A stretch of DNA of 64,000 nt from Acidobacteriota bacterium (GTDB lineage Bacteria; Acidobacteriota; Thermoanaerobaculia; Multivoradales; J023): NCBI GenBank assembly GCA_029263395.1, contig JAJCXO010000162.1, positions 8,798 to 72,797 of the forward strand, read 5' to 3'. Under the pieces are notes generated by a model that made no database searches, was not told the DNA's origin, and worked only from the letters and a program-made list of their open reading frames with translations. The position numbers and the translations under genes were made by a program. Of this stretch, positions 1 through 64,000 are shown piece by piece; position 1 is the first letter of the stretch; each line of letters begins with the position of its first letter.

Positions 1-87
1 GAGGACAATCGCTTAGTAGGCATCCTCAGCGAACGCGACTTCATGCGACTGGCGGGGGAGCTATTACAAAAGTTCCTGACCGATTGA
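1..87 (+). CDS. C-terminal fragment of an upstream gene, possibly a CBS-domain protein (ends ...GILSERDFMRLAGELLQKFLTD*)
   Basis: Frame 1 is open from the window edge to a TGA at 85-87. The 'GILSERDFMR' motif resembles CBS domain C-termini. Only 28 codons are visible. Confidence 0.3.
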   Translation, partial: EDNRLVGILSERDFMRLAGELLQKFLTD

Positions 88-216
88 CCGGCAAGTTGCT
101 AGAACCCTACCTACTCGAACCGTAGCTGCTAGAGTCCCTGCTCGTACCGCGGCTGATCGTACCGTGCCCGTCCTTTCTGGCATAAGATACCGTTCAGCTT
201 ATAAGGAGACTCATTC

Positions 217-870
217 TTGAGATTAGTCATCGCGGACGACCACACGCTATTTCGCGACAGCCTGCGCAGCTTGTTGACCGCTCGGGACTTCGAGGTGGTC
301 GGCGAAGCCAGCACCGGGGTCGAAGCAGTTGACCAGGCCAAGCGTCTGCAACCTGACATCGTGTTGATGGACTTGGCGATGCCCGAAATGGACGGGCTGG
401 CCGCCACCCGACTGATCAGCGCCGAGTTGCCACAAGTCAAAGTGGTCATCTTGACCGCCTCGAGCGACGACGACGACCTTTTTGAAGCGATCAAGTCTGG
501 CGCTGAAGGTTACTTACTCAAAGATCTCGAAGCGGATCAATTTGTGGCCCTGCTGCAGGGTGCTGCCCGCGGCGAGCCAGCGTTGACGCCGCTGCTGGCA
601 CGCAAGCTGCTCACCGAGTTCGCCAAACCTCGCGCCACAGCCCCAACCGCCAAGGACCCGGATGCGCTGACCACACGCGAGATGGAAGTGCTCGAAACGA
701 TGGTGGAGGGCGTCACGTCCAACCGTGCGCTGGCCAAAAGGCTCGGCGTGAGCGAAAACACGGTCAAATTCCACGTCCGCAATATCCTGGACAAGCTGCA
801 TCTGCACAATCGGACCCAAGTCGTCAGCTATGCTCTGCGGCATGGCATCGTCGAGTCCAACCCAGAGTGA
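217..870 (+). CDS. NarL/FixJ-family two-component response regulator (REC domain + LuxR-type HTH)
   Basis: Translation shows a receiver domain (ADDH...DIVLMDLAMPEMDG...KVVILT) and a C-terminal LuxR HTH (LTTREMEVLETMVEGVTSNRALAKRLGVSENTVKFHVRNILDKL). It has a TTG start with an AAGGAG Shine-Dalgarno 7 nt upstream (203-208). No cognate histidine kinase is adjacent. Confidence 0.85.
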   Translation: MRLVIADDHTLFRDSLRSLLTARDFEVVGEASTGVEAVDQAKRLQPDIVLMDLAMPEMDGLAATRLISAELPQVKVVILTASSDDDDLFEAIKSGAEGYLLKDLEADQFVALLQGAARGEPALTPLLARKLLTEFAKPRATAPTAKDPDALTTREMEVLETMVEGVTSNRALAKRLGVSENTVKFHVRNILDKLHLHNRTQVVSYALRHGIVESNPE

Positions 871-918
871 GCACCCGAGGCGCGTTGACGCCTCGGAGCA
901 GGACCTATTATTCGCCCG

Positions 919-2865
919 ATGAGTTCCTTGCCTCATTGGCTGCGTCAGCCGTGGGCTCATTGGCGGCGCCAGCCGTGGATCGGCCCGGCGGTGGTGTTCG
1001 CGCTAAGTCTGGTGTTTTTTGGTGCTCTATTCCACCAATTCCCAGTCCTCTACGACACCGATTCTTATTACCACCTGGCAATCGCCCGCGCCTACCATCG
1101 CCACGGCATCATCGACAGCCTGCCCTGGGCCCAGCTCAGTCTGCTGCACGAGTTTGCCGACAAAGAGCTGCTGTTTCACCTGGCGCTGGCACCCACCGCG
1201 GACACCGCCGAACCGACCGCTGGCGGCCGCTGGATGCTCGCCGGCTTCAATGCACTGGTGGTGGCAGCCCTGGCTTTCCTCGGCCAGCAAGCCATCGGTC
1301 GCTGGGGTTTGTTGACCCCCCTGCTGCTCTACGCCGGTTCGCTCGACTTTGTGAGCCGCATGATCCGGCTCCGCCCGGAAATCCTGTCGCTTCTCCTGAT
1401 GCTGGTCGCAACCTGGTGTGCCGCCAACCGGCGTTATCGCTGGCTCGGGCTGGTTGCTGGCTTGTACACCCTGAGCTATACCGCATTTCAAGCATTGTTG
1501 GGGTTGTGCGGCGCGTGGTTCGCCCAACAGCTCTGGGGGCGCGGGCGACGGGAGTGGAGTCTGATCCTCTATCCGATTCTCGGCGTTGCCCTGGCACTCC
1601 TGCTACACCCCCATTTTCCGCATCATTTGGCGATCTGGAAAGTCCAGAATTTCGATTTCTTCACCGGCAAGAACCTGCTCAATGTCGGCGGCGAAATCAA
1701 CCCACAGAGCTCCCGCGACTTGTTGGTCGACAACCTGCCGTGGGCCCTGGGGTTGATCATCCTGTGGCGTGCCGCCACCCGACGGGCCGCACCACGGGAC
1801 GACCCGATGGCCGATTTCTTGGGGATCTCGGCGCTGATCTTCGGTCTGCTGTTCCTCGCCATGCAGCGGTTCTCGATCTACTTCATTCCTTTCACCACAC
1901 TGGCGGTGTTCTACGACCTGCGAAGGCGCGGAGCTACCCTCACTCCCTGGACACGATTGCCGTGGCGCGGACGCGCACCGTTGGCGCTTGGTCTAGCCTT
2001 GGTTTTGGCCCTCGGCATACCGCGCACCGCCGAGCTGCTGCAGAACCTCGCCAAGACCCGTGGCAACCTCAGTCGTGAAAACGAGTGGAATGCCTTCGGT
2101 CGTGCCTTGCCCCCAGGAGCACGGGTAGCGACGGAATGGGGCAGCACCCATCTCTACATGTTCTGGGCCCCGCAGGCCACCTTTCTCAATGTCCTCGATC
2201 CGATCTTCATGGCGATCCCCTATCCGCAAGCGTACGCCGCGTTGCGCGCCATCTTCGAAGGCCGAGAGCCCGACATTCCGATGACCCTGGCCAGCGAGTT
2301 GGGCAGCGAGTACATCGCGCTCTCGACCTATCACCAGAACGTCCGCCTGCGCGAACGGTTGGCCGCCGATCCTCGGCTGAGTAGCGTTCACCAAGCCCAC
2401 ACCTCGTTGTACCAGGTGACACCGGACGCCAACACGCACTTTGTCCTCGACTGGCGAATCATCCCAGCCGGTAGCCGTCTTCCCCTCGCTGATGAGGATG
2501 CAACCGTCGACCTGCTACCCTATCCACGATTCGCGGATCAGAAGTTGCGAGCCATCGAAGGTTATGTGGATGGCCGGCGGATATCGGAGCACAGCGGCAC
2601 AGCCAATGGCGGGTGCATCGGCCTGGTCCATCAGCTGCCGGCAACCGACGCCGAGACCTCTTTGGTTTACGAATTGGCACCCTACGGCCCGACTCGGATC
2701 TGGCTCGACCAGGACCCACTGGTCGCCATCGATCAGCCGAGCGCTGCCGTCCTCGGCCAGGGCGTAACCTTCCCAGTCCACCTCGATCCCGGCGCGCACC
2801 GCCTGACCGTGCTCACTTGTCCGGGGGCCGAGCAACGGACCGGGTTTTTCCTACGACGGCGTTGA
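919..2865 (+). CDS. Polytopic membrane protein, GT-C-fold glycosyltransferase-like (possibly STT3/AglB- or PMT-like)
   Basis: 648 aa with many predicted TM helices in the N-terminal two thirds. An early 'DTDSYYH' acidic motif sits in the first extracytoplasmic loop, followed by a large soluble C-terminal domain. The family assignment is by architecture only. Confidence 0.5.
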   Translation: MSSLPHWLRQPWAHWRRQPWIGPAVVFALSLVFFGALFHQFPVLYDTDSYYHLAIARAYHRHGIIDSLPWAQLSLLHEFADKELLFHLALAPTADTAEPTAGGRWMLAGFNALVVAALAFLGQQAIGRWGLLTPLLLYAGSLDFVSRMIRLRPEILSLLLMLVATWCAANRRYRWLGLVAGLYTLSYTAFQALLGLCGAWFAQQLWGRGRREWSLILYPILGVALALLLHPHFPHHLAIWKVQNFDFFTGKNLLNVGGEINPQSSRDLLVDNLPWALGLIILWRAATRRAAPRDDPMADFLGISALIFGLLFLAMQRFSIYFIPFTTLAVFYDLRRRGATLTPWTRLPWRGRAPLALGLALVLALGIPRTAELLQNLAKTRGNLSRENEWNAFGRALPPGARVATEWGSTHLYMFWAPQATFLNVLDPIFMAIPYPQAYAALRAIFEGREPDIPMTLASELGSEYIALSTYHQNVRLRERLAADPRLSSVHQAHTSLYQVTPDANTHFVLDWRIIPAGSRLPLADEDATVDLLPYPRFADQKLRAIEGYVDGRRISEHSGTANGGCIGLVHQLPATDAETSLVYELAPYGPTRIWLDQDPLVAIDQPSAAVLGQGVTFPVHLDPGAHRLTVLTCPGAEQRTGFFLRRR

Positions 2866-2868
2866 CCG

Positions 2869-3678
2869 CTACCAGGAAACACCAACGGGTTGACGACCCA
2901 AGCCGGCCAGCGAAGGTTGAGATCGTACCGTATCGAGAAACTCCTCTGCCAACAGCTGATAAGCCTTGGCACCGGTAGCCTGTGGCTTGTATTCGAACAC
3001 GGTCTGACCGTAAGCCGGCGCCTCGGCCAGGCTGACATTGGTCCGCACTTCGACCACAAACACTTTGGTACCGAAGCGACGGCGGATGTCGGCGATCACA
3101 TCCCGGGTCGCTCGCAGGCGATAATCCGCCATCGTCACCAAGATGCCGAGCAGCCCGGTCTGACGGCCGGCGCTGAGTGCCACCCGACTGGCGGTCTGGA
3201 CCAGGTGCTCGAGACCATCCACCGCCAGGAATTGTGGCGTCGCTGGCACCAGGAAGGCATCCGCCGCAGTGATGGCGTTGCGGGTCAGGAGGCCAATCGA
3301 AGACGGGCAGTCAAGGAAAATCTGATCATAACCACGCCGGATCGACTCCAGATGCGGCGCCAGTACGATGTCTTTGCGGGGCCGCTTGTCGAGTTCCGCC
3401 TCGGCACCACGCAAATCCACCGACGCGGTCATCAGATGCAAATTCTCGACCCCGGTTTCCCGCACCAGAGAAGTGGCCGACGTACCGCGCAAAAGCAAAT
3501 CGGCCGAACTCGGGCCAAGCTCGGCCTTGCCGACGCCCAAGGACATCGACGCGCCAGCGTTGGGATCGAGATCAATCAATAACACGCGCTGGCCACGGCG
3601 GGCCAACGCAGCTGACAGATTGACTGAGGTTGTGGTCTTGCCGACCCCACCCTTTTTGCTGATGACGGCGGTAATCAT
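2869..3678 (-). CDS. ParA/MinD/Soj-family P-loop ATPase
   Basis: Deviant Walker A 'KGGVGKTT' at the N-terminus. Other motifs typical of ParA/Soj are also visible (LLIDLDPNAG, DQIFLDCPSSIG). Confidence 0.85.
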   Translation of the reverse strand: MITAVISKKGGVGKTTTSVNLSAALARRGQRVLLIDLDPNAGASMSLGVGKAELGPSSADLLLRGTSATSLVRETGVENLHLMTASVDLRGAEAELDKRPRKDIVLAPHLESIRRGYDQIFLDCPSSIGLLTRNAITAADAFLVPATPQFLAVDGLEHLVQTASRVALSAGRQTGLLGILVTMADYRLRATRDVIADIRRRFGTKVFVVEVRTNVSLAEAPAYGQTVFEYKPQATGAKAYQLLAEEFLDTVRSQPSLAGLGRQPVGVSW

Positions 3679-3778
3679 GCTCCGCGGCTGGCCAGGTTAC
3701 AGGCAGTCAGAATCGGGCGGTCAAAATCGAAGCGGCATAGCCACGCCGAGGATAGCTTATCGCGAATCTGGAATTGCT

Positions 3779-5008
3779 TCAGCTCGGCGGGTAAGTCACG
3801 ACGACCACGGTGCGGTCGTCGTTCGCCTTATCTCCACCGCTCCACTCCTCGACTCGGTCGAAGATCGCCGCCACCACCTCTTTTGCGCTGCGCCCTTGAT
3901 TGGCTCGTGCCACTTCCAGCAACCGCTCGACGCCAAACTCCGACTGGTCGAGGAACGACGCCCCAGCCTCCGGAGTTTCGGTGATGCCGTCGGTGTAGAC
4001 CACCAACATATCACCGGGCCTGATCTGACAATAACCCCGGTCGTAGGTGGTGTCGGGTAGTGGGCCAAGTACCGCACCACCCTCCGTGAGGTAGCTCACC
4101 TTGCCATCCGCGGCCAGTTTGAACGGCGGCGGATGCCCGGCATTGATGTAGATCAGCACACCGTTGCGCTCGAGTTCACCGTAGAACATCGACACAAACC
4201 GACTGGTGAGGGTGCTACCGTGGATGATGCTGTTCAGTCGCTGCAACGTCCGTACGATCTTGTAATCCCGCGACAGGCCCATACGCAAACCCACGTAGAT
4301 GTCACGCACCTGCAGCGCGGCCGGCAACCCGTGGCCGGAAGCATCGGCAATCGCCAAGCCGAGGATTTTGTCGCTGATCGGGATGTAGTCGTAGAGATCG
4401 CCACCGACGCTCTCCAGGGAGTCGCTGCGCCCAGCGATATCAAAATTCTCTAGCTTGGGAGACTCCCGCGGCAGAATCGACAGCTGAATCTGCCGGGCTT
4501 GGCGAAACATCTCGTCGACATGTTCCCGGTGGATACGCTGGTTGATGCTGTGACGCACCGCGCCGAGGGAGAACAACACATCGTCACGGTCGCTACCGGG
4601 CTCGACGTCGAAACCCAAAATGTAACGTTCATTGCCAACTTCCACCGCGGCAAACTCTTTCACCCCCAACGCCGCCTCGAGCTCACGGTCGACCCTTGGG
4701 TCATCCGCGGTCATATAAACCGAGCCGCGCATCAAACATAGCTCGATCGGCGCATAAGTCCGTGGGATGCGGATTTCGCGCCTCACTTCCCGGGCGTCTG
4801 GAAACGTCGCCCGCAGTAAGTAATCATCACCCTCACGTTCGTACAGCCGCCCGCCCCAGATGCCCAGCTCGCTGCGCAACCGAGTGATGATCTGATCCGC
4901 CGCCAGATGGACGGTAACCGTCTCTTCGTCACCACGACCGATCTCATCCACGATCTCCTGCACTCGATGCATGAGTGCCCGGTGATCCACATCAGGTTTG
5001 CTTGTCAC
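3779..5008 (-). CDS. GAF-domain + PP2C (SpoIIE/RsbU-type) protein serine phosphatase
   Basis: The C-terminal half carries PP2C motifs (GGDLYDY...LAIADASGHGLPAAL...VVYTDGITE...DDRTVVVV). The N-terminal ~180 aa is GAF-like. Confidence 0.8.
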   Translation of the reverse strand: MTSKPDVDHRALMHRVQEIVDEIGRGDEETVTVHLAADQIITRLRSELGIWGGRLYEREGDDYLLRATFPDAREVRREIRIPRTYAPIELCLMRGSVYMTADDPRVDRELEAALGVKEFAAVEVGNERYILGFDVEPGSDRDDVLFSLGAVRHSINQRIHREHVDEMFRQARQIQLSILPRESPKLENFDIAGRSDSLESVGGDLYDYIPISDKILGLAIADASGHGLPAALQVRDIYVGLRMGLSRDYKIVRTLQRLNSIIHGSTLTSRFVSMFYGELERNGVLIYINAGHPPPFKLAADGKVSYLTEGGAVLGPLPDTTYDRGYCQIRPGDMLVVYTDGITETPEAGASFLDQSEFGVERLLEVARANQGRSAKEVVAAIFDRVEEWSGGDKANDDRTVVVVTYPPS

Positions 5009-5101
5009 AACGGTCTCCGTAAAAGGCTCACTCGAGAAATGAGTGAGCCTTGAGATCCTATCCGATCCAGCACACGGTGCGGGGTCAACGTCTGGACCTT
5101 C

Positions 5102-5156
5102 CCCTGACGAGACCTCCTACCCTGACGAGACCTCCCATCCCGACGAGACCGGTGCT
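5102..5156. repeat. Imperfect 18-bp tandem direct repeat x3 (CCCTGACGAGACCTCCYA)
   Basis: Seen directly in the divergent intergenic region between the phosphatase (start 5008) and the cytochrome c gene (5343). Confidence 0.6.
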
Positions 5157-5342
5157 CCATCGGAGCTCGCCACAACCTCGAGGAAACTACCTCGAAGGGT
5201 AGGACGCGGGCAGAAAACCACCCACCTCCCACAGTCCAACACCCACCCGTAGGCCCGGCGACATCCAACACCGGCTTGCATAGCCTGATGCCATAGATAG
5301 TAGCCTCAGATTGATTGCCTCCTCGCCCCTAGGAGATCCACT

Positions 5343-5792
5343 ATGCAGCACAAACCTTCACCGCGTCACGTTATCGTCCTGCCGCTGCTCTTGGCACTAG
5401 CCTGGCCGGTCACCACCTCTGCACAGTCCGAAACCCAACCCGAGGTGCCCTCTTCAGATGCTGCTTCGACAGTGATGGGCAAACAAAGCTTCCGCTCCTA
5501 TTGCGCCAGCTGCCACGGCACCGAAGCTCGCGGCGACGGCTCCATCGCCGAGCACCTCAAAGTGCCACCAGCCGACCTCACCCGCATCAGCCAACGCAAC
5601 GATGGTGAGTTCCCATTCGACAAAGTTTTTCAAACGATCGACGGTCGCTTGCCAGCACGAGGCCACGGCAACCGGGACATGCCGGTGTGGGGTGATGCCT
5701 TCAAAATGACCCGCGATAATCCAGACGAGGCCGCGGTGAAAGACACCATCACCGCTCTCGTGAACTTCCTACAATCGATCCAAGAGGACTGA
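5343..5792 (+). CDS. Secreted class-I c-type cytochrome
   Basis: Signal peptide (LPLLLALAWPVTTSAQS). A single CxxCH haem-binding motif (CASCHG). A downstream Met ligand candidate (DMPVWG). Confidence 0.8.
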   Translation: MQHKPSPRHVIVLPLLLALAWPVTTSAQSETQPEVPSSDAASTVMGKQSFRSYCASCHGTEARGDGSIAEHLKVPPADLTRISQRNDGEFPFDKVFQTIDGRLPARGHGNRDMPVWGDAFKMTRDNPDEAAVKDTITALVNFLQSIQED

Positions 5793-5926
5793 CACCGCTG
5801 CTTGATTGAGGCTCAGCACAAGCGCCCTGGACAAGGCTCGGATGCTGCGATGTGCCCAGTGTTGCCAAGTATAGGGGCAGACCCTATACTTTCGACAACA
5901 CTCGTCACGCACCATGCGAGGCACCC

Positions 5927-6298
5927 ATGCCCCCGAGCGCATCACCCCACCACATCGCCGACGCCCTGCCTCTCACCCACGTTGCTTACCATGTTCTGGT
6001 GGCGTTGGCGACGAAGAATCGGCATGGCTACAGCATCATCAAACATGTTGCAGAATGCACCGATGGCCGAGTCGAGCTAGAAGCCGGCACCTTGTACGCC
6101 GCGATCAAGCGGATGCGGGACGAGGGCTGGATCGAAGAGGCGACGCCGCTGCCTGGGACGGATTCTAGGCGCCGCACCTACAGCCTCACCGAATGGGGAC
6201 GCAAGGTTCTAAGGGCCGAGTCTCGGCGACTCGAATCCATGGTCGAGCTGGCTAGACAAGCGCGGGTGCTGCCGACTAGAAAACGAGTCAAAGCATGA
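5927..6298 (+). CDS. PadR-family transcriptional regulator
   Basis: Winged-HTH PadR signature (YHVLVALATKNRHGYSIIKHV...GTLYAAIKRMRDEGWIE...RRRTYSLTEWG). The ORF track starts at 5852, but the in-frame ATG at 5927 gives the typical ~120-aa size. The stop overlaps the start of the next gene (ATGA). Confidence 0.8.
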   Translation: MPPSASPHHIADALPLTHVAYHVLVALATKNRHGYSIIKHVAECTDGRVELEAGTLYAAIKRMRDEGWIEEATPLPGTDSRRRTYSLTEWGRKVLRAESRRLESMVELARQARVLPTRKRVKA

Positions 6299-9066
6299 GG
6301 CTGCTCCGTTGGCTGCTGTGGCTCTTGCCCGCCGACTTTCGTCGCGAGTATAGAGACGAGCTGTTGAGCACGGTGAACGCTCGGTGGCGAGCGATGATGC
6401 GAGAGCAGCGTCTGCAACAACGCCTCGGCCAGGTACGGCATCTCAGCCTGGCCAGGCGCCTCCGGTTTTGGGTGCGGCAGTGGCTCGCGGTGGTCCGTAT
6501 AGCTGTGAACTTGCGACGGGGTAGCGGCATCTTGGGCGGCGCCGATCGACACCAGCGGCGACGCGGGTCGCTTGTCGACGGCGCCTGGAAGGATGCACAA
6601 CACGTCGTACGGGCTCTCAGGACTCGCCCGGGATTCACCCTGGTGGCCGTCCTCACCCTAGGATTGGGCATCGGTGCCACTACCGCCATGTTCAGCGCCG
6701 TCCACTCAGTGCTGCTGCGGCCCCTTCCCTACCAGGATGCCGACCACATCGTTGTCGTTCGGCAAGTCGACAACCGCGACGGTACGCTCGAAGAGGGCGT
6801 CTCGGCGGCCAACCTGCACGACGTGGCGGCCACTGCCCACTCCTTGTCCCAGGCCTCGGTCGCCGCCGCCCACGGCCTCCGCCTGATGGAGGACGGCAGA
6901 GCGTTCAGCCTGCGCAGCTGGTTGGTGTCGGAAGGCTTCTTCGAAGCCCTCGGCACCCAGGCCCTGATCGGCCGGACCTTCCAGGCCGAAGAGCTCACCC
7001 CCGGGGGTGAACACGTTGTCCTGCTGAGCCACGCCACCTGGCAAAGTCGCTTCGGCGCCGACACTGGAATTGTCGGTCGTGAGCTGATCTTGGATGGGGC
7101 TGCCTACCAGGTGATCGGAGTGCTGCCAGCCGACTTCGAGTATCCCTCCGCCGCCGACATCTGGGCACCTCGACCCGTCCAACCCTCGGACGAACCAAGG
7201 CGGGGCGCCGCCAACCTGGACGGCGTCGCACGACTCGCTCCAGGCATCACCGCCGCGCAAGCCCAGACCGAGCTCAATCATCTCGCTACCGAACTGGCCG
7301 CGGCCTACCCGATCGCCAATGCCGACCTGGGGTTTCAAGTCACCCCGCTCAGGCAACACCTCTTGGGTGACGTCGAGTTACCACTGATCCTTCTGCTGGG
7401 TGCTGTCGGACTGGTGCTGTTGATCGCCGCCGCCAACGTCGCTGGCCTACAACTGGCACGGGGAGCTGGACGCTCCCGAGAATTTGCCTTGCGGGGAGCC
7501 CTCGGCGCCAGCTCCCGCAACATCTTACGCCTGGTCTGCGTCGAAAGCCTGCTCTTGGCCGCAGCCGGCGGCCTGTTGGGACTCGGCATCACCTACTTGG
7601 GAGTTGATCTCATCCGACTGCTGGGACCAGATCATGTTCCACGCCTCGACGAGCTCCGGATCGACAGCACGGTACTCACGTTTGCCCTGCTCGCCGCGAC
7701 CGGTAGCGCTCTCCTGGCCGGTATTGCCCCGGCCTTGCAAGCCTCGAGAGATCTGCAAGCAGCGCTGACGGAAGGTGCCCGCGGCTCCACCGGCGGACCG
7801 CGTACCCTCCGCCTCAGAGATCGCCTGGTAATGGCGGAAATCGCCGTCGCCCTGGTACTCGCCATCGGCGCCGGACTCCTGGTACGGAGCTTCGATCGAC
7901 TCTTGGACAACAATCTCGGCTTCGAGCCGCAGGGCCGGCTGGCAGTCCAGGTCTGGGCCTATGACGACAACCATCAGCCCCAACTGGACTTCTTCCAGCG
8001 CAGCCGGGAAGCCATTGGCACCTTGCCAGGGGTTGAGGCTGTAGGACTCACCACCAACCTTCCGCTGGCCGATGACCAGTCGATCCTGGCTCGAAGTCGC
8101 ACCGTGCGGTTTGGGCTCGCAGGTGTCACCGCAGCATCCGACGGTGACCAACCCATCGCTGGCTGGTCAGCAATCGACGATGGTTACTCGGAGGCCATGG
8201 GTATCCCACTGCAAGCCGGCCGCACATTCTCTCCCCGAGACGATCCCCAGTCGTCGCCCGTCGCAATGGTCAACGAAGCCTTCGTGCGGCGCTACTTCCC
8301 GAACCAGGACCCACTCGGCCAGCAGCTGCTCTTCGGCACCCAGGCCGACAGCTCGCGGGAGATCGTCGGTATCCTGGGTGACGTTCGCCGACGCGGATTC
8401 GACTCAGAATCGCGAGCAGAAATCTACCTGCCGCTATCTCAGGCTCCGTCCGCTGGCCTCACATTTGTCATTAAGACTGCATCCTTCGAGACGGCCTCCC
8501 TCGAGACGGGCCCCGTTGGTCCAGGCCTCGGAAAGACAGCCTCGATCACGACCACCGGTGACCCTACGGCCTTGATCCACGCCGTTCAGAAGACACTGCG
8601 CGCCGTCGACCCGAGTCAGGCGATCTGGGCAATTCGGCCGATGACCAACTTGATGTGGGATTGGACCCGCCAGCGACGTTTCAATACGGCTCTGTTAGCG
8701 GCATTCGCAGTCCTCGCACTGTCGCTGGCCAGTATCGGCGTTTACGGCCTGATGTCGTTCTCGGTCGAACAACGGGTGAATGAGCTGGGGATCCGCCGGG
8801 CATTGGGCGGCAACACCCGCGACATTCTGACTATGATCCTGCGGCGAGGGTTGAAGCTTGTCCTGACCGGCGTCAGCCTCGGACTGTTGGGATCCCTGGC
8901 TCTGACTCGTCTAATGCAGAGCCTGTTGTATGGCATCGAACCGTTCGATCCCCTCACCTTCGGGATGTTGGCGGCGTTGGTCATCGTTGTCGCCGTGCTG
9001 GCAGCCTACCTGCCGGCACGGCGTGCGACGCGAGTTGACCCGATGGTGGTCCTGCGGTCTGACTAA
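6295..9066 (+). CDS. ADOP-family (FtsX/MacB-like) ABC transporter permease
   Basis: 923 aa. The N-terminal 'LPADFRREYRDELL' motif is typical of acidobacterial duplicated orphan permeases. There are two FtsX-like 4-TM modules separated by large periplasmic domains. It is translationally coupled to PadR, which is the classic pairing. Confidence 0.8.
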   Translation: MRLLRWLLWLLPADFRREYRDELLSTVNARWRAMMREQRLQQRLGQVRHLSLARRLRFWVRQWLAVVRIAVNLRRGSGILGGADRHQRRRGSLVDGAWKDAQHVVRALRTRPGFTLVAVLTLGLGIGATTAMFSAVHSVLLRPLPYQDADHIVVVRQVDNRDGTLEEGVSAANLHDVAATAHSLSQASVAAAHGLRLMEDGRAFSLRSWLVSEGFFEALGTQALIGRTFQAEELTPGGEHVVLLSHATWQSRFGADTGIVGRELILDGAAYQVIGVLPADFEYPSAADIWAPRPVQPSDEPRRGAANLDGVARLAPGITAAQAQTELNHLATELAAAYPIANADLGFQVTPLRQHLLGDVELPLILLLGAVGLVLLIAAANVAGLQLARGAGRSREFALRGALGASSRNILRLVCVESLLLAAAGGLLGLGITYLGVDLIRLLGPDHVPRLDELRIDSTVLTFALLAATGSALLAGIAPALQASRDLQAALTEGARGSTGGPRTLRLRDRLVMAEIAVALVLAIGAGLLVRSFDRLLDNNLGFEPQGRLAVQVWAYDDNHQPQLDFFQRSREAIGTLPGVEAVGLTTNLPLADDQSILARSRTVRFGLAGVTAASDGDQPIAGWSAIDDGYSEAMGIPLQAGRTFSPRDDPQSSPVAMVNEAFVRRYFPNQDPLGQQLLFGTQADSSREIVGILGDVRRRGFDSESRAEIYLPLSQAPSAGLTFVIKTASFETASLETGPVGPGLGKTASITTTGDPTALIHAVQKTLRAVDPSQAIWAIRPMTNLMWDWTRQRRFNTALLAAFAVLALSLASIGVYGLMSFSVEQRVNELGIRRALGGNTRDILTMILRRGLKLVLTGVSLGLLGSLALTRLMQSLLYGIEPFDPLTFGMLAALVIVVAVLAAYLPARRATRVDPMVVLRSD

Positions 9067-9255
9067 ATCCAAGCCACAGGGAACGTTCTCAGGGTTCGAT
9101 GCGGTGGGAACACCGACATGCATTCGCGGTGCCCCCGACACGCTCGAGGGCACAGGACGGACCGGCCAGAGGCTCCTGCTCGAGTTGCGAACACGAACTC
9201 GAGACGGCTGCTCCTATCACCAGGATTGCACTCATCAGTGCGAGTCGAAGACGTC

Positions 9256-10938
9256 TCATTTTTTAGCCTCCGAGGCCAGCACTCGTCCACCACGGCCGAT
9301 CCGAGTTCGGCGCTCGATGGCAAAGTTCTCGAGCCGGATTGCCGGGCGCTCTTCTGGTGACAACGACAAGATGTACGCCACCAGCCCCCAACGATCTTTC
9401 TCCTCCGGCAGCGCGCCATCAAAGGCTGGCATCGGCGTGCCGTTGAGACCGGTCACAAAAGTCCGATAAATATCTTCCGGTTCATGGCCATTGCGGAAAA
9501 CCCATTTGTTGGTCAGATCCGTCGAGGCAATGAAGTCCCCCCAGCTATCCTCCAACTCCGCGGCAGCCGGCCCGTCACCTTCTCCACTGGCCCCATGGCA
9601 GCGGTAACACTGTGCTTCGTTGTACACCATCTTGCCGTGATCAGCGAGCTGCATGAACTCTGCTGGTGGTTCTGGAATACTGATCGTTTCCGGTTGGTAG
9701 CCACTGCGCTTGGCTTCGAGGAAGTCGTCTGACAAAGCGATCAAATAACTCGACACATCGCTGACTTGCTGCGTATTGAGAAACTGTCCCCAGGCCGGCA
9801 TAGTGGTCCCCGGGACCCCCTCGCGCACCACACGTTCAATGTCTTCAACCAGTGGGAATTCTCCACTGATCGTCGAACGGAATTTGTAGACCCCTTCGGT
9901 GAAGTCACGTGGTTTGACGTCGAAGCCCGCTGCCAAGAAACCGTCGCCATCTCCACGAATGCCATGGCACACTGCACATTGCTGGAGATAAATCTGCTGC
10001 CCTCGCTGCATGGCAATCGTTTCCGGCAAGTCGTCTGGAACCTGCACTGCCGGCGGATTGGGATCATATTTCTCGAGATTCGCCTGCACGGCTCCTGGCT
10101 CGACGTAGGAAATAGCTTGACCTGGCGTCGCAGGTGGATCCTGCTTCGCCCAGTTCCCTTCCGACGCGAAACCATGACCGAATAGGTCATACATCTTGAA
10201 GAAGTCCGCCACCCGACAATCGGTCAGCACTTCCCGCAACTCGTGGTAATAACGTCGGAAGGAATATGTGAACGAAACGCCCTGACCACCGAGCAGATGG
10301 ATCACTCCATCCACCGGATCGACCACCGCTTCCTGATGGAAAAGGTAACGATAATACGGGCTCGTCGAGCCGCCGATGTGTTGGAGGAACTCGACCCAAG
10401 GCACCGGTGACGCAGGATCTATTTCAACCAAACGATCTTTGACGTTGACGCCATAAACGCCGCCATACTTTTCGAAAAAATCGGGGAACATCGTATCCGT
10501 CCAACGATGTTCTCCAATCACATGACCAATCGTGAAGCCAAAGCTTGCCAGGGTGTTGCGCTCCCAATGGGAGCCCGGCGCCCAATAAAAAATCACGCCA
10601 CCTTCCGGCCCATCCCAATCTGTTCCGCCATATTGCTCCACTTGATGTTCGGCAATTTTGTTGTTGAGCGCCCAGAACACAAAATCGATCCAACGCGGAT
10701 CACCGGGCACCAGGGTGAGGTCGTGATCGGTGAGCGCCGAGTCCGGGTTATAGGAGGTCCGCACATCGGAACACGCCTCGCCCCACTCGCTCGACGTCCA
10801 GGCCTGAGGACTGAGGTGATCCTTGTTCGAAGTGCCGCCCTCCTCGGGCGCGTTCGCATAAGCGAAATACACGCACGACAGCCCGCAAACCACGAGCAGC
10901 GGACACAGAACGGACAGAGCGAGAATACGACGGCGCAT
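9256..10938 (-). CDS. Secreted di-haem c-type cytochrome with an ~290-aa N-terminal domain of unknown function
   Basis: Signal peptide. Two CxxCH motifs (CAVCHG, CYRCHG) in the C-terminal half, each followed by a Met-containing segment. The N-terminal domain is unassigned. Confidence 0.7.
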   Translation of the reverse strand: MRRRILALSVLCPLLVVCGLSCVYFAYANAPEEGGTSNKDHLSPQAWTSSEWGEACSDVRTSYNPDSALTDHDLTLVPGDPRWIDFVFWALNNKIAEHQVEQYGGTDWDGPEGGVIFYWAPGSHWERNTLASFGFTIGHVIGEHRWTDTMFPDFFEKYGGVYGVNVKDRLVEIDPASPVPWVEFLQHIGGSTSPYYRYLFHQEAVVDPVDGVIHLLGGQGVSFTYSFRRYYHELREVLTDCRVADFFKMYDLFGHGFASEGNWAKQDPPATPGQAISYVEPGAVQANLEKYDPNPPAVQVPDDLPETIAMQRGQQIYLQQCAVCHGIRGDGDGFLAAGFDVKPRDFTEGVYKFRSTISGEFPLVEDIERVVREGVPGTTMPAWGQFLNTQQVSDVSSYLIALSDDFLEAKRSGYQPETISIPEPPAEFMQLADHGKMVYNEAQCYRCHGASGEGDGPAAAELEDSWGDFIASTDLTNKWVFRNGHEPEDIYRTFVTGLNGTPMPAFDGALPEEKDRWGLVAYILSLSPEERPAIRLENFAIERRTRIGRGGRVLASEAKK

Positions 10939-11111
10939 AGCGAAGCCTCCTTCGGTGAAATCGGATAGATGACTCTTTTATCCAAAATAGAGGACGCAAT
11001 ACTGGATGTCAAGGTCTTCTTTTGCTAGTGTCTCGTTTGTTAGAGTCGAGCCATCGTGCTCGGAGCCAGCCTTCGAGTTCCCTAGTCATCCTCTGGTTCT
11101 GAGGCGTTGAC

Positions 11112-11564
11112 GTGTTCTCTCAAACCGCAGAATATGCCTTACGAGCCGTCGTCTGGCTAGCTGATCAAGACGATGCCAAGCCTCTCGGGGTACAGCCCAT
11201 CGCTGCCGGAACGCAAGTCCCAGCGAGTTACCTCTCCAAGGTTTTGCAAGGGCTTTCAAGGGCTGGCCTGGTCGCCTCCCGCCGTGGGGTCGGTGGCGGC
11301 TACTCGCTGACGCGAGAGCCGACCGACATCACCGTCTTAGATGTGATCAACGCCGTCGACCCGATCCAACGCATTCACGGCTGCCCGCTCGGCCTCGAGA
11401 GCCACCAGCATCAACTCTGCGCTATGCACGCACGGCTCGACGAAGCCGCCAGGCTAGTTGAAGAGTCGCTCCGCAACTCGACTATCGCGGAATTGCTGAA
11501 CACCAGCACCAGGCCTCAGCCGATGAAAGAGACGGCGTCGATCCGTTCCCTGCCGGTTGTCTGA
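11112..11564 (+). CDS. Rrf2-family transcriptional regulator (IscR/NsrR-like)
   Basis: N-terminal Rrf2 HTH (AEYALRAVVWLA...YLSKVLQGLSRAGLVASRRGVGGGYSL). C-terminal Cys/His residues (HGCPLG...HQLCAMH) could ligate a cluster. Transcribed divergently from the di-haem cytochrome gene. Confidence 0.8.
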   Translation: MFSQTAEYALRAVVWLADQDDAKPLGVQPIAAGTQVPASYLSKVLQGLSRAGLVASRRGVGGGYSLTREPTDITVLDVINAVDPIQRIHGCPLGLESHQHQLCAMHARLDEAARLVEESLRNSTIAELLNTSTRPQPMKETASIRSLPVV

Positions 11565-11637
11565 AGACCGTGCCTGACGGTTCGCTCCGGGCACAACGAA
11601 CCGGGTCAATTCCGGGGACCGAGTAAACTTAGGGACC

Positions 11638-12579
11638 ATGCGAATCCTCCTAACGATCGGTTGCTTGCTACTGGCGATGCCTGCCTTGGCGCAGGAGCCC
11701 CTCCAGATCACTCTGCTCGGCACCGGCAACCCAAGGCCTTCGATGGAGCGTTTCGGGCCTTCGATCCTGGTCGAAGCCGGCGACACCCACATCCTCATCG
11801 ACGTCGGCCGCGGGGCGTTGCAGCGGATTTTCCAGATCGGTGCGGCACCAGGCATCCGCGACATCGACTTGGTGTTGCTCACCCACCTGCACTCGGATCA
11901 CGTGGTTGGTCTTCCCGACTTCTGGCTCACCGGCTGGGTGTTCGGCCGCGACCGACCGTTGCCGGTCATCGGTCCGCCAGGTACCGAATCGATGTGCCAT
12001 CACCTCGACCAGGCCTTCGCCTTCGACAAGAAGGTTCGCGGTCGAGATAGTCGATACGAGGCCGAGGGTATCGCGCTCAAGGCCCGAAACATCCAACCCG
12101 GCGTAGTCTACGACGCCGACGGCGTCAAAATTACCGCCTTCGAAGTTGATCACGGTGACGGTATCGCGCCGGCCTACGGCTACCGCGTCGACAACGGGGA
12201 CTACTCCGCTGCTTTCTCCGGCGACATGAAGTACGACGAACGCATCGTCGAGCATGCCAAGGGTGTCGACGTGTTGGTGATGGAAGTGATCAGTGCCGAA
12301 GTCGAATTGGCAAAGGCGGCGGTCAAAAGCCAGGAAGCGATCGCCAAAGTGATCTCCCATCACATCAGTGAAGAGCAAGCCGGCAGCCTCTTTACGCGCA
12401 TCAAACCGCGCCTCGCGGTTTACTCCCACATTGTGCCGTCACCCGCCACCGCCAAAGATCTCATTCCCCCAACCCGCCGCACCTATGACGGCCCGCTCGC
12501 CGTCGGTTATGACTTGATGACCGTTGTCATCGGCAAAACCGTCGAGGTGTATCCGCGGCGGGTGATCAACGAGCCTTAG
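11638..12579 (+). CDS. Secreted MBL-fold metallo-hydrolase
   Basis: Signal peptide. HxHxDH motif (LLTHLHSDHVVG). It begins 'ITLLGTGNP' like RNase Z/ElaC-type beta-lactamase-fold enzymes. Confidence 0.8.
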   Translation: MRILLTIGCLLLAMPALAQEPLQITLLGTGNPRPSMERFGPSILVEAGDTHILIDVGRGALQRIFQIGAAPGIRDIDLVLLTHLHSDHVVGLPDFWLTGWVFGRDRPLPVIGPPGTESMCHHLDQAFAFDKKVRGRDSRYEAEGIALKARNIQPGVVYDADGVKITAFEVDHGDGIAPAYGYRVDNGDYSAAFSGDMKYDERIVEHAKGVDVLVMEVISAEVELAKAAVKSQEAIAKVISHHISEEQAGSLFTRIKPRLAVYSHIVPSPATAKDLIPPTRRTYDGPLAVGYDLMTVVIGKTVEVYPRRVINEP

Positions 12580-12654
12580 CCTGACATCCGCTCGGGGTCA
12601 GCCTGAGCGCGGGGAGCCGAGGCTCCCCTTGGGTCCGCAAGACGCTGGGTCAAC

Positions 12655-14652
12655 TCAGGCCAGAATGTCTTGGTCAGCGTCTTCGATGAAGTCGAGCGCG
12701 ATGTCGATGAAGAGATCACGAAAGAACGGAATGCCCGTGATAGCCGCAATCTCCAGACTCGTTTTGGCGGCCTTCAAGTCTTTCACCGCCGCGGGATGCA
12801 ACCCGCCACCGTCCAAGACCTCGATCGCATCTTCGACTTCCGCAAACGCCAACCCAAGCAGCGACTGGGCGGTAGCGAAGTCGTTGACATCCTTCACAAA
12901 GGTTGCGGTTTCGTTGGCGCTGCGGTTGTTCTCGAGTGCATTGATGACCCGCAAGAAGGCACCAACCGCCACCACCTGAGTGGCCTCGAGATCGATGCCA
13001 ACGCCTCCTGAGTCGACCGAAACCAAGAACTGACCAATCGGTGAGTTGTTGAACGCGTCGCTGTTGTAGAACGCGACCGCACCCTCGACGGTCTCGACCG
13101 AGTTGTTGTGAAAGAACGGTCCGGTGTCCGCAGCCTCAACGATCACTGGCGTATTGAACGAGCCGTCACCGAAGCCGCCGTTGGGGTTCGGCACGCGACC
13201 AAACCCACCGTCGGGTGGATTGTTGGCGGCATCGACGAGGTCCGCCGGTTGGTCCGGTAGATCCTCGACGCCGGTGTTGAAGTTACGGTTCTCGAAGCCA
13301 CCGGTGAGAGCAAAGTTGGCTCCACCGTTGAAATGGCAGGTATTACATTTGCCGGCTGCAACGGTGCCACCCACACTATCGGCTGCCACGAAGATTTCCT
13401 GCCCGCGGGCCGCAACCTCGCTCGATAACGCCAACGTCGACAGGTCCAACTCGTCTTGACGACCGAGGAAAAGCTGGAAAGCCTCCATAGCGTCGAGTTC
13501 GGCATCGGTGGGCAGACGGAAGTCGACATTCGGCGTTCGCCCCAGGGTCTGCGGGAAATGCTGCGTAACGGCACCGATAGCGAACTCGCGCAGAGTACCG
13601 CTGCCGGGTGAGCCATCACCCGACCAACCCGTCCGCTCGTCGGGAGGTGTGGTGGTGCCGTCAGCGCCCGGTGTGAGGGCATTACCCATCGCCAAAGTGT
13701 GGGGCACCCCGCGCATCGTGAAGCTGTTGGCCAGATCCCCGAAACCGTCGGTATTCTCCAAGATAAGGCCAACTTTTCGCATCAACTCGGGCTTTTCGAA
13801 ATTCGACATCAACGCCGGCACGAACTCGGCCACGAACAGCGGATCATCGTCCGGTAAGGTTGCGATGAATTCCGGATCGATCGTGAAGTTGTGTTCCGCC
13901 GGATGGCAAGTGCCGCAGGTACGGCCGTTCCCCGCGAAGGTCTCATTGAAAAAGAGATCGGCGCCTTGCTCGATCAGTGGATCGAAGGACGGGACCAGAT
14001 CACTGGCAAAAACCGGTTGGGTACCGAGGGCGCCGAGCGCTGCCAAGACCGTCCCCGGTTCTTGGCCCTCGAACGGTACGCGTCCGCTTCGCACCCGGGT
14101 GTACATGCGCTGCATGAGACTCGAAGAGCCGACTAGGACCCGCGACTCTACAGGAGCTTGACCTGCTCGGCTGACGACGATCAAGTCGACCTCGAACATT
14201 CCGAAGGCGTTGCCAACATCTGCGCTCAACACCGCACGATCACCCTCGGACACCAGCGTTCCGACGTGCAAGTAGTTGTCTTCCGTTTCCGGTAAGACCG
14301 AGCTGTCATTCAAATTGTCGACCAACCAGACTTCCGAGATCTCGGAATCGGCCAGCCCCTCAACTTCTACTTGGACCTTGCCGTCGATCAGATCGAGCCT
14401 GGCTTTGCCCTTGGCATACGTGTGTTCCACCGACAGCCCCTTGGACCAGCCGAGGCTCATGACGACATTTTTGTCGCCGCCATTCGCAACGTGACGCTCC
14501 GACCAACTGGCGAAGGCATACTCCAAACTGTCGGCTTTGGTCATCGAAATGTAGGGCGAGACAGCCTCGTCCGATGGCGTGAAGTAGTTGGACGCTGGGT
14601 AGACCAGAGTCAGGCTCAGTAGGGCCGCGATGAGAAGGTAACGCTTCTTCAT
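12655..14652 (-). CDS. Di-haem cytochrome c peroxidase (CCP/MauG family) with an N-terminal extension
   Basis: Signal peptide. Two CxxCH motifs in CCP-like contexts (LFFNETFAGNGRTCGTCHP and GKCNTCHFNGG). Also the conserved 'GPFFHNNSVETVEGAVAFY' segment. The ~230-aa N-terminal extra domain is unassigned. Confidence 0.75.
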   Translation of the reverse strand: MKKRYLLIAALLSLTLVYPASNYFTPSDEAVSPYISMTKADSLEYAFASWSERHVANGGDKNVVMSLGWSKGLSVEHTYAKGKARLDLIDGKVQVEVEGLADSEISEVWLVDNLNDSSVLPETEDNYLHVGTLVSEGDRAVLSADVGNAFGMFEVDLIVVSRAGQAPVESRVLVGSSSLMQRMYTRVRSGRVPFEGQEPGTVLAALGALGTQPVFASDLVPSFDPLIEQGADLFFNETFAGNGRTCGTCHPAEHNFTIDPEFIATLPDDDPLFVAEFVPALMSNFEKPELMRKVGLILENTDGFGDLANSFTMRGVPHTLAMGNALTPGADGTTTPPDERTGWSGDGSPGSGTLREFAIGAVTQHFPQTLGRTPNVDFRLPTDAELDAMEAFQLFLGRQDELDLSTLALSSEVAARGQEIFVAADSVGGTVAAGKCNTCHFNGGANFALTGGFENRNFNTGVEDLPDQPADLVDAANNPPDGGFGRVPNPNGGFGDGSFNTPVIVEAADTGPFFHNNSVETVEGAVAFYNSDAFNNSPIGQFLVSVDSGGVGIDLEATQVVAVGAFLRVINALENNRSANETATFVKDVNDFATAQSLLGLAFAEVEDAIEVLDGGGLHPAAVKDLKAAKTSLEIAAITGIPFFRDLFIDIALDFIEDADQDILA

Positions 14653-15115
14653 TGTCCGAGTCCTCCATGGGGTTGCAGGGTCGCACGATAGGCCCGAGCC
14701 CTACCCCGTCGAGAGGTAGACGTTCCCCTTTGGGGCGGCAAGCTCGGCGCCCGGTTTCAGGAGCATCAATGCCACGTTTGGGCAGACGCTCACTACACGA
14801 GAGCCGCATCGGACGACTCTCGCTAACTCAGGAAATCACTCAGCAGTTTACCAACAGTAAGAATTATCCTACAAGTTTATTGGCTAAAGATTTCGTGAAG
14901 ACTCTTCGCTCGTCGAAAGGGCTCGGCTGAACCCAGGGTGTAAACCCGCGGCGGCGGTCATGGACAGTCGACAACCCAAGGGACAAAATGCTCAATTTCA
15001 TTCCAGGTAATATTCTTTTCCTCCCATTAGGACGCATCGAGTGGTGGAACTCCAGTTTGGCCAGGCTTTCAGCTCAATTACCGGGCTTTCGACCCTAAAT
15101 CGTCCTTTTTTGCCG

Positions 15116-15245
15116 GATGGCTGAACGATTTTTGCGTGGTACAGCGATCGGCCATCCAATGGCGGATCGATTTTTGCGTGGCACAGCGATCGGCCAGCCG
15201 ATGGCTGATCGATTTTTCCGTGGCACAGCGATCAGCCATCGGATC
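15116..15245. repeat. Three tandem ~42-bp units, each a hairpin (12-bp stem GATGGCTGATCG / CGATCAGCCATC, ~17-nt loop)
   Basis: Read directly. The third unit is a perfect inverted repeat. Units 1 and 2 have 1-2 mismatches. The region is an AT-rich ~850-bp intergenic stretch. Confidence 0.7.
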
Positions 15246-15284
15246 TTTTGACGCATTTACAAGAAATAACGGTCAAACCAAGGG

Positions 15285-15460
15285 AAGTTCTGACGATTCA
15301 ACGCTCGTAAATCGTCAGAATTTCCAGATTTCTGACGGTTCAGCGCCTGCAAATGATCAACATTCTTAGAATTGTGATGATTCATGGGCAGTCAAACCGT
15401 CAGAATTTTCCAAATTATGACGATTCAAGAACGCTTGAACAGTCAGAATTTTGCCTCTCG
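15285..15460. repeat. Cluster of inverted and direct repeats built on TTCTGACG / CGTCAGAA(TTTCC)
   Basis: TTCTGACGATT-N14-AATCGTCAGAA. TTCTGACGGTT-N~55-AACCGTCAGAA. Three copies of GTCAGAATTT(T)CC. The region is AT-rich. Confidence 0.6.
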
Positions 15461-15506
15461 ACGGGCTGCCGCCGGACACTCCAGCATTGTTCTGCAGATC
15501 GCACCG

Positions 15507-16682
15507 TCAAACTGAACGCCGACTGAGCAGCGCCCGAACGACAAAAGGGATCACCAGACAGGTGACGAGAGAGATGAAGGCGATGCCTGAATAGACCTCA
15601 GCAGGCATCGCCCAGTCGCCCAGATCACGGGCCTGTTGACCGATGACCATCGCGATCTCGGCCCGTGGCACCATGCTGACACCGATCAGGAGCGCCCCGG
15701 GACCGCTGGTTGTCAACAAAGCTGGCAAGCCGGCACCAATGACCTTGCCGAGCACGGCGACCACCAGCAGCACCCCGCCGATCTTCATCGCCGATCCGAG
15801 GGACTGCGGCTCGATCCGAAACCCGATGGCAATAAAGAAAAACGGCACAAAAAAAGCACCCAACTCGACAAACGACGTTTCGAGCCGAACCGCTTCTGGA
15901 TCGCGGCTGAAGACCAGTCCAGCAAAAAAGGCGCCGATCGCCATCGAGAATCCGAACAATGATGCTACCGATGCCACGATCAACCCAGCACCGATGAGGA
16001 TCAGGGCCGAGCCGGGTTCGTCGGTGCCGCGCAGTGCCTTGACGAGAGGCCTCTCCGCAAATCGCGCCGCGAGCAGACACAGAACAGCAAACACCACAAC
16101 CTTGGCGCCAAACACTAGGCCGATCTGACCAGCCAAGGCTAGCTTGGAGGTTTGGCTTCCTTTGTAGAGCGCGGGAGCCAACGCCAGTGCGAACGTCATC
16201 AAGGCGACCCCGGACAGATCATCCAACTCGGCGACATCGATCAGCGTCTCACCATCGGCGCTGTCGAGAGCCCCTGCTTCACGCCACATCTCGGTCGACA
16301 CCGCGATGCTCGTCGCCGTCAACGCAACCGCAACGAACATGCTAGGGACTGGATCGAGGTCGAGCACCCATTTGCAGAGGACGTATGCCGGCGCCCCACT
16401 CAATACGACATTGCCAATCCAGATCGGAGCGGCGCGCGGTACCTTCCTGATGAGGGCGTGCAGATTGCTATCCAAACCGACTCGAAACAACAAGACAAAG
16501 ATCCCGATGCTCGCCAAGAACTCGAGGAGATGTTGACCATCGGTCGAAAGAAACGGCAACGAGTCGTTTACCAGTCGGACGACGAAACCGAGCAGAATAA
16601 ACCCGACCAGCGCTGGCGCCCCCAAACGCTCGAACCACAAACGCACATACAGCGCGGCAATAATGAGAATGCCGATCAGCAT
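15507..16682 (-). CDS. Cation:proton antiporter (Na+/H+ exchanger, CPA family)
   Basis: 391 aa with ~11-12 TM helices. Typical CPA segments are visible (GFILLGFVVR..., LLFRVGLDS, IGAFFAGLVFS). Confidence 0.8.
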   Translation of the reverse strand: MLIGILIIAALYVRLWFERLGAPALVGFILLGFVVRLVNDSLPFLSTDGQHLLEFLASIGIFVLLFRVGLDSNLHALIRKVPRAAPIWIGNVVLSGAPAYVLCKWVLDLDPVPSMFVAVALTATSIAVSTEMWREAGALDSADGETLIDVAELDDLSGVALMTFALALAPALYKGSQTSKLALAGQIGLVFGAKVVVFAVLCLLAARFAERPLVKALRGTDEPGSALILIGAGLIVASVASLFGFSMAIGAFFAGLVFSRDPEAVRLETSFVELGAFFVPFFFIAIGFRIEPQSLGSAMKIGGVLLVVAVLGKVIGAGLPALLTTSGPGALLIGVSMVPRAEIAMVIGQQARDLGDWAMPAEVYSGIAFISLVTCLVIPFVVRALLSRRSV

Positions 16683-16842
16683 TCGGAGACATACAGCCCA
16701 TTGGGGTCGACCATCACTAGATCCTACATGGCCAGCAGGTCACACACAGCCAGCAGGTCATACACGACCAGTAGATCCTTATACGGCAAGGGGAGCCGAA
16801 GCATCCCTCTGGTCCGCAACGGCTGGCCACGACGCTTGCAAC

Positions 16843-18348
16843 TCAACCGTGGTCGATCAAGGCTTTGACAATGCGGTCCTGAGCTGCCTTGGCCTGGCTG
16901 GGACCGCGGATGCTGTTGAGCAAGATCGAAAACGCGTATGTTTTGCCAGAGCGGGCGTTGGCATAACCAGAGAGTGTGGAGACACCACTCAAGTAACCGG
17001 TTTTGGCTTTCACCTTGCCGCGATAGCGTGGGCTGGCCAGCCGCTTCCTCCAGCTCAGATCGCGCTCGCCACTGTAGGGCAAAGTGGCGACGTATTCGTC
17101 ACCCCATAGGTGGAAAAACATGTGCCGCAGTAGATGGGTGAGCCGCTCAGGGGTGAAGGTGTTGTTACGACTCATGCCCGAGCCGTCCGCGAGGCTGTAA
17201 CTCCCGGGCTCGATACCCACTTCACTCAGAAACTCACTGACGGCACGCACCCCTGCGGACCAGGTGCCGCTACCGCAGAATTGGGACCCCAACAGCTTGA
17301 TCACACTTTCGGCATAGAAGTTTTGGCTGCGCTTATTGACGACACCCAACACCGTGAGGAGGTCGGTACGATGGGTGGTGACGCGCCGCCAGGGAGGCGT
17401 GTCCTGCGGCAGCTGCGGCGTCGCCAGTATTTTTCCGGTGACCGGGATACCCTCCTCGACCAAGGCGGCACGCAGGGCCACGCCAAAATAAGTCAGGGGA
17501 TCCGCTACGGTGACCCACTTGTCGTACGGCTCATTGCGGCGGTAGATCCGCCCGCCGACGGTGAGCACGTTTTCCTCACCGGCAGCGGTCCCGCGGTCGA
17601 TCTTCAACCATTGGCTGCTGGCACGGTCAGTGGTGGTCGCGCTGCTCGCGAACTCGAAGATTGAGGACGACGGCACGGTTTCGACCCGGGCGGCGCTGCC
17701 CGGCAAACCGCCTGGAGTGACCTTCACCAACACACAGTTGTCATTGAACGACAAACCCGCAACCGGTGCCTCGTACCAGCGGGTCAGCTGATCCTTGGGC
17801 CAATCGGGATGGACAAACTCGGAGTCGAAGACGCCATCCACTAACAAAAGATCGCCGTTGATCCGCCGGATACCGACCCCTTCGAGCGCCGCTGCCCATT
17901 CCCGGAACGGCCCATAAGGATCTCCCTGGTAATGCCGCCCCGACAGAGCCGGATCGCCACCGCCAAGAATCGCCAACGTACCGTGCAGGGTACCGTCGAC
18001 CAGCTCGCCGCGGACCAGAACTTCGGTCTCGAAGAAGTAGCCCGGGCCGAGGCGATCCAACGCTGCCGCCGAGGTGATGATTTTGGTATTGGACGCCAAG
18101 ATGCGCCGGGTGTCGGCGTTGTAGCTGTATTTCGTATCGCCGCTGGAGAGCTCTCGGATGTGTACTCCGAGAGCCGGCGCCACCTTGCGGGCGGCGGAGA
18201 CCTGGGCGTTGACGGCAGACTTGAATTGGGCGGTTTGGGCAAAAACCGACGGAGCGACCCCGAACGCAATAGCGACGAGTAGGCCAACAACCCACGGCTC
18301 AGCGCGCTCGGCGAAGGAACTCTGCCGCGTAGAACGATCGAAGTTCAT
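16843..18348 (-). CDS. dacB: D-alanyl-D-alanine carboxypeptidase/endopeptidase (PBP4, peptidase S13)
   Basis: Signal peptide. SxxK motif (ASNTK), SxN-like motif (DGSGMSRNN) and KTG motif. Overall PBP4 length. Confidence 0.85.
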   Translation of the reverse strand: MNFDRSTRQSSFAERAEPWVVGLLVAIAFGVAPSVFAQTAQFKSAVNAQVSAARKVAPALGVHIRELSSGDTKYSYNADTRRILASNTKIITSAAALDRLGPGYFFETEVLVRGELVDGTLHGTLAILGGGDPALSGRHYQGDPYGPFREWAAALEGVGIRRINGDLLLVDGVFDSEFVHPDWPKDQLTRWYEAPVAGLSFNDNCVLVKVTPGGLPGSAARVETVPSSSIFEFASSATTTDRASSQWLKIDRGTAAGEENVLTVGGRIYRRNEPYDKWVTVADPLTYFGVALRAALVEEGIPVTGKILATPQLPQDTPPWRRVTTHRTDLLTVLGVVNKRSQNFYAESVIKLLGSQFCGSGTWSAGVRAVSEFLSEVGIEPGSYSLADGSGMSRNNTFTPERLTHLLRHMFFHLWGDEYVATLPYSGERDLSWRKRLASPRYRGKVKAKTGYLSGVSTLSGYANARSGKTYAFSILLNSIRGPSQAKAAQDRIVKALIDHG

Positions 18349-18567
18349 GGTAGATAATCGGTTAGGCTACAGAAGAAAACAACAGTATTGACGAACAAAT
18401 CTTACCTTACGCGCACGCGGCTGGACACACAATCAGCCAGACTAGATCGGTCTACGAGACGTCATGCTGGCGGCGGTCGTCGCACGGTGCTCTCGTCGCC
18501 AATGACCAGACCTGGTAGCCTTTACCCGTGTCGCTTCCAGGACGATTCCACCAACACTGGCGGCAGT

Positions 18568-19845
18568 ATGACAGCTACCTTGCCATTGATCTCTCCCGCC
18601 ATCGAGGGATCGCCGGGCCCAAGTTCGATCGCAGTGCTGGGAGCTGGCATTCAGGGGACCTGCAGTGCTCTCGAGTTGGCTCGCAGGGGCTGGCAGGTAG
18701 ACCTCATCGATCGCGACCCGCAACCTTTGATGGGCGCCAGTGGTTTCAATGAAGGCAAGATTCACCTCGGCTTCGTTTACGGCAACGAGCCCTTCCGCCA
18801 CACCTCTCGCCTGATGGTCACGGCGGGCTTCAGCTTTCTTGGTCACCTGCGCCGGTGGCTCGGTTCGAGCTGGCAAGCCCCCAACGTATCGACGCCCTTC
18901 ATCTATTCGCTGCACCGCCGATCGTTGTTGGGCCGGGAGTCGATCGAGAGACATTTCAATGCTATAAGGTCGATGATTGCCGAGCAGTGTCTGATCGACG
19001 ATGACTACCTCGGCTCGCGCATCCAGCCGGAAGCCGTTTACCAACCAATCGATCCGAGCTCGGTTGGGCTCGATCCCACGGAGATTCCGGCAGCTTGGCA
19101 GACCGTCGAACGGGCGATCGACAGCGCCGCGGTCGCCGAGGATCTGCGCGCTGCCGTTGCCCGCTGCAGTGCGATCCGCTTTGTCGCCGACACCGAGGTT
19201 TTGGCGGCTGCGCCGACGCAAGATGACGTCAGCATCGAAACCAGCAGGGGCGGTACCGTAACGACATGCCGCTACCAACAGGTTGTCAACGCGCTTTGGG
19301 ATGGCCGGCTGGCGGTTGACCTGACGGCCGGAGTTGCACCACACCGCCGCTGGTTGCACCGCTTCAAGTATGGCATGGTGATCCACGGCGCCAAATGGCA
19401 CCATCCGGTGTCGACCACGGTGGTACTGGGACCTTTTGGGGACATCGTCAGTTATCCCTCCGGCAACATCTACCTGTCGTGGTACCCGGACTGTTTGGCC
19501 GCAACGTCGCAAGCATTGGTGCCAGAGCCGCAGCCCCGCGAGTTACCCGAACCAGCGCGTAGTGAACTGATCCACAAATCACTGGCGGCGCTCAGTGCGA
19601 TCTATCCTCCCCTCGCTGAGCTTAGTCTGGGGGGTGACGTGTCGATCCAACTTGCAGGTCGACCCATTTTTTCCTGGGGAGATCAGGTCGACATCGACCA
19701 GCATGACAGCAAACTCCACTCCCGCGCTGATGTTGGCGTCGCTTCCCATGGCCGCTACCACACGGTCAATACCGGCAAATACACCTTGGGCCCGATGCTC
19801 GCTGTCGAGCTTGCCCAACAGGTGGACGCGGTCGGCCCAAGGTGA
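18568..19845 (+). CDS. FAD/NAD(P)-binding oxidoreductase
   Basis: Rossmann dinucleotide-binding motif at the predicted N-terminus (IAVLGAGIQGTCSALELARRGWQVDLIDR). The longest ORF begins at 18388. The ATG at 18568 is more consistent with the fold. Confidence 0.65.
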   Translation: MTATLPLISPAIEGSPGPSSIAVLGAGIQGTCSALELARRGWQVDLIDRDPQPLMGASGFNEGKIHLGFVYGNEPFRHTSRLMVTAGFSFLGHLRRWLGSSWQAPNVSTPFIYSLHRRSLLGRESIERHFNAIRSMIAEQCLIDDDYLGSRIQPEAVYQPIDPSSVGLDPTEIPAAWQTVERAIDSAAVAEDLRAAVARCSAIRFVADTEVLAAAPTQDDVSIETSRGGTVTTCRYQQVVNALWDGRLAVDLTAGVAPHRRWLHRFKYGMVIHGAKWHHPVSTTVVLGPFGDIVSYPSGNIYLSWYPDCLAATSQALVPEPQPRELPEPARSELIHKSLAALSAIYPPLAELSLGGDVSIQLAGRPIFSWGDQVDIDQHDSKLHSRADVGVASHGRYHTVNTGKYTLGPMLAVELAQQVDAVGPR

Positions 19846-19867
19846 CGGGGCCGATGAGCACACTCAA

Positions 19868-20878
19868 ATGACCGCACCAGATTGTCCACCGATTACTGTC
19901 GGTATTCCGGTCTACAACGGCAGTGCGTTTGTCGGCGACACCCTGAGGTCTTTGCAAAACCAGAGCTTCGGCAACTACTCCGCCATCATTTCGGTCGATT
20001 GTTCGGACGATGATTCCGTCGCGATCTGTCGTGAGTTTGCGGCCGACCCCCGATTCGAAGTCACTGCGCAACCGCACCGCCTAGGTTGGATCGACAACTG
20101 TCGTTGGCTGTTGGGCAGCATCCGCAGCCGTTGGCTGATGCTGTTGTCCCACGACGATCTCCTCGAGCTGACCACCCTCGACCGCCTCTACACCGGTGCT
20201 CAGGAGCATCCCAAAGCCGCGTCCGTTTATGGTGATGCAGTGACCCTTGGCAATTCGCCAGGCTCCCGCTTCAGTGCCCCGTCGCTGTTCGGCGGACCGC
20301 TTGGTCGCCTTGTGACGTATCTCATCGAACACCATGACGGACTGGCCTTTCGGGGCCTGATCCGGACCGAAGCAGCCCACGCCAGCGGCGGCCCGGAGCA
20401 CAATACCGCCGACGATTTTGCAGCCGAAGCCGTGTGGGTGCTCAAGTTGGCTTGGCAGGGTGAGTTGGTGCGGATCAAAGGGGCGGACTGGCGTAAGCGG
20501 ATGCGCAGCGGTACGGTGTCTGATGGGTGGCTACACTGGCCTGCAAGGCGTCGTGCCCAGGCCTGGGTCAGTCACTGCAGCGAGCTGATGGGCTTCGTCG
20601 CGTCCCTTGACTTGCCCCCGAGCTGGATGTCACTGCTGGCCCACGCCGGGTTGCTCCGACTGCTGCGGGCGACACCCACGCTCGGACCCTACGACGAAAT
20701 TTCGGCGCTGGACCACAACGGACGCCTGGCCATGGTCGAAGCCTACCGCCGGACACTCGACTCGAGTCTGCCGACAGGAGACGCCCGGCGCCAGATCTTG
20801 GCTACTACAGATGCCATCGCCACCGAGGTAGCGATGGCTCCTTCCGGGCATCACGTTGTGTCAGCGAACACCGTCTAG
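19868..20878 (+). CDS. Family-2 glycosyltransferase (GT-A fold)
   Basis: N-terminal 'ITVGIPVYNGSAFVGDTLRSLQNQSF...IISVDCSDDDS' is typical of GT2. The internal ATG at 19868 is used rather than the 19595 GTG, which overlaps the upstream gene. Confidence 0.75.
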   Translation: MTAPDCPPITVGIPVYNGSAFVGDTLRSLQNQSFGNYSAIISVDCSDDDSVAICREFAADPRFEVTAQPHRLGWIDNCRWLLGSIRSRWLMLLSHDDLLELTTLDRLYTGAQEHPKAASVYGDAVTLGNSPGSRFSAPSLFGGPLGRLVTYLIEHHDGLAFRGLIRTEAAHASGGPEHNTADDFAAEAVWVLKLAWQGELVRIKGADWRKRMRSGTVSDGWLHWPARRRAQAWVSHCSELMGFVASLDLPPSWMSLLAHAGLLRLLRATPTLGPYDEISALDHNGRLAMVEAYRRTLDSSLPTGDARRQILATTDAIATEVAMAPSGHHVVSANTV

Positions 20879-20884
20879 ATCGGC

Positions 20885-22507
20885 CTACAGCAGGACGCCC
20901 GCCACCGTCGCCGTCATGAACGACGCCAGAGCGCCGCCACACATCGCTCGCAGCCCGATCTTCGACAGGACGGGACGCAGTTCCGGTACCAACGCACTGA
21001 GGCCACCGATCTGAATGCCGATCGACGAAAAGTTGGCAAAGCCGCACAACGCATAAGTGGCGATGATGATCGACCGTGGTTGCAGATCGCCAGCCGCAAT
21101 GTGCTGAGAGAGCACACCGTAGGAGACAAACTCGTTGACTGTCAGCTTGATGCCAAGCATGTTGGCAACGGCGCCAGCGTCAACCCAGGGTACACCCATC
21201 ACGAAGGCCAACGGTGCCAGAATGGTGCCGAACAGAGTCTTCATGCTACCCGGGAAGTAGCCGGCGTATTCGGTGATGGTTTTGCCGGCACGTTCGTATT
21301 CGAAGGCCGCTCCGCCCAACATTCGACCATCGATGATGCCGTCGAAGAAACCGAGGATCGAGTCGAGCACTGCGATCAAGGCGATGAAGGCGATCAGCAT
21401 GGCGCCGACGTTGAGCGCCAGCTTGAGGCCATCACTGGTGCCGTTGGCGGCGGCTTCGACCACGTTGTCGGCGGTCTGAACCTTGGGAATCTCGACATCA
21501 CCAGCCGTCACGGATTGTTCGGTCTCAGGATATAGCAACTTGGCGATCACCAATGCCGCCGGGGCCGACATCACACTAGCAGCCACCAGATGACCGGGAT
21601 TGACCCCCATCTGGATGTAGCCAGCGAGCACCCCGCCAGCGATAGTGGCAAACCCGCCGACCATCACGGCATGGAGTTCGGAAACTGTCATCTCTTTGAG
21701 GAACGGCTTGACCAGAAACGGCGCCTCGGTTTGACCAACAAAAACGTTGGCCGAACACGACATGGTCTCCGAGCCCGAGGTTTTCATGCTCCAATGCATG
21801 AATTTGGCGAAGGACGCGACCACCACCTGCACAATGCCGAGGTAGTACATCACCGACATGAAGGCGGAAAAGAAGATGATTGTCGGCAGCACCGAGAACG
21901 CAAACTGAAAACCGAAGCCCGGCCAGTGGTCACTGCCCGGGAAGAAGTACTGTGGTTTGACCAGATTGTCGAAGAGAAATACAGCCCCTTCGTTGGACAG
22001 ACCGAGAAATGCCGCCACCTTATCCGACAACACCTTGAAAAAGGTCTCGCCATCGATGTCGCGGGCCCACATGGCGCCAAGACCGAGCAATAGGGTGGCG
22101 CCCAGGCCCCGCCGGGCGAACAGCGGTTTGCTGGTGTAAGTCCCGATGACAACCGTCAACACCGCCAGCACCAAGACGACGTCGGTGACGTAATAAGGCG
22201 TCAGGAAGTAGGCCGCGGCGACAATCGCCGCGCTACCGACCAGGGCGACGGCGCGCACTACCCAGGTCCCAAAATCCAAGTCCTGAAACTCTTTCTCGAA
22301 CAGAAAGAGCGTGATCATGAAGATCAGCACGAACATGCCGACGAAGGAAACCAAACCCTGGCTGAGAATAATCACTGCCAGGGTCAGCTGCAGACCAACT
22401 CCCCAAACAACGGTGCGATAGTTGATCGCTTTGCGATCCTTGGAAAAGAGATAGGCGAGGCCCATCAGCACCAGAAGTCCGAGTAAGCTCACCGCTCTTT
22501 CCGCCAT
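20885..22507 (-). CDS. Concentrative nucleoside transporter (NupC/CNT family)
   Basis: Polytopic. The C-terminal 'TYALCGFANFSSIGIQIGGL' matches the CNT-family signature. Confidence 0.75.
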   Translation of the reverse strand: MAERAVSLLGLLVLMGLAYLFSKDRKAINYRTVVWGVGLQLTLAVIILSQGLVSFVGMFVLIFMITLFLFEKEFQDLDFGTWVVRAVALVGSAAIVAAAYFLTPYYVTDVVLVLAVLTVVIGTYTSKPLFARRGLGATLLLGLGAMWARDIDGETFFKVLSDKVAAFLGLSNEGAVFLFDNLVKPQYFFPGSDHWPGFGFQFAFSVLPTIIFFSAFMSVMYYLGIVQVVVASFAKFMHWSMKTSGSETMSCSANVFVGQTEAPFLVKPFLKEMTVSELHAVMVGGFATIAGGVLAGYIQMGVNPGHLVAASVMSAPAALVIAKLLYPETEQSVTAGDVEIPKVQTADNVVEAAANGTSDGLKLALNVGAMLIAFIALIAVLDSILGFFDGIIDGRMLGGAAFEYERAGKTITEYAGYFPGSMKTLFGTILAPLAFVMGVPWVDAGAVANMLGIKLTVNEFVSYGVLSQHIAAGDLQPRSIIIATYALCGFANFSSIGIQIGGLSALVPELRPVLSKIGLRAMCGGALASFMTATVAGVLL

Positions 22508-22579
22508 GTTCGCTCCTTTGATCGATCGGTTGCTGCGCGTTCCCCTCTACTATCGCCGGGACCTACCCCTTGCCGAGAC

Positions 22580-23521
22580 CTATCTACCGTCTCCGGAAAC
22601 CAGGAACTTGTAGTAGTCGCCCTTGGTGGAAAGCACCACCCAAGTGTCCTCGTCGAAAGTCGCGCCGTAACTCTCCATGGTTTTCATGAACTCATAAAAA
22701 GCCCGCGAGTCGCTCGACTGGTTGTAGGCCTGGGCATAAATTTCGGAAGCCTCGGCGTCTGCCTTACCGACGATTTCCTGCGCCTGGCGGTAGGCCTCCG
22801 ACTGGATGCTCTTGAGTTCGCGCTCCTTGTCACCTCGGATGCGGGAAGCTTCACCCTCACCTTCGGAGCGGAAGCGGTCAGCGATCCGTCGACGCTCGGC
22901 GATCATCCGCTCATAAACACTGGTCCGCACCTCTTTGACGTAGTTGATGCGCTTGAATTGGACATCGAGGATCTCGATGCCGAAGTCTTGGACCCGTGCT
23001 TGAGCGTTGCGCAGAATTTCCTGGCGGATCGCTTCGCGGCCGATCACGATCGGTTCGAGACCACTGCCCGCCTCCTCGCCCAACGACTCGTCACGTACCT
23101 CTTCACGATCTGTGGTGCGGATCAGTTCGGCCAGATCGTGACGCGCCACCGCGTCGCGGGTCTCACCGTTCAGGATCCCCGACAACCGTGCTTGTGCACG
23201 ACTCTCGACCTGGAAACGCTTGAGGAAAACCAACGGATCGGTAATCCGCCAACGAGCATAGGTATCCACCAAGATGTTGCGTTTCTCTTTGGTCGGGATT
23301 TCGGTCACTTTGCCGTCCCATTCCAGGAAACGCTTCTCGAAACGCCGTACCTTGTCGATAAACGGCACCCGGAACTCAAGTCCGGGCTCGGTCACCGGCT
23401 CACCGATCGGCTCACCGAAGCGGGTGATCACCACTTGTTCCCCTTCGGAAACCACGTAGGCGGCCGAAATCAAGAGGATGGCAACAATCAGCCCGACAAA
23501 ACCAGCAGCGGTTCTAGCCAT
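22580..23521 (-). CDS. hflC: FtsH protease modulator HflC (SPFH/band-7)
   Basis: N-terminal TM helix, then an SPFH domain (VVITRFGEPIGEPVTEPGLEFRVPFIDKV). Located immediately downstream of hflK. Confidence 0.85.
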   Translation of the reverse strand: MARTAAGFVGLIVAILLISAAYVVSEGEQVVITRFGEPIGEPVTEPGLEFRVPFIDKVRRFEKRFLEWDGKVTEIPTKEKRNILVDTYARWRITDPLVFLKRFQVESRAQARLSGILNGETRDAVARHDLAELIRTTDREEVRDESLGEEAGSGLEPIVIGREAIRQEILRNAQARVQDFGIEILDVQFKRINYVKEVRTSVYERMIAERRRIADRFRSEGEGEASRIRGDKERELKSIQSEAYRQAQEIVGKADAEASEIYAQAYNQSSDSRAFYEFMKTMESYGATFDEDTWVVLSTKGDYYKFLVSGDGR

Positions 23522-24546
23522 TAGCTGCCCCCTTCCTGAGTTGGACGAGACACCACTGGCAACCGCGATCCAGCGTCAAAATTCAGCAGCGGTAACACGC
23601 CGCGCACGTCCTCGTCGACAATGATCTTCTTGCCGACCTTGGGCATGATGTCGCGCACCGTCTCGAGGTAAATCCGTCGCCGAGTCACCTCTGGCGCTTT
23701 GCGATATTCGGTAAACACCGCATTAAAACGGGCCGCTTCACCGCGTGCTCGATTGACCCGGTCGAGGGCATAACCCTCGGCTGCCAGAATCGTCTGTTGG
23801 GCCTCACCCTTGGCTCTTGGCACCACTTTGTTGTACTCCGATTGGGCCTGGCTGACCAGCTTCGACTTTTCTTGTTCGGCCTGGTTGACCTGATTGAAGG
23901 CGGGTTGTACCGGGTCTGGCGGCGTCACATCTTGCAGTACCACCTGTTCGACCTGGATGCCCGTCTCGTAGAGATCGGCAAGCACCTGCAATTGTTCGAG
24001 CACCACCAGCGCCACTTCCTGACGACCGACCGTCAGCACCTCGTTAACGGTGCGGTCTCCCACCACCTCGCGCATCACCGCCTCCGACATGTCGCGGAAG
24101 GTTTCGCGAGTGTTGCGGACCTTGAACAGGTAGGGCACGGGATCGATGATCCGATACTGCACCACCCATTCCACCACTGCGGCGTTGAGGTCGCCAGTCA
24201 ACATCCGTGACTGATCGTTGAGCTCGTCCATGCGGAATTCGAGCTGGCTCCCGGCCTGAGGCGACTCGAAACCGAATTCTTCGGTCAGCTGTCGCTGCAC
24301 CGGGATCAAGGTTACGGTGTCGATGCCCAGCGGCAGCTTGAAGTGCAGCCCCGGGGGTGTACTATCGACGTGCACCCCGAAGCGCAGCACGACGCCAACT
24401 TCGTCGGACTCGACTTGGTAAAAACTGGTGCTGATCACCAGCCCGACGGCGGCAGCGATCACCGCCAATCGAATGACTTTGGGAGACACCGAAGGTGGCT
24501 CGAATTTTGGCCTATTGATCTGATTCCCGAATTGGTCCTGCGCCAT
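23521..24546 (-). CDS. hflK: FtsH protease modulator HflK (SPFH/band-7)
   Basis: SPFH domain with HflK-type segments (VVLRFGV..., LTGDLNAAVVEWVVQYRIIDPVPYLF). It overlaps the hflC start by 1 nt. Confidence 0.85.
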   Translation of the reverse strand: MAQDQFGNQINRPKFEPPSVSPKVIRLAVIAAAVGLVISTSFYQVESDEVGVVLRFGVHVDSTPPGLHFKLPLGIDTVTLIPVQRQLTEEFGFESPQAGSQLEFRMDELNDQSRMLTGDLNAAVVEWVVQYRIIDPVPYLFKVRNTRETFRDMSEAVMREVVGDRTVNEVLTVGRQEVALVVLEQLQVLADLYETGIQVEQVVLQDVTPPDPVQPAFNQVNQAEQEKSKLVSQAQSEYNKVVPRAKGEAQQTILAAEGYALDRVNRARGEAARFNAVFTEYRKAPEVTRRRIYLETVRDIMPKVGKKIIVDEDVRGVLPLLNFDAGSRLPVVSRPTQEGGS

Positions 24547-24750
24547 CTATTTTTCCTCGCAAGTATTAGGATGGCCTTCGCCGACATTTGCGCCCGAAGG
24601 ACACCCGATCTGTCAGCGATCGATCCGCAAGCGCCTGGCCGAGGCGTTGGACTGCCAGCACTCCTTGCAGGCGCCCAACTTGCCGACAGCGCCCAACCTC
24701 TTGACGCTCGCCACGCGATGGTTTGGGCAAAGCTATGATTAGCCTTCGCT

Positions 24751-26466
24751 TTGCCACGGATCAACCCAGGGGAGGTTAACGGAGGCACATCCGGTTGGCA
24801 AGCGATAGAGTCGGAGCTGCTGGCTCCCTGCCCCTCTTCGGAACTCTCTACGACGCCGTCATCATCGATGCCTGAAGCGCCCCATCACCCTACCTTGTCC
24901 ACCGCTGGTCGTGGACTATTGGTCGGCATCTTGTTGCTCGGCGCAGCGCTGCGTATCCATCACTACGTCGAACCGCCCATGTGGGTGGACGAATATGCTA
25001 CCTCGTGGGTAGCTGCGGCCGACACTTGGTCGGAAGCGATCAGCCGTGCCCTGTCGCGCGATACTCACTCGGTTTTCCATGGCCTGCTGGCTCGACTGGC
25101 CAGCGAAGCCTTCGGTAATCAACGGCTGGCGCTGCGGTTGCCTGCCCTGCTGTGTGGCCTCGGTGCGCTATGTTTGGCTTATCCCCTCACCTTCGCCGTC
25201 TTCAGAGATCGGCAGGCGGCGTTGTTCGGGGGCTTTGTGTTTGCGATCCACCGCGATCTCATCCAGATCTCGCAGGATGCCCGGCCCTACTCGTTGGCGC
25301 TGTTTTGCACGATGGCCTCGTTCCTCGCCTTCCTGCACCTGGTCGCGGGACCACCTGACAGGCGGCGGATCATGAGCAGGATCGTCTATGTGGTCGCCAC
25401 CGCGGGTGCCTATTATGCCCACACGTTATTTGGCTTCATCGTCCTGATTCAGCTCGGGTATCTGACGATGGTCGCCGGCTGGAGCTGGATCCGTGATCAA
25501 CGGTGGTGGCTCACCCTGGCGGGACTAGCGCTTCTGGTTGCACCGAGCCTCGTGCAATTGCTCAATCTTTTCGACCGCCGCGCTGAGCTCGACTGGATCG
25601 GCACCACACCATGGCAGTTTCCGTTCAAGATTTTTGTCGACTTTCTGACGCCCAACGTCTTCGCGCCGGTGACCGTTTACCTCTTATTGGCCGGCTTGCT
25701 GCCGGCACCTCGACAACAGGCGGATTGGCGACATCATCCTTCCCCCTTGGGTGCCACCTTCGGATCGACGCTACCAGCTCATCGTCCCCTCACCTTGATG
25801 GCGGTTTGGCTGGTGTTGCCGTTGTTCTGCTTCGCTGTCATCCCACCGCTGTTGGGCACTCACCTCGCCTTTCCACGCTATGTGCTGTTTGCGCTTCCGG
25901 CAGCGCTCCTGCTCACCGTCCGGCTGTTGATGCTGGCACCTCGCGGCGGTCACCGCTGGGCCGTTGCGGCTCTGTACGGTGCGACTACCCTCGCCTTCCA
26001 TCTTCTGCCGACCTATGCCGCCTACGGCACCTTCGCTTCCAAGACCCAGGGCGGCTGGGACGCGGCGGCACAGATCGTCGAGGCGGAAGCCGGGCCCGAG
26101 GATCCGGTGCTGTTCGCCTGCGGCTACATCGAAGCCGACCTGGTGGCGACCACACACCCCGGCCCGATGTTTCGCTCCTACATCGATTGGCCACTGCTCT
26201 TCCACTTACCCCGCGAGCGCTGGCCCCAGGTCCGCAGCCTGCCGTTCCGCGTCACCGACGCCACCTTCCCCTACCTGCGCGATCTTTTGATCGAGGCCGG
26301 CGAGCAGCCCAGAGTCTGGCTGGTCGGCGACCCGGCGGTGTTACGCCGTATGAGTCAGCCCTTTTTCCTCCCGACGTCAAAGCACCGCCTCCATCAGGAG
26401 CAGAACTTCGGCGCCGCGATGGTGATGGAGTTCCGTCTGATCGACGGCGGCGCTAGCGGTGGCTGA
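24751..26466 (+). CDS. GT-C-fold membrane glycosyltransferase (ArnT/PMT-like, GT39/GT83-type)
   Basis: Polytopic. A 'WVDEYAT' (DE) motif in the first periplasmic loop is typical of ArnT/PMT enzymes. The start may be the internal ATG at 24868. Confidence 0.7.
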   Translation: MPRINPGEVNGGTSGWQAIESELLAPCPSSELSTTPSSSMPEAPHHPTLSTAGRGLLVGILLLGAALRIHHYVEPPMWVDEYATSWVAAADTWSEAISRALSRDTHSVFHGLLARLASEAFGNQRLALRLPALLCGLGALCLAYPLTFAVFRDRQAALFGGFVFAIHRDLIQISQDARPYSLALFCTMASFLAFLHLVAGPPDRRRIMSRIVYVVATAGAYYAHTLFGFIVLIQLGYLTMVAGWSWIRDQRWWLTLAGLALLVAPSLVQLLNLFDRRAELDWIGTTPWQFPFKIFVDFLTPNVFAPVTVYLLLAGLLPAPRQQADWRHHPSPLGATFGSTLPAHRPLTLMAVWLVLPLFCFAVIPPLLGTHLAFPRYVLFALPAALLLTVRLLMLAPRGGHRWAVAALYGATTLAFHLLPTYAAYGTFASKTQGGWDAAAQIVEAEAGPEDPVLFACGYIEADLVATTHPGPMFRSYIDWPLLFHLPRERWPQVRSLPFRVTDATFPYLRDLLIEAGEQPRVWLVGDPAVLRRMSQPFFLPTSKHRLHQEQNFGAAMVMEFRLIDGGASGG

Positions 26467-26680
26467 AGCTCTATAACCTCATCGCCACGAGGGTTTTGAA
26501 ACGGCGCATCCGTTGGGCACTCGATGCGTTCCTTCCATACGCCGGGCCTTAGCCGGCAGCCCTCCATTACGATTTGCTCAGGGTTTACTCAGGCCAACCA
26601 AGTGCCACCCTGGGTATCATGAACTGGGTTTGGGTGCGGGCAGCACCGCGAGTAGGAAGTTCTGATGGAGGGAGTCTCCA

Positions 26681-27274
26681 TTGACAGCAAACGGCACCGA
26701 CATCACAGATCTGTTGCTTGCTTGGCGAGGTGGCGACGCCGACGCGCTGGCCGAGCTGATGCCGGTTACCTATCGCAGCTTGAAGGCGGTGGCGGCGCGA
26801 CTGCTGCGCAACGAACGTGGCGGCCAAGCACTGGAAACCACCGGGCTAGTGCACGAAGTCTACCTTCGTCTGGCGGATCTGGAGCGCGTCAGCTGGCAGG
26901 ATCGAGCCCACTTCTATGCCTTGAGCGCTAGGTTGATGCGCCAGATTCTGGTGGACCTCGCCCGCGCTCGGTCGCGCCTCAAGCGCGGCGCCAACCAGGT
27001 CGTGATCTCGGTCGACGAGTTGGAGCCCAAGTCCGAAACCACCCGTCCTCCCGATCTGTTGGCACTCGACGACGCGCTGCGCGATCTGACCAAGATCAAT
27101 GCCGAGTACGCTCGGGTCGTAGAGCTTCGTTTCTTTGGCGGCCTGGGCCGCAACGAAATCGCCGAAGTGCTGGGCATCTCGAGCGCTACGGTCTCGCGAC
27201 GGTGGCGCGCAGCCCGCGCTTGGTTGTCTACTTATCTCGCAGAAGGGCCCGGCCATGCCATCTCTCGGTTTTAG
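26681..27274 (+). CDS. ECF sigma factor of the Ser/Thr-kinase-associated type (ECF43 / TIGR02999 'Sig-70_X6'-like)
   Basis: Region 2 (LLLAWRGGDADALAELMPVTY...LVHEVYLRL) and region 4 (VVELRFFGGLGRNEIAEVLGISSATVSRRWRAARAWL). TTG start with GGAGGG 8 nt upstream. A membrane Ser/Thr kinase follows within ~500 bp. Confidence 0.85.
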   Translation: MTANGTDITDLLLAWRGGDADALAELMPVTYRSLKAVAARLLRNERGGQALETTGLVHEVYLRLADLERVSWQDRAHFYALSARLMRQILVDLARARSRLKRGANQVVISVDELEPKSETTRPPDLLALDDALRDLTKINAEYARVVELRFFGGLGRNEIAEVLGISSATVSRRWRAARAWLSTYLAEGPGHAISRF

Positions 27275-27460
27275 CCGTAAGAAGCTGATACAACCCGGCA
27301 GCCAATGTCGCCTATACAGGCCGAGATCAGCGCATTTCCGCACGTGGGCGCTGCCGGGAGACGCCGGAAGACGTATGAACAACAGTCGATTCACTCCCGA
27401 CCCAATCTCCAAGGACCGAAGCAATGATGCTTGCGGCTCAACAAGAAGGGATTCGAAAGA

Positions 27461-27742
27461 ATGTCGATCAACAAGAACAAGATCGGATGGCTCCTCGGCT
27501 CGCTGGCGTTTGTCATGGTCATGTTTGCAACCTCAACAACCGTGTTGGGTGCGTACAACGATCCCGGTCACACGGAGTGGGTCAAGACTCAGCTGGCAAA
27601 CGCTTATGACTACACTTGCGTCGGCGAGAGTTGCCACGAGCTTTGCGTCGTCTTCCGGTCAGGTCGGGTGGTTCCCAAAGGCACACTCTGCTGTCTCGAT
27701 AGCAGCGGCGTCTGCGACACCAGCACACTCAATACCCCATAG
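27461..27742 (+). CDS. Small secreted cysteine-rich protein (signal peptide + ~62-aa mature region with 7 Cys)
   Basis: MSINKNKIGWLLGSLAFVMVMFATSTTVLGA, then YNDPGH...CVGESCHELCVV...CCLDSSGVCD. No family recognised. It sits between the ECF sigma and its kinase. Confidence 0.5.
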   Translation: MSINKNKIGWLLGSLAFVMVMFATSTTVLGAYNDPGHTEWVKTQLANAYDYTCVGESCHELCVVFRSGRVVPKGTLCCLDSSGVCDTSTLNTP

Positions 27743-27766
27743 CCACCGACCGTCTGGCAGGACACA

Positions 27767-30439
27767 GTGAAGATCGAGGCCTGGGAGGCCGTCCTGGAGC
27801 TCTTCGAGCAGGCCATGGCGAAGCCAGAACCCGATCGCGACGCGTTCGTCCAACGAACCTGCGACGGCGATCCACAGCTGTTGCGAGCGGTCCGAGGCAT
27901 GATCGCCGCGGACCGCCAAGCCGACAACATCCTCGATCAGCCGTTGGTGGAACGCTGCGGCGTGAGGGCAACACCGCGGCTGGCAACTGCGGCGGTCAGC
28001 CCACCGACCCTCCCCAGCGATGGCTCCGGCGGTTTGCCTGTCGTCGGCTGGCCACCTCGTTATCCGCTGGTCGAGCCGGACTGGATCGGACCGTACCGTA
28101 TCATTCGCCAGATCGGCCAGGGCGGCATGAGCACCGTCTACCTGGCGAGCCGTGACGACGACACCTACCACAAACAAGTGGCGATCAAGGTAGTGCGCCA
28201 CGATCTCGAGCACGAACCGATCCTGCGGCGCCTGCGAGCGGAGCGACAGATCCTGGCCAGTCTCGAACACCCCAACATCGCCCGCTTGTACGATGGCGGG
28301 ACGACCGACGAAGGCCTGCCCTTCTTTGTCATGGAGTATGTCGAGGGTGAGCCGATCGATCTGTACTGTGACCACTACGGCCTGACCGTCGACCAACGTC
28401 TGACTCTGTTTCACAAAGTCTGCCAGGCGGTGCACCATGCGCATCAGAATTTAGTCATCCACCGCGACCTCAAACCCACGAACATCCTCGTCGATCGCAG
28501 CGGCGATCCCAAGCTGCTCGACTTCGGCATCGCCAAAGTGCTCAACCCGACGGCATGGGCCCTCGATATCGAGCCGACCCGCACTGTGCACCGCATGCTG
28601 ACGCCTTCCTACGCCAGTCCCGAGCAGTATCGCGGCAAGCTGGTGTCGACCGCTGGTGACGTCTACTCGCTAGGAGTGTTGCTGTACGAGCTGCTGACCG
28701 GCCGCTTGCCCTTCGACTTCGCCGGCCTTTCTCCAGCCGAGGTCGAGCGCCAGCTCATCGAAACCGAACCGAAAGCACCAAGCATGGCTGTCTCCTCAGA
28801 TACCGCGGCATCTGGCAGCCCGGCGCTACCACGGTCCGGAGCCCAGGCACTCTTCGCCGGTGGCCGCTGGTTGAGCAAGACTCTGGCCGGAGATCTCGAC
28901 GCCATCGTGCTCAAGGCTCTGCGCAGCCTGCCGCAGGCGAGATACGGTTCCGCCGAACAGCTCGCCGCCGAGATCGAGCGCTATCGCACTGGCCTACCCA
29001 TCCAAGCTCGTCAAGGTAGCTGGCGATACCGGTCTTACAAATTCGCCCAGCGTCACCGTGCACTCCTCGCCGCCACCGCCGCCACTGGGTTGTTGCTGCT
29101 AGTGGTCGCAATCACCATCATGCAACAAGCCGCCAGAGTTGCACAGGAGCGCGATCAGGCGCAGCGTGAGCGCAATCAGAAGAGTGCAATCATCACACTC
29201 TTCGAAGACCTGATCGCCGAAGCCGACCCTCTGCGCGGCAACGATCGCGATCTGACGGTTCGCGAGTTGCTGGGGGGCAGTAGCCAGCTCTTGGTGGGGC
29301 GGCTCACCGATCAACCCGCAACGCGCGCCGCATTGCTCCACACCACAGGCGGCATGTTAGCCGAGCTCGCTTCGCTAGCCGACGCCCGCGCTCATCTCGA
29401 AGAAGCCATCGCACTGCGAACCGCAAACCTTGGTCCCGACCATCCAGAAACCGCCGCCTCGATGGGTAAGCTGGCGCGCGTCTTGTTGGAGCTTGGGGAG
29501 CTGACAGAGGCCGAGAGGCTGGGACGCCGCTCCGTGGACCTGCTGCGGCAAAGGCATGACCCGGATCCGATCGCTTTGTCTGCTGCGTTGCGCTCGTTCG
29601 CGCTCGTGCTGTGGGCTCGTAATGATCTCGACAACGCTGCCGCCCGCGCACGAGAGGCGCTCGATCTGGTCGCCGACGGTCAACCCTCACTGCACGATAC
29701 CGCACGCTCATTGAGTTTGAATCTGCTCGGGCAGCTGGAAGCCCAGCGGGGACAATACGACCGAGCTGCCGCGGCTACCCGTCGAAGCCTGGCGATCGTC
29801 GAACAGCGCTACGGTGAAGAATCACCCCGGCTGATTCCGATTCTCAACAATCTCGCTCTTGCCTTGCGGTGGTCGAACGAGTTGGAAGAAGCTGAGCAGA
29901 TGTACCTTCGAGCCCGCGCCTTGATCCTCGCAAGCTACGGTGAGAACCATCAGGTTTTTGCGGTATCGAGCAACAACCTCGGCGGCGTTCGATTCGCTCG
30001 CGGCGACTATGACGGCGCGGCGAGCGCCTACAGCGAAGCCCGCCACACCATGAGCGAAACCCTAGGTGCAGATCATTGGAGGGTGTTCTTCGTCGAGACC
30101 AACCTCGCCTCCGCCCGCATTCGATTGGGAGATATCGCGACTGCAGAGCACGACTTGCGGGCCGGGATCGCACACTGGCGAGCTCGACTGAAGGCCGATC
30201 ACTGGCTTTTCGCCCAGGCCAACAGCTTGCTCGGAGAAGCAGCGGCCGCCCAAGGCCGAGTCGCCGAAGCTGAGGACCTGCTCACCACCAGTCTTCGACG
30301 TTTGATCGCGGTGGCGGCCAAGGACCGCTATCAGCGCAAGGCCCTCGAACGCCTCAGCGCCTTCCTGACCCAGCAGGGGCGCAGCGACGAAATCGCAGCC
30401 TTCGAATTGCTCCTGGCGGCCGGTGCCGACGCGACCTGA
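27767..30439 (+). CDS. Membrane Ser/Thr protein kinase with extracytoplasmic C-terminal TPR domain
   Basis: Hanks kinase motifs (VAIKVV, HRDLKPTNIL, DFGIAK, ASPEQ). A single TM helix (ALLAATAATGLLLLVVAITIM) follows. Then ~450 aa of TPR repeats. A conserved ~60-aa N-terminal segment is shared with the other two kinases. Confidence 0.9.
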   Translation: MKIEAWEAVLELFEQAMAKPEPDRDAFVQRTCDGDPQLLRAVRGMIAADRQADNILDQPLVERCGVRATPRLATAAVSPPTLPSDGSGGLPVVGWPPRYPLVEPDWIGPYRIIRQIGQGGMSTVYLASRDDDTYHKQVAIKVVRHDLEHEPILRRLRAERQILASLEHPNIARLYDGGTTDEGLPFFVMEYVEGEPIDLYCDHYGLTVDQRLTLFHKVCQAVHHAHQNLVIHRDLKPTNILVDRSGDPKLLDFGIAKVLNPTAWALDIEPTRTVHRMLTPSYASPEQYRGKLVSTAGDVYSLGVLLYELLTGRLPFDFAGLSPAEVERQLIETEPKAPSMAVSSDTAASGSPALPRSGAQALFAGGRWLSKTLAGDLDAIVLKALRSLPQARYGSAEQLAAEIERYRTGLPIQARQGSWRYRSYKFAQRHRALLAATAATGLLLLVVAITIMQQAARVAQERDQAQRERNQKSAIITLFEDLIAEADPLRGNDRDLTVRELLGGSSQLLVGRLTDQPATRAALLHTTGGMLAELASLADARAHLEEAIALRTANLGPDHPETAASMGKLARVLLELGELTEAERLGRRSVDLLRQRHDPDPIALSAALRSFALVLWARNDLDNAAARAREALDLVADGQPSLHDTARSLSLNLLGQLEAQRGQYDRAAAATRRSLAIVEQRYGEESPRLIPILNNLALALRWSNELEEAEQMYLRARALILASYGENHQVFAVSSNNLGGVRFARGDYDGAASAYSEARHTMSETLGADHWRVFFVETNLASARIRLGDIATAEHDLRAGIAHWRARLKADHWLFAQANSLLGEAAAAQGRVAEAEDLLTTSLRRLIAVAAKDRYQRKALERLSAFLTQQGRSDEIAAFELLLAAGADAT

Positions 30440-30505
30440 AGAGTTTGCTGGCCTAGTCGGCCAAGGCCGAAGTGACGATCGAAAAGGTACCGTAGCCTCC
30501 GAGGC

Positions 30506-30955
30506 TCAACTCTGCTTGTCTACCTGTCGCAGATGGTGCTGCAGATGGACGAGGTAGTCTTCGATCAAGAACTCCAACGTCACCGGCTCATAAGGCTCGA
30601 TCTCGCAGAGTGTGCCGAGTTGATCAGCGGGGATCCGCACAATCACATGCGCCAGATGACGATTGGCCAGCCGCCAGAGTTCGAGCAGCTCTTGCCACGG
30701 GCTTTCGTTGTAACCCTGCAAGCGAATCCACTCGTCCTGCTCGTATTTGGGGAACGTGAGACGCTCGACGAGTTGAGCCCGCACGAAGCGTTGATGGTTG
30801 TTGACCGCCGAATCCACCAAGTGCCCCAAGATCTCTTGGATCGACCACTTGTCGGGGGCCGGCTTGGTGCGAGCTACCGACTCGTCCAGTCTTCCCAATC
30901 GTTCCGCAGTTACTTCCACCACGTCCACCAGTTGGCGGGCTACGTCCTTCACCAT
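30506..30955 (-). CDS. DinB/YfiT-like (DinB_2) four-helix-bundle protein
   Basis: 'WSIQEILGHLVDSAVNNHQRF' is characteristic of the DinB_2 superfamily. The start is chosen at the internal Met. The ORF track begins at 31000. Confidence 0.55.
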   Translation of the reverse strand: MVKDVARQLVDVVEVTAERLGRLDESVARTKPAPDKWSIQEILGHLVDSAVNNHQRFVRAQLVERLTFPKYEQDEWIRLQGYNESPWQELLELWRLANRHLAHVIVRIPADQLGTLCEIEPYEPVTLEFLIEDYLVHLQHHLRQVDKQS

Positions 30956-31107
30956 CGGGTCTCTCCTCTGACGCGTTCGGGGCGTTTGTCCAACACCCAC
31001 AGCGTACCAGGAACCGTCACGATTCGAAGGCTGGAGAAGCCTTCATCACGCGGACGGTCGACGGAGCCCTACGCGATCAGAATCGGCGACAGAAAACTCC
31101 GCCGCCC

Positions 31108-33747
31108 TCATTCTTCGGCCGGCTGGCGCCGGACCTCTGCTGCCCGGTCGGGCTGACCCTTCGCCTCGTACAACACCGCCAAACGTTCGCGAGCCGCATC
31201 AACTCGAGATCCGCGCTGGCTGGCGGCCAGCGCTTCGTAACTCTCAACCAGGAGCTGCTCCGCCTCCTCTAGACGACCGAGCTGAATCAGAAGATCACCG
31301 AGAACCCCGTGGGTCTCGGCAATCGCCGGATGGCCGGCCGGCAAGCCCCCCACTCGCACCCCGAGCGCTTTGCGCAACAGAGCTTCCGCCTCCTCCATCT
31401 CGCCGGCTTGGATCTTCACCGTGCCGAGATTCTGGAGAGAATAGGCGGCTCCCGGGTGCCCCGGTGGTAACACCAAGCTCACGATTTCGAAGGCGCGGCG
31501 ATAGTGACTCTCCGCGGCGACAAGATCACCCTTCAACTGATTCACCTTACCAAGGCTGTTGTTGAGCACGGCCATGTCCCGGTGATCCTTACCCAACACG
31601 CGGACCGAAGCCTCGAAAACCTCTCGATAGAGCGGTTCCGCCGCTTCGTAGTCGCCTTGCTCTAGCAGGACCGCTGCCAGATTGTTCTTGCTCTGCCCGA
31701 CTTGGGTATGCATTTCATCGAAGACTGTCCGCCGAATGGCGAGGACCTCTCGGAACATCGCTTCGGCGCGCTCGAGGTCACCCCGTTGCCGTACCAGGCT
31801 CGCCAGATGGCTGAGGGTCTCGGCGACCTGCGGATGCTCGGCGCCAAGCTGCTGGCGTCTGGTCTCGAGGGCGCGCTGGAAAAGCTCCTCCGCGGCTTCG
31901 AACCGACCGATCTCGGTGTAGAGGATCGCTAGCTCATCCTGGCTGTTGGCCACATCGACGTGATGCTCCCCCAAAACCTCGATGCGCAGCGCCAGAGCTT
32001 CGCGATGGACAAGCTCGGTCTCGTCGTACTCCCCCTTCAAGAACAGTACCCGCCCGAGCTGATCGAGACTTTCCGCGACCAACGGGTCCCAACCCAATGA
32101 CCGACGGCGAATGGCAACCGCTTGACGCGACGAGTTTTCAGCCTGATCGTAGGATGCTTTCGCCAGGTGATATGCCCCCAGGTTGTCGAGGCTGGTCGCA
32201 ATGTCAGGATGTTCGCTCGGCAGGATCCGCCGACGCTCCGTGAGTCCCTCCTCGAGCAGCGGCAGCGCCTTCTCATAAAGTGCAAGACCGAGGTAGATCG
32301 AACCCATGGTGTCGAGCAACATACCGCGCAGCTCGGGCTCTTCGTCGAGGCGCTGGCGGATCGCTTCCGATCCCCGGTCGAGAACCACGCGTACGGTGAC
32401 TTCGCGCCCTGGGGTCTGCCAGGGATCAGAGTCCTGGAGTAGATCGACCAGGAACGTCGACAGCTCCTGTGCCTTGGCGCTCTCGATGCGCGTACGATCA
32501 CTCTCTCGGGCCAACATCGCATTCTGGCGCTCCTTGTCGACCGCAAATCCGGCCAACATCGTGACCACCGCGGCGGCGACCGCAACCCCGATCCGGTGGC
32601 GGCGCAGGAATTTTGCGGCGCGATAGGTCAGGGTATGGGGACGGGCGAAGATCGGCAGACCCGTAGCATACCGTCTGAGATCTTCCGCCAGCTGCTCTAC
32701 CGAGGCATAACGCTGGTCAGGCTCCTCGTCGAGGGCCTTGAGAACGATCCTATCGAGGTCACGGTTGAGCTCGGGTCGAGTCGGTTCCAGCGCCAGAATG
32801 CGCTCGACCGCAGACGGCGTCAGCGACTCGAACACCCGCGGTGGACGGCCGGTCAACAGCCGGTACAACAGCACGCCGAGGGAATAGATGTCAGTCGCGG
32901 TGGTGATCTGCTGGCCCCGCAGTTGTTCAGGGCTGGCGTAGTTGGGCGTCAGCGGACGCAACCCCAGCTGAGTGACCTCGGCCCCGACCGTGGCATCGGG
33001 CTCGAGCAATTTGGCAATGCCGAAGTCGAGCAGCTTAGGGGAGCCGTCTTCGGTGATCAGAATGTTCTGAGGCTTGAGGTCGCGATGCACAACCAGGTTG
33101 CGGTGAGCGTACTGGACGGCGCCGCAAACGCTGCTGAAGAGCTCGAGCCGTTCGGTCACACTGAGTTCGTGGCGCTCACAATAGTCGGTGATGGCGGTGC
33201 CCTCGACATACTCCATGACCAGGTAGGGCCGGCTGTCGTCGGTAGTGCCGCCGTCGAGCAAGCGGGCAATGTTGGGGTGTTCCAGATTCGCCAGGATTTG
33301 ACGCTCGCTGCGGAAGCCGCGCTGAAGGTCACGGGCAATCGTCGGGTTGGCGAGCTTGATGGCCACCTGCTGGTGATAAGCATCGTCGGCTCGGTTGGCG
33401 AGATAGACGCTACCCATTCCGCCCTGGCCAATGAGGCGTCCGATCCGGTACGGGCCGATTCGCGCCCCGTCTTCGATCGCCGGGTGCGACCGCCACAGCT
33501 CGGTCCAGGCGTTGAGGGCCGGCACCTCGAGGAAATCAGGGGTTTCGGCGTCGGCTGCCAGCAACGATTCGATCTCGTCGCGAAGCGTTGGATCGTCACC
33601 CAACTGAGACTCGAGGAAGCGATGGCGTTGCTCCGCCGGCCGCTCCAAGACAGCGTCGAAGAGCTTGCCTACTCTCCCCCAGCGACCGCTGGGCTCTGTT
33701 CCATCAGGCAGATTCTCTCCGCCAAACTGTTGTTCAACGTTACTCAT
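31108..33747 (-). CDS. Membrane Ser/Thr protein kinase with extracytoplasmic C-terminal TPR domain
   Basis: VAIKLA, HRDLKPQNIL, DFGIAK, ASPEQ. TM helix (IGVAVAAAVVTMLAGFAV). Many TPR repeats. Confidence 0.9.
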   Translation of the reverse strand: MSNVEQQFGGENLPDGTEPSGRWGRVGKLFDAVLERPAEQRHRFLESQLGDDPTLRDEIESLLAADAETPDFLEVPALNAWTELWRSHPAIEDGARIGPYRIGRLIGQGGMGSVYLANRADDAYHQQVAIKLANPTIARDLQRGFRSERQILANLEHPNIARLLDGGTTDDSRPYLVMEYVEGTAITDYCERHELSVTERLELFSSVCGAVQYAHRNLVVHRDLKPQNILITEDGSPKLLDFGIAKLLEPDATVGAEVTQLGLRPLTPNYASPEQLRGQQITTATDIYSLGVLLYRLLTGRPPRVFESLTPSAVERILALEPTRPELNRDLDRIVLKALDEEPDQRYASVEQLAEDLRRYATGLPIFARPHTLTYRAAKFLRRHRIGVAVAAAVVTMLAGFAVDKERQNAMLARESDRTRIESAKAQELSTFLVDLLQDSDPWQTPGREVTVRVVLDRGSEAIRQRLDEEPELRGMLLDTMGSIYLGLALYEKALPLLEEGLTERRRILPSEHPDIATSLDNLGAYHLAKASYDQAENSSRQAVAIRRRSLGWDPLVAESLDQLGRVLFLKGEYDETELVHREALALRIEVLGEHHVDVANSQDELAILYTEIGRFEAAEELFQRALETRRQQLGAEHPQVAETLSHLASLVRQRGDLERAEAMFREVLAIRRTVFDEMHTQVGQSKNNLAAVLLEQGDYEAAEPLYREVFEASVRVLGKDHRDMAVLNNSLGKVNQLKGDLVAAESHYRRAFEIVSLVLPPGHPGAAYSLQNLGTVKIQAGEMEEAEALLRKALGVRVGGLPAGHPAIAETHGVLGDLLIQLGRLEEAEQLLVESYEALAASQRGSRVDAARERLAVLYEAKGQPDRAAEVRRQPAEE

Positions 33748-33782
33748 CTACCGAGTAAGGCGTAATCGGGCGCTGATTCAGG

Positions 33783-34349
33783 TCACTCGGAGGTCATTTC
33801 CCGGTAGAGCCAGGCCTTGGCCAACCGCCAGCGGCGTTTGACGGTGGCCGGCGAGCAGCCGAGCACCTCCGCCGTTTCCTCGCCGGTGAGCCCACCAAAG
33901 AAGCGCACCTCGACGATCCTCGCCTGAGTTGAGTCCAGTTCTTTGAGGCGACTCAGGGCCCGATCGAGCGCCAACAACTGATCGGAGCGCTCAAAGGCCA
34001 AATCGACAACCGCCGACAGCGGGATCTTCTCACCGCTGTTCCGCTTAGCAGACCCATGGCGGCGAGCATGATCCACCAAAATCCGCCGGATCATCTTGGC
34101 GGCAATACCAAAAAAGTGCGAACGGTTCTGCCATTGGACATGCTTCTGGTCGACCAAACGCACATACGCTTCGTGGACCAAGGCGGTCGGCTGCAGGGTG
34201 TGATTCTGACGCTCGATCGACAGATAACCCGCGGCTATTTTACGCAGCTCGGCGTAGACCAGGGGCATCAGCTCCTCGCCCGCCTGTGCATCGCCTCCTC
34301 GCCAGGCCTCGAGGAGACAGGTTACGTCCTGCCCACCTGGGGAACTCAT
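33783..34349 (-). CDS. ECF sigma factor (ECF43 / TIGR02999-like), paralogue of the 26681 gene
   Basis: 'DVTCLLEAWRGGDAQAGEELMPLVYAELRK...LVHEAYVRL...VEVRFFGGLTGEETAEVLGCSPATVKRRWRLAKAWL'. The start is chosen at the internal ATG (34349) by homology. The longest ORF starts at 34634 but would overlap the upstream gene. Confidence 0.8.
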   Translation of the reverse strand: MSSPGGQDVTCLLEAWRGGDAQAGEELMPLVYAELRKIAAGYLSIERQNHTLQPTALVHEAYVRLVDQKHVQWQNRSHFFGIAAKMIRRILVDHARRHGSAKRNSGEKIPLSAVVDLAFERSDQLLALDRALSRLKELDSTQARIVEVRFFGGLTGEETAEVLGCSPATVKRRWRLAKAWLYREMTSE

Positions 34350-34420
34350 CAAAAAACAGCTTATCAGGAGCTGAGACGCGAGCAGCGAGCTCAGCCTCAG
34401 TCCACCTCCATCTCCCTGGT

Positions 34421-34455
34421 CCCTACAGCACGAGGCCTTCCCTACAGCACGAAGC
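34421..34455. repeat. 13-bp direct repeat x2 (CCCTACAGCACGARG) between the Cys-rich ORF and the sigma gene
   Basis: Read directly. The repeats lie 19 bp apart. Confidence 0.5.
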
Positions 34456-34536
34456 TTTTCTAAAACACCAAGGTGGGGACCAGGTCTTGGCCCGACCCGA
34501 TCCCCCTGACTCTCTCTGGTCTGTTCAAGCTGTGGG

Positions 34537-34938
34537 CTAGGCGCAGATGCAGACCTTGGGGCCCCAGCCGTAGCAGCTGTTGAAATGCCGCGAACACACG
34601 AAATTAACCGCCGGTTCACCAGGACAGATACCAATACAGTCTGTATGGGTGTTGCACAGGTCGCAGGTGATCGTCACGCTGGTTCTCGGGGTATCGAGCA
34701 CGGTCCTGAAAATTGGCAGGTCGAGCTCCGATAGAGCGGCCATCACAGGTGTCACCGATGCGAAGGACCCAGCAGTCTCGGTCGCGCTGGCTTCAGAAAC
34801 CGCACTGGCCTCTGCCGGCGCCGCCTCCGCTTGTGCGGCCACTGATTCGGCCACGTCATTGCTGCCAGGGTCAGCCAGAACTGGGGTCAGAGTCGCAACT
34901 AGGCCGAGGGTGAGGAGCAAGATCAGCTTCTTCGTCAT
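34537..34938 (-). CDS. Small secreted cysteine-rich protein (signal peptide, Ala/Glu/Ser-rich linker, C-terminal 45-aa module with 10 Cys)
   Basis: MTKKLILLLTLGLVATLTPVLA ... ITCDLCNTHTDCIGICPGEPAVNFVCSRHFNSCYGWGPKVCICA. GGAGAA Shine-Dalgarno 7 nt upstream. It lies immediately upstream of the ECF-sigma/kinase pair. Confidence 0.5.
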   Translation of the reverse strand: MTKKLILLLTLGLVATLTPVLADPGSNDVAESVAAQAEAAPAEASAVSEASATETAGSFASVTPVMAALSELDLPIFRTVLDTPRTSVTITCDLCNTHTDCIGICPGEPAVNFVCSRHFNSCYGWGPKVCICA

Positions 34939-35215
34939 GTCGATTCTCCAAACGGTGTTAAGGGTTACGATCGTTGCCTTCGGGTTCTCGCCCGCAGACC
35001 AGGGCCGCACCTTTTGCGGACCCGTTAGACACGCGCATTCAGGCGCCTGTTTGGGTCAACAAAAAAATCGAGGCCAAAGACGGGCCGACACTCAGAGCTG
35101 CGAACCGGTGCCGGTGATGGCATAACTACCTTGCATCGAGGCGCGCAAACCCACCCTGGATCGACCCACCCTGGATCGACCCGAAGGCCTCGGGCCGATC
35201 CTCACCTTGGTGTCA

Positions 35216-37639
35216 TCAGAACCCGTAGGTAAATCCGATACGGGCGTTACGGCCGATCTCGAGAATCCGCATCCGACTGAACGGATTCGGCGAGTTGAGA
35301 TGCTCGGCATACGCATGATCACTCAAATTCTCGACCGCGGCCTTGAGTGTCCACCCCCCAGCAAGCTCGTAGCCGACGGCGAGGTCGTAGACCGCATACC
35401 CCGGCGTCTCCTGTTCGAACCGGCTACTCGCCACCCGATCCTGACGATCTGCAAAACGGGTGGATAGATCGATCCACAACCGCTGTTGCAAGGTTTGGAA
35501 CCGCACCCCAACTTCTCCGTGTAATGGCGCAATACCGAGGACCGGCTCGTCGAGGGCTTCGTCCTCGGCGTGCACATAACTCAGCGAACCACGCCAGGAG
35601 ACGTTTGCGTTGACGCGATGCCGCAGCATCAACTCACCGCCGAAATAATTGGCTTCGCTGCCGTTGACGTAACGGTAGACCGTCGGCGGACTCAAGGGTA
35701 GGCGCCGACTCAGGCTCGCGTCTGGGACAACGGTGATGTAGTTGTCGATCGTGCGATAGAAGACTTCGATGTCTACCACCAAGTCTCCCGCCGCTCCACC
35801 ACCGCCAAACACACCGCGACCCCCCACGTTGAGCTCCAAGCTTTCTTCTGGATCCAACAATGGGTTGCCCATGAACTCGGCGGCCAGCTGGAACTTGGTT
35901 GACGGGAATCGATCCGAGTAACGCTCGCTCACCGTTGCGGTACGCACCGCACGCCCAACACCCACGTTCATCGACCATTGATCATTAACGTCGATGGCGG
36001 CGCTGACCGCCGCGCTGACGTTGGTCTCACCGTGTTTCGATGAACCATCGTGATTGGGTGAGCCAATGGTGTTGGCGCTGAAAAATGGCGACAGGTTGTC
36101 AGCGATGGCGTCAACCTCGTCGACCCGCAGCGTCGCCCCCAAACGGGCTTTGCCGACGCTCCACACCACCTGCCCCCAGCCACCGACGTCTTCGATCTCG
36201 GCATCCGGCCATACGATGTCTTCGAACAGCACAAAGCCGTTGGAACGGCGCGAGACGGTTCGGCTCGCAGTCTGTTCAACCCGGTAATAGTCGGTGCCGA
36301 AACTCCACTCGGTTTGATCACGATCGAAACGCAGCCGGAATCGACCACCCTGAGTATTCGACTCGGTAGGCAGGTCGACCGCGATGGCGAACGGCGGAAC
36401 CCGCCCCGGCGCTGGTTGGGCGGTGGGCTTCTCATCGTTGTTCATGCGGTGATCTTTGCGGTTCGAATAAATCTGACCAACAACCTCGGATACCGCCCCA
36501 TCACCATTCCACGTCAGATCGAGGGCGGCGGAACGAGCATAGAAGTAGGTCGCATCGAGTAGGCGACCGGGATAGTCGAGATCAAACTGCTCCTGGTAGC
36601 CACCGCTGGCATCGATCACCAGGTTTTCGTTTGGCCGGAAGCCGAAACGAAAGCGGGTTTCGGTCGACTCGTAATCCGCCGGTACCAAGGACCCATCGCC
36701 GGCCTCGTAGTCGTCGCCGTCACGGCGTCCACCGCCGAGATAAAAACGCAAGCGGTCATTGCTGCCCCACACTCCAGCGTGGGCGTCCAGGTTGCTGGCG
36801 CTTTCGCCATATTGCACACCGAGACTGCCGTTCCACTGCCAGTCGCTCGCCGTGAAGTTCGGCCGGATGGTCTCGATATCGAGCGCTGCCAAAGTGCCCG
36901 CTCCCCAAGCCAGAGCATACGGTCCTTTGACCACGCGCAGACTCTGGGTAGCGTGGCTGCCGACATGACTGATGTTCGAGTCCATCCGTCCTGGGCCGGC
37001 AGCAAAGGTGCGGGTGCCATCGACAAACATCCCAACCTGATCTTCTTGCAGACCACGGATTGACGGTTCAAGATTCACCGCACCACGGCGCACCGCCGAC
37101 AGGCCTTCGACGTGACGAAAGAACTCGGCCAGGTCTTCGTGGCCAGCGTTCTGGATGTCGCTGCCCGGCACCCGGCGTTCGGTGGCCAGCTCCGGCATCG
37201 ACGACACCACAACTATCTCGTTCTTGACCGTCTCCAGGTGGAGTCTGGTGGTGAATTGGTTCTTGCCGGCTGAGAGCTCGGCGGATTGTTTCGATGTCTC
37301 GAAGCCCTCCGCGGAGACCGTATATCGGCACCTACCGGTGGCCGCCTGGCTGAACCGAACGTGGCCGGCGGAATCGGTGGTGGCGGTCGATTTACTGGTC
37401 GTCGATTCACCGGCCAGGCTGAAGCAGACTAGAGAAACCGACGCTCCAGAGACCGGACGACCCGCTGGGTCCAGGACTTTCAAATCGAGCTGTGTTTTGG
37501 CTGAAGCCGGTGCTGCGGCAGACGGTGCTGCGGAAGACTGTGCTCCAGCAGACTGGGCAGAGGTAAATCCAAAGGAAAAAACTACGAGGGCAAGGGCGAG
37601 TACCGCCCGTCCAAGGGGCTTATCTTGTTGGCTTGACAT
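35216..37639 (-). CDS. TonB-dependent outer-membrane receptor with N-terminal carboxypeptidase-regulatory-like domain
   Basis: Signal peptide. CarbopepD_reg-like 'LKVLDPAGRPVSGASVSLV'. Plug and barrel. A C-terminal aromatic residue (…GFTYGF). Confidence 0.85.
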   Translation of the reverse strand: MSSQQDKPLGRAVLALALVVFSFGFTSAQSAGAQSSAAPSAAAPASAKTQLDLKVLDPAGRPVSGASVSLVCFSLAGESTTSKSTATTDSAGHVRFSQAATGRCRYTVSAEGFETSKQSAELSAGKNQFTTRLHLETVKNEIVVVSSMPELATERRVPGSDIQNAGHEDLAEFFRHVEGLSAVRRGAVNLEPSIRGLQEDQVGMFVDGTRTFAAGPGRMDSNISHVGSHATQSLRVVKGPYALAWGAGTLAALDIETIRPNFTASDWQWNGSLGVQYGESASNLDAHAGVWGSNDRLRFYLGGGRRDGDDYEAGDGSLVPADYESTETRFRFGFRPNENLVIDASGGYQEQFDLDYPGRLLDATYFYARSAALDLTWNGDGAVSEVVGQIYSNRKDHRMNNDEKPTAQPAPGRVPPFAIAVDLPTESNTQGGRFRLRFDRDQTEWSFGTDYYRVEQTASRTVSRRSNGFVLFEDIVWPDAEIEDVGGWGQVVWSVGKARLGATLRVDEVDAIADNLSPFFSANTIGSPNHDGSSKHGETNVSAAVSAAIDVNDQWSMNVGVGRAVRTATVSERYSDRFPSTKFQLAAEFMGNPLLDPEESLELNVGGRGVFGGGGAAGDLVVDIEVFYRTIDNYITVVPDASLSRRLPLSPPTVYRYVNGSEANYFGGELMLRHRVNANVSWRGSLSYVHAEDEALDEPVLGIAPLHGEVGVRFQTLQQRLWIDLSTRFADRQDRVASSRFEQETPGYAVYDLAVGYELAGGWTLKAAVENLSDHAYAEHLNSPNPFSRMRILEIGRNARIGFTYGF

Positions 37640-37762
37640 CGCGTCAAACTCCTTCTTATTCCGAATTTCTTACTTCCAGAAATGACCGTCGTGCACGCGT
37701 CGGCGCTGCGACACGGCACACTCCTGCCCAGGCTCGCCGGGTCAGGTTCGAACGGATCCAAA

Positions 37763-38212
37763 TCAGGCGAAGCAGATTCGAGGAGGAGGACGCGGCAGGG
37801 CCGAAAAGTCGACCGGCTGGCGGTTTACTTCCGTCTGATCGGTAGCAACCACCCAACTGCTGGCGACTTGCTCTGAAGCCACGCCAACGCGGGTCTGCAA
37901 CAGCTGCTTGCCGCTACTGCGCTGCTCATGGACCGATGTTGCCAGGGTTGGGCAGGCGCTGCCCGGAGCTTTGACCTCGGGCCGGGATATCGACGGGTGG
38001 GACTCGTGCTTGGAGTGTTCCGCCGTCTCCCGGGCTGTGCAACAACACGACCGGTCGCCGGTCAGGCTGCAGGCCATGATGCACTCTTCACCGAAGCTGA
38101 AGGCATCGGGCGGCAGCTGCATCCACTGCAGGCTAAATGCCGCCCACAACACTACGAGCCCATGGCTGAAGCGATGTAGACGCAGACGGAGTCGAGATCT
38201 AGGCCGACACAT
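37763..38212 (-). CDS. Hypothetical small secreted Cys/His-rich protein (weak call)
   Basis: Possible signal peptide (RLRLRLHRFSHGLVVLWAAFSLQ), then 'CIMACSLTGDRSCCCTARETAEHSKHESHP'. It may be non-coding. Confidence 0.2.
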   Translation of the reverse strand: MCRPRSRLRLRLHRFSHGLVVLWAAFSLQWMQLPPDAFSFGEECIMACSLTGDRSCCCTARETAEHSKHESHPSISRPEVKAPGSACPTLATSVHEQRSSGKQLLQTRVGVASEQVASSWVVATDQTEVNRQPVDFSALPRPPPRICFA

Positions 38213-38259
38213 CAGACTGAGCCTATACCGTTTCCGTCCCCCAAAACACTGCCTGGCCC

Positions 38260-40776
38260 TTGAACACGTCACTATCGTCGCCAACCTCATGGATACGACG
38301 CGAGCAAACTCTCCGAACCCTCTATACTTCGCCCGTGGCACCTCGCTTCGATTTCCAAGAACGCAGCATCGATCTTGCTGTTGCTGACCTGCTCGACGCC
38401 AAGCTGCTGCGCTCGATCGGCTTTGCCGGCCGTGGCGGCTTCGAGCGGATGTGGCTCGGCCAAGCGATTCATAATCGTTATCAAGAGCAGGCGCTGGCGG
38501 AAGACCCAACCTATCGCCGCGAGGTCACGATCAAACACACCTTCGACCACCACGGTTGGCGGGTGACGATCCACGGCCGTATCGACGGCCTGCGTCGCGA
38601 CAAAGAAGGCGCCGTGGTGGTCGAAGAGATCAAGTCGGTACGCCGCGGCTCCCAGCTGCCACCGGCAACCCGCGAGTTGTACGAGAAGCAAGCGGCGCTC
38701 TACGCCCTGCTGCTGCACGAAACCGGCGAGCACCTACCTGCCAACGGTAGCTCCACCGTCAAGGTGGAACTGATCCTGATCGAAATCGGCAGCGATACAG
38801 TGGCGCGCCAACCCGTAACCTTCAACCTCAAACAGCTGGCGGAAGGGATCCACCGTCGTCTCAACAGCCTGATCCGCAGCTTTCGAAACGAGAAAAAGGC
38901 TCGCAAGGCGCGGTACGCGGCGGCCGAGAACCTGGAGTTCCCCTATCCCGAGAAACGGCTGGGCCAAGACACCATCATCGAAGCGGCAGCCCTAGCCCTA
39001 GAGCAGCGGGAACATCTGCTGATCGAGGCACCAACCGGCATCGGCAAAACCGTCGCCAGCTTGTACCCGGCGATGCAATTTGCCCTCGCCAACGACAAGA
39101 AAGTTTTTGTCCTCACCGCCAAGACGCTGCAACAGGATATGGCGACCGGCGTCTTGATGCTGCTCAATCAAGTTGGCGCCTTCCGCTCATTGCGCCTGCG
39201 GGCCAAGTCCAAGATGTGCGCCAACGACCAGGTGTTGTGCCACGAGGAGTATTGCAACTACGCCAAAGAGTATTACCTGAAGATGCAGCAGAGCCGTCTC
39301 ACCAAGCGGCTGCTGTTTGATCTCGAGACCCTCCAACCCGACGACATCTTCGCCGCCGCCCGTCGCGAAACCGTCTGCCCGTTCGAGGTCAGCCTAGAAC
39401 TTACCGGCCTGGTGCAGGCCGCGGTCTGCGACTACAACTACGCCTTCAATCCCTACGTTGCGCTGTCGGAGCTGTCGCCGGAGGCTGATCTTTCCAACAC
39501 TATCTTGATCATCGACGAGGCTCACAACCTGGTTGATCGTGGCCGCGGCTACTACAGCCCCACCTTGAGCTCAGTGGCGGCGCGGCGGGCCGGTGAAGCG
39601 GCCGGTAGCGGTGGTGCACCGATCCACGGCGAGCTCGCCAGCCTGTGTTTTGATCTCGAGCGCCTGATCTACGAAAACGTTTCGGACGCCCAACCCCCTG
39701 GCGATCCCCAGTCCTGGGCACTCGAGCAATCATTACCCGAGGATGAACTATGGCGGCTGCGTCACAAACTCGACCACGCCTTCGTCGACTACCTCGAACA
39801 CCGACGCGAAACTCGGACGTTGACCGCTGACGACCTCTTCGTCGAGCTCTACTTCGACTTTCTCAAGTTTCTCAACGCGTTGGTGTTGTCGGACAACGCC
39901 TTCAGCCACACCTTCGAACGGAACCAGCAGGACTACAGCTTTCGTATCTTGTGCAAAGATCCCAGCCGCTTCCTGGGCGGTGTGATCAACCGCTGCCATT
40001 CGGTCTTGGCGCTCTCCGCCACCCTTTCACCGCACGAGTTCTACCGTGACCTATTGGGTTTTGATCCTGCCCGCACCGTGCCGCTTTCAGTGCCCAATCC
40101 GTTTCCAATCGAAAACCGCAAAGTAGTGGTCGACACCAGCGTCGCCACCACCTGGCGCGAACGCCCCGAGAACTACCCCAAGATTGCCCACCGTCTCGCC
40201 GGATTCGCCGACGCGGTCCCCGGCAACTGCTTAGCACTCTTCCCTAGTTACGCGTTCTTGAGTGAAGTGGCCGGCCAGCTATCGACCGCACGGAAGCGCG
40301 TCCTGTTGCAGAGCCGAGGCGACAGCGACAACCAACGCCAAGACATTCTCGACACCTTACGCGAAGCGATTTTCGGCGACGTTCTCCTGCTGGCCGTAGC
40401 GGGCGGTGTGTTCGCCGAAGGTGTCGACTACCCCGGTGATGTGCTCAAGGCGGTTGCCGTCGTCGGCCCGTGCCTGCCGGCGGTCACCCTCGAACAGCAG
40501 CTTCTTCAGGCCTACTACGACGAACGGTTCGAGCGCGGCTTCGAATACGCCTTCGTCGTCCCTGGCATGACCCGCGTCGTCCAGGCCGCCGGCCGCCTCA
40601 TCCGCTCGCCCAAAGACACCGGCGTCATCGCCCTCTTCGATAAACGTTTCTTATGGTCCACCTACCGCAAACACCTGCCCCTCGACTGGACCCCCGAGGG
40701 TGGCCACCGGAGCTTGGCAGGCGATCCAGATGAGGTCGCGAAGACTTTCTTCGAGATGGTCGACGAGCGGGATTGA
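38260..40776 (+). CDS. DinG/XPD(Rad3)-family ATP-dependent DNA helicase with N-terminal PD-(D/E)xK nuclease domain
   Basis: N-terminus: IDGL-(x9)-VVVEEIK is a PD-(D/E)xK motif. Helicase region: Walker A (APTGIGKT), DEAH-like (IIDEAHN) and a 4-Cys Fe-S insertion (MCANDQVLCHEEYCNY...VCPFE). Confidence 0.8.
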   Translation: MNTSLSSPTSWIRREQTLRTLYTSPVAPRFDFQERSIDLAVADLLDAKLLRSIGFAGRGGFERMWLGQAIHNRYQEQALAEDPTYRREVTIKHTFDHHGWRVTIHGRIDGLRRDKEGAVVVEEIKSVRRGSQLPPATRELYEKQAALYALLLHETGEHLPANGSSTVKVELILIEIGSDTVARQPVTFNLKQLAEGIHRRLNSLIRSFRNEKKARKARYAAAENLEFPYPEKRLGQDTIIEAAALALEQREHLLIEAPTGIGKTVASLYPAMQFALANDKKVFVLTAKTLQQDMATGVLMLLNQVGAFRSLRLRAKSKMCANDQVLCHEEYCNYAKEYYLKMQQSRLTKRLLFDLETLQPDDIFAAARRETVCPFEVSLELTGLVQAAVCDYNYAFNPYVALSELSPEADLSNTILIIDEAHNLVDRGRGYYSPTLSSVAARRAGEAAGSGGAPIHGELASLCFDLERLIYENVSDAQPPGDPQSWALEQSLPEDELWRLRHKLDHAFVDYLEHRRETRTLTADDLFVELYFDFLKFLNALVLSDNAFSHTFERNQQDYSFRILCKDPSRFLGGVINRCHSVLALSATLSPHEFYRDLLGFDPARTVPLSVPNPFPIENRKVVVDTSVATTWRERPENYPKIAHRLAGFADAVPGNCLALFPSYAFLSEVAGQLSTARKRVLLQSRGDSDNQRQDILDTLREAIFGDVLLLAVAGGVFAEGVDYPGDVLKAVAVVGPCLPAVTLEQQLLQAYYDERFERGFEYAFVVPGMTRVVQAAGRLIRSPKDTGVIALFDKRFLWSTYRKHLPLDWTPEGGHRSLAGDPDEVAKTFFEMVDERD

Positions 40777-40823
40777 GCTGAACACTGCAAGCCGTACGCC
40801 TAGAGGGTCGATGACAACAGCCG

Positions 40824-41060
40824 TCACCGGCGGTCGGCATCCCGAGGCAGAAGAGTCTCAGCCGACGAGATTCGTGTAGGGGTACCCTCCTTACGAGCGC
40901 GGACTCTCTGCAGCCACTGCGACGGTGAGGGGCGTCGTGCCAGGCGTTCCAGCTCACCCAGAAGATACTCCTGCATCGACTTTCGCTCACTCGCTGCATG
41001 CCTAGCGAGTTCGTCGTGAACCTCGTCAGGCACTCCACTAATCGTGATTTCTACAGGCAT
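40824..41060 (-). CDS. Ribbon-helix-helix (Arc/MetJ-type) protein, FitA/VapB-like antitoxin or regulator with no adjacent toxin
   Basis: 'MPVEITISGVPDEVHDELARHAASERKSMQEYL' is an RHH N-terminus. No toxin gene lies downstream on this strand. Confidence 0.5.
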   Translation of the reverse strand: MPVEITISGVPDEVHDELARHAASERKSMQEYLLGELERLARRPSPSQWLQRVRARKEGTPTRISSAETLLPRDADRR

Positions 41061-41327
41061 CAGATCAAAGTACCAGCAGTTCCAGCAATCTCCAAAGAAA
41101 CTGTGAGCCTACAACCTCATCGAAAGCTCGGGGGCCAAAGTAGGGCTCCGTTGCCTGGCAGGGGACTCAGGCTTGGTCACCAAGGCGCTCCGAGAACGGG
41201 CCTGAATCCGTGGTGGAGCTTCGAAGGACCGGCCCGCCCCCCGCGTGGTAGGCTCGTTAAGGGAATCGAGACGACCACCTTGGCGGTAGACCGCGAACCA
41301 CGCTCGATCACAAGACTGGAGATCACT

Positions 41328-41585
41328 ATGCACCAGGCCACCAGCCGGAAAGTTACTCTTTCACTGCCGGAAGATCTCGTCGCTTTTGCGGACGCAAAAG
41401 CTGGCGAGCGCGGCACCACCCGAAGCCACCTTATCGGCGTTCTCTTGGCGGAGCTGCGAACACGCGAGGAGGACCTCCTGGCGAAGGAAGGCTATCGATT
41501 CTACGCGCAGGAGGCAGCGGAGTTCGCCGAGATGTCCTCCATCGCAGCGGCGGAGGCTCTAGACGATGACCGTCCAACGCGGTGA
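41328..41585 (+). CDS. RHH-type antitoxin (MazE/CopG-like) of the MazF pair
   Basis: 'SRKVTLSLPEDLVAFADAKAGERGTTRSHLIGVLL'. It overlaps the toxin gene by 20 nt. GGAG Shine-Dalgarno upstream. Confidence 0.6.
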   Translation: MHQATSRKVTLSLPEDLVAFADAKAGERGTTRSHLIGVLLAELRTREEDLLAKEGYRFYAQEAAEFAEMSSIAAAEALDDDRPTR

Positions 41586-41946
41586 GATCTACTGGGTTGA
41601 GTTCGACCCGGTAAAGGGAAGTGAACAGAGCGGTCTCCGCCCTGCTTTGGTCGTACAACAAGATGTTGGCAACCAGCACAGCCCCACAACAATCGTCGCC
41701 GCGATCACCCGCACCGTGCCGCCTCGGCCCTACCCTTTCACGGTCCTGATAGAACCGGAGGAGAGCGGTCTCGGTCAACGAGGTGTCGTCAATTGCGCCC
41801 AGCTCGCCACGATTCAGCAGTCTGGCTCGCAATCACGTTTGCGGCCACCACGTAACGAAAAGCTCTTGCGCCCGCTCGGTCGCCTGTCACGCGCAAGAAT
41901 GCTAGCCGTAGATCGAGCTTTGAAATACAACTTGGGACTCGCCTAG
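41566..41946 (+). CDS. MazF/PemK-family endoribonuclease toxin
   Basis: 'RGEIYWVEFDPVKGSEQSGLRPALVVQ' is the canonical PemK/MazF N-terminus. Confidence 0.85.
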   Translation: MTVQRGEIYWVEFDPVKGSEQSGLRPALVVQQDVGNQHSPTTIVAAITRTVPPRPYPFTVLIEPEESGLGQRGVVNCAQLATIQQSGSQSRLRPPRNEKLLRPLGRLSRARMLAVDRALKYNLGLA

Positions 41947-42107
41947 AGCAGGCTGTGGTGAAAGTGCCCCGCGCTGAGAGCGAGGGATTTTTCGCCAAAT
42001 CAAGGCTTGAAATCGCATGGATATTGGTGATCTCTAGAGATTTCTTAACGCAGAGTTGGCGGAAAAGGACCGTTCTCAGCGTGGTCTGACTTTTGCCACA
42101 GCCTGCT
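41947..42107. repeat. ~160-bp imperfect long palindrome: nested inverted repeats (outer AGCAGGCTGTGG/CCACAGCCTGCT, inner CGCTGAGAGCG/CGTTCTCAGCG) around a central ATCTCTAGAGAT
   Basis: Read directly. It starts at the mazF stop. The region has lower GC than its surroundings. Confidence 0.6.
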
Positions 42108-42248
42108 AGCTATCGAAAATTCGCCCAAGGAGTCGACGGTCAAGATTGTGCTGAGGACGGCAAGCCTTACACCAACATCATCGGCCAAAGTGTGCCGGAA
42201 CGGTGGCGTGAACTCGTCCTCACCCCTGAGGAACGCCCCTAGCAACTT

Positions 42249-42490
42249 TCAACTCGCATTCCTCACCATTGAGAAACGCCACCTGAGAGGCTGAACTCGC
42301 GTTCCTCACCATTGAGGAACACTGCGCGAGCGGCCCGACTCACCTTCCTCAGCGTTGGGCAGGTGACCTCGGCAACTCAGGTCGCTCGCCTCACCGTCAA
42401 GAGCGGCTTCGGAGGGACTCAGGTCACTCGCCTCACCGTCAAGTGCGGCTTCGGAGGGACTCAGGTCACTCGCCTCACCGTTCCAGCAAG
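42249..42490. repeat. Array of ~5-6 degenerate ~42-bp tandem repeats sharing a CCTCACC-N-T-N-AG core
   Basis: AACTCGCRTTCCTCACCATTGAGRAAC x2 at 42-bp spacing. Then CAGGTCACTCGCCTCACCGTCAAGTGCGGCTTCGGAGGGACT x2.6 (a 42-bp unit). A perfect 14-bp palindrome GCGACTCGAGTCGC lies just downstream (~42578). Confidence 0.65.
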
Positions 42491-42648
42491 GATTTCGCCG
42501 GACGATGAAGGCTTCCTCAATGGTGGGGCGACGTTCTGAGCCCGCAACAGGTGACCCTCAGCGGTGAGGCAAGCCAGCCGAGCGACTCGAGTCGCTCTGC
42601 TGACCGTGAAGACCCAAGCGACAGTACGGGTGGTCGCAGACGCATTGG

Positions 42649-43119
42649 TTGTCTGGCCTCTCGTCCAATGCCGCCGCCCAGCCCTCGAGCATAGACGTTT
42701 GTCACAGTGCACAGGTAATCGAGGGCAATTCATCGTGGCGAGACCTGGGTTTTGATGCTTTCGCAACCCGTTACTTCAGAGTGAACCTGACCGAACCCGG
42801 CCAGTTGATGATTGACGTCACACCTCTCGACACAACCCTTGTGGAACCCAAACTCGAGTTTTATGGCCGATCCTGCGGCGACTTCGACTCTAGCTTTGAA
42901 ACACAAAAAAGTCTTGAAATACGAAAGGCCGTCACGCTGCGTTATGCGTTGACGGGTTTGATCCTTTCAGTTGATCAGCCAGGAGACTTCTTCTTTCGGG
43001 TAGCAGCACAAAATCGTGCGGAACCTTTGATGGGATTTGTTCTCCATAGCCGTTTTGTTGCTGAGCCTGCCTTCTCGTTCAAAGACATCGTGGAATCTGA
43101 ACAAGACCCAGACCTATAA
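42649..43119 (+). CDS. Hypothetical protein, possibly PPC (pre-peptidase C-terminal)-like beta-sandwich
   Basis: 'YFRVNLTEPGQLMIDVTPLDTTLVEPKLEFYGRSCGD' loosely resembles PPC-domain motifs. No signal peptide. Weak. Confidence 0.3.
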   Translation: MSGLSSNAAAQPSSIDVCHSAQVIEGNSSWRDLGFDAFATRYFRVNLTEPGQLMIDVTPLDTTLVEPKLEFYGRSCGDFDSSFETQKSLEIRKAVTLRYALTGLILSVDQPGDFFFRVAAQNRAEPLMGFVLHSRFVAEPAFSFKDIVESEQDPDL

Positions 43120-43224
43120 AGCCGGCTTTAGCCGGCGAAGCCTTAGAGCTCGGGGATTTATCCCCGAGCGGAGGTGACACCTGTTGCTTGGAGAGGAACC
43201 GCCAACGGGCCTCACCACTGGCGA

Positions 43225-45741
43225 CTAGCGAAGCTCACTTCTATCACGTAGGACCGGCGGCTTTCCCCAAGCCTCGTAGAGTTCAACCAGACGTTGCCGA
43301 GCATCGCGGGTGTAGACCGAGCTTGGCCCTTTTTGCTCTAGCAACGCCCGGTGACTGGTGATCAACAACGGTTCGGCTTCTACAAATTGACTTTGGGCAG
43401 TCAGTACCGCCCCCAACACACTGCGGGTATCGGCGAGTCGCCAATAGTCTTCCGGTCGGGTGGCCTGTAGGCTGGTCAACGCTTGCTGAGCCAGCTTGCT
43501 GGCGGCGTCTGGCTGTCCGAGGTCGAGCAACAGGTTAGCCAGGTTACGACGCGAGACCGCTACATCGTGATGCGCTGCTCCCAACTCTCGCAGTCGAATC
43601 TCCAACACTTTTCGAAACAGTGTTTCCGACTCGGAGGTGTCACCCAAACGATGTAAGCAGACGGCCAGATTATTGAGGCTCTTGGCCACCTCGAGATGGT
43701 CTTCACCGAAAATCTGACGCCGTTGATCCGCCACCTCTCTGAAGAGGTCCGCAGCTTTTTGATACGCACCGCGGTGATAACTCAGACGTGCCACATGCTG
43801 CAGGCTCTGCACCAGATCCGCGGCATTCGGTTCGAGCTTGGTACGGCGGATCTCGAGGGCCTGGTGAAACAGGGTTGCCGCTTCTTCGGTCCGGCCTTGG
43901 CTTTCGAGCAGTGTCCCAAGGTTGCTGAGCCCACGCGCCACCTGTAGATCGTCTTGGCCCACGAGCCGATACTTCATCTCCAAGGACTCGCGGTAAAGCG
44001 TCTCGGCTTCGGCTAGCTCGCCGAGATCTTGCAACAGCCCGGCGTAGTTGTTCAACGCCAGGGCCAGCCGGCGATCGTCTCGACCGTCGAAGTGACGGCG
44101 TAGGTTGTCGAGGGCGGTGCGCATCAAGAGTTGGGCTTCCGGGATCTCGTCTTGCCAACGATGCATATAGCCGAGGTTGAACATGGTCTCAGCCACCCGT
44201 GGATCGTCACCGCCGTAGAGCCGGCGCTGGATCTCCAACGACTCGTCAATCAGCGATTCGGCAATCTCCAACGATCCGAGGGCGCCATAGGTCCGACCCA
44301 GGGTCTCCAATACCCGGGCCTGCAACTCCGGCTCATCACCGAGCGACTTGGCGAGCCGTTCCTTAGCCTGATCGATCACACGCCGCGGATTGGGCTTCTG
44401 GCGCGGATCCGGCGACTGCAAGGTTTCTTCCAGGAAAGCCACCACGGTTTCGACCCGCTGGCGCTCGCTCGAGGTTTGGAGCGTCGAACGCGCCAAACCG
44501 ACTCCAAGGGCGAGCAGAGCGGCGGCCACCAGGATTTCTACCTTGCGGCGCCAAACAAATTTAGTGAAGGGATACCACAGCGTGCCGTGTCGTGCAGCCA
44601 CCGGAAGACCGTCGAGATGGCGTTGGATCTCTGCGGCCAACTCGGCGGCGGAGCCGTAACGCTCGGCCGGGTCACGGCAGAGCGTCTTGAGCACGATGGC
44701 ATCGAGATCACCTTGTAGCTGCCGTTTCAATCCTCGGGGATCACACCCCCGGGCTCGGCTCGAGACCTCCGGCGCCAGCTCCGGTCGCCCGGCAATTGCG
44801 GTCCCCACGACCACCGAGCTGGCACGGCGGGGCGGCTCACCTGAGGCCGGCCTCAGGCTAGGTGCGGTGGCGAGGTCGAGATCCCAGGGCAGGCGTCCGG
44901 TCAACAGACTGTAGAGCAACACTCCGAGGGAATAGAGATCACTCGCGGTGGTGATGGCTTCCCCCATCAGCTGCTCGGGGCTGGCGTAGCTGAGAGTCAT
45001 CGGCGCTAGCCCGGTGGTGGTCTCGGGCGCCGACTCGGTAGCGAGTAGCTTGGCAACCCCAAAGTCGAGCAGCTTGGGTATCGCATCCTCGGTCACCAGG
45101 ATGTTCGAGGGTTTGATGTCGCGATGCACGACTAGGTTTAGGTGCGCAAACGCCACCGCCTCGCAGACCTTACTAAACAGCTCGAGCCGTTGGCGGATCG
45201 AATATGCTCGGGTGTCGCAATAGTGATCGATGCGCTCACCTTCAACGTGCTCCATCACGAAGTATGGGCGTCCATCGTCGGTGGTGCCGCCATCGAGCAG
45301 CCGGGCGATGAAAGGGTGTTCGAGCTGGGCCAGGATCCGACGCTCGTGCACAAAACGGCGTGCAATCTCGTCGCTGCCGTGGCCATGGATCAGCTTGATG
45401 GCCACCTGCGCTTGGTAGTCGTCCTCGCGGACAGCAAGGTAGACCTGTCCCATGCCACCGCTGCCGATTTGGCGTTCGAGACGATAGGGGCCAAGTCGAC
45501 GACCAGCGTCCTGGCCCGCCGTCGGTTCGGGCACGCGGAGCTTCAGACATGGCTCTTCGATAAATTCACCAATCTCTGATTCGAGAGCGAGAAACGCCTC
45601 GACTTCCTCACGCAAGGACGGATCGTTGCCACAACGCGCGGCGAGCAGCCTTTCACGCTCGGCGGATGGCAAGATCAGGGCTTCGGCGAGGATCGCCTGA
45701 ATCTGGCTCCAACGGTCGCTCGACCAACCCGTCGCGGCCAC
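43225..45741 (-). CDS. Membrane Ser/Thr protein kinase with extracytoplasmic C-terminal TPR domain
   Basis: VAIKLI, HRDIKPSNIL, DFGVAK, ASPEQ. TM helix (VEILVAAALLALGVGLA). TPR repeats. Confidence 0.9.
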   Translation of the reverse strand: MAATGWSSDRWSQIQAILAEALILPSAERERLLAARCGNDPSLREEVEAFLALESEIGEFIEEPCLKLRVPEPTAGQDAGRRLGPYRLERQIGSGGMGQVYLAVREDDYQAQVAIKLIHGHGSDEIARRFVHERRILAQLEHPFIARLLDGGTTDDGRPYFVMEHVEGERIDHYCDTRAYSIRQRLELFSKVCEAVAFAHLNLVVHRDIKPSNILVTEDAIPKLLDFGVAKLLATESAPETTTGLAPMTLSYASPEQLMGEAITTASDLYSLGVLLYSLLTGRLPWDLDLATAPSLRPASGEPPRRASSVVVGTAIAGRPELAPEVSSRARGCDPRGLKRQLQGDLDAIVLKTLCRDPAERYGSAAELAAEIQRHLDGLPVAARHGTLWYPFTKFVWRRKVEILVAAALLALGVGLARSTLQTSSERQRVETVVAFLEETLQSPDPRQKPNPRRVIDQAKERLAKSLGDEPELQARVLETLGRTYGALGSLEIAESLIDESLEIQRRLYGGDDPRVAETMFNLGYMHRWQDEIPEAQLLMRTALDNLRRHFDGRDDRRLALALNNYAGLLQDLGELAEAETLYRESLEMKYRLVGQDDLQVARGLSNLGTLLESQGRTEEAATLFHQALEIRRTKLEPNAADLVQSLQHVARLSYHRGAYQKAADLFREVADQRRQIFGEDHLEVAKSLNNLAVCLHRLGDTSESETLFRKVLEIRLRELGAAHHDVAVSRRNLANLLLDLGQPDAASKLAQQALTSLQATRPEDYWRLADTRSVLGAVLTAQSQFVEAEPLLITSHRALLEQKGPSSVYTRDARQRLVELYEAWGKPPVLRDRSELR

Positions 45742-45754
45742 CTACATCTCCCGA

Positions 45755-46729
45755 TCAGTGCACGTCGCGACGCGACTCGGAAACATCGTCGCGAGGCGAC
45801 TCGGAAGCACCCTCGCGGCGCATCTCATAGAAGAGGAACCGCCGTGCCATCGCAAAGTCTCGTTTGACCGTCATCGTGGAGACGTCGAGTAAGTCGGCAA
45901 TCTCCTCATGGGTCAAGCCACCAAAAAAGCGCATCTCGACCACCTCCGACTGACGTGGCGCGATCTGCCGGAGACACTCCAGGGCATCTTGCAACGCGAT
46001 CAGATCAAGCGACGTTTCATTGGCAATCTCGAGGTCGGGTCCCAGGGAGACCCGGACGACACCGCCACCGCGGCCATCTTCCGGCATCTTGGAAATCACC
46101 GTCAGTGGCTCGCTGCTGGTGACGTTGCCAAAGGTAATGGTGGCCCCGGAGGTCCGGCTCGGCCAGGGTTCGCGGACCGCATACCGCAGATAATCGGCGT
46201 CCCACTCGTGGCCCCGGGTGGCATGATCAGCACCGTTCTGACCCCTACCGTGGCGTCCAATACCGTGCTCTCCCGAAAGAGACGTTGCGATACACGCAGC
46301 GCCGGTGACGATGCTACGCATCCAGCCGGTAGAGCCAAGCCCGGTCGAAACGATGATCCCGCTGGACGATTGGTTCTCGGCATGTTCGCCGATACGGATT
46401 TCATACCGTGCCGAAGTGTGGCTGCGAGGACCGATAAACAGATCATTGACGCCGTAGAGCACTTCACCGGTATTCAAGGTCACCTGCGCCATCGTCACAT
46501 GGCGTATCGGGCGTCGACGCTCGAAGGTTTCGAGCACTACCGACTCGAGGTGTCCCACCTCGAACGGCAGCAGTACCCCCTCCCACCGTTCGACGTCGGG
46601 ATTGACGCCGATCAGCCATTGTCCGTCCAAGTACTTCAATACGTTCGCCACCAAACCATCCTGCCCGAGGGCAACCACCGTATCGCTGGCCCCGAACATG
46701 AAGTTCGGCAAGAAGGCACGATTCACCAC
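45755..46729 (-). CDS. Fusion protein: N-terminally truncated NAD-kinase-like domain + C-terminal sigma-70 region-4 HTH
   Basis: N-terminal ~230 aa aligns by eye to NadK motifs. GGDG becomes 'LGQDGLV'. NE/D becomes 'VNDLFI'. 'DGLIISTPTGSTAYS' becomes 'SGIIVSTGLGSTGWMRS'. The C-terminal ~70 aa is ECF region 4 (VEMRFFGGLTHEEIADLLDVSTMTVKRDFAMARRFL). GTG start. An in-frame stop 22 codons upstream limits any N-terminal extension. It occupies the position that the ECF sigma holds in the other two kinase loci. Confidence 0.55.
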   Translation of the reverse strand: MVNRAFLPNFMFGASDTVVALGQDGLVANVLKYLDGQWLIGVNPDVERWEGVLLPFEVGHLESVVLETFERRRPIRHVTMAQVTLNTGEVLYGVNDLFIGPRSHTSARYEIRIGEHAENQSSSGIIVSTGLGSTGWMRSIVTGAACIATSLSGEHGIGRHGRGQNGADHATRGHEWDADYLRYAVREPWPSRTSGATITFGNVTSSEPLTVISKMPEDGRGGGVVRVSLGPDLEIANETSLDLIALQDALECLRQIAPRQSEVVEMRFFGGLTHEEIADLLDVSTMTVKRDFAMARRFLFYEMRREGASESPRDDVSESRRDVH

Positions 46730-46949
46730 TTGCAGGCCGGGAGATGTAGAGCTGTGAGTTATCGTCCCCGAGCTGCGGCGCTGTAGCGTAATTCATGAGA
46801 TGTTTTCCTTGTGCAAAGAGACCTGCCGGCTGGCCGTTCGCCGGCTGGCCGATCGCGGCCAACAAGCAACGCAGGGAAACCCCGTGCCCCCCTGTTCACC
46901 CCATCACGCGGAATCGGAACCGCAAAGGGAACATCCCCAGGCAATTTTT

Positions 46950-48945
46950 TTATCGCGGTGGGTTGCCCAACGAGCTCAACTCGGCGATGAGCTGATCGAG
47001 CCACGGCTCGACCACGCCGCGGGCACGACGACGGTCACGGATCAACCGCAGGTTGTCAGCCGTCGAAACGCCCTGCCAGGGCTCCGCCATCGTCACCAGC
47101 GCTTCGGCACAAGCGCTCGATGCCGCCGGACCGTCACCGCCGAGCACCGCCAGCTCGAGCGCCGTGGCATGCGCCCAATAGCCGGGTCGCTCAGCCCTCA
47201 GCTGCTGTTTGACCGCAAACTGCACCAAAGGCAAAAGCTCACGCTGGCGTTCCAGGGATTCCGCGGCACCCTTGATGTCGAGCAGGGTGAGCGCGTTGAT
47301 GCCGGCATAACCGTTGCGCCAATCGATCTCAAAACCTTGGATGTAGTTGGCGATTGCCTTGTCGAGGTAGCCGGTGGCCAGGATCGTCCGATCCTGCTGC
47401 TCGGCTTGGCGCCACAGATCTTTGTACGCTCGCCCCATCATGCCGCAGGTTTCGTGACTCGGCCCCACCTCTTGCAACAGCTGGTCGAGCATCCAGATCG
47501 CTTGCTGATGTTCACCTTGCCGATTGAGGGCAAAGGCGAGTTGCTGGCGAGCTGCCGGCAACTGACGCTGCCCCCGCGGTAAACGATCGTAGATCCGCAC
47601 CATGTCGTCCCAACTCTCGACCGCACGATAGGCCAGGAATAGCTCCATCGCGAGGTCGCCATCAACATCCTCGAGCGGGCCCATCTGGGTTTCGATGCCT
47701 TGTAGCTCAATGGCACTGCCGCGACCGCGGGCGCTCGTCAGCTCGCGGATCCACTCGGCCGGCGACCGACCACCCAGCGTCTCAGAGCCCTGCCACAGCA
47801 CGCCGTCCTCGAGCCGCATGAAGAGCATCGGCAAGCTCCAATCCGGCAGATCCGATGCCGTTAGATGGAGCTTTTGGCGGGCCTCGTTGACCGCGGCATC
47901 CACCCGTCCCCACAAGGCGAGATGGCGATAGAGATGCTCCGTAAAACACCCGGCAGCGTCGACAGGAAGGGCGCCAGAAGCCGCAATCGCCGCCGGTACC
48001 CCGCGCCGAACCAGTTGTGGCGCCAGACCGGAGAAGGGGCTGTCCCCGGCGGACGCCCCGCCGTGACAAGCCATCAGGGTGATCAGCCGCAGTGAAAGAT
48101 CTCCCTCGACGATCTCCGCCACCATCCGTTCGGGGACAAGCTCGACCTCACCCGTCGTCGTTTCCAACACCAAATGAGCACAACCCTCGGCGTCGATACC
48201 GCCATGACCCACCAGGTGCAGCACATGAAACCCGCCTTCCAACAGGCGATCACGAATCCGCACGACCGTCGCCGGGACCTCTAACATCTCGAACGACAGA
48301 TGAGGTGTCAGCGGCTCTAGGCTCGTGGTCAACGTTTTGTCGTATCGCCCCAGCATCCATTGCGGCGAGGCCGTAGGCTTCGAGATTCCGCGGCGCCGCA
48401 ACCACGACCAAAACCCGTGGTCGCTCGACCACCGCCGTCCCAGGTGCCAGCGGTACGCTCAGATATCGACTGAGGGTCACAGCGTGAGATCGCCCCAGAG
48501 ACCGGCCCTCGCGGGGATCGCGCAGCAGCTCCCACCGCAGTTGATGCAGCGGTTGCGGTGCCACCGGTGACAGATGCAAACGAACCCGCAGTACCCGCCC
48601 GCCGTTGCGCGCCAAGGTCAGCGCCTCTCGGTAGCCAGCGAGCAACTCGTCACCCTCGCGGAACAGCCCTTGGAAAAGCTGCGTACCGTAGGCGTCGAGA
48701 TCGAGGGCAACCCGCCTCAGCTCGCGGCGCAGACTCTCGCCGAGGTCCGGACGACCGAGGAATTCGCGTCCCGCCACCGACAACATGGCGTGATCGTCAG
48801 CGGTGAGGAGAATCTCACAGTCCAACGCCCGCCGGGAAGCCCGCCCCATGTCTCGAGAGCCGGGGTCACGCTGTGGCACAGTACGGTCTGGCACAGCACG
48901 GTCTGACACAGCACGGTCTGACACGGGATCGTGCGATCGGGTCAT
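46950..48945 (-). CDS. CHAT-domain (caspase-fold) protease with C-terminal helical repeat domain; reading frame apparently interrupted near 48250-48400
   Basis: The upstream part (ORF 48250..48945) carries CHAT N-terminal features (LHQLRWELLRD, RPRVLVVVAAP). The downstream part (ORF 46950..48401, a different frame) carries the His/Cys dyad contexts (VLHLVGHGG; LITLMACHGG). A ~270-aa alpha-helical C-terminal domain follows. The two ORFs overlap by ~150 nt. That is consistent with a frameshift or sequencing error in a single gene. Confidence 0.6.
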
Positions 48946-50969
48946 GGTTGTTTTGCCACCGAGAGCTTCCCCCCGTCGACGGGCAAACGCGCCGCTGGAT
49001 CCCCCAACACGATTGTGCTGCTGGCCTGATGATGCCTCAGCCAGGCATCGACCAGGGCATGGTCCGAAATCGGCGCACCAAAGCTCGCCTTGCGACGCAG
49101 GTCTTCAAGCTCGAGAGCCGCCGACGCCTGCTGGCCGATAAGCTCCCGCAGTGCATGCCCCACTGGCTGACCGTCGAGCAACGCGGTCAGGATCACTCGC
49201 CACCACCGGCGCTGATCCGACGCCAAGCTGGCATTAAACGTGGCAGCTCGGTCCACCATGCCAACAACCGCGAGCGCGCTGCCGCCGGGATGCGAAAGTA
49301 AGCGCTGAGGTAAACCCGCAACGAAGGCTTCGCCGTGATCTTGCGCCGGAGTCCCCGCTCCGAATGAGGATACGAAGAGCATCATCGAGTTCGCGAGGTT
49401 TGTGTCGGCGGGGACATCCCGAGCGGACAGAACGTGGTGCGGCTCAACCGGCCCGTTGCCAGGCCAGTCCTGGCAGATCAACGCCCCTTGACTCACCACC
49501 TGATCGTCATGCTCGGTCCGCCAACCGAGACCGTGGGCCGCCGCCAGCATCACCGTGGGTGCCGCGTTCGCTTCGGATAGGACCTCGATCAACCGGGAGC
49601 GGGTTGCCGCCGAACCCAGCAGGCGGACCACGTCGACCGTGCCCTGCTCCACCAACTCCGCAGCGAGGGGCTCGACGAACCCATCAACGTCCCGAGAGTC
49701 CTGCTCTCCACGACCGCGGGGCGCACGATCGCGCGGCGCAAAGAAAACTGCCCGCGGTTCAACCCATGACTCGTTCCGGACCTCTGACGCGATCACACTT
49801 TCGGCATACCGTCGATAGTCCTGGGGCTGCTCGAGGCTGATCCGTCCGACCGCGTACTGAACTTGCAGCGCACGTTGCAGCTCGAACGAAACTCGACGAG
49901 GCGACCCGACCAGCAGCAAAAAATACGGCACCTTCTCGGGTATCAGGCGATCACCGGCCGCCACCCCGTGGCGCGCCAGCCACTCCCGCCAATCTTCGCC
50001 CTCGCGGACTTCGAGGACTGCCACCGGCCCGCCGGCTTGGCGCCGATGTTCGATCAGTGGTGCAAGCGCTGCCCGCACCTCCGCGGGCTCCTCCGCATGG
50101 ACAACCAACGCCCAACCGGCTCGTTCGATCTCGACGCCTGAGATCCCGTCCGGCAGACTCAATGTTGGTTGAGTGCGCGCCCGATGCATCCGACGCAAAA
50201 GCTCGACGAGAAACCGATCCTGGACCTCGGCTTGGATCGTCCTAGCCGCCTCGGCCAGCAAAAAAGCGTTTATCAAGCGATCGCCGGTGACCGCGTCGAG
50301 TCCAGACCAGTGGATCGCGGTCTCGGTATCCAACACCGTGCTCTCCGACACCTCGCCAGCCTTACCCGTCTTGATGCTCTCGGTGCCAGCCGTCTCGGCA
50401 GTGGTCTCGGCGGTGCCAGCCGTCTCGGTGCCAGCCGTCTCGGCCTCTCCCCCGGCAATCGCCACCAAGGCATCTCGCGCTTCGGTAAGCTCTCGTACCA
50501 AATCCTCGTAAACACATTCACTCTCGATCTCATTTTCACTAGTGCTCAGATGGAGAGCATCCGCAGAGATCGCTTGCCGCTTGCGGTGAACACGATCCAG
50601 GTCCTCCGTTGCCAGTTGGCCGGTGCGTCGACGAGGATCGAAAACTGCTGCTGGCAGCCGAGCGCCGATCCGGCAGCGCACCGTGAGGACACCGCCATCC
50701 TGGCCTGAGATCGCGACATCGGCACTACCAACTTCGCGGTTGAGATCACCGGCAACCACTCGTAAAGATCCCTCCCCTTCGGGATCCGACTCAATGACGA
50801 CCCACTGAAGCCCGCAGTCGGCGGTCTGCTCAAAAACATACAGATCGCCAGGAACGGGTGCCGCTGCCTGCCGCTGTCCCTCTTCGAGAGCAACCCGAGT
50901 CTCTGTCAGGCGTTGGGCGGCATCTGCCGCACGCCGCCGAGCCTGCTCACGGAAGTCTGAGTTGTTCAC
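48942..50969 (-). CDS. Large protein with C-terminal gingipain/clostripain (C25/C11)-like caspase-fold domain; catalytic Cys position appears to be Ser
   Basis: 'KVPYFLLLVGSPRRV' leading strand. 'TVMLAAAHGLGW' is a His-Gly context. 'MMLFVSSFGAGT' sits where caspase-fold enzymes carry the nucleophilic Cys. The N-terminal ~165-aa domain is unassigned. A Thr/Ala/Glu low-complexity linker (ETAGTETAGTAETTAETAGTE) separates the two. The stop overlaps the CHAT gene start by 4 nt. Confidence 0.4.
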   Translation of the reverse strand: MNNSDFREQARRRAADAAQRLTETRVALEEGQRQAAAPVPGDLYVFEQTADCGLQWVVIESDPEGEGSLRVVAGDLNREVGSADVAISGQDGGVLTVRCRIGARLPAAVFDPRRRTGQLATEDLDRVHRKRQAISADALHLSTSENEIESECVYEDLVRELTEARDALVAIAGGEAETAGTETAGTAETTAETAGTESIKTGKAGEVSESTVLDTETAIHWSGLDAVTGDRLINAFLLAEAARTIQAEVQDRFLVELLRRMHRARTQPTLSLPDGISGVEIERAGWALVVHAEEPAEVRAALAPLIEHRRQAGGPVAVLEVREGEDWREWLARHGVAAGDRLIPEKVPYFLLLVGSPRRVSFELQRALQVQYAVGRISLEQPQDYRRYAESVIASEVRNESWVEPRAVFFAPRDRAPRGRGEQDSRDVDGFVEPLAAELVEQGTVDVVRLLGSAATRSRLIEVLSEANAAPTVMLAAAHGLGWRTEHDDQVVSQGALICQDWPGNGPVEPHHVLSARDVPADTNLANSMMLFVSSFGAGTPAQDHGEAFVAGLPQRLLSHPGGSALAVVGMVDRAATFNASLASDQRRWWRVILTALLDGQPVGHALRELIGQQASAALELEDLRRKASFGAPISDHALVDAWLRHHQASSTIVLGDPAARLPVDGGKLSVAKQP

Positions 50970-51475
50970 GATGATGGCTCCTCACCTGCTGCACTCGCCT
51001 CCCCTGATCCTCTAACCGCTGTGTCCTCGTCTTGGCGGTTTAGGCTGTGGGAACTCTCCCTTTCAGCCGTTCCGCCGAGGGTTGCCCGGCAACGCTCGAC
51101 CCAGCGTCGTAGGATGCTATCGAGCTCCCGGAAACGGTCGCGAGGAATCCCCAACAGCTTGGACAGCTGGCGTTGCCCAAGGCGTTGCCCTTCGTCCGTC
51201 GCCACTGTCGTTTTAAGATACTCCCACAACAGCTGAAGGTACCGTCGAGTGCGCTCCTTGGCACGGTGCTGATCGACACAACGCAACAGCTCGCCATAAG
51301 CCTGGCGCGTTTCGTAGTCGACCGCCGGAGCCACCATCGGGACGATCACCAGGTCTCCATCATCCGAGGCATCGTCAACAGCTGTCCCGCCACCATCCAC
51401 TACTCTTCGAGCACCTCCTCCGACGTGCTCCAGCTCGCCCCGACAAAACCGAGTCGCGACGCTGGCAGATGCCAC
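50966..51475 (-). CDS. Hypothetical protein with a possible HTH (…LGQRQLSKLLGIPRDRFRELDSILRRW…)
   Basis: The stop overlaps the start of the 675-aa gene by 4 nt. The true start may be the internal Met at 51337. Confidence 0.3.
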   Translation of the reverse strand: MASASVATRFCRGELEHVGGGARRVVDGGGTAVDDASDDGDLVIVPMVAPAVDYETRQAYGELLRCVDQHRAKERTRRYLQLLWEYLKTTVATDEGQRLGQRQLSKLLGIPRDRFRELDSILRRWVERCRATLGGTAERESSHSLNRQDEDTAVRGSGEASAAGEEPSS

Positions 51476-51606
51476 AACGAGCGCCGCTTCATTTCGGCCA
51501 CCAGAGCACCTCGAAACGACTTCCAGAAGCGCTCGTGAAGCTCGGTCGAAGGCTCGCGCCCCGACGCCAGGCAGCGCACATATTCAGTGAAGACCAGCTC
51601 AGCCAT
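51400..51606 (-). CDS. Small ORF (68 aa) of unknown function; uncertain
   Basis: It begins 22 nt after the mmsA stop. It overlaps the longest form of the next ORF. It may be real or an artefact. Confidence 0.2.
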   Translation of the reverse strand: MAELVFTEYVRCLASGREPSTELHERFWKSFRGALVAEMKRRSLWHLPASRLGFVGASWSTSEEVLEE

Positions 51607-51627
51607 GGCTCCACTCAGCGGTTGATC

Positions 51628-53079
51628 TCAGCCCCACCGCTCGACGACCACTTTCTCCTCGGTGTAAAACTGCACGGCATCTCGCCCCTGACCGTGGAGA
51701 TCGCCGAAGAAGCTCTGCTTCCAACCGCTGAACGGGAAAAACGCCATCGGCGCCGCAACACCGATGTTGATGCCAATGTTGCCGGCCTCGACTTCATAAC
51801 GAAACTGACGGGCGGCCGCGCCGCTGCCGGTGAAAAGACACGCCATATTGCCGAACGCACGGCGGTTGACGATCGCAATCGCTTCGTCGATGGTGGCGGC
51901 GTGGCTGACGCTCAACACCGGCCCAAAAACCTCGGTTGTCGCCACCGTGCTGTCGGCCGCAAGGTTGTCGAGCACCGTCGGTCGCAGGAAGTTGCCCTGT
52001 TCATAGCTGGCGATCCGTGCGTCGCGACCGTCAACCAATAGGCGGCCGCCGTCGCGCAGACCTTGATCGATCAACCCTTCGATCCGCGCCTTCGACTCGC
52101 CGGTAATCACCGGTCCCATTTCGGTACCGTCGTCCAAGCCATGGCCAACCCGTCGACTGCTGGCGGCGTCGACGATCGCCTCGGTGAAGGCTTCACGGTT
52201 GTCGCCGACAGTGATCGCTAGGGACGCAGCCAGACAGCGTTGACCGGCACAACCAAAAGCCGATTCGGCAATCATCGGGATCGCTTGCTCCAAGTCGGCA
52301 TCAGGCAGCACCACAATCGGGTTCTTGGCCCCACCCTGACACTGCACCCGTTTGCCGTTGGCGGCGGCGCGACGGTAAACCGCAGCAGCAACCGTCGACG
52401 AACCAACAAAACTCACCGCCCGGATGCCCGGATGGTCGAGGATCGCCTCAACCGTTGCCTTGGCGCCGTGAACCAATTGCGCTACCCCCGGCGGCAAGCC
52501 GGTTTTGGCAATCAACTCGAACAACCGCTGCATGGTCAACGGCACCTTCTCACTCGGTTTGAGGATGAAGGTGTTGCCACAGGCGATCGCGTAGGGCAGA
52601 AACCACAGCGGGATCATGCCGGGAAAGTTGAAGGGAGTAATCGCCGCCACCACCCCGACCGGCTGACGAATCATCATCTCGTCGATACCCCGGGCGATAT
52701 CTTCGTTGTTGTAACCCTGGATCAACGACGGCATGCCGCAGGCCACCTCGACATTTTCGATCCCGCGCTGAATCTCGCCTCGCGACTCCGCCAAGGTCTT
52801 GCCGCACTCCGTGGTCAGAATACGGGCCAGCTCTTCGTGCTCCTCTGCCAGCAGCTGCTTGAGTCGATACAAAGGCTGCACCCGCTCGGTCACCGGTGTA
52901 CGTCGCCAATCGACCAACGCCTCCGTCGCCCGCTGCACCGCGGTGTCCACTTCGGTGGTCGAAGACAACGGGACTTCCGCCAACGTCTCCGCCGTTGCGG
53001 GATCGTCGACCGCCAGGGTGTCCGCAGCTGTCGAGTGCTGCCATTGGCCGGCAATGAAGTTCGGAAGTTGCTCGGGCAT
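51628..53079 (-). CDS. mmsA: Methylmalonate-semialdehyde dehydrogenase (CoA-acylating), ALDH superfamily
   Basis: ALDH catalytic contexts ([10 protein letters not shown]; GQRCLA). MMSDH-type C-terminus '[35 protein letters not shown]'. Confidence 0.85.
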
Positions 53080-53198
53080 TCTGGGGCCTCGCTTCAGTTG
53101 TACAGCAGACGGTGACGCAGGACTACTTCTGGCAGGACGCGGATAGACGTCACCGAGTTTACAATCCCCGCTCTACCACGGACAGCTAAGGTCCAGCG

Positions 53199-54464
53199 CT
53201 AACTCTCGAACGGAACCGACTCCATGCCGACAATCGCCCCGGCGGAGAACTCCCAGATGCTGATCAAGCCGGTTTTCAGATCCCCGTTAGCATCCCAATC
53301 CATCGTGCTGCTGGCCCCGTCATAGTTGATGCTCTGTCCCGCACGGACAGCTTTCAGTGCAGCAGCGATAGTCTCTTGGCCAGGCTCGATGATCACCCCA
53401 TCGCCACCACAGACGGTGGTCAGCGCATCACGGATCAAGACACCGTCGATCGAGCCGGCGCGCTCAGCGGCCAGGCAAATACAGATCGCGATATCGAACG
53501 CGGCAGCCTCCAGACCCGTAACTGGCGGCTGATCATAGGCGGCTGAATAAAGGGCCGTGAATAGATCCTGAGTACCGGACGAGGTTAACGTCGGCACCGT
53601 GCCTTCAGCAGCGGTCCCCTTCATACCCTGCAAAACCTCGGCACCTACCGCGTCGACCAGATCGATGGAGGCAGTGCCATCGGTGAACAAAAACTGATCG
53701 AAGAGACCGTGCTCGACGGCTTGCTTCACATACCGTGCGGCTGCCGGTACAAACGTCATCGCGACCACTGCCTGGGCCCCAGCGTCGGCAGCCTGACGTA
53801 GCTCTTCGACGTAGGAATCACGTTCCGGGTCGATCGCGATACCTACCACCTCGCCAGGGAAGGCCGTCTGAAACGGCTGAAACAAATCTCGACCATAAGC
53901 GTCGTCGCGGTACAACACGGCAACCCGCTGAAAGCCGAGCCGAGTCGCCAAATCCGCCAGCACAGGCGCCTGCGCGGCATCCGAGGCGGTTGACCGAAAG
54001 AAGAATCCATCATCCGCGATATGACTCAATCGTGGCGAGGTTGCGGTCGGCGAGATGGTGGGAATACGTCGCTCAGCCGTCACCTGCTCGACAACAGCAA
54101 TTGCTGCGGCACTACCCAAAGGACCCACGATGGCGTGGACTCCGTCAGCCTCGATCAACTGCGTCGCCGCAGTGACCGTAACCTCCGTGTCGGTTGCGCC
54201 ATCGGCAAGCACCACCTCGACCGGTTGCCCCAACACCCCACCAGCCTGGTTGACCAGGTGCACCGCCAAACGCAATCCCGATTCGCCCGAGCGACCGAAT
54301 TCACCCAAAGCGCCGGTTTGATCGAAGAGCGCACCGAGCCTGAGAGCCGCTGACGAGCTCTGCGGCTCCACCTCCACAACCTCCTCGGCACAACCAGCAA
54401 CCACCAAGGCCAACAATACCAGCAAGATCCGGCGACCCGGCGACTGCAAACTACTTGTGAACAT
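53199..54464 (-). CDS. ABC transporter substrate-binding lipoprotein, branched-chain amino acid (LivK/LivJ) family
   Basis: Lipobox-like 'LVVAGC'. Type-I periplasmic binding fold segments (AIVGPLGSAAAIAVVEQ..., IPTISPTATSP). The start is chosen at the Met before the signal peptide. The ORF track begins at 54608. Confidence 0.8.
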   Translation of the reverse strand: MFTSSLQSPGRRILLVLLALVVAGCAEEVVEVEPQSSSAALRLGALFDQTGALGEFGRSGESGLRLAVHLVNQAGGVLGQPVEVVLADGATDTEVTVTAATQLIEADGVHAIVGPLGSAAAIAVVEQVTAERRIPTISPTATSPRLSHIADDGFFFRSTASDAAQAPVLADLATRLGFQRVAVLYRDDAYGRDLFQPFQTAFPGEVVGIAIDPERDSYVEELRQAADAGAQAVVAMTFVPAAARYVKQAVEHGLFDQFLFTDGTASIDLVDAVGAEVLQGMKGTAAEGTVPTLTSSGTQDLFTALYSAAYDQPPVTGLEAAAFDIAICICLAAERAGSIDGVLIRDALTTVCGGDGVIIEPGQETIAAALKAVRAGQSINYDGASSTMDWDANGDLKTGLISIWEFSAGAIVGMESVPFES

Positions 54465-54688
54465 CCCGGCATGGTATGCCAGCGCGCCCGTGGTTGGCGC
54501 TTCGGGAGACTTAGGGTCTACACAGGCGCCAAAAAGTGCTGACACAACGCTCAACCGAGAGTAGAGAAGGTGGCGCTTTCCAAGCGAGGCACCCGCTTCG
54601 AGAGTCATCGCTGCTGGACTGTAGGCTCTTCACAAGAACCCGGGCAGCCAAAAGGCCACCCGGGAAAAGACGGATCAACGACGACAAG

Positions 54689-55507
54689 TCAGCGAGTGCC
54701 TGATCCGGCACTTGACTCCTCAGGAGCGGTCTTGTCGGCCGCATCATCTTGATCCGTTGGCTCGTCGTCAGCCGCTGCACCGGATCCCGAACGGCGCTCC
54801 GACGGACGGACCCGCTCGGCGGCATCGTGCAGGCCGGCGATGTGTAACAAGCCTGCAACGGTCCGAGTGATGTAGAGGTAAGTCTGATCGTACGTCTCGA
54901 TCGCTTCGTTCTTCTCCAAACGGGTTGCTTCGGCCTGTTTGCGCGCCCCGGCGTGATCGGTGAGCACCCGGTCGAGCGTCTTGGCATCAGACGCCAGGCG
55001 CTCGGAAACCCGGGAGTGATCCACATCGAACCCTTCGACTGCCGGCAGCGCCACCTTCGGTTTGCCGAGGAAGTCCACCGTTTCCCGCACCTGCTTGAGT
55101 AGACCTGCCGGGTCACGCAGGGTGGGTCCCGCCACTCCGACCACCGTAAACCCACGAACACCTCCGTAGAGATTCTCCAAAGCGTGGCGGACTTGAACGA
55201 AGTTCCCGGCGAGATCGCTTGCAAGCTCGTCCCGCTGTCCAGCGAGTTCAACAACCCTGGCCAGCTGTCCCTGGTGGCCGGTGTTGACCCCCAACATGTG
55301 CTGGAACGCGCCCGCGAGCTCAACGTTGAGATCGGTGAAGACCCGTTGGTAATCGGCGGCGGGCGGCCCCTCTGGCACCGACGGATACTTGGCGCCGAGG
55401 ATACCGGCGGCTTCGTCACCGGTAGCCCTGATAGCTGCGGTGACCACATCGAACGACCTTCTCTTGGCGGCGAGTGTTCGATCCTGCGTTTTGACTGGTT
55501 TTTTCAT
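54689..55507 (-). CDS. Hypothetical protein (272 aa), no recognisable domain
   Basis: The start is chosen at 'MKKPVKTQ' (ATG 55507). It lies downstream, on the same strand, of the MTase/nuclease pair after a ~430-bp gap. Confidence 0.4.
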   Translation of the reverse strand: MKKPVKTQDRTLAAKRRSFDVVTAAIRATGDEAAGILGAKYPSVPEGPPAADYQRVFTDLNVELAGAFQHMLGVNTGHQGQLARVVELAGQRDELASDLAGNFVQVRHALENLYGGVRGFTVVGVAGPTLRDPAGLLKQVRETVDFLGKPKVALPAVEGFDVDHSRVSERLASDAKTLDRVLTDHAGARKQAEATRLEKNEAIETYDQTYLYITRTVAGLLHIAGLHDAAERVRPSERRSGSGAAADDEPTDQDDAADKTAPEESSAGSGTR

Positions 55508-55936
55508 GAGTCTGACTCCATGTGCTTTTTCGAGGGTACCGGACACCACCCACACGGCGGCGCTTTCGTCTCCCTCTACCCCTTCATGCACCTGCTGGAG
55601 GGATTTCGGTCATGGACGCCAGAATTTATTCTTACAGACCTGCAAGCAGTGCCCTCAACACCTCCGAGGACACCGATCCGATCTCCCATCGGTGCCGACG
55701 TGCGATCGACTCTCACTCACTAACTAGATCCCGTCCCGTTTTGCCATTTTCGGCTCGGTGAGGGAGATCTTGTGGAGCGAGCAAGCAGCGAGCATGTTTG
55801 AGCTTCGCACCTGTTCCCATCTCGTATCCGATAGCACCAAAAGGGCTTAGGCTTCTCGTAACAGATCCGGCGAGTTCTGGAGCGGCGGCGCAGCCCACAA
55901 GGCCGACCGAGCTCTCGGCATGTTGTTGGATGGGAT

Positions 55937-56686
55937 CTAACTACAGTCGTGCCAGAGATGATAGATACGAATATCAGTGGCGGCCCCTTTGTCAGCCACC
56001 CACGGAAAACCACGTTGATGTCGGCTGACATAGAGAGCTTCGGCTTTGCCACGCGCTTCCGCACCCCGGACCTCTAGTTGACGCGGAGGCTCGGTGGTTT
56101 TCAACTGTTCCAGTCGTTCAGCCTTGTTCATCTCAGGAATCAGATGCTGGGTTATGGTGCGGTCCCGTGTATAACCCAACATCAAGCTCTCTTGCATCGC
56201 CCATGCGTAGTCGCCGTCTACAAAACGAAGTAGCCCAAGTCCGCAATAGTGTTTGCCAACGGCGTGAGTCTTATCGATAGGCTTACATTCGACGAAGAGC
56301 GCATCGTGCACCGACAAAACTCGCGGGGTTTCTTCCTCGTCGCTGCAAAGCTTGAAGCAAAGATCTGGCGATTTCTTCAGCTTCTTGAGGGTGTAGTTTG
56401 CAACCTCGCCACCTCGGATCACTGTCTCGTACGTCCGGCAATTGAAACCACGAACGCTTCCCTTCTGACGCAGATCGTTCTCGACGATACCTCTCAATGC
56501 CGTCGTGATCTCGTCCTCCTTTTTGGTCGCCAACGAGCCTTGCTCGAGCAATAGTTCGAACGCACGCAGCAGCACACGGCGAATCAGGAGGATCACGGGC
56601 AGCTCAATGTGAGGATGCGGTAGATCATAGTCCTCGGGCGAAACGCCAAGGGCGAACAGCCCATCTACAGCCTGCTGACGGCTCAT
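55937..56686 (-). CDS. PD-(D/E)xK nuclease-superfamily protein (restriction-endonuclease-like)
   Basis: Motif 'SPDL…(x19)…HDALFVECKP' (D…ExK). The ATG at 56686 overlaps the MTase stop (ATGA), which indicates translational coupling. Confidence 0.55.
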   Translation of the reverse strand: MSRQQAVDGLFALGVSPEDYDLPHPHIELPVILLIRRVLLRAFELLLEQGSLATKKEDEITTALRGIVENDLRQKGSVRGFNCRTYETVIRGGEVANYTLKKLKKSPDLCFKLCSDEEETPRVLSVHDALFVECKPIDKTHAVGKHYCGLGLLRFVDGDYAWAMQESLMLGYTRDRTITQHLIPEMNKAERLEQLKTTEPPRQLEVRGAEARGKAEALYVSRHQRGFPWVADKGAATDIRIYHLWHDCS

Positions 56687-59600
56687 GTTTGCTGAGTCAG
56701 CCCCAACGCGCCAAAGTGGTGCTTGATAATGTGCTGCCCGCACGAGCGCGCACGGGTAATAGTCCACCAACGCCGCTGGTTGAGCAGACCCAAAAGCAAA
56801 CCACGCCTGCCGTGCGCCTTGACGATAATCCGACTGGCAGAGCGCTTGTTTGCTTCTTGCATGGCCCTGCGCAGGAGGGACGCATTGACCGGCACTGGCT
56901 CTGCCGCTCGCGAAATGGCGAGAAAGAACCACGGCTGCCTCCAAGTGTCCGGCTGGTCTGACGGCTCCTCGATCAAGACGGTTTCACCACAGACGTCGAA
57001 GTAAGGCTCGAGGGCCTCTTGCAACTCAGTCCGGAATGGATCCCGATGCTCCCGCATCGTGCGCTCGAGCGCTGCACGGCCTGCCCGCCGATACGAAGCA
57101 GAAGCGAACAGAGTATCTCGGGCAACCTGCACTGCGTCCTCGTCGAGGCCGTAGAGATTGAACAGGAACGTGTCGATCTCATTCCATGGCTTCTCTACAT
57201 TGTGTTGGAGCTGGTGTGCGAGATTCTGCAAGGTGTCTTTCGTCGAAACAGAAAGCTCTGTTACGTCTGGAAACGCCAAGGCATCGAATTCGCTTTTGTT
57301 GAACGTCTGTCGATCGAAGCCGGCACGACGACTCGTCATCAAGCAAAAGTAAGAAAAGAGTGTCGAATGGGGAAGTAGATAAATCAGCGCCGCTAGAGTT
57401 CCTTGGTCTCTGAGCTCAGCACAAGAATAGCCATAGAAGCTCTGAGAAAAAGCGAGCGCCTGGTTAGAAATAAAGGCTCGCGGCTTCTCTGGATCTTCGC
57501 CGGGAGATTGAGGAATAATGACCAGAGGCGGTTGATAGAGATACTTTGTCTTCGGCCAGTATGCGGTGGCGCATCCGGCTTCGTTCATATTGTGCGTACT
57601 GTGGGTTTCTAAGAAGGTCTTGAGACTCTCATAGTGAATCGAGAAGCCTAATTGGGGCGACTCGAAGTTAGGGAGGCTACCAAGGAATTCAGCTGGTTTT
57701 TGCCTCAGCGCTGGCGAGAGATTGTAGCCCTGACCAGTCTTGTCCAACTTTGGATTCCACGCCTTCCATAAGACTCCCAGCTTCTCAGGAAAAGCTTTCT
57801 GAATCTGCTCTACGATCTGCACATCGCGCCAGGTGCCAAGGGAAAGTGCTTTCAACACCCACGGCTGCTCTTCCAAGCGTTCGATGGAGATTGGCCGGGT
57901 CGCTTCATAGTCGACGCGAAAACGCGCATGGTGATGCTGATCCGGTTCATAAAGTGGTGACGCATAGTAAAATCGATGGCCTGGTGGTGTAATGCAATTG
58001 CGTGCGAACAACAAGCAAAAAGGCATATCAACAGCTTCCCACACCGGTGTCTTGCGCAGATCAGCGCCGTTGATCAGGCCGGTAATCGAGAGAGCGCGGA
58101 GTATCGCACGCCAAGCTTCGAAACCTTTCCCTTCAGTTCGGCCGAAGATACGAGCGGGCAGAGCGAAGGCTATAAGCCCATTCTCTTTTTTAGCCCAGAC
58201 GGTCGCCCGCCAGATGAAAGGGAGGTCGGGATTCTTGTCGGGATTTTCGTACACTTCCGCCAGCTCTGGTAAACCACGCTCACGGAGCGCACGGCGTCCG
58301 ATCTCGGTGAACTCCTCATTCAGCGTATCCGAATTGGTTTTGACCCTCTCAGTAGGCTTCTCTTCGGTGCTTTGTGGCTTTCTTTCCCGCAGCCGTGTCC
58401 ACGGCGGGTTGCCGATTACGATGTCAAAGCATCCGTTGAATTCTTGCGGAACGCTCGACCCTAAGCTACCGAGGGTGAAGCGAGATGTGCGACGCGACAC
58501 TTCTTGAGCATCAGCATCGCCAAGCTCCTCTCTGAAGCAGTAGAGCACTTCGTTGCGGAGATCTCGGGGAAACTTGAGTGTCTTGGGTGGTCTCGGCGTG
58601 CCATTGACCTCGATCGCCGTGATGTAGAGCGCTAGCGCGGCGAGACGAAGGGCTGATTCGCTGATCTCGAATCCACGGATCTGGTTGTAGAGGATCCTCT
58701 GGATGACTCGGGTATTAGGTCGCTTGCCATCCGCCTGCCAACGCTCGCTGACGAGTCGACGAAAAGCCAACACGAGAAAGATGCCGGCGCCACATGTCGG
58801 GTCGAGGACCTTGGCCTCGACTGGGTTCTTGACAGCAGAAAAGGTCTGATCCACCATCAACCGTGCGATGGTGCGAGGGGTGTAGTGAATACTGGTGGCT
58901 TGCGCGGAGTGGGGATCAGCACGGTGGCTGAAGCTCTCGTACACCTGGCTGAGCACGCCAACCGGGATGTGTGCAAAGTCGAGGTCCCCCCAGTCCAACG
59001 TCAGCTGCATGGCCTCGCCGGTAGCTTTCCATCCATTCAAGATGGCGTGGAGATGGAGAAAAAACTTGCGCCCGGCACGCTGCTCTGTCGCCTGGTAATA
59101 CCGCTGGTAGGCCTCCTGGCGTGCGACACGATCCCTGGCGGGGATGGATTCGTCGATCAGCTGGAGAAAATCGCCGTTGAAGGTCTCGTCGAGCCAGGCA
59201 GAGGTCTGCGCGGCCTTTTCGGCGTTGGCAAAGGTGTCCTTGAGACCGTCCGCGGCGGGGCAGATGTCCTGCAGCTCCTTATTGAGCACAATCTTGCGAT
59301 CGACAAGAAAACGGAAGAATAGGGCACGGCCAGCCATCGACAAGACGTCGAGCGGTGGCACAAGTGGCTCTTCGCCTGTGCCGACATACTGGTCGATCGT
59401 CTGCTTCAGCAATCCAAAAATTTTCTTGAAGACATAATCCGAGCCCTCGAGTCGTTTGTTCTCCTCGAGAGTGCCGTGAACCAGGCCTTGAAAGAAGAGG
59501 GGCGCTGTTGTCTCATCTTCCTTGATGGTCAACGCCGGATGAAGCGCCGCGTCTTGACCAAAGCCGATAGGGTGGAGTTCTAGCTGACCGGGCCGCGCCA

Positions 59601-59901
59601 CGCCGAGCCAAGCTGGATCACTGCGATTGGCGAGCATCTGCTGAAGCTGGCTGATCCTTGCAGTCGTGGCACTTGCATCACCACAGGCATCTACGAGGTA
59701 AAGCAGCGCCGTACCCTGATGCTCCGCAACGGCATTAACCGGTGCCGAAGCAGAACCCCTTGTCGGCAATAGATCCAGATATTCAATCTGGGCGGGGCTG
59801 GCCAATGGCTCGTCGAGCCGAATAAGGTCGGGGCAACCGTAGGCCCGCATGCGCTCGGTGAGAGGCCGCCCGCTCGCCGCATCTGGTTGCTTGGTTGTCA
59901 T
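56683..59901 (-). CDS. Large (1072-aa) gamma-class N6-adenine DNA methyltransferase, Type IIG/PglX-like
   Basis: Motif X 'SIHYTPRTIARLMVD'. Motif I 'DPTCGAGIFLV'. Motif IV 'NPPW', in gamma order. There is a ~390-aa N-terminal region and a ~500-aa C-terminal (TRD-like) region. No nuclease motif was found within this polypeptide. Confidence 0.85.
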   Translation of the reverse strand: MTTKQPDAASGRPLTERMRAYGCPDLIRLDEPLASPAQIEYLDLLPTRGSASAPVNAVAEHQGTALLYLVDACGDASATTARISQLQQMLANRSDPAWLGVARPGQLELHPIGFGQDAALHPALTIKEDETTAPLFFQGLVHGTLEENKRLEGSDYVFKKIFGLLKQTIDQYVGTGEEPLVPPLDVLSMAGRALFFRFLVDRKIVLNKELQDICPAADGLKDTFANAEKAAQTSAWLDETFNGDFLQLIDESIPARDRVARQEAYQRYYQATEQRAGRKFFLHLHAILNGWKATGEAMQLTLDWGDLDFAHIPVGVLSQVYESFSHRADPHSAQATSIHYTPRTIARLMVDQTFSAVKNPVEAKVLDPTCGAGIFLVLAFRRLVSERWQADGKRPNTRVIQRILYNQIRGFEISESALRLAALALYITAIEVNGTPRPPKTLKFPRDLRNEVLYCFREELGDADAQEVSRRTSRFTLGSLGSSVPQEFNGCFDIVIGNPPWTRLRERKPQSTEEKPTERVKTNSDTLNEEFTEIGRRALRERGLPELAEVYENPDKNPDLPFIWRATVWAKKENGLIAFALPARIFGRTEGKGFEAWRAILRALSITGLINGADLRKTPVWEAVDMPFCLLFARNCITPPGHRFYYASPLYEPDQHHHARFRVDYEATRPISIERLEEQPWVLKALSLGTWRDVQIVEQIQKAFPEKLGVLWKAWNPKLDKTGQGYNLSPALRQKPAEFLGSLPNFESPQLGFSIHYESLKTFLETHSTHNMNEAGCATAYWPKTKYLYQPPLVIIPQSPGEDPEKPRAFISNQALAFSQSFYGYSCAELRDQGTLAALIYLLPHSTLFSYFCLMTSRRAGFDRQTFNKSEFDALAFPDVTELSVSTKDTLQNLAHQLQHNVEKPWNEIDTFLFNLYGLDEDAVQVARDTLFASASYRRAGRAALERTMREHRDPFRTELQEALEPYFDVCGETVLIEEPSDQPDTWRQPWFFLAISRAAEPVPVNASLLRRAMQEANKRSASRIIVKAHGRRGLLLGLLNQRRWWTITRARSCGQHIIKHHFGALGLTQQT

Positions 59902-59985
59902 CGTCGATCCTGGGTTATCCGGTCGTCCGATTGTAGCCGAGCTAGGCCGAATCTGAATCTCAGCGCCCCATTACGGTCCGGCAGT

Positions 59986-60180
59986 CAGCGGCAGCGACAG
60001 TGGCCAGCGGCAGCGACAGTGGCCAGCGGCAGCGACAGTGGCCAGCGGCAGCGACAGTGGCCAGCGGTAGCGACAGTGGCCAGCGGTAGCGACAGTGGCC
60101 AGCGGCAGCGACAGTGGCCAGCGGCAGCGACAGTGGCCAGCGGCAGCGACAGTGGCCAGCGGCAGCGACAGTGGCCAGCG
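59986..60180. repeat. Perfect 19-bp tandem repeat x10 (CAGCGGCAGCGACAGTGGC; two copies carry a C-to-T variant)
   Basis: Read directly. It lies in the divergent intergenic region between the MTase start (59901) and the ECF-like sigma start (60370). It is flanked by CATTACGG / CATTACCG. Confidence 0.9.
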
Positions 60181-60369
60181 CCTGACGCCTCATTACCGCT
60201 TCAGATTAAGTCAGGATCGCAGTAAAGTCAAGCCAGTGATGGCTTTGTGAGATGTTCTGCCGGTTACCAAACTAGACCGGGCGACACAACCGCATGCGAC
60301 GTCAACTTCGGGCAGAGAGGCTTCCTGGGGTGCAGCCCCACGATAGAGGTGTACTAGGCTAGGTGCGTC

Positions 60370-61056
60370 ATGAGCCGCACACCCCAGCGTCAAGCACCCC
60401 AACGTCGGGCAAACCCTGCCAGAGCCCACAGTGACGAAGACATCGAGGATGCGATCCGTGCGCTGACGCCGGGGCATTTCAAGAAGCTGCGGGCCGCCGC
60501 CTACGCGCTGGTGCGCGGCCTCGACCTCGAAACCGCCGGGCGGGGACACGAAGACCTGTACTCCGAGGCTTTGGCACGCACCCTCAGTGGCAGTCGTAGC
60601 TGGCGTCAGGGAGTGGATTTTATGTACCACCTCATCCAAGCGATGCGCAGTATCGCTTGGACCTGGCGCGAGTTCGAGGATCGGCGTGAACGGGCTGGCT
60701 TGGTCGGCGCGCTGGGTGCCGGCACCCCTGAGGGCGGCGAGGACGAGGTAATGGATCCGGTTTCACCCGAGCCCAACATCGAGACCGCGTACCTCACCTC
60801 TCGCGAATTGGCCAGGTTTCATCGCCGGTTCAGTGACGATCGGCCGGCGAGCATTGTGATGCACGGATGGGCGCAGGGGGAGTCGATGCAAGAGATGGCG
60901 CAGCGCTTCGGCATCGCCCTCCAGGACCTACAGTGGGCGGCGCGCCGGATTCGGCGATTTTCGCAACGCGCCGCGCCCGAAGACAGCTGGCAAACAATTC
61001 GACAAGCAGTTCGACAGGCAGGTTCGCGGGATCGAGGAGACACCCATGGCCAGTGA
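60370..61056 (+). CDS. Divergent ECF-like sigma-70 family protein
   Basis: Region-2-like 'GHEDLYSEALARTL…FMYHLIQAMRSIAWTWRE'. Region-4-like 'IVMHGWAQGESMQEMAQRFGIALQDLQWAARRIRRF'. Conservation is weak. Confidence 0.45.
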   Translation: MSRTPQRQAPQRRANPARAHSDEDIEDAIRALTPGHFKKLRAAAYALVRGLDLETAGRGHEDLYSEALARTLSGSRSWRQGVDFMYHLIQAMRSIAWTWREFEDRRERAGLVGALGAGTPEGGEDEVMDPVSPEPNIETAYLTSRELARFHRRFSDDRPASIVMHGWAQGESMQEMAQRFGIALQDLQWAARRIRRFSQRAAPEDSWQTIRQAVRQAGSRDRGDTHGQ

Positions 61057-61474
61057 CCGCAACAACCAGCGACACCAGCTCGAGAGCTTGCTCGACGGCA
61101 TCGTCGAGTCCATCTTGGACGCCCCCGAGGAAGAGATCGACGACGACTTGAAGGCTCTGGGCGAAGACCCGGAGAAGGCCGCGATGGAGTCCCGCCGGCT
61201 CGCCCTCGAAGCCGTTGCGCAGCACCGTACTCAGCGCCGCGAACAAGCTCGTCAGCAATACGAAGACGAACAACAGACCTTCGAAGGCCAGGCATACGAT
61301 CTACCGGAGACACCCCGAGCACGCCTTGCCCTGCTCGTCGCCGCTGTCCATGGCAGGCCACACCTGAGCGGTATGCTCACCGTTGAACATCGCGATCTGC
61401 GCGGACTGCCAGACGAAGACGTGGTCGGCTACCTGCGCCAACTCGCCGAACTCGGGGTGCTCGACGAGCTGTGA
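61046..61474 (+). CDS. Small acidic helical protein (candidate anti-sigma or substrate of the downstream protease)
   Basis: 142 aa, highly acidic, no TM segment. It overlaps the upstream sigma-like gene by 11 nt. Confidence 0.4.
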   Translation: MASDRNNQRHQLESLLDGIVESILDAPEEEIDDDLKALGEDPEKAAMESRRLALEAVAQHRTQRREQARQQYEDEQQTFEGQAYDLPETPRARLALLVAAVHGRPHLSGMLTVEHRDLRGLPDEDVVGYLRQLAELGVLDEL

Positions 61475-61487
61475 GGCCCAACGAGCT

Positions 61488-62609
61488 GTGACCCAACGCT
61501 GGCCTTTCGCGCACTCGGCAGAACGACGCTGGCACGACCCCGCCGCACTGCTGCGCCACCTCGGGATCACCTGCCCTGAGGACATCGATGTCGAGGCGAT
61601 CGCACGTTACTGCAACGCCCGCGTTTCGTATCAATCGCTGAACGGCTGTGCCGGGCGCATCGTCGGTCACCGCGGCCGTGCGGTGATCGTCGTCGACCGC
61701 AACACCCACCCATTTCGCCGACGTTTCACCATTGCCCACGAGCTAGGCCACTGGATGTTCGACCGCGCCGACGTCGCCCACGTCTACACGGAGGACGCTT
61801 GGGGCCAACCTTCCGAACAGCCACCAGCCGCCGACAACGGTCCACATGAGGTTTGGTACGAGGACCGGCCAGAGCAGCGAGCAAACCGCTGGGCCGCCGA
61901 GCTGTTGATGCCCGAAGGATGGTTCGCTCCGGATGCGGCTGGCCGCGAAATCAGCTTCGATACCGTCCGCGACCTGGCCCAGCACTACCGAACCAGTCTC
62001 ACCGCCACCGCTCTGCGTCTCCTCGAACTGGGTTCGACGCCTGCGATGCTGATTCGCAGCTGCCGAGACCAGCCCAATCGGTGGTTCAGGCGCGGCGCTG
62101 GCGTCCCACGGAGTCTCTGGCCACATCCTGAACCCTGGCCCGGCACCGTCGCCTTTGACCTGCTGCACGGCCACTCTCTCCATACCGGTCTCACCGCCGT
62201 AGCCGCCGATGGCTGGATCGACCGCCGAGACGCCTGGTGGTTTCGGGTCAACGAAGACTCGCTGCCCGTGGGAGGCGGCGATGTCCTCACCTTGATCAGC
62301 TGGCCTGACGACGCCCAACTGCGCGCCACCTTCACCCTCGCCGGCACCTGGCTACCGTGGAAGCCGGGAAAAAACGCCCGCGCTCGCTTGCTGAAGTGCC
62401 TGTGTGACAAATGGTCCTACCGTCGCCGACGGGGTCAGCCAGGGGAGACCGTCCTCGAAACCGATCAGCCTACACCCCAGCACCTCACAGTATCGTCAGC
62501 CGAGGCGCTCGACGTCGAAGGCTTCAGACGGCTGGTGGACGAGGTCGCCACACACAAGGGTGTACCGCCGGGAATTGTCCTACGTTCGATGTTGCGGCGG
62601 CCGAAATAA
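61488..62609 (+). CDS. ImmA/IrrE-family (COG2856) HExxH zinc metallopeptidase with ~230-aa C-terminal extension
   Basis: 'RRRFTIAHELGHWMFD' HEXXH context. 'ANRWAAELLMPEGWF' is a downstream Glu. IrrE-like overall architecture. The start is set at the GTG at 61488. The ORF track ATG at 61383 would overlap the upstream gene by 90 nt. Confidence 0.7.
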   Translation: MTQRWPFAHSAERRWHDPAALLRHLGITCPEDIDVEAIARYCNARVSYQSLNGCAGRIVGHRGRAVIVVDRNTHPFRRRFTIAHELGHWMFDRADVAHVYTEDAWGQPSEQPPAADNGPHEVWYEDRPEQRANRWAAELLMPEGWFAPDAAGREISFDTVRDLAQHYRTSLTATALRLLELGSTPAMLIRSCRDQPNRWFRRGAGVPRSLWPHPEPWPGTVAFDLLHGHSLHTGLTAVAADGWIDRRDAWWFRVNEDSLPVGGGDVLTLISWPDDAQLRATFTLAGTWLPWKPGKNARARLLKCLCDKWSYRRRRGQPGETVLETDQPTPQHLTVSSAEALDVEGFRRLVDEVATHKGVPPGIVLRSMLRRPK

Positions 62610-62619
62610 TCCATCACTC

Positions 62620-63060
62620 CGGGCCCAAAAGCCCAATCGACCCTCGATCCGGGTCCCAAGCACCGCCCGGGAGGTCAATCGGCCCTCGATTGGGGTCCCA
62701 TGAGCCACAACAGGCCCAAACGACCATCGATTCGTCCATTCGGCGATCACGCAACCGCCAAACGAGGGTCGATCGGAGGACACAGACCAGAGCCATCGCA
62801 AAAACGAGGGTCGATTAGCCTCTGCGACGACCGTCGAGACTCCAATCGAGCGACGATTGGGGTTCCAACTGTTGCTCGGGACCTCAATCGAGGCTCGACC
62901 CGCCTGCTGGCAGCTCCAGATGGTTCAAACGACCATCGTTTGAGCACTTTCCCAGATAGCGACAGTGACAACGAGGGTCGATCGGGCTGCCGTGCGACGG
63001 CGCAAACTCCAATCGACCCTCGTTCGACTCTAGGGCAGTCTCTCGAGCAGCGATCGACCC
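62620..63060. repeat. Array of ~11 degenerate ~41.5-bp tandem repeats, each centred on a 13-14-bp palindromic core (AATCGACCCTCGAT and variants, both orientations)
   Basis: Cores fall at roughly 62628, 62669, 62710, 62753, 62795, 62836, 62877, 62918, 62960, 63001 and 63043. ORFs exist in several frames on both strands, so the region is probably non-coding. Confidence 0.7.
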
Positions 63061-63324
63061 TCGAATTCAGACACTAAGGGCCAGGCGGTGGCTCGACGAG
63101 CGGCTGGCCGTCATCAAGACCGGCTCTAACTTGGGTTTCGACTTGCATGATGGTCTCCTTTGTTTGAATGTCTGCAGATCGACGGACACGATACCCTGGC
63201 ACCGAGACCTTGCCACGATTGACCAAGGCGGAGCGCCTCGCAGGACAAAGTCCCGCTTGATGGGGACACTCCTAAAGGCGTCAATCCGTAAGGGATTCGA
63301 TCACAGCCTTTGAGTTGTTGCTAC

Positions 63325-63726
63325 TTACAGATCTAGTGAGACGATTTGGCCCGTCAGCAGAAAGTCGCTGATCTCGCCCTCGCCATCAAAATCGCCCTTA
63401 CTGAAGATCACTTCGAAATCGATGTCTTCGACACCCGTCTCGGAATTGACTCGGGCTTCGAAGAAAACCGTTCTAGTGGTGGTCTGGAAGCCAGCATTAC
63501 CCTGGACGATACTCTGCTGAGCTGACAGAGCCTGCACATCAGTACTTTTCGTTGCTTGGATCGAATAGACGAAACCGCTGTTGGCATTACCTGCAGTCTT
63601 GGCGAGGAAGGTGGCCGTGACTTGCAGCGAGTTGCCCTTGGTGATGTTCGCCATCTCGAGGATGGGCGTATCACTGCGACCACCGGTTGCAACGTTCCAG
63701 GTACCACTCTTCTGTACAAATCTCAT
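63325..63726 (-). CDS. Hypothetical beta-rich protein (133 aa)
   Basis: Strong AGGAGGA Shine-Dalgarno upstream of the ATG at 63726. Ser/Thr/Gly/Asn-rich. No family recognised. Confidence 0.45.
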   Translation of the reverse strand: MRFVQKSGTWNVATGGRSDTPILEMANITKGNSLQVTATFLAKTAGNANSGFVYSIQATKSTDVQALSAQQSIVQGNAGFQTTTRTVFFEARVNSETGVEDIDFEVIFSKGDFDGEGEISDFLLTGQIVSLDL

Positions 63727-63806
63727 GAAGATCCTCCTGCTATGCCACGACGTTGCTACCGTCGCGAAGTTGTTGCCACCCAAACACAGTTTAATACATG
63801 GGCGGG

Positions 63807-64000
63807 TCAAAACACCCTTCGACTGCAGCAGCCAATTCCGCGGTGGTCGACGTCCCTCCGAGGTCCGGCGTCGCGACGGCGCCCTCTTCGAGTACCTCCT
63901 CGATCGCGGCCATAACCCTGGCGGCCGCTTCGGCCTCGCCCAGGTGTTCGAGCATCATGGCGCCGGCCCAGATGGCTCCGATCGGATTGGCGATGCCGCG
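63807..64000 (-). CDS. C-terminal fragment of an isocitrate/isopropylmalate/tartrate dehydrogenase-family protein
   Basis: Reverse translation of the window end gives '…GIANPIGAIWAGAMMLEHLGEAEAAARVMAAIEEVLEEGAVATPDLGGTSTTAELAAAVEG…'. That matches the conserved C-terminus of the beta-decarboxylating dehydrogenase family. Confidence 0.6.
   Translation of the reverse strand, partial: RHRQSDRSHLGRRHDARTPGRGRSGRQGYGRDRGGTRRGRRRDAGPRRDVDHRGIGCCSRRVF

Follow-up and report, generated by a model that had tools for sequence, protein, structure and literature searches.

Bacterial VNTR or minisatellite loci, as used in MLVA typing, consist of units of 10-100 bp that are nearly identical and arranged head to tail in non-coding DNA, and the 19-bp tandem array described here resembles them in these respects as well as in its partial terminal unit and in a variant that is common to adjacent units. 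VNTR loci are in practice defined by their polymorphism between strains, whereas the copy number of the present array comes from one assembly. Some tandem repeats are found directly upstream of genes. The copy number of the repeats in the M. tuberculosis dop, lpdA and cysG promoters varies within and between strains, and an effect on expression has been proposed (PMC12817950). Like the array, these are perfect tandem repeats directly upstream of genes, but their units are 54-58 bp long and contain the promoter (PMC12817950), whereas no pair resembling -35 and -10 elements can be read in the 19-bp unit. Extra copies in M. tuberculosis add promoters because the repeat unit includes the promoter itself (PMC12817950). 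The hmw1A and hmw2A genes of H. influenzae carry 10-25 heptanucleotide units in the promoter region, and their expression is graded by the number of units (PMC8262952). The array is likewise located in a promoter region; however, the H. influenzae units are 7 bp long, transcribed and located downstream of the active P2 promoter (PMC8262952), whereas the units here are 19 bp long and are found upstream of both predicted promoters. The M. tuberculosis and H. influenzae repeats are useful analogies, neither of which appears to fit the anatomy of this locus.

The genes next to the array bring two further systems into the comparison. CapH and CapP respond to DNA damage and regulate the immune operons next to them (Lau et al. 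2022, bioRxiv 10.1101/2022.04.27.489752); in these systems a CapP-family peptidase is divergent from a defence-type operon, as is the case here. The operator of CapH is a single conserved 22-bp site (bioRxiv 10.1101/2022.04.27.489752), whereas the 19-bp array is not conserved. The locus also differs in that its trio of regulator genes includes no recognisable HTH CapH, the partners of the peptidase being a sigma-like and a helical protein. Plasmid iterons and parC centromeres resemble the array in having several direct repeats, each about 19-22 bp long, within or close to a promoter. Such iteron and parC arrays adjoin their own rep or par gene, are kept among relatives and diverge between copies. 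The 19-bp array, by contrast, has no rep or par neighbour, is unconserved and consists of near-identical copies.

The window, which is the entire 64-kb stretch of DNA that was analysed, contains ten consecutive 19-bp units followed by a partial unit, CAGCG, at 60176-60180 (Table 1), giving an array of 10 x 19 + 5 bp, or 195 bp. The unit is composed of CAGCGG, CAGCGA and CAGTGG followed by a single C. Eight of the ten units are perfect, and units 5 and 6 (60062-60099), which read CAGCGGTAGCGACAGTGGC, each carry one identical C-to-T change at unit position 7. The original prediction of a perfect 19-bp repeat in ten copies, two of them with a C-to-T change, is borne out by two methods that agree with each other: Tandem Repeats Finder reports a period of 19 with 10.3 copies, 98% matches and 0 indels at 59986-60180, and a pattern search of the 64 kb allowing up to 3 mismatches finds ten consecutive units in steps of exactly 19 bp. 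The score of 376 is the highest among the 43 Tandem Repeats Finder rows for the window. Shuffled sequence holds a mean of 0.09 unit matches, and none of 100 shuffles reaches 10. With near-identical units of at least 10 bp arranged head to tail, the array is of the VNTR or minisatellite kind.

Table 1. Positions of the 19-bp array, its neighbouring genes and the control elements in the window
Feature	Position	Strand	Basis and remarks
Homologue of the ~270-aa gene found divergent from the trio in relatives	54698..55507	-	tblastn
Conserved regulatory block of the 270-aa gene/trio module	55508..55632	.	CCCACACGGCGGCG...TCTCCCTCTAC...CTTCATGCAC...TTTCGGTCA
Putative inserted cassette (approximate)	55633..60344	.	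Non-coding tail, nuclease-like gene, methyltransferase, array, 164 bp right of array
Partner ORF, up to 335 aa	55937..56944	-	PD-X24-ECK motif read from translation
1072-aa N6-adenine DNA methyltransferase, type IIG/PglX-like	56683..59901	-	Profile matches; NPPW motif
Sigma-70-like promoter candidate, methyltransferase	59930..59957	-	TTCAGA-16-TACAAT, 9/12 consensus matches
19-bp tandem array	59986..60180	.	10 x CAGCGGCAGCGACAGTGGC + terminal CAGCG
Weaker promoter-like site, trio	60200..60228	+	TTCAGA-17-TAAAGT, 8/12, read by eye
Conserved block directly 5' of the sigma-like ATG	60345..60369	+	GGTGTAYTAGGCT...
228-aa ECF-sigma-like protein	60370..61056	+	Two helical domains, disordered linker (AlphaFold, pLDDT 69)
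142-aa all-helical protein	61046..61474	+	Model pLDDT 79.5
CapP-family (ImmA/IrrE, M78) metallopeptidase	61488..62609	+	373 aa from public-record start; P0001 100% identical
Palindromic core array, 11 sites WWCGA-NNN-TCGWW	62636..63065	.	Strict 41/42-bp phase, best ATCGACCCTCGAT

The right junction of the array is identical in an independent Logan assembly (run SRR15505512), whose contig (L057) also carries the sigma-like gene, preceded by DNA that is 100% identical to the window. The repeat and its right flank are therefore real. Since the Logan contig starts 30 nt within the array (L057 1-30), the copy number of ten comes from a single assembly. The contig end inside the array is the usual stop of a short-k de Bruijn assembly at a tandem repeat. 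Tandem repeats such as this one break short-k assemblies and would be under-reported in such data. It is highly improbable that the repeat exists while its copy number, or the join across it, was made by the assembler. The k-mer-based Logan assembly does stop exactly within the array, and 195 bp is probably longer than a short read, but the right junction recurs in that same independent assembly, and each perfect four-unit run spans no more than 76 bp between unique flank and the T-variant units, so that reads of at least 100 bp should be able to resolve the unit number. A chimeric join across the array is unlikely because the genes that flank the inserted cassette (Table 1) together make up a module which relatives carry uninterrupted.

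The array is non-coding, as had been predicted from its period. The unit is free of stop codons in all six frames, with the exception of a TAG created by the C-to-T change, and open reading frames that cross the array thus exist by construction; the one on the plus strand starts within the methyltransferase gene of the opposite strand. With all frames open by construction and a period of 19 that is not a multiple of 3, a coding repeat was ruled out. Single-strand DNA folding of the array on both strands is no better than that of dinucleotide shuffles (z +1.2 and +3.7), and scanning the whole window for Rfam families and tRNAs returned no match; a structured DNA or RNA was ruled out on these results. 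A CRISPR array was likewise rejected, the units abutting one another without spacers.

The predicted location between divergent genes also holds. A gap of 468 bp separates the ATG of the methyltransferase gene (59901, minus strand) from that of the 228-aa open reading frame (60370, plus strand) and contains the array. The promoter candidate on the minus strand is the only sigma-70-like site found in 59700-60600 and is well placed for the methyltransferase, its predicted -35 box being located 28 bp from the array. The plus-strand site scores below the threshold of the promoter search, and its predicted -35 box is 19 bp from the array. The two -35 boxes are inverted copies of each other over 8 bp (AATCTGAA at 59950-59957 and TTCAGATT at 60200-60207), a match that has a chance probability of about 0.05. 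Both promoters are sigma-70 consensus matches only, and the uncultured, probably acidobacterial host may use another consensus. If the predictions are right, the array would be located upstream of both -35 boxes, in which case a change in unit number could not alter the spacing between -35 and -10. The suggestion that copy-number change alters promoter spacing is thereby reduced to the distance between the two promoters. Between the back-to-back predicted promoters this distance would be about 70 bp with one unit and is now 242 bp, and every added unit shifts the helical phase between them, 19 bp corresponding to about 1.8 turns.

The minus-strand gene was correctly identified from the sequence as a methyltransferase. 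Its product matches the Pfam families Eco57I (7.5e-11), N6_Mtase (1.8e-10) and MmeI_Mtase (2e-9) as well as PADLOC REase_MTase_IIG (6.4e-19), with the type IIG and PglX profiles (PADLOC, NCBIfam) covering only the methyltransferase core. A scan of 185,579 species genomes identified homologues with 31-70% identity in 47 loci, which span at least five phyla (Acidobacteriota, Verrucomicrobiota, Planctomycetota, Proteobacteria and Myxococcota). A partner ORF follows the methyltransferase in 44 of these loci; in the remaining three the contig breaks off inside the methyltransferase gene. The motif of the partner is typical of PD-(D/E)XK nucleases and suggests a nuclease-like protein; searches of Pfam, PADLOC and PDB with the partner returned no match. 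The longest form of the partner ORF shares about 260 nt with the 3' end of the methyltransferase gene, as is also the case in close homologues. The trio is found near the methyltransferase in 0 of the 47 homologous loci. Two Acidobacteriota MAGs carry 20-bp tandem arrays a few kb from the methyltransferase cassette, one of 11.8 copies in a divergent intergenic region (L024 12621-12856, labelled Thermoanaerobaculia) and one of 4.8 copies (L009 13150-13245), and the units of both contain the palindrome GGAAGTCGCTTCC.

On the other side of the gap, the plus strand encodes the trio. The first protein had been called sigma-like, a description that holds in a weak form. A Foldseek search with the 228-aa model returned the ECF sigma factors SigH, RpoE-NepR and sigmaE-RseA as best matches, with a probability of 0.94-0.98 but E values of at least 7e-3 and TM scores of 0.24-0.41. 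Within the family, weak Sigma70_r2 matches are seen in five of 12 members and weak r4 matches in three of 12, and the NCBIfam sigma E profile matches the 228-aa protein at E=0.068, which falls short of the cut-off. The 228-aa, 142-aa, 270-aa and 335-aa proteins yielded nothing above the cut-offs in Pfam, NCBIfam, PADLOC and PDB. The 142-aa gene is always located between the sigma-like and peptidase genes in trio loci; a fold search with its model gave no significant match, and the protein may be a candidate anti-sigma factor or CapH-equivalent substrate. The identification of the third gene as a protease is confirmed and can be made more precise, as the 408-aa ORF matches PADLOC capP at 5.6e-50 over profile positions 11-241 of 242 and Pfam Peptidase_M78 at 7.8e-15, and its translation contains HELGH (HExxH). 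With both the CapP profile match and the HExxH of M78, the gene product is a CapP/ImmA-IrrE-type metallopeptidase as judged from its sequence.

Among the described CapH/CapP systems, 24 have capH and capP beside a sigma factor of the sigma-70 family (bioRxiv 10.1101/2022.04.27.489752), and a literature search on sigma/CapP trios found only a one-line mention in the same study (Lau et al., bioRxiv 10.1101/2022.04.27.489752). Taken together with the weak sigma-like evidence for the trio, these systems make a sigma/anti-sigma/peptidase logic a reasonable inference for the trio. Homologues of the trio, with proteins that are 61-82% identical, are found in L001, L003, L004, L053 and L054, and more distant ones in L055/L056. 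Their neighbours in L001, L003, L004, L053, L054 and L055 are varied and of defence type, including a distant methyltransferase with a 223-aa gene, PemK/PIN toxins, a Dnd-associated/SMC/helicase/TerB cluster, Mrr and SLFN_AlbA_2 genes, and a caspase-like Peptidase_C14 operon. The trio behaves like a portable regulator cassette. In L005, which belongs to a genome of 9.3 Mb, a 42-bp array of 7.3 copies with 95% matches (9411-9766) takes the place expected for the sigma-like and 142-aa genes, immediately 5' of a CapP homologue with a shortened N-terminus, and the locus looks like a decayed trio.

Comparison with these relatives sheds light on how the gap came about. The trio of L001, L003 and L053 is separated by only 157-245 bp, which include a well conserved block, from a divergent gene of about 270 aa. 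A homologue of this gene is present in the window, located 4.9 kb from the trio, and its protein is 73% identical to the 270-aa protein of L001, 68% to that of L003 and 60% to that of L053; it belongs to no Pfam or NCBIfam family. The homology to the compact intergenic region of the relatives stops near 55632 and resumes near 60345. The block next to the ~270-aa gene was identified by alignment with the intergenic regions of L001, L003 and L053. Next to the trio, the sequence shared with the relatives is limited to about 25 bp in front of the ATG, the match to L001 coming from alignment and those to L003 and L053 from reading. The module extends over 54698-55632 and 60345-62609 in the window, 5095-8354 in L001, 5125-9527 in L003 and 3153-6158 in L053. 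The trio and the divergent ~270-aa gene form a conserved four-gene module which in the window is split by the methyltransferase cassette of about 4.7 kb.

The most economical interpretation is that a mobile restriction-modification cassette, about 4.7 kb long, entered the divergent control region of the trio/270-aa module. The inserted segment has a GC content of 0.52-0.59 compared with 0.60-0.65 in the flanks, and a search for terminal repeats gave only weak and unconvincing matches, the best of which is direct and covers 21/28. The array is located inside the incoming DNA, 164 bp from its right end. Given this insertion, the 'divergent promoter region' of the original prediction is a secondary junction created by the cassette and did not evolve as a regulatory region: the location between divergent genes stands, and the notion of a shared regulatory region does not.

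The array itself has no counterpart in the sequences searched. No further copies of the unit are present in the 64-kb window, a 25-nt unit-junction pattern has no exact match in 185,579 species genomes, JGI metagenomes or IMG/VR, and a 30-nt right-flank pattern has none in JGI metagenomes. A dispersed element was ruled out, the unit being absent from the rest of the window and the pattern from the genome, metagenome and viral collections. Each of four local proteins is the sole member of its 90% cluster in a protein collection of 15 billion sequences. None of the 47 methyltransferase homologues has a tandem array or even a single copy of the unit upstream, the eight closest have upstream regions that cannot be aligned with the one in the window, and the unit is absent at up to 4 mismatches from the trio-homologue loci, including the control regions of L001, L003 and L053. 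A conserved operator was rejected on the grounds of these unalignable upstream regions and trio loci devoid of the unit. The array also fails as a CapH-type operator, since the conserved block of the trio module (55508-55632 and 60345-60369) lies outside it. Other strong intergenic arrays are found among the related loci sampled, namely 42 bp x 7.3 in L005, 20 bp x 11.8 in L024 and 124 bp x 4.2 in L031, and such comparable arrays with other units indicate that they are common in these genomes. The window itself holds two further intergenic arrays of 42-43-bp units.

A second array of a different nature is found directly downstream of the CapP-like gene. Its 13-bp core occurs in both orientations, and the spacing of 41/42 bp corresponds to four helical turns. 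The 14-mer, with as many as 2 mismatches allowed, would be expected 0.47 times in the window and is observed 11 times, nine of these within the 62636-63065 cluster. Arrays in the same phase are located 3' of CapP homologues in L005 (10982-11455, 11 sites) and L054 (1889-2277, nine sites), and L001 has seven more degenerate palindromic sites 3' of its CapP homologue (8408-8669). Loci such as L004 and L053, in which the peptidase gene is directly adjoined by the next gene, lack the palindrome array. Some of the palindromic cores are followed by a secondary yGGGTCCC motif. The array is kept across loci whose proteins are only 61-77% identical and sits between the trio and variable downstream cargo. 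It is a better candidate than the 19-bp array for the iterated, protein-binding sites of the regulator cassette.

Further repeats were noticed elsewhere in the window. Three 42-bp units in tandem at 15117-15240 are each built as an inverted repeat (GATGGCTGATCG...CGATCGGCCATC), and a motif of the CGTCAGAATTT type recurs several times after them at 15290-15460, within an 850-bp gap without any ORF of at least 150 aa. Two adjoining arrays of 42-43 bp units (about 2.4 and 2.5 copies, up to 96% matches) are located at 42217-42481, again in a gap without an ORF of at least 150 aa.

The 19-bp array is probably a young minisatellite of the VNTR type that was generated by slippage, ordinary in kind and without a conserved sequence-specific role. 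It is proposed that a 19-bp segment between the 5-bp direct repeats CAGCG was duplicated via microhomology-mediated slippage, and that the duplicated unit then grew stepwise to ten copies by slipped-strand mispairing or unequal exchange. The layout of n x 19 + 5 with CAGCG at both ends points to such microhomology duplication and slippage, and the 98% identity, with the sole variant in two adjacent units, argues for recent unit-by-unit duplication and against long-maintained binding sites. The minisatellite would have arrived with the horizontally acquired methyltransferase and nuclease-like cassette, or have grown beside it, in non-coding DNA. Its sole built-in effect would be to push the promoters from about 70 to about 240 bp apart, a distance that would be mutable in steps of 19 bp. 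We infer that the array originated by slippage, is unstable and lacks a function; a lineage-specific function would remain compatible with the absence of conservation.

Contingency repeats act beside restriction-modification genes and regulator cassettes, and phase-variable restriction-modification genes are common. Instability beside restriction-modification genes is a known theme. The main rival to a minisatellite devoid of function is a copy-number effect on one or both promoters. The unit number would reversibly tune the methyltransferase/nuclease operon, the trio or both, by way of the distance and helical phase that separate one divergent promoter from the other or RNA polymerase from a bound regulator. 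Long perfect repeats are indeed prone to slippage, the array is only 28 bp and 19 bp away from two predicted -35 boxes that pair as an 8-bp inverted repeat, and promoter repeats that grade expression are known from H. influenzae hmw1A (PMC8262952) and M. tuberculosis (PMC12817950). Such a contingency locus is nevertheless unlikely here, as the array is located neither between -35 and -10 nor, on present predictions, in a 5' UTR, its unit contains no promoter element, and it is not conserved in related methyltransferase or trio loci. A more specific and rather doubtful proposal holds that the array is a selected, copy-number-variable spacer which couples the captured restriction-modification cassette to the DNA-damage-responsive sigma-like/CapP module, for which promoter-promoter distance, supercoiling coupling or helical phase would be the means.

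The original prediction also offered the repeats as iterated sites for a neighbouring regulator and as carriers of the methyltransferase recognition sequence, and neither proposal gains from the comparisons. ParR/parC and plasmid iterons use head-to-tail units of about 20 bp in promoter regions. By analogy, the unit or its CAGYGR hexamers might bind a local protein and form a repressive or insulating nucleoprotein array, with the 142-aa and sigma-like proteins, two candidate DNA-binding proteins encoded next door, as the putative binders. CapH, too, binds its 22-bp site upstream of a -35 box (bioRxiv 10.1101/2022.04.27.489752). This seems improbable: the conserved control DNA that accompanies the trio in L001, L003 and L053 does not contain the unit, no such array precedes the 47 methyltransferases, and no Rep or Par family gene is found among the neighbours. 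In addition, a period of 19 bp sets successive sites on different faces of the helix, the perfect identity of the units argues for youth and not for maintenance, and a different, conserved palindrome array, phased at 42 bp, already lies on the opposite side of the module. There is only a very slim chance that the array represents many copies of the recognition sequence of the methyltransferase, acting as a methylation-sensitive switch or decoy. The enzyme is an N6-adenine methyltransferase and the unit offers four adenines in distinct contexts (CAGCGG, CAGCGA, CAGTGG), but the 5-mers and 6-mers of the unit are neither depleted nor enriched in the rest of the window, with an O/E of 0.82-1.25 in what is a weak test on 64 kb only. 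These values fall inside the 5th-95th percentile of all 6-mers in the window, and recognition-site avoidance was discarded for want of a signal in the unit k-mers. Moreover, no comparable array is found beside the 47 homologues.

As a young minisatellite, the array alone matters little: it would be an unstable intergenic repeat that may serve at most as a typing marker or expression tuner in one uncultured lineage. If it were instead a selected spacer, it would confer heritable and reversible variation in restriction activity and would represent a long-unit (19-bp) phase-variation device that operates between two promoters and not within one. Its wider interest is that it marks what appears to be the landing site of a mobile restriction-modification cassette in the control region of a CapP-type regulator module. 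This module, which is probably sigma/anti-sigma-based, is mentioned in the literature and uncharacterised, and the 42-bp-phased palindrome array beside it is the feature of the locus that deserves a study of its own.
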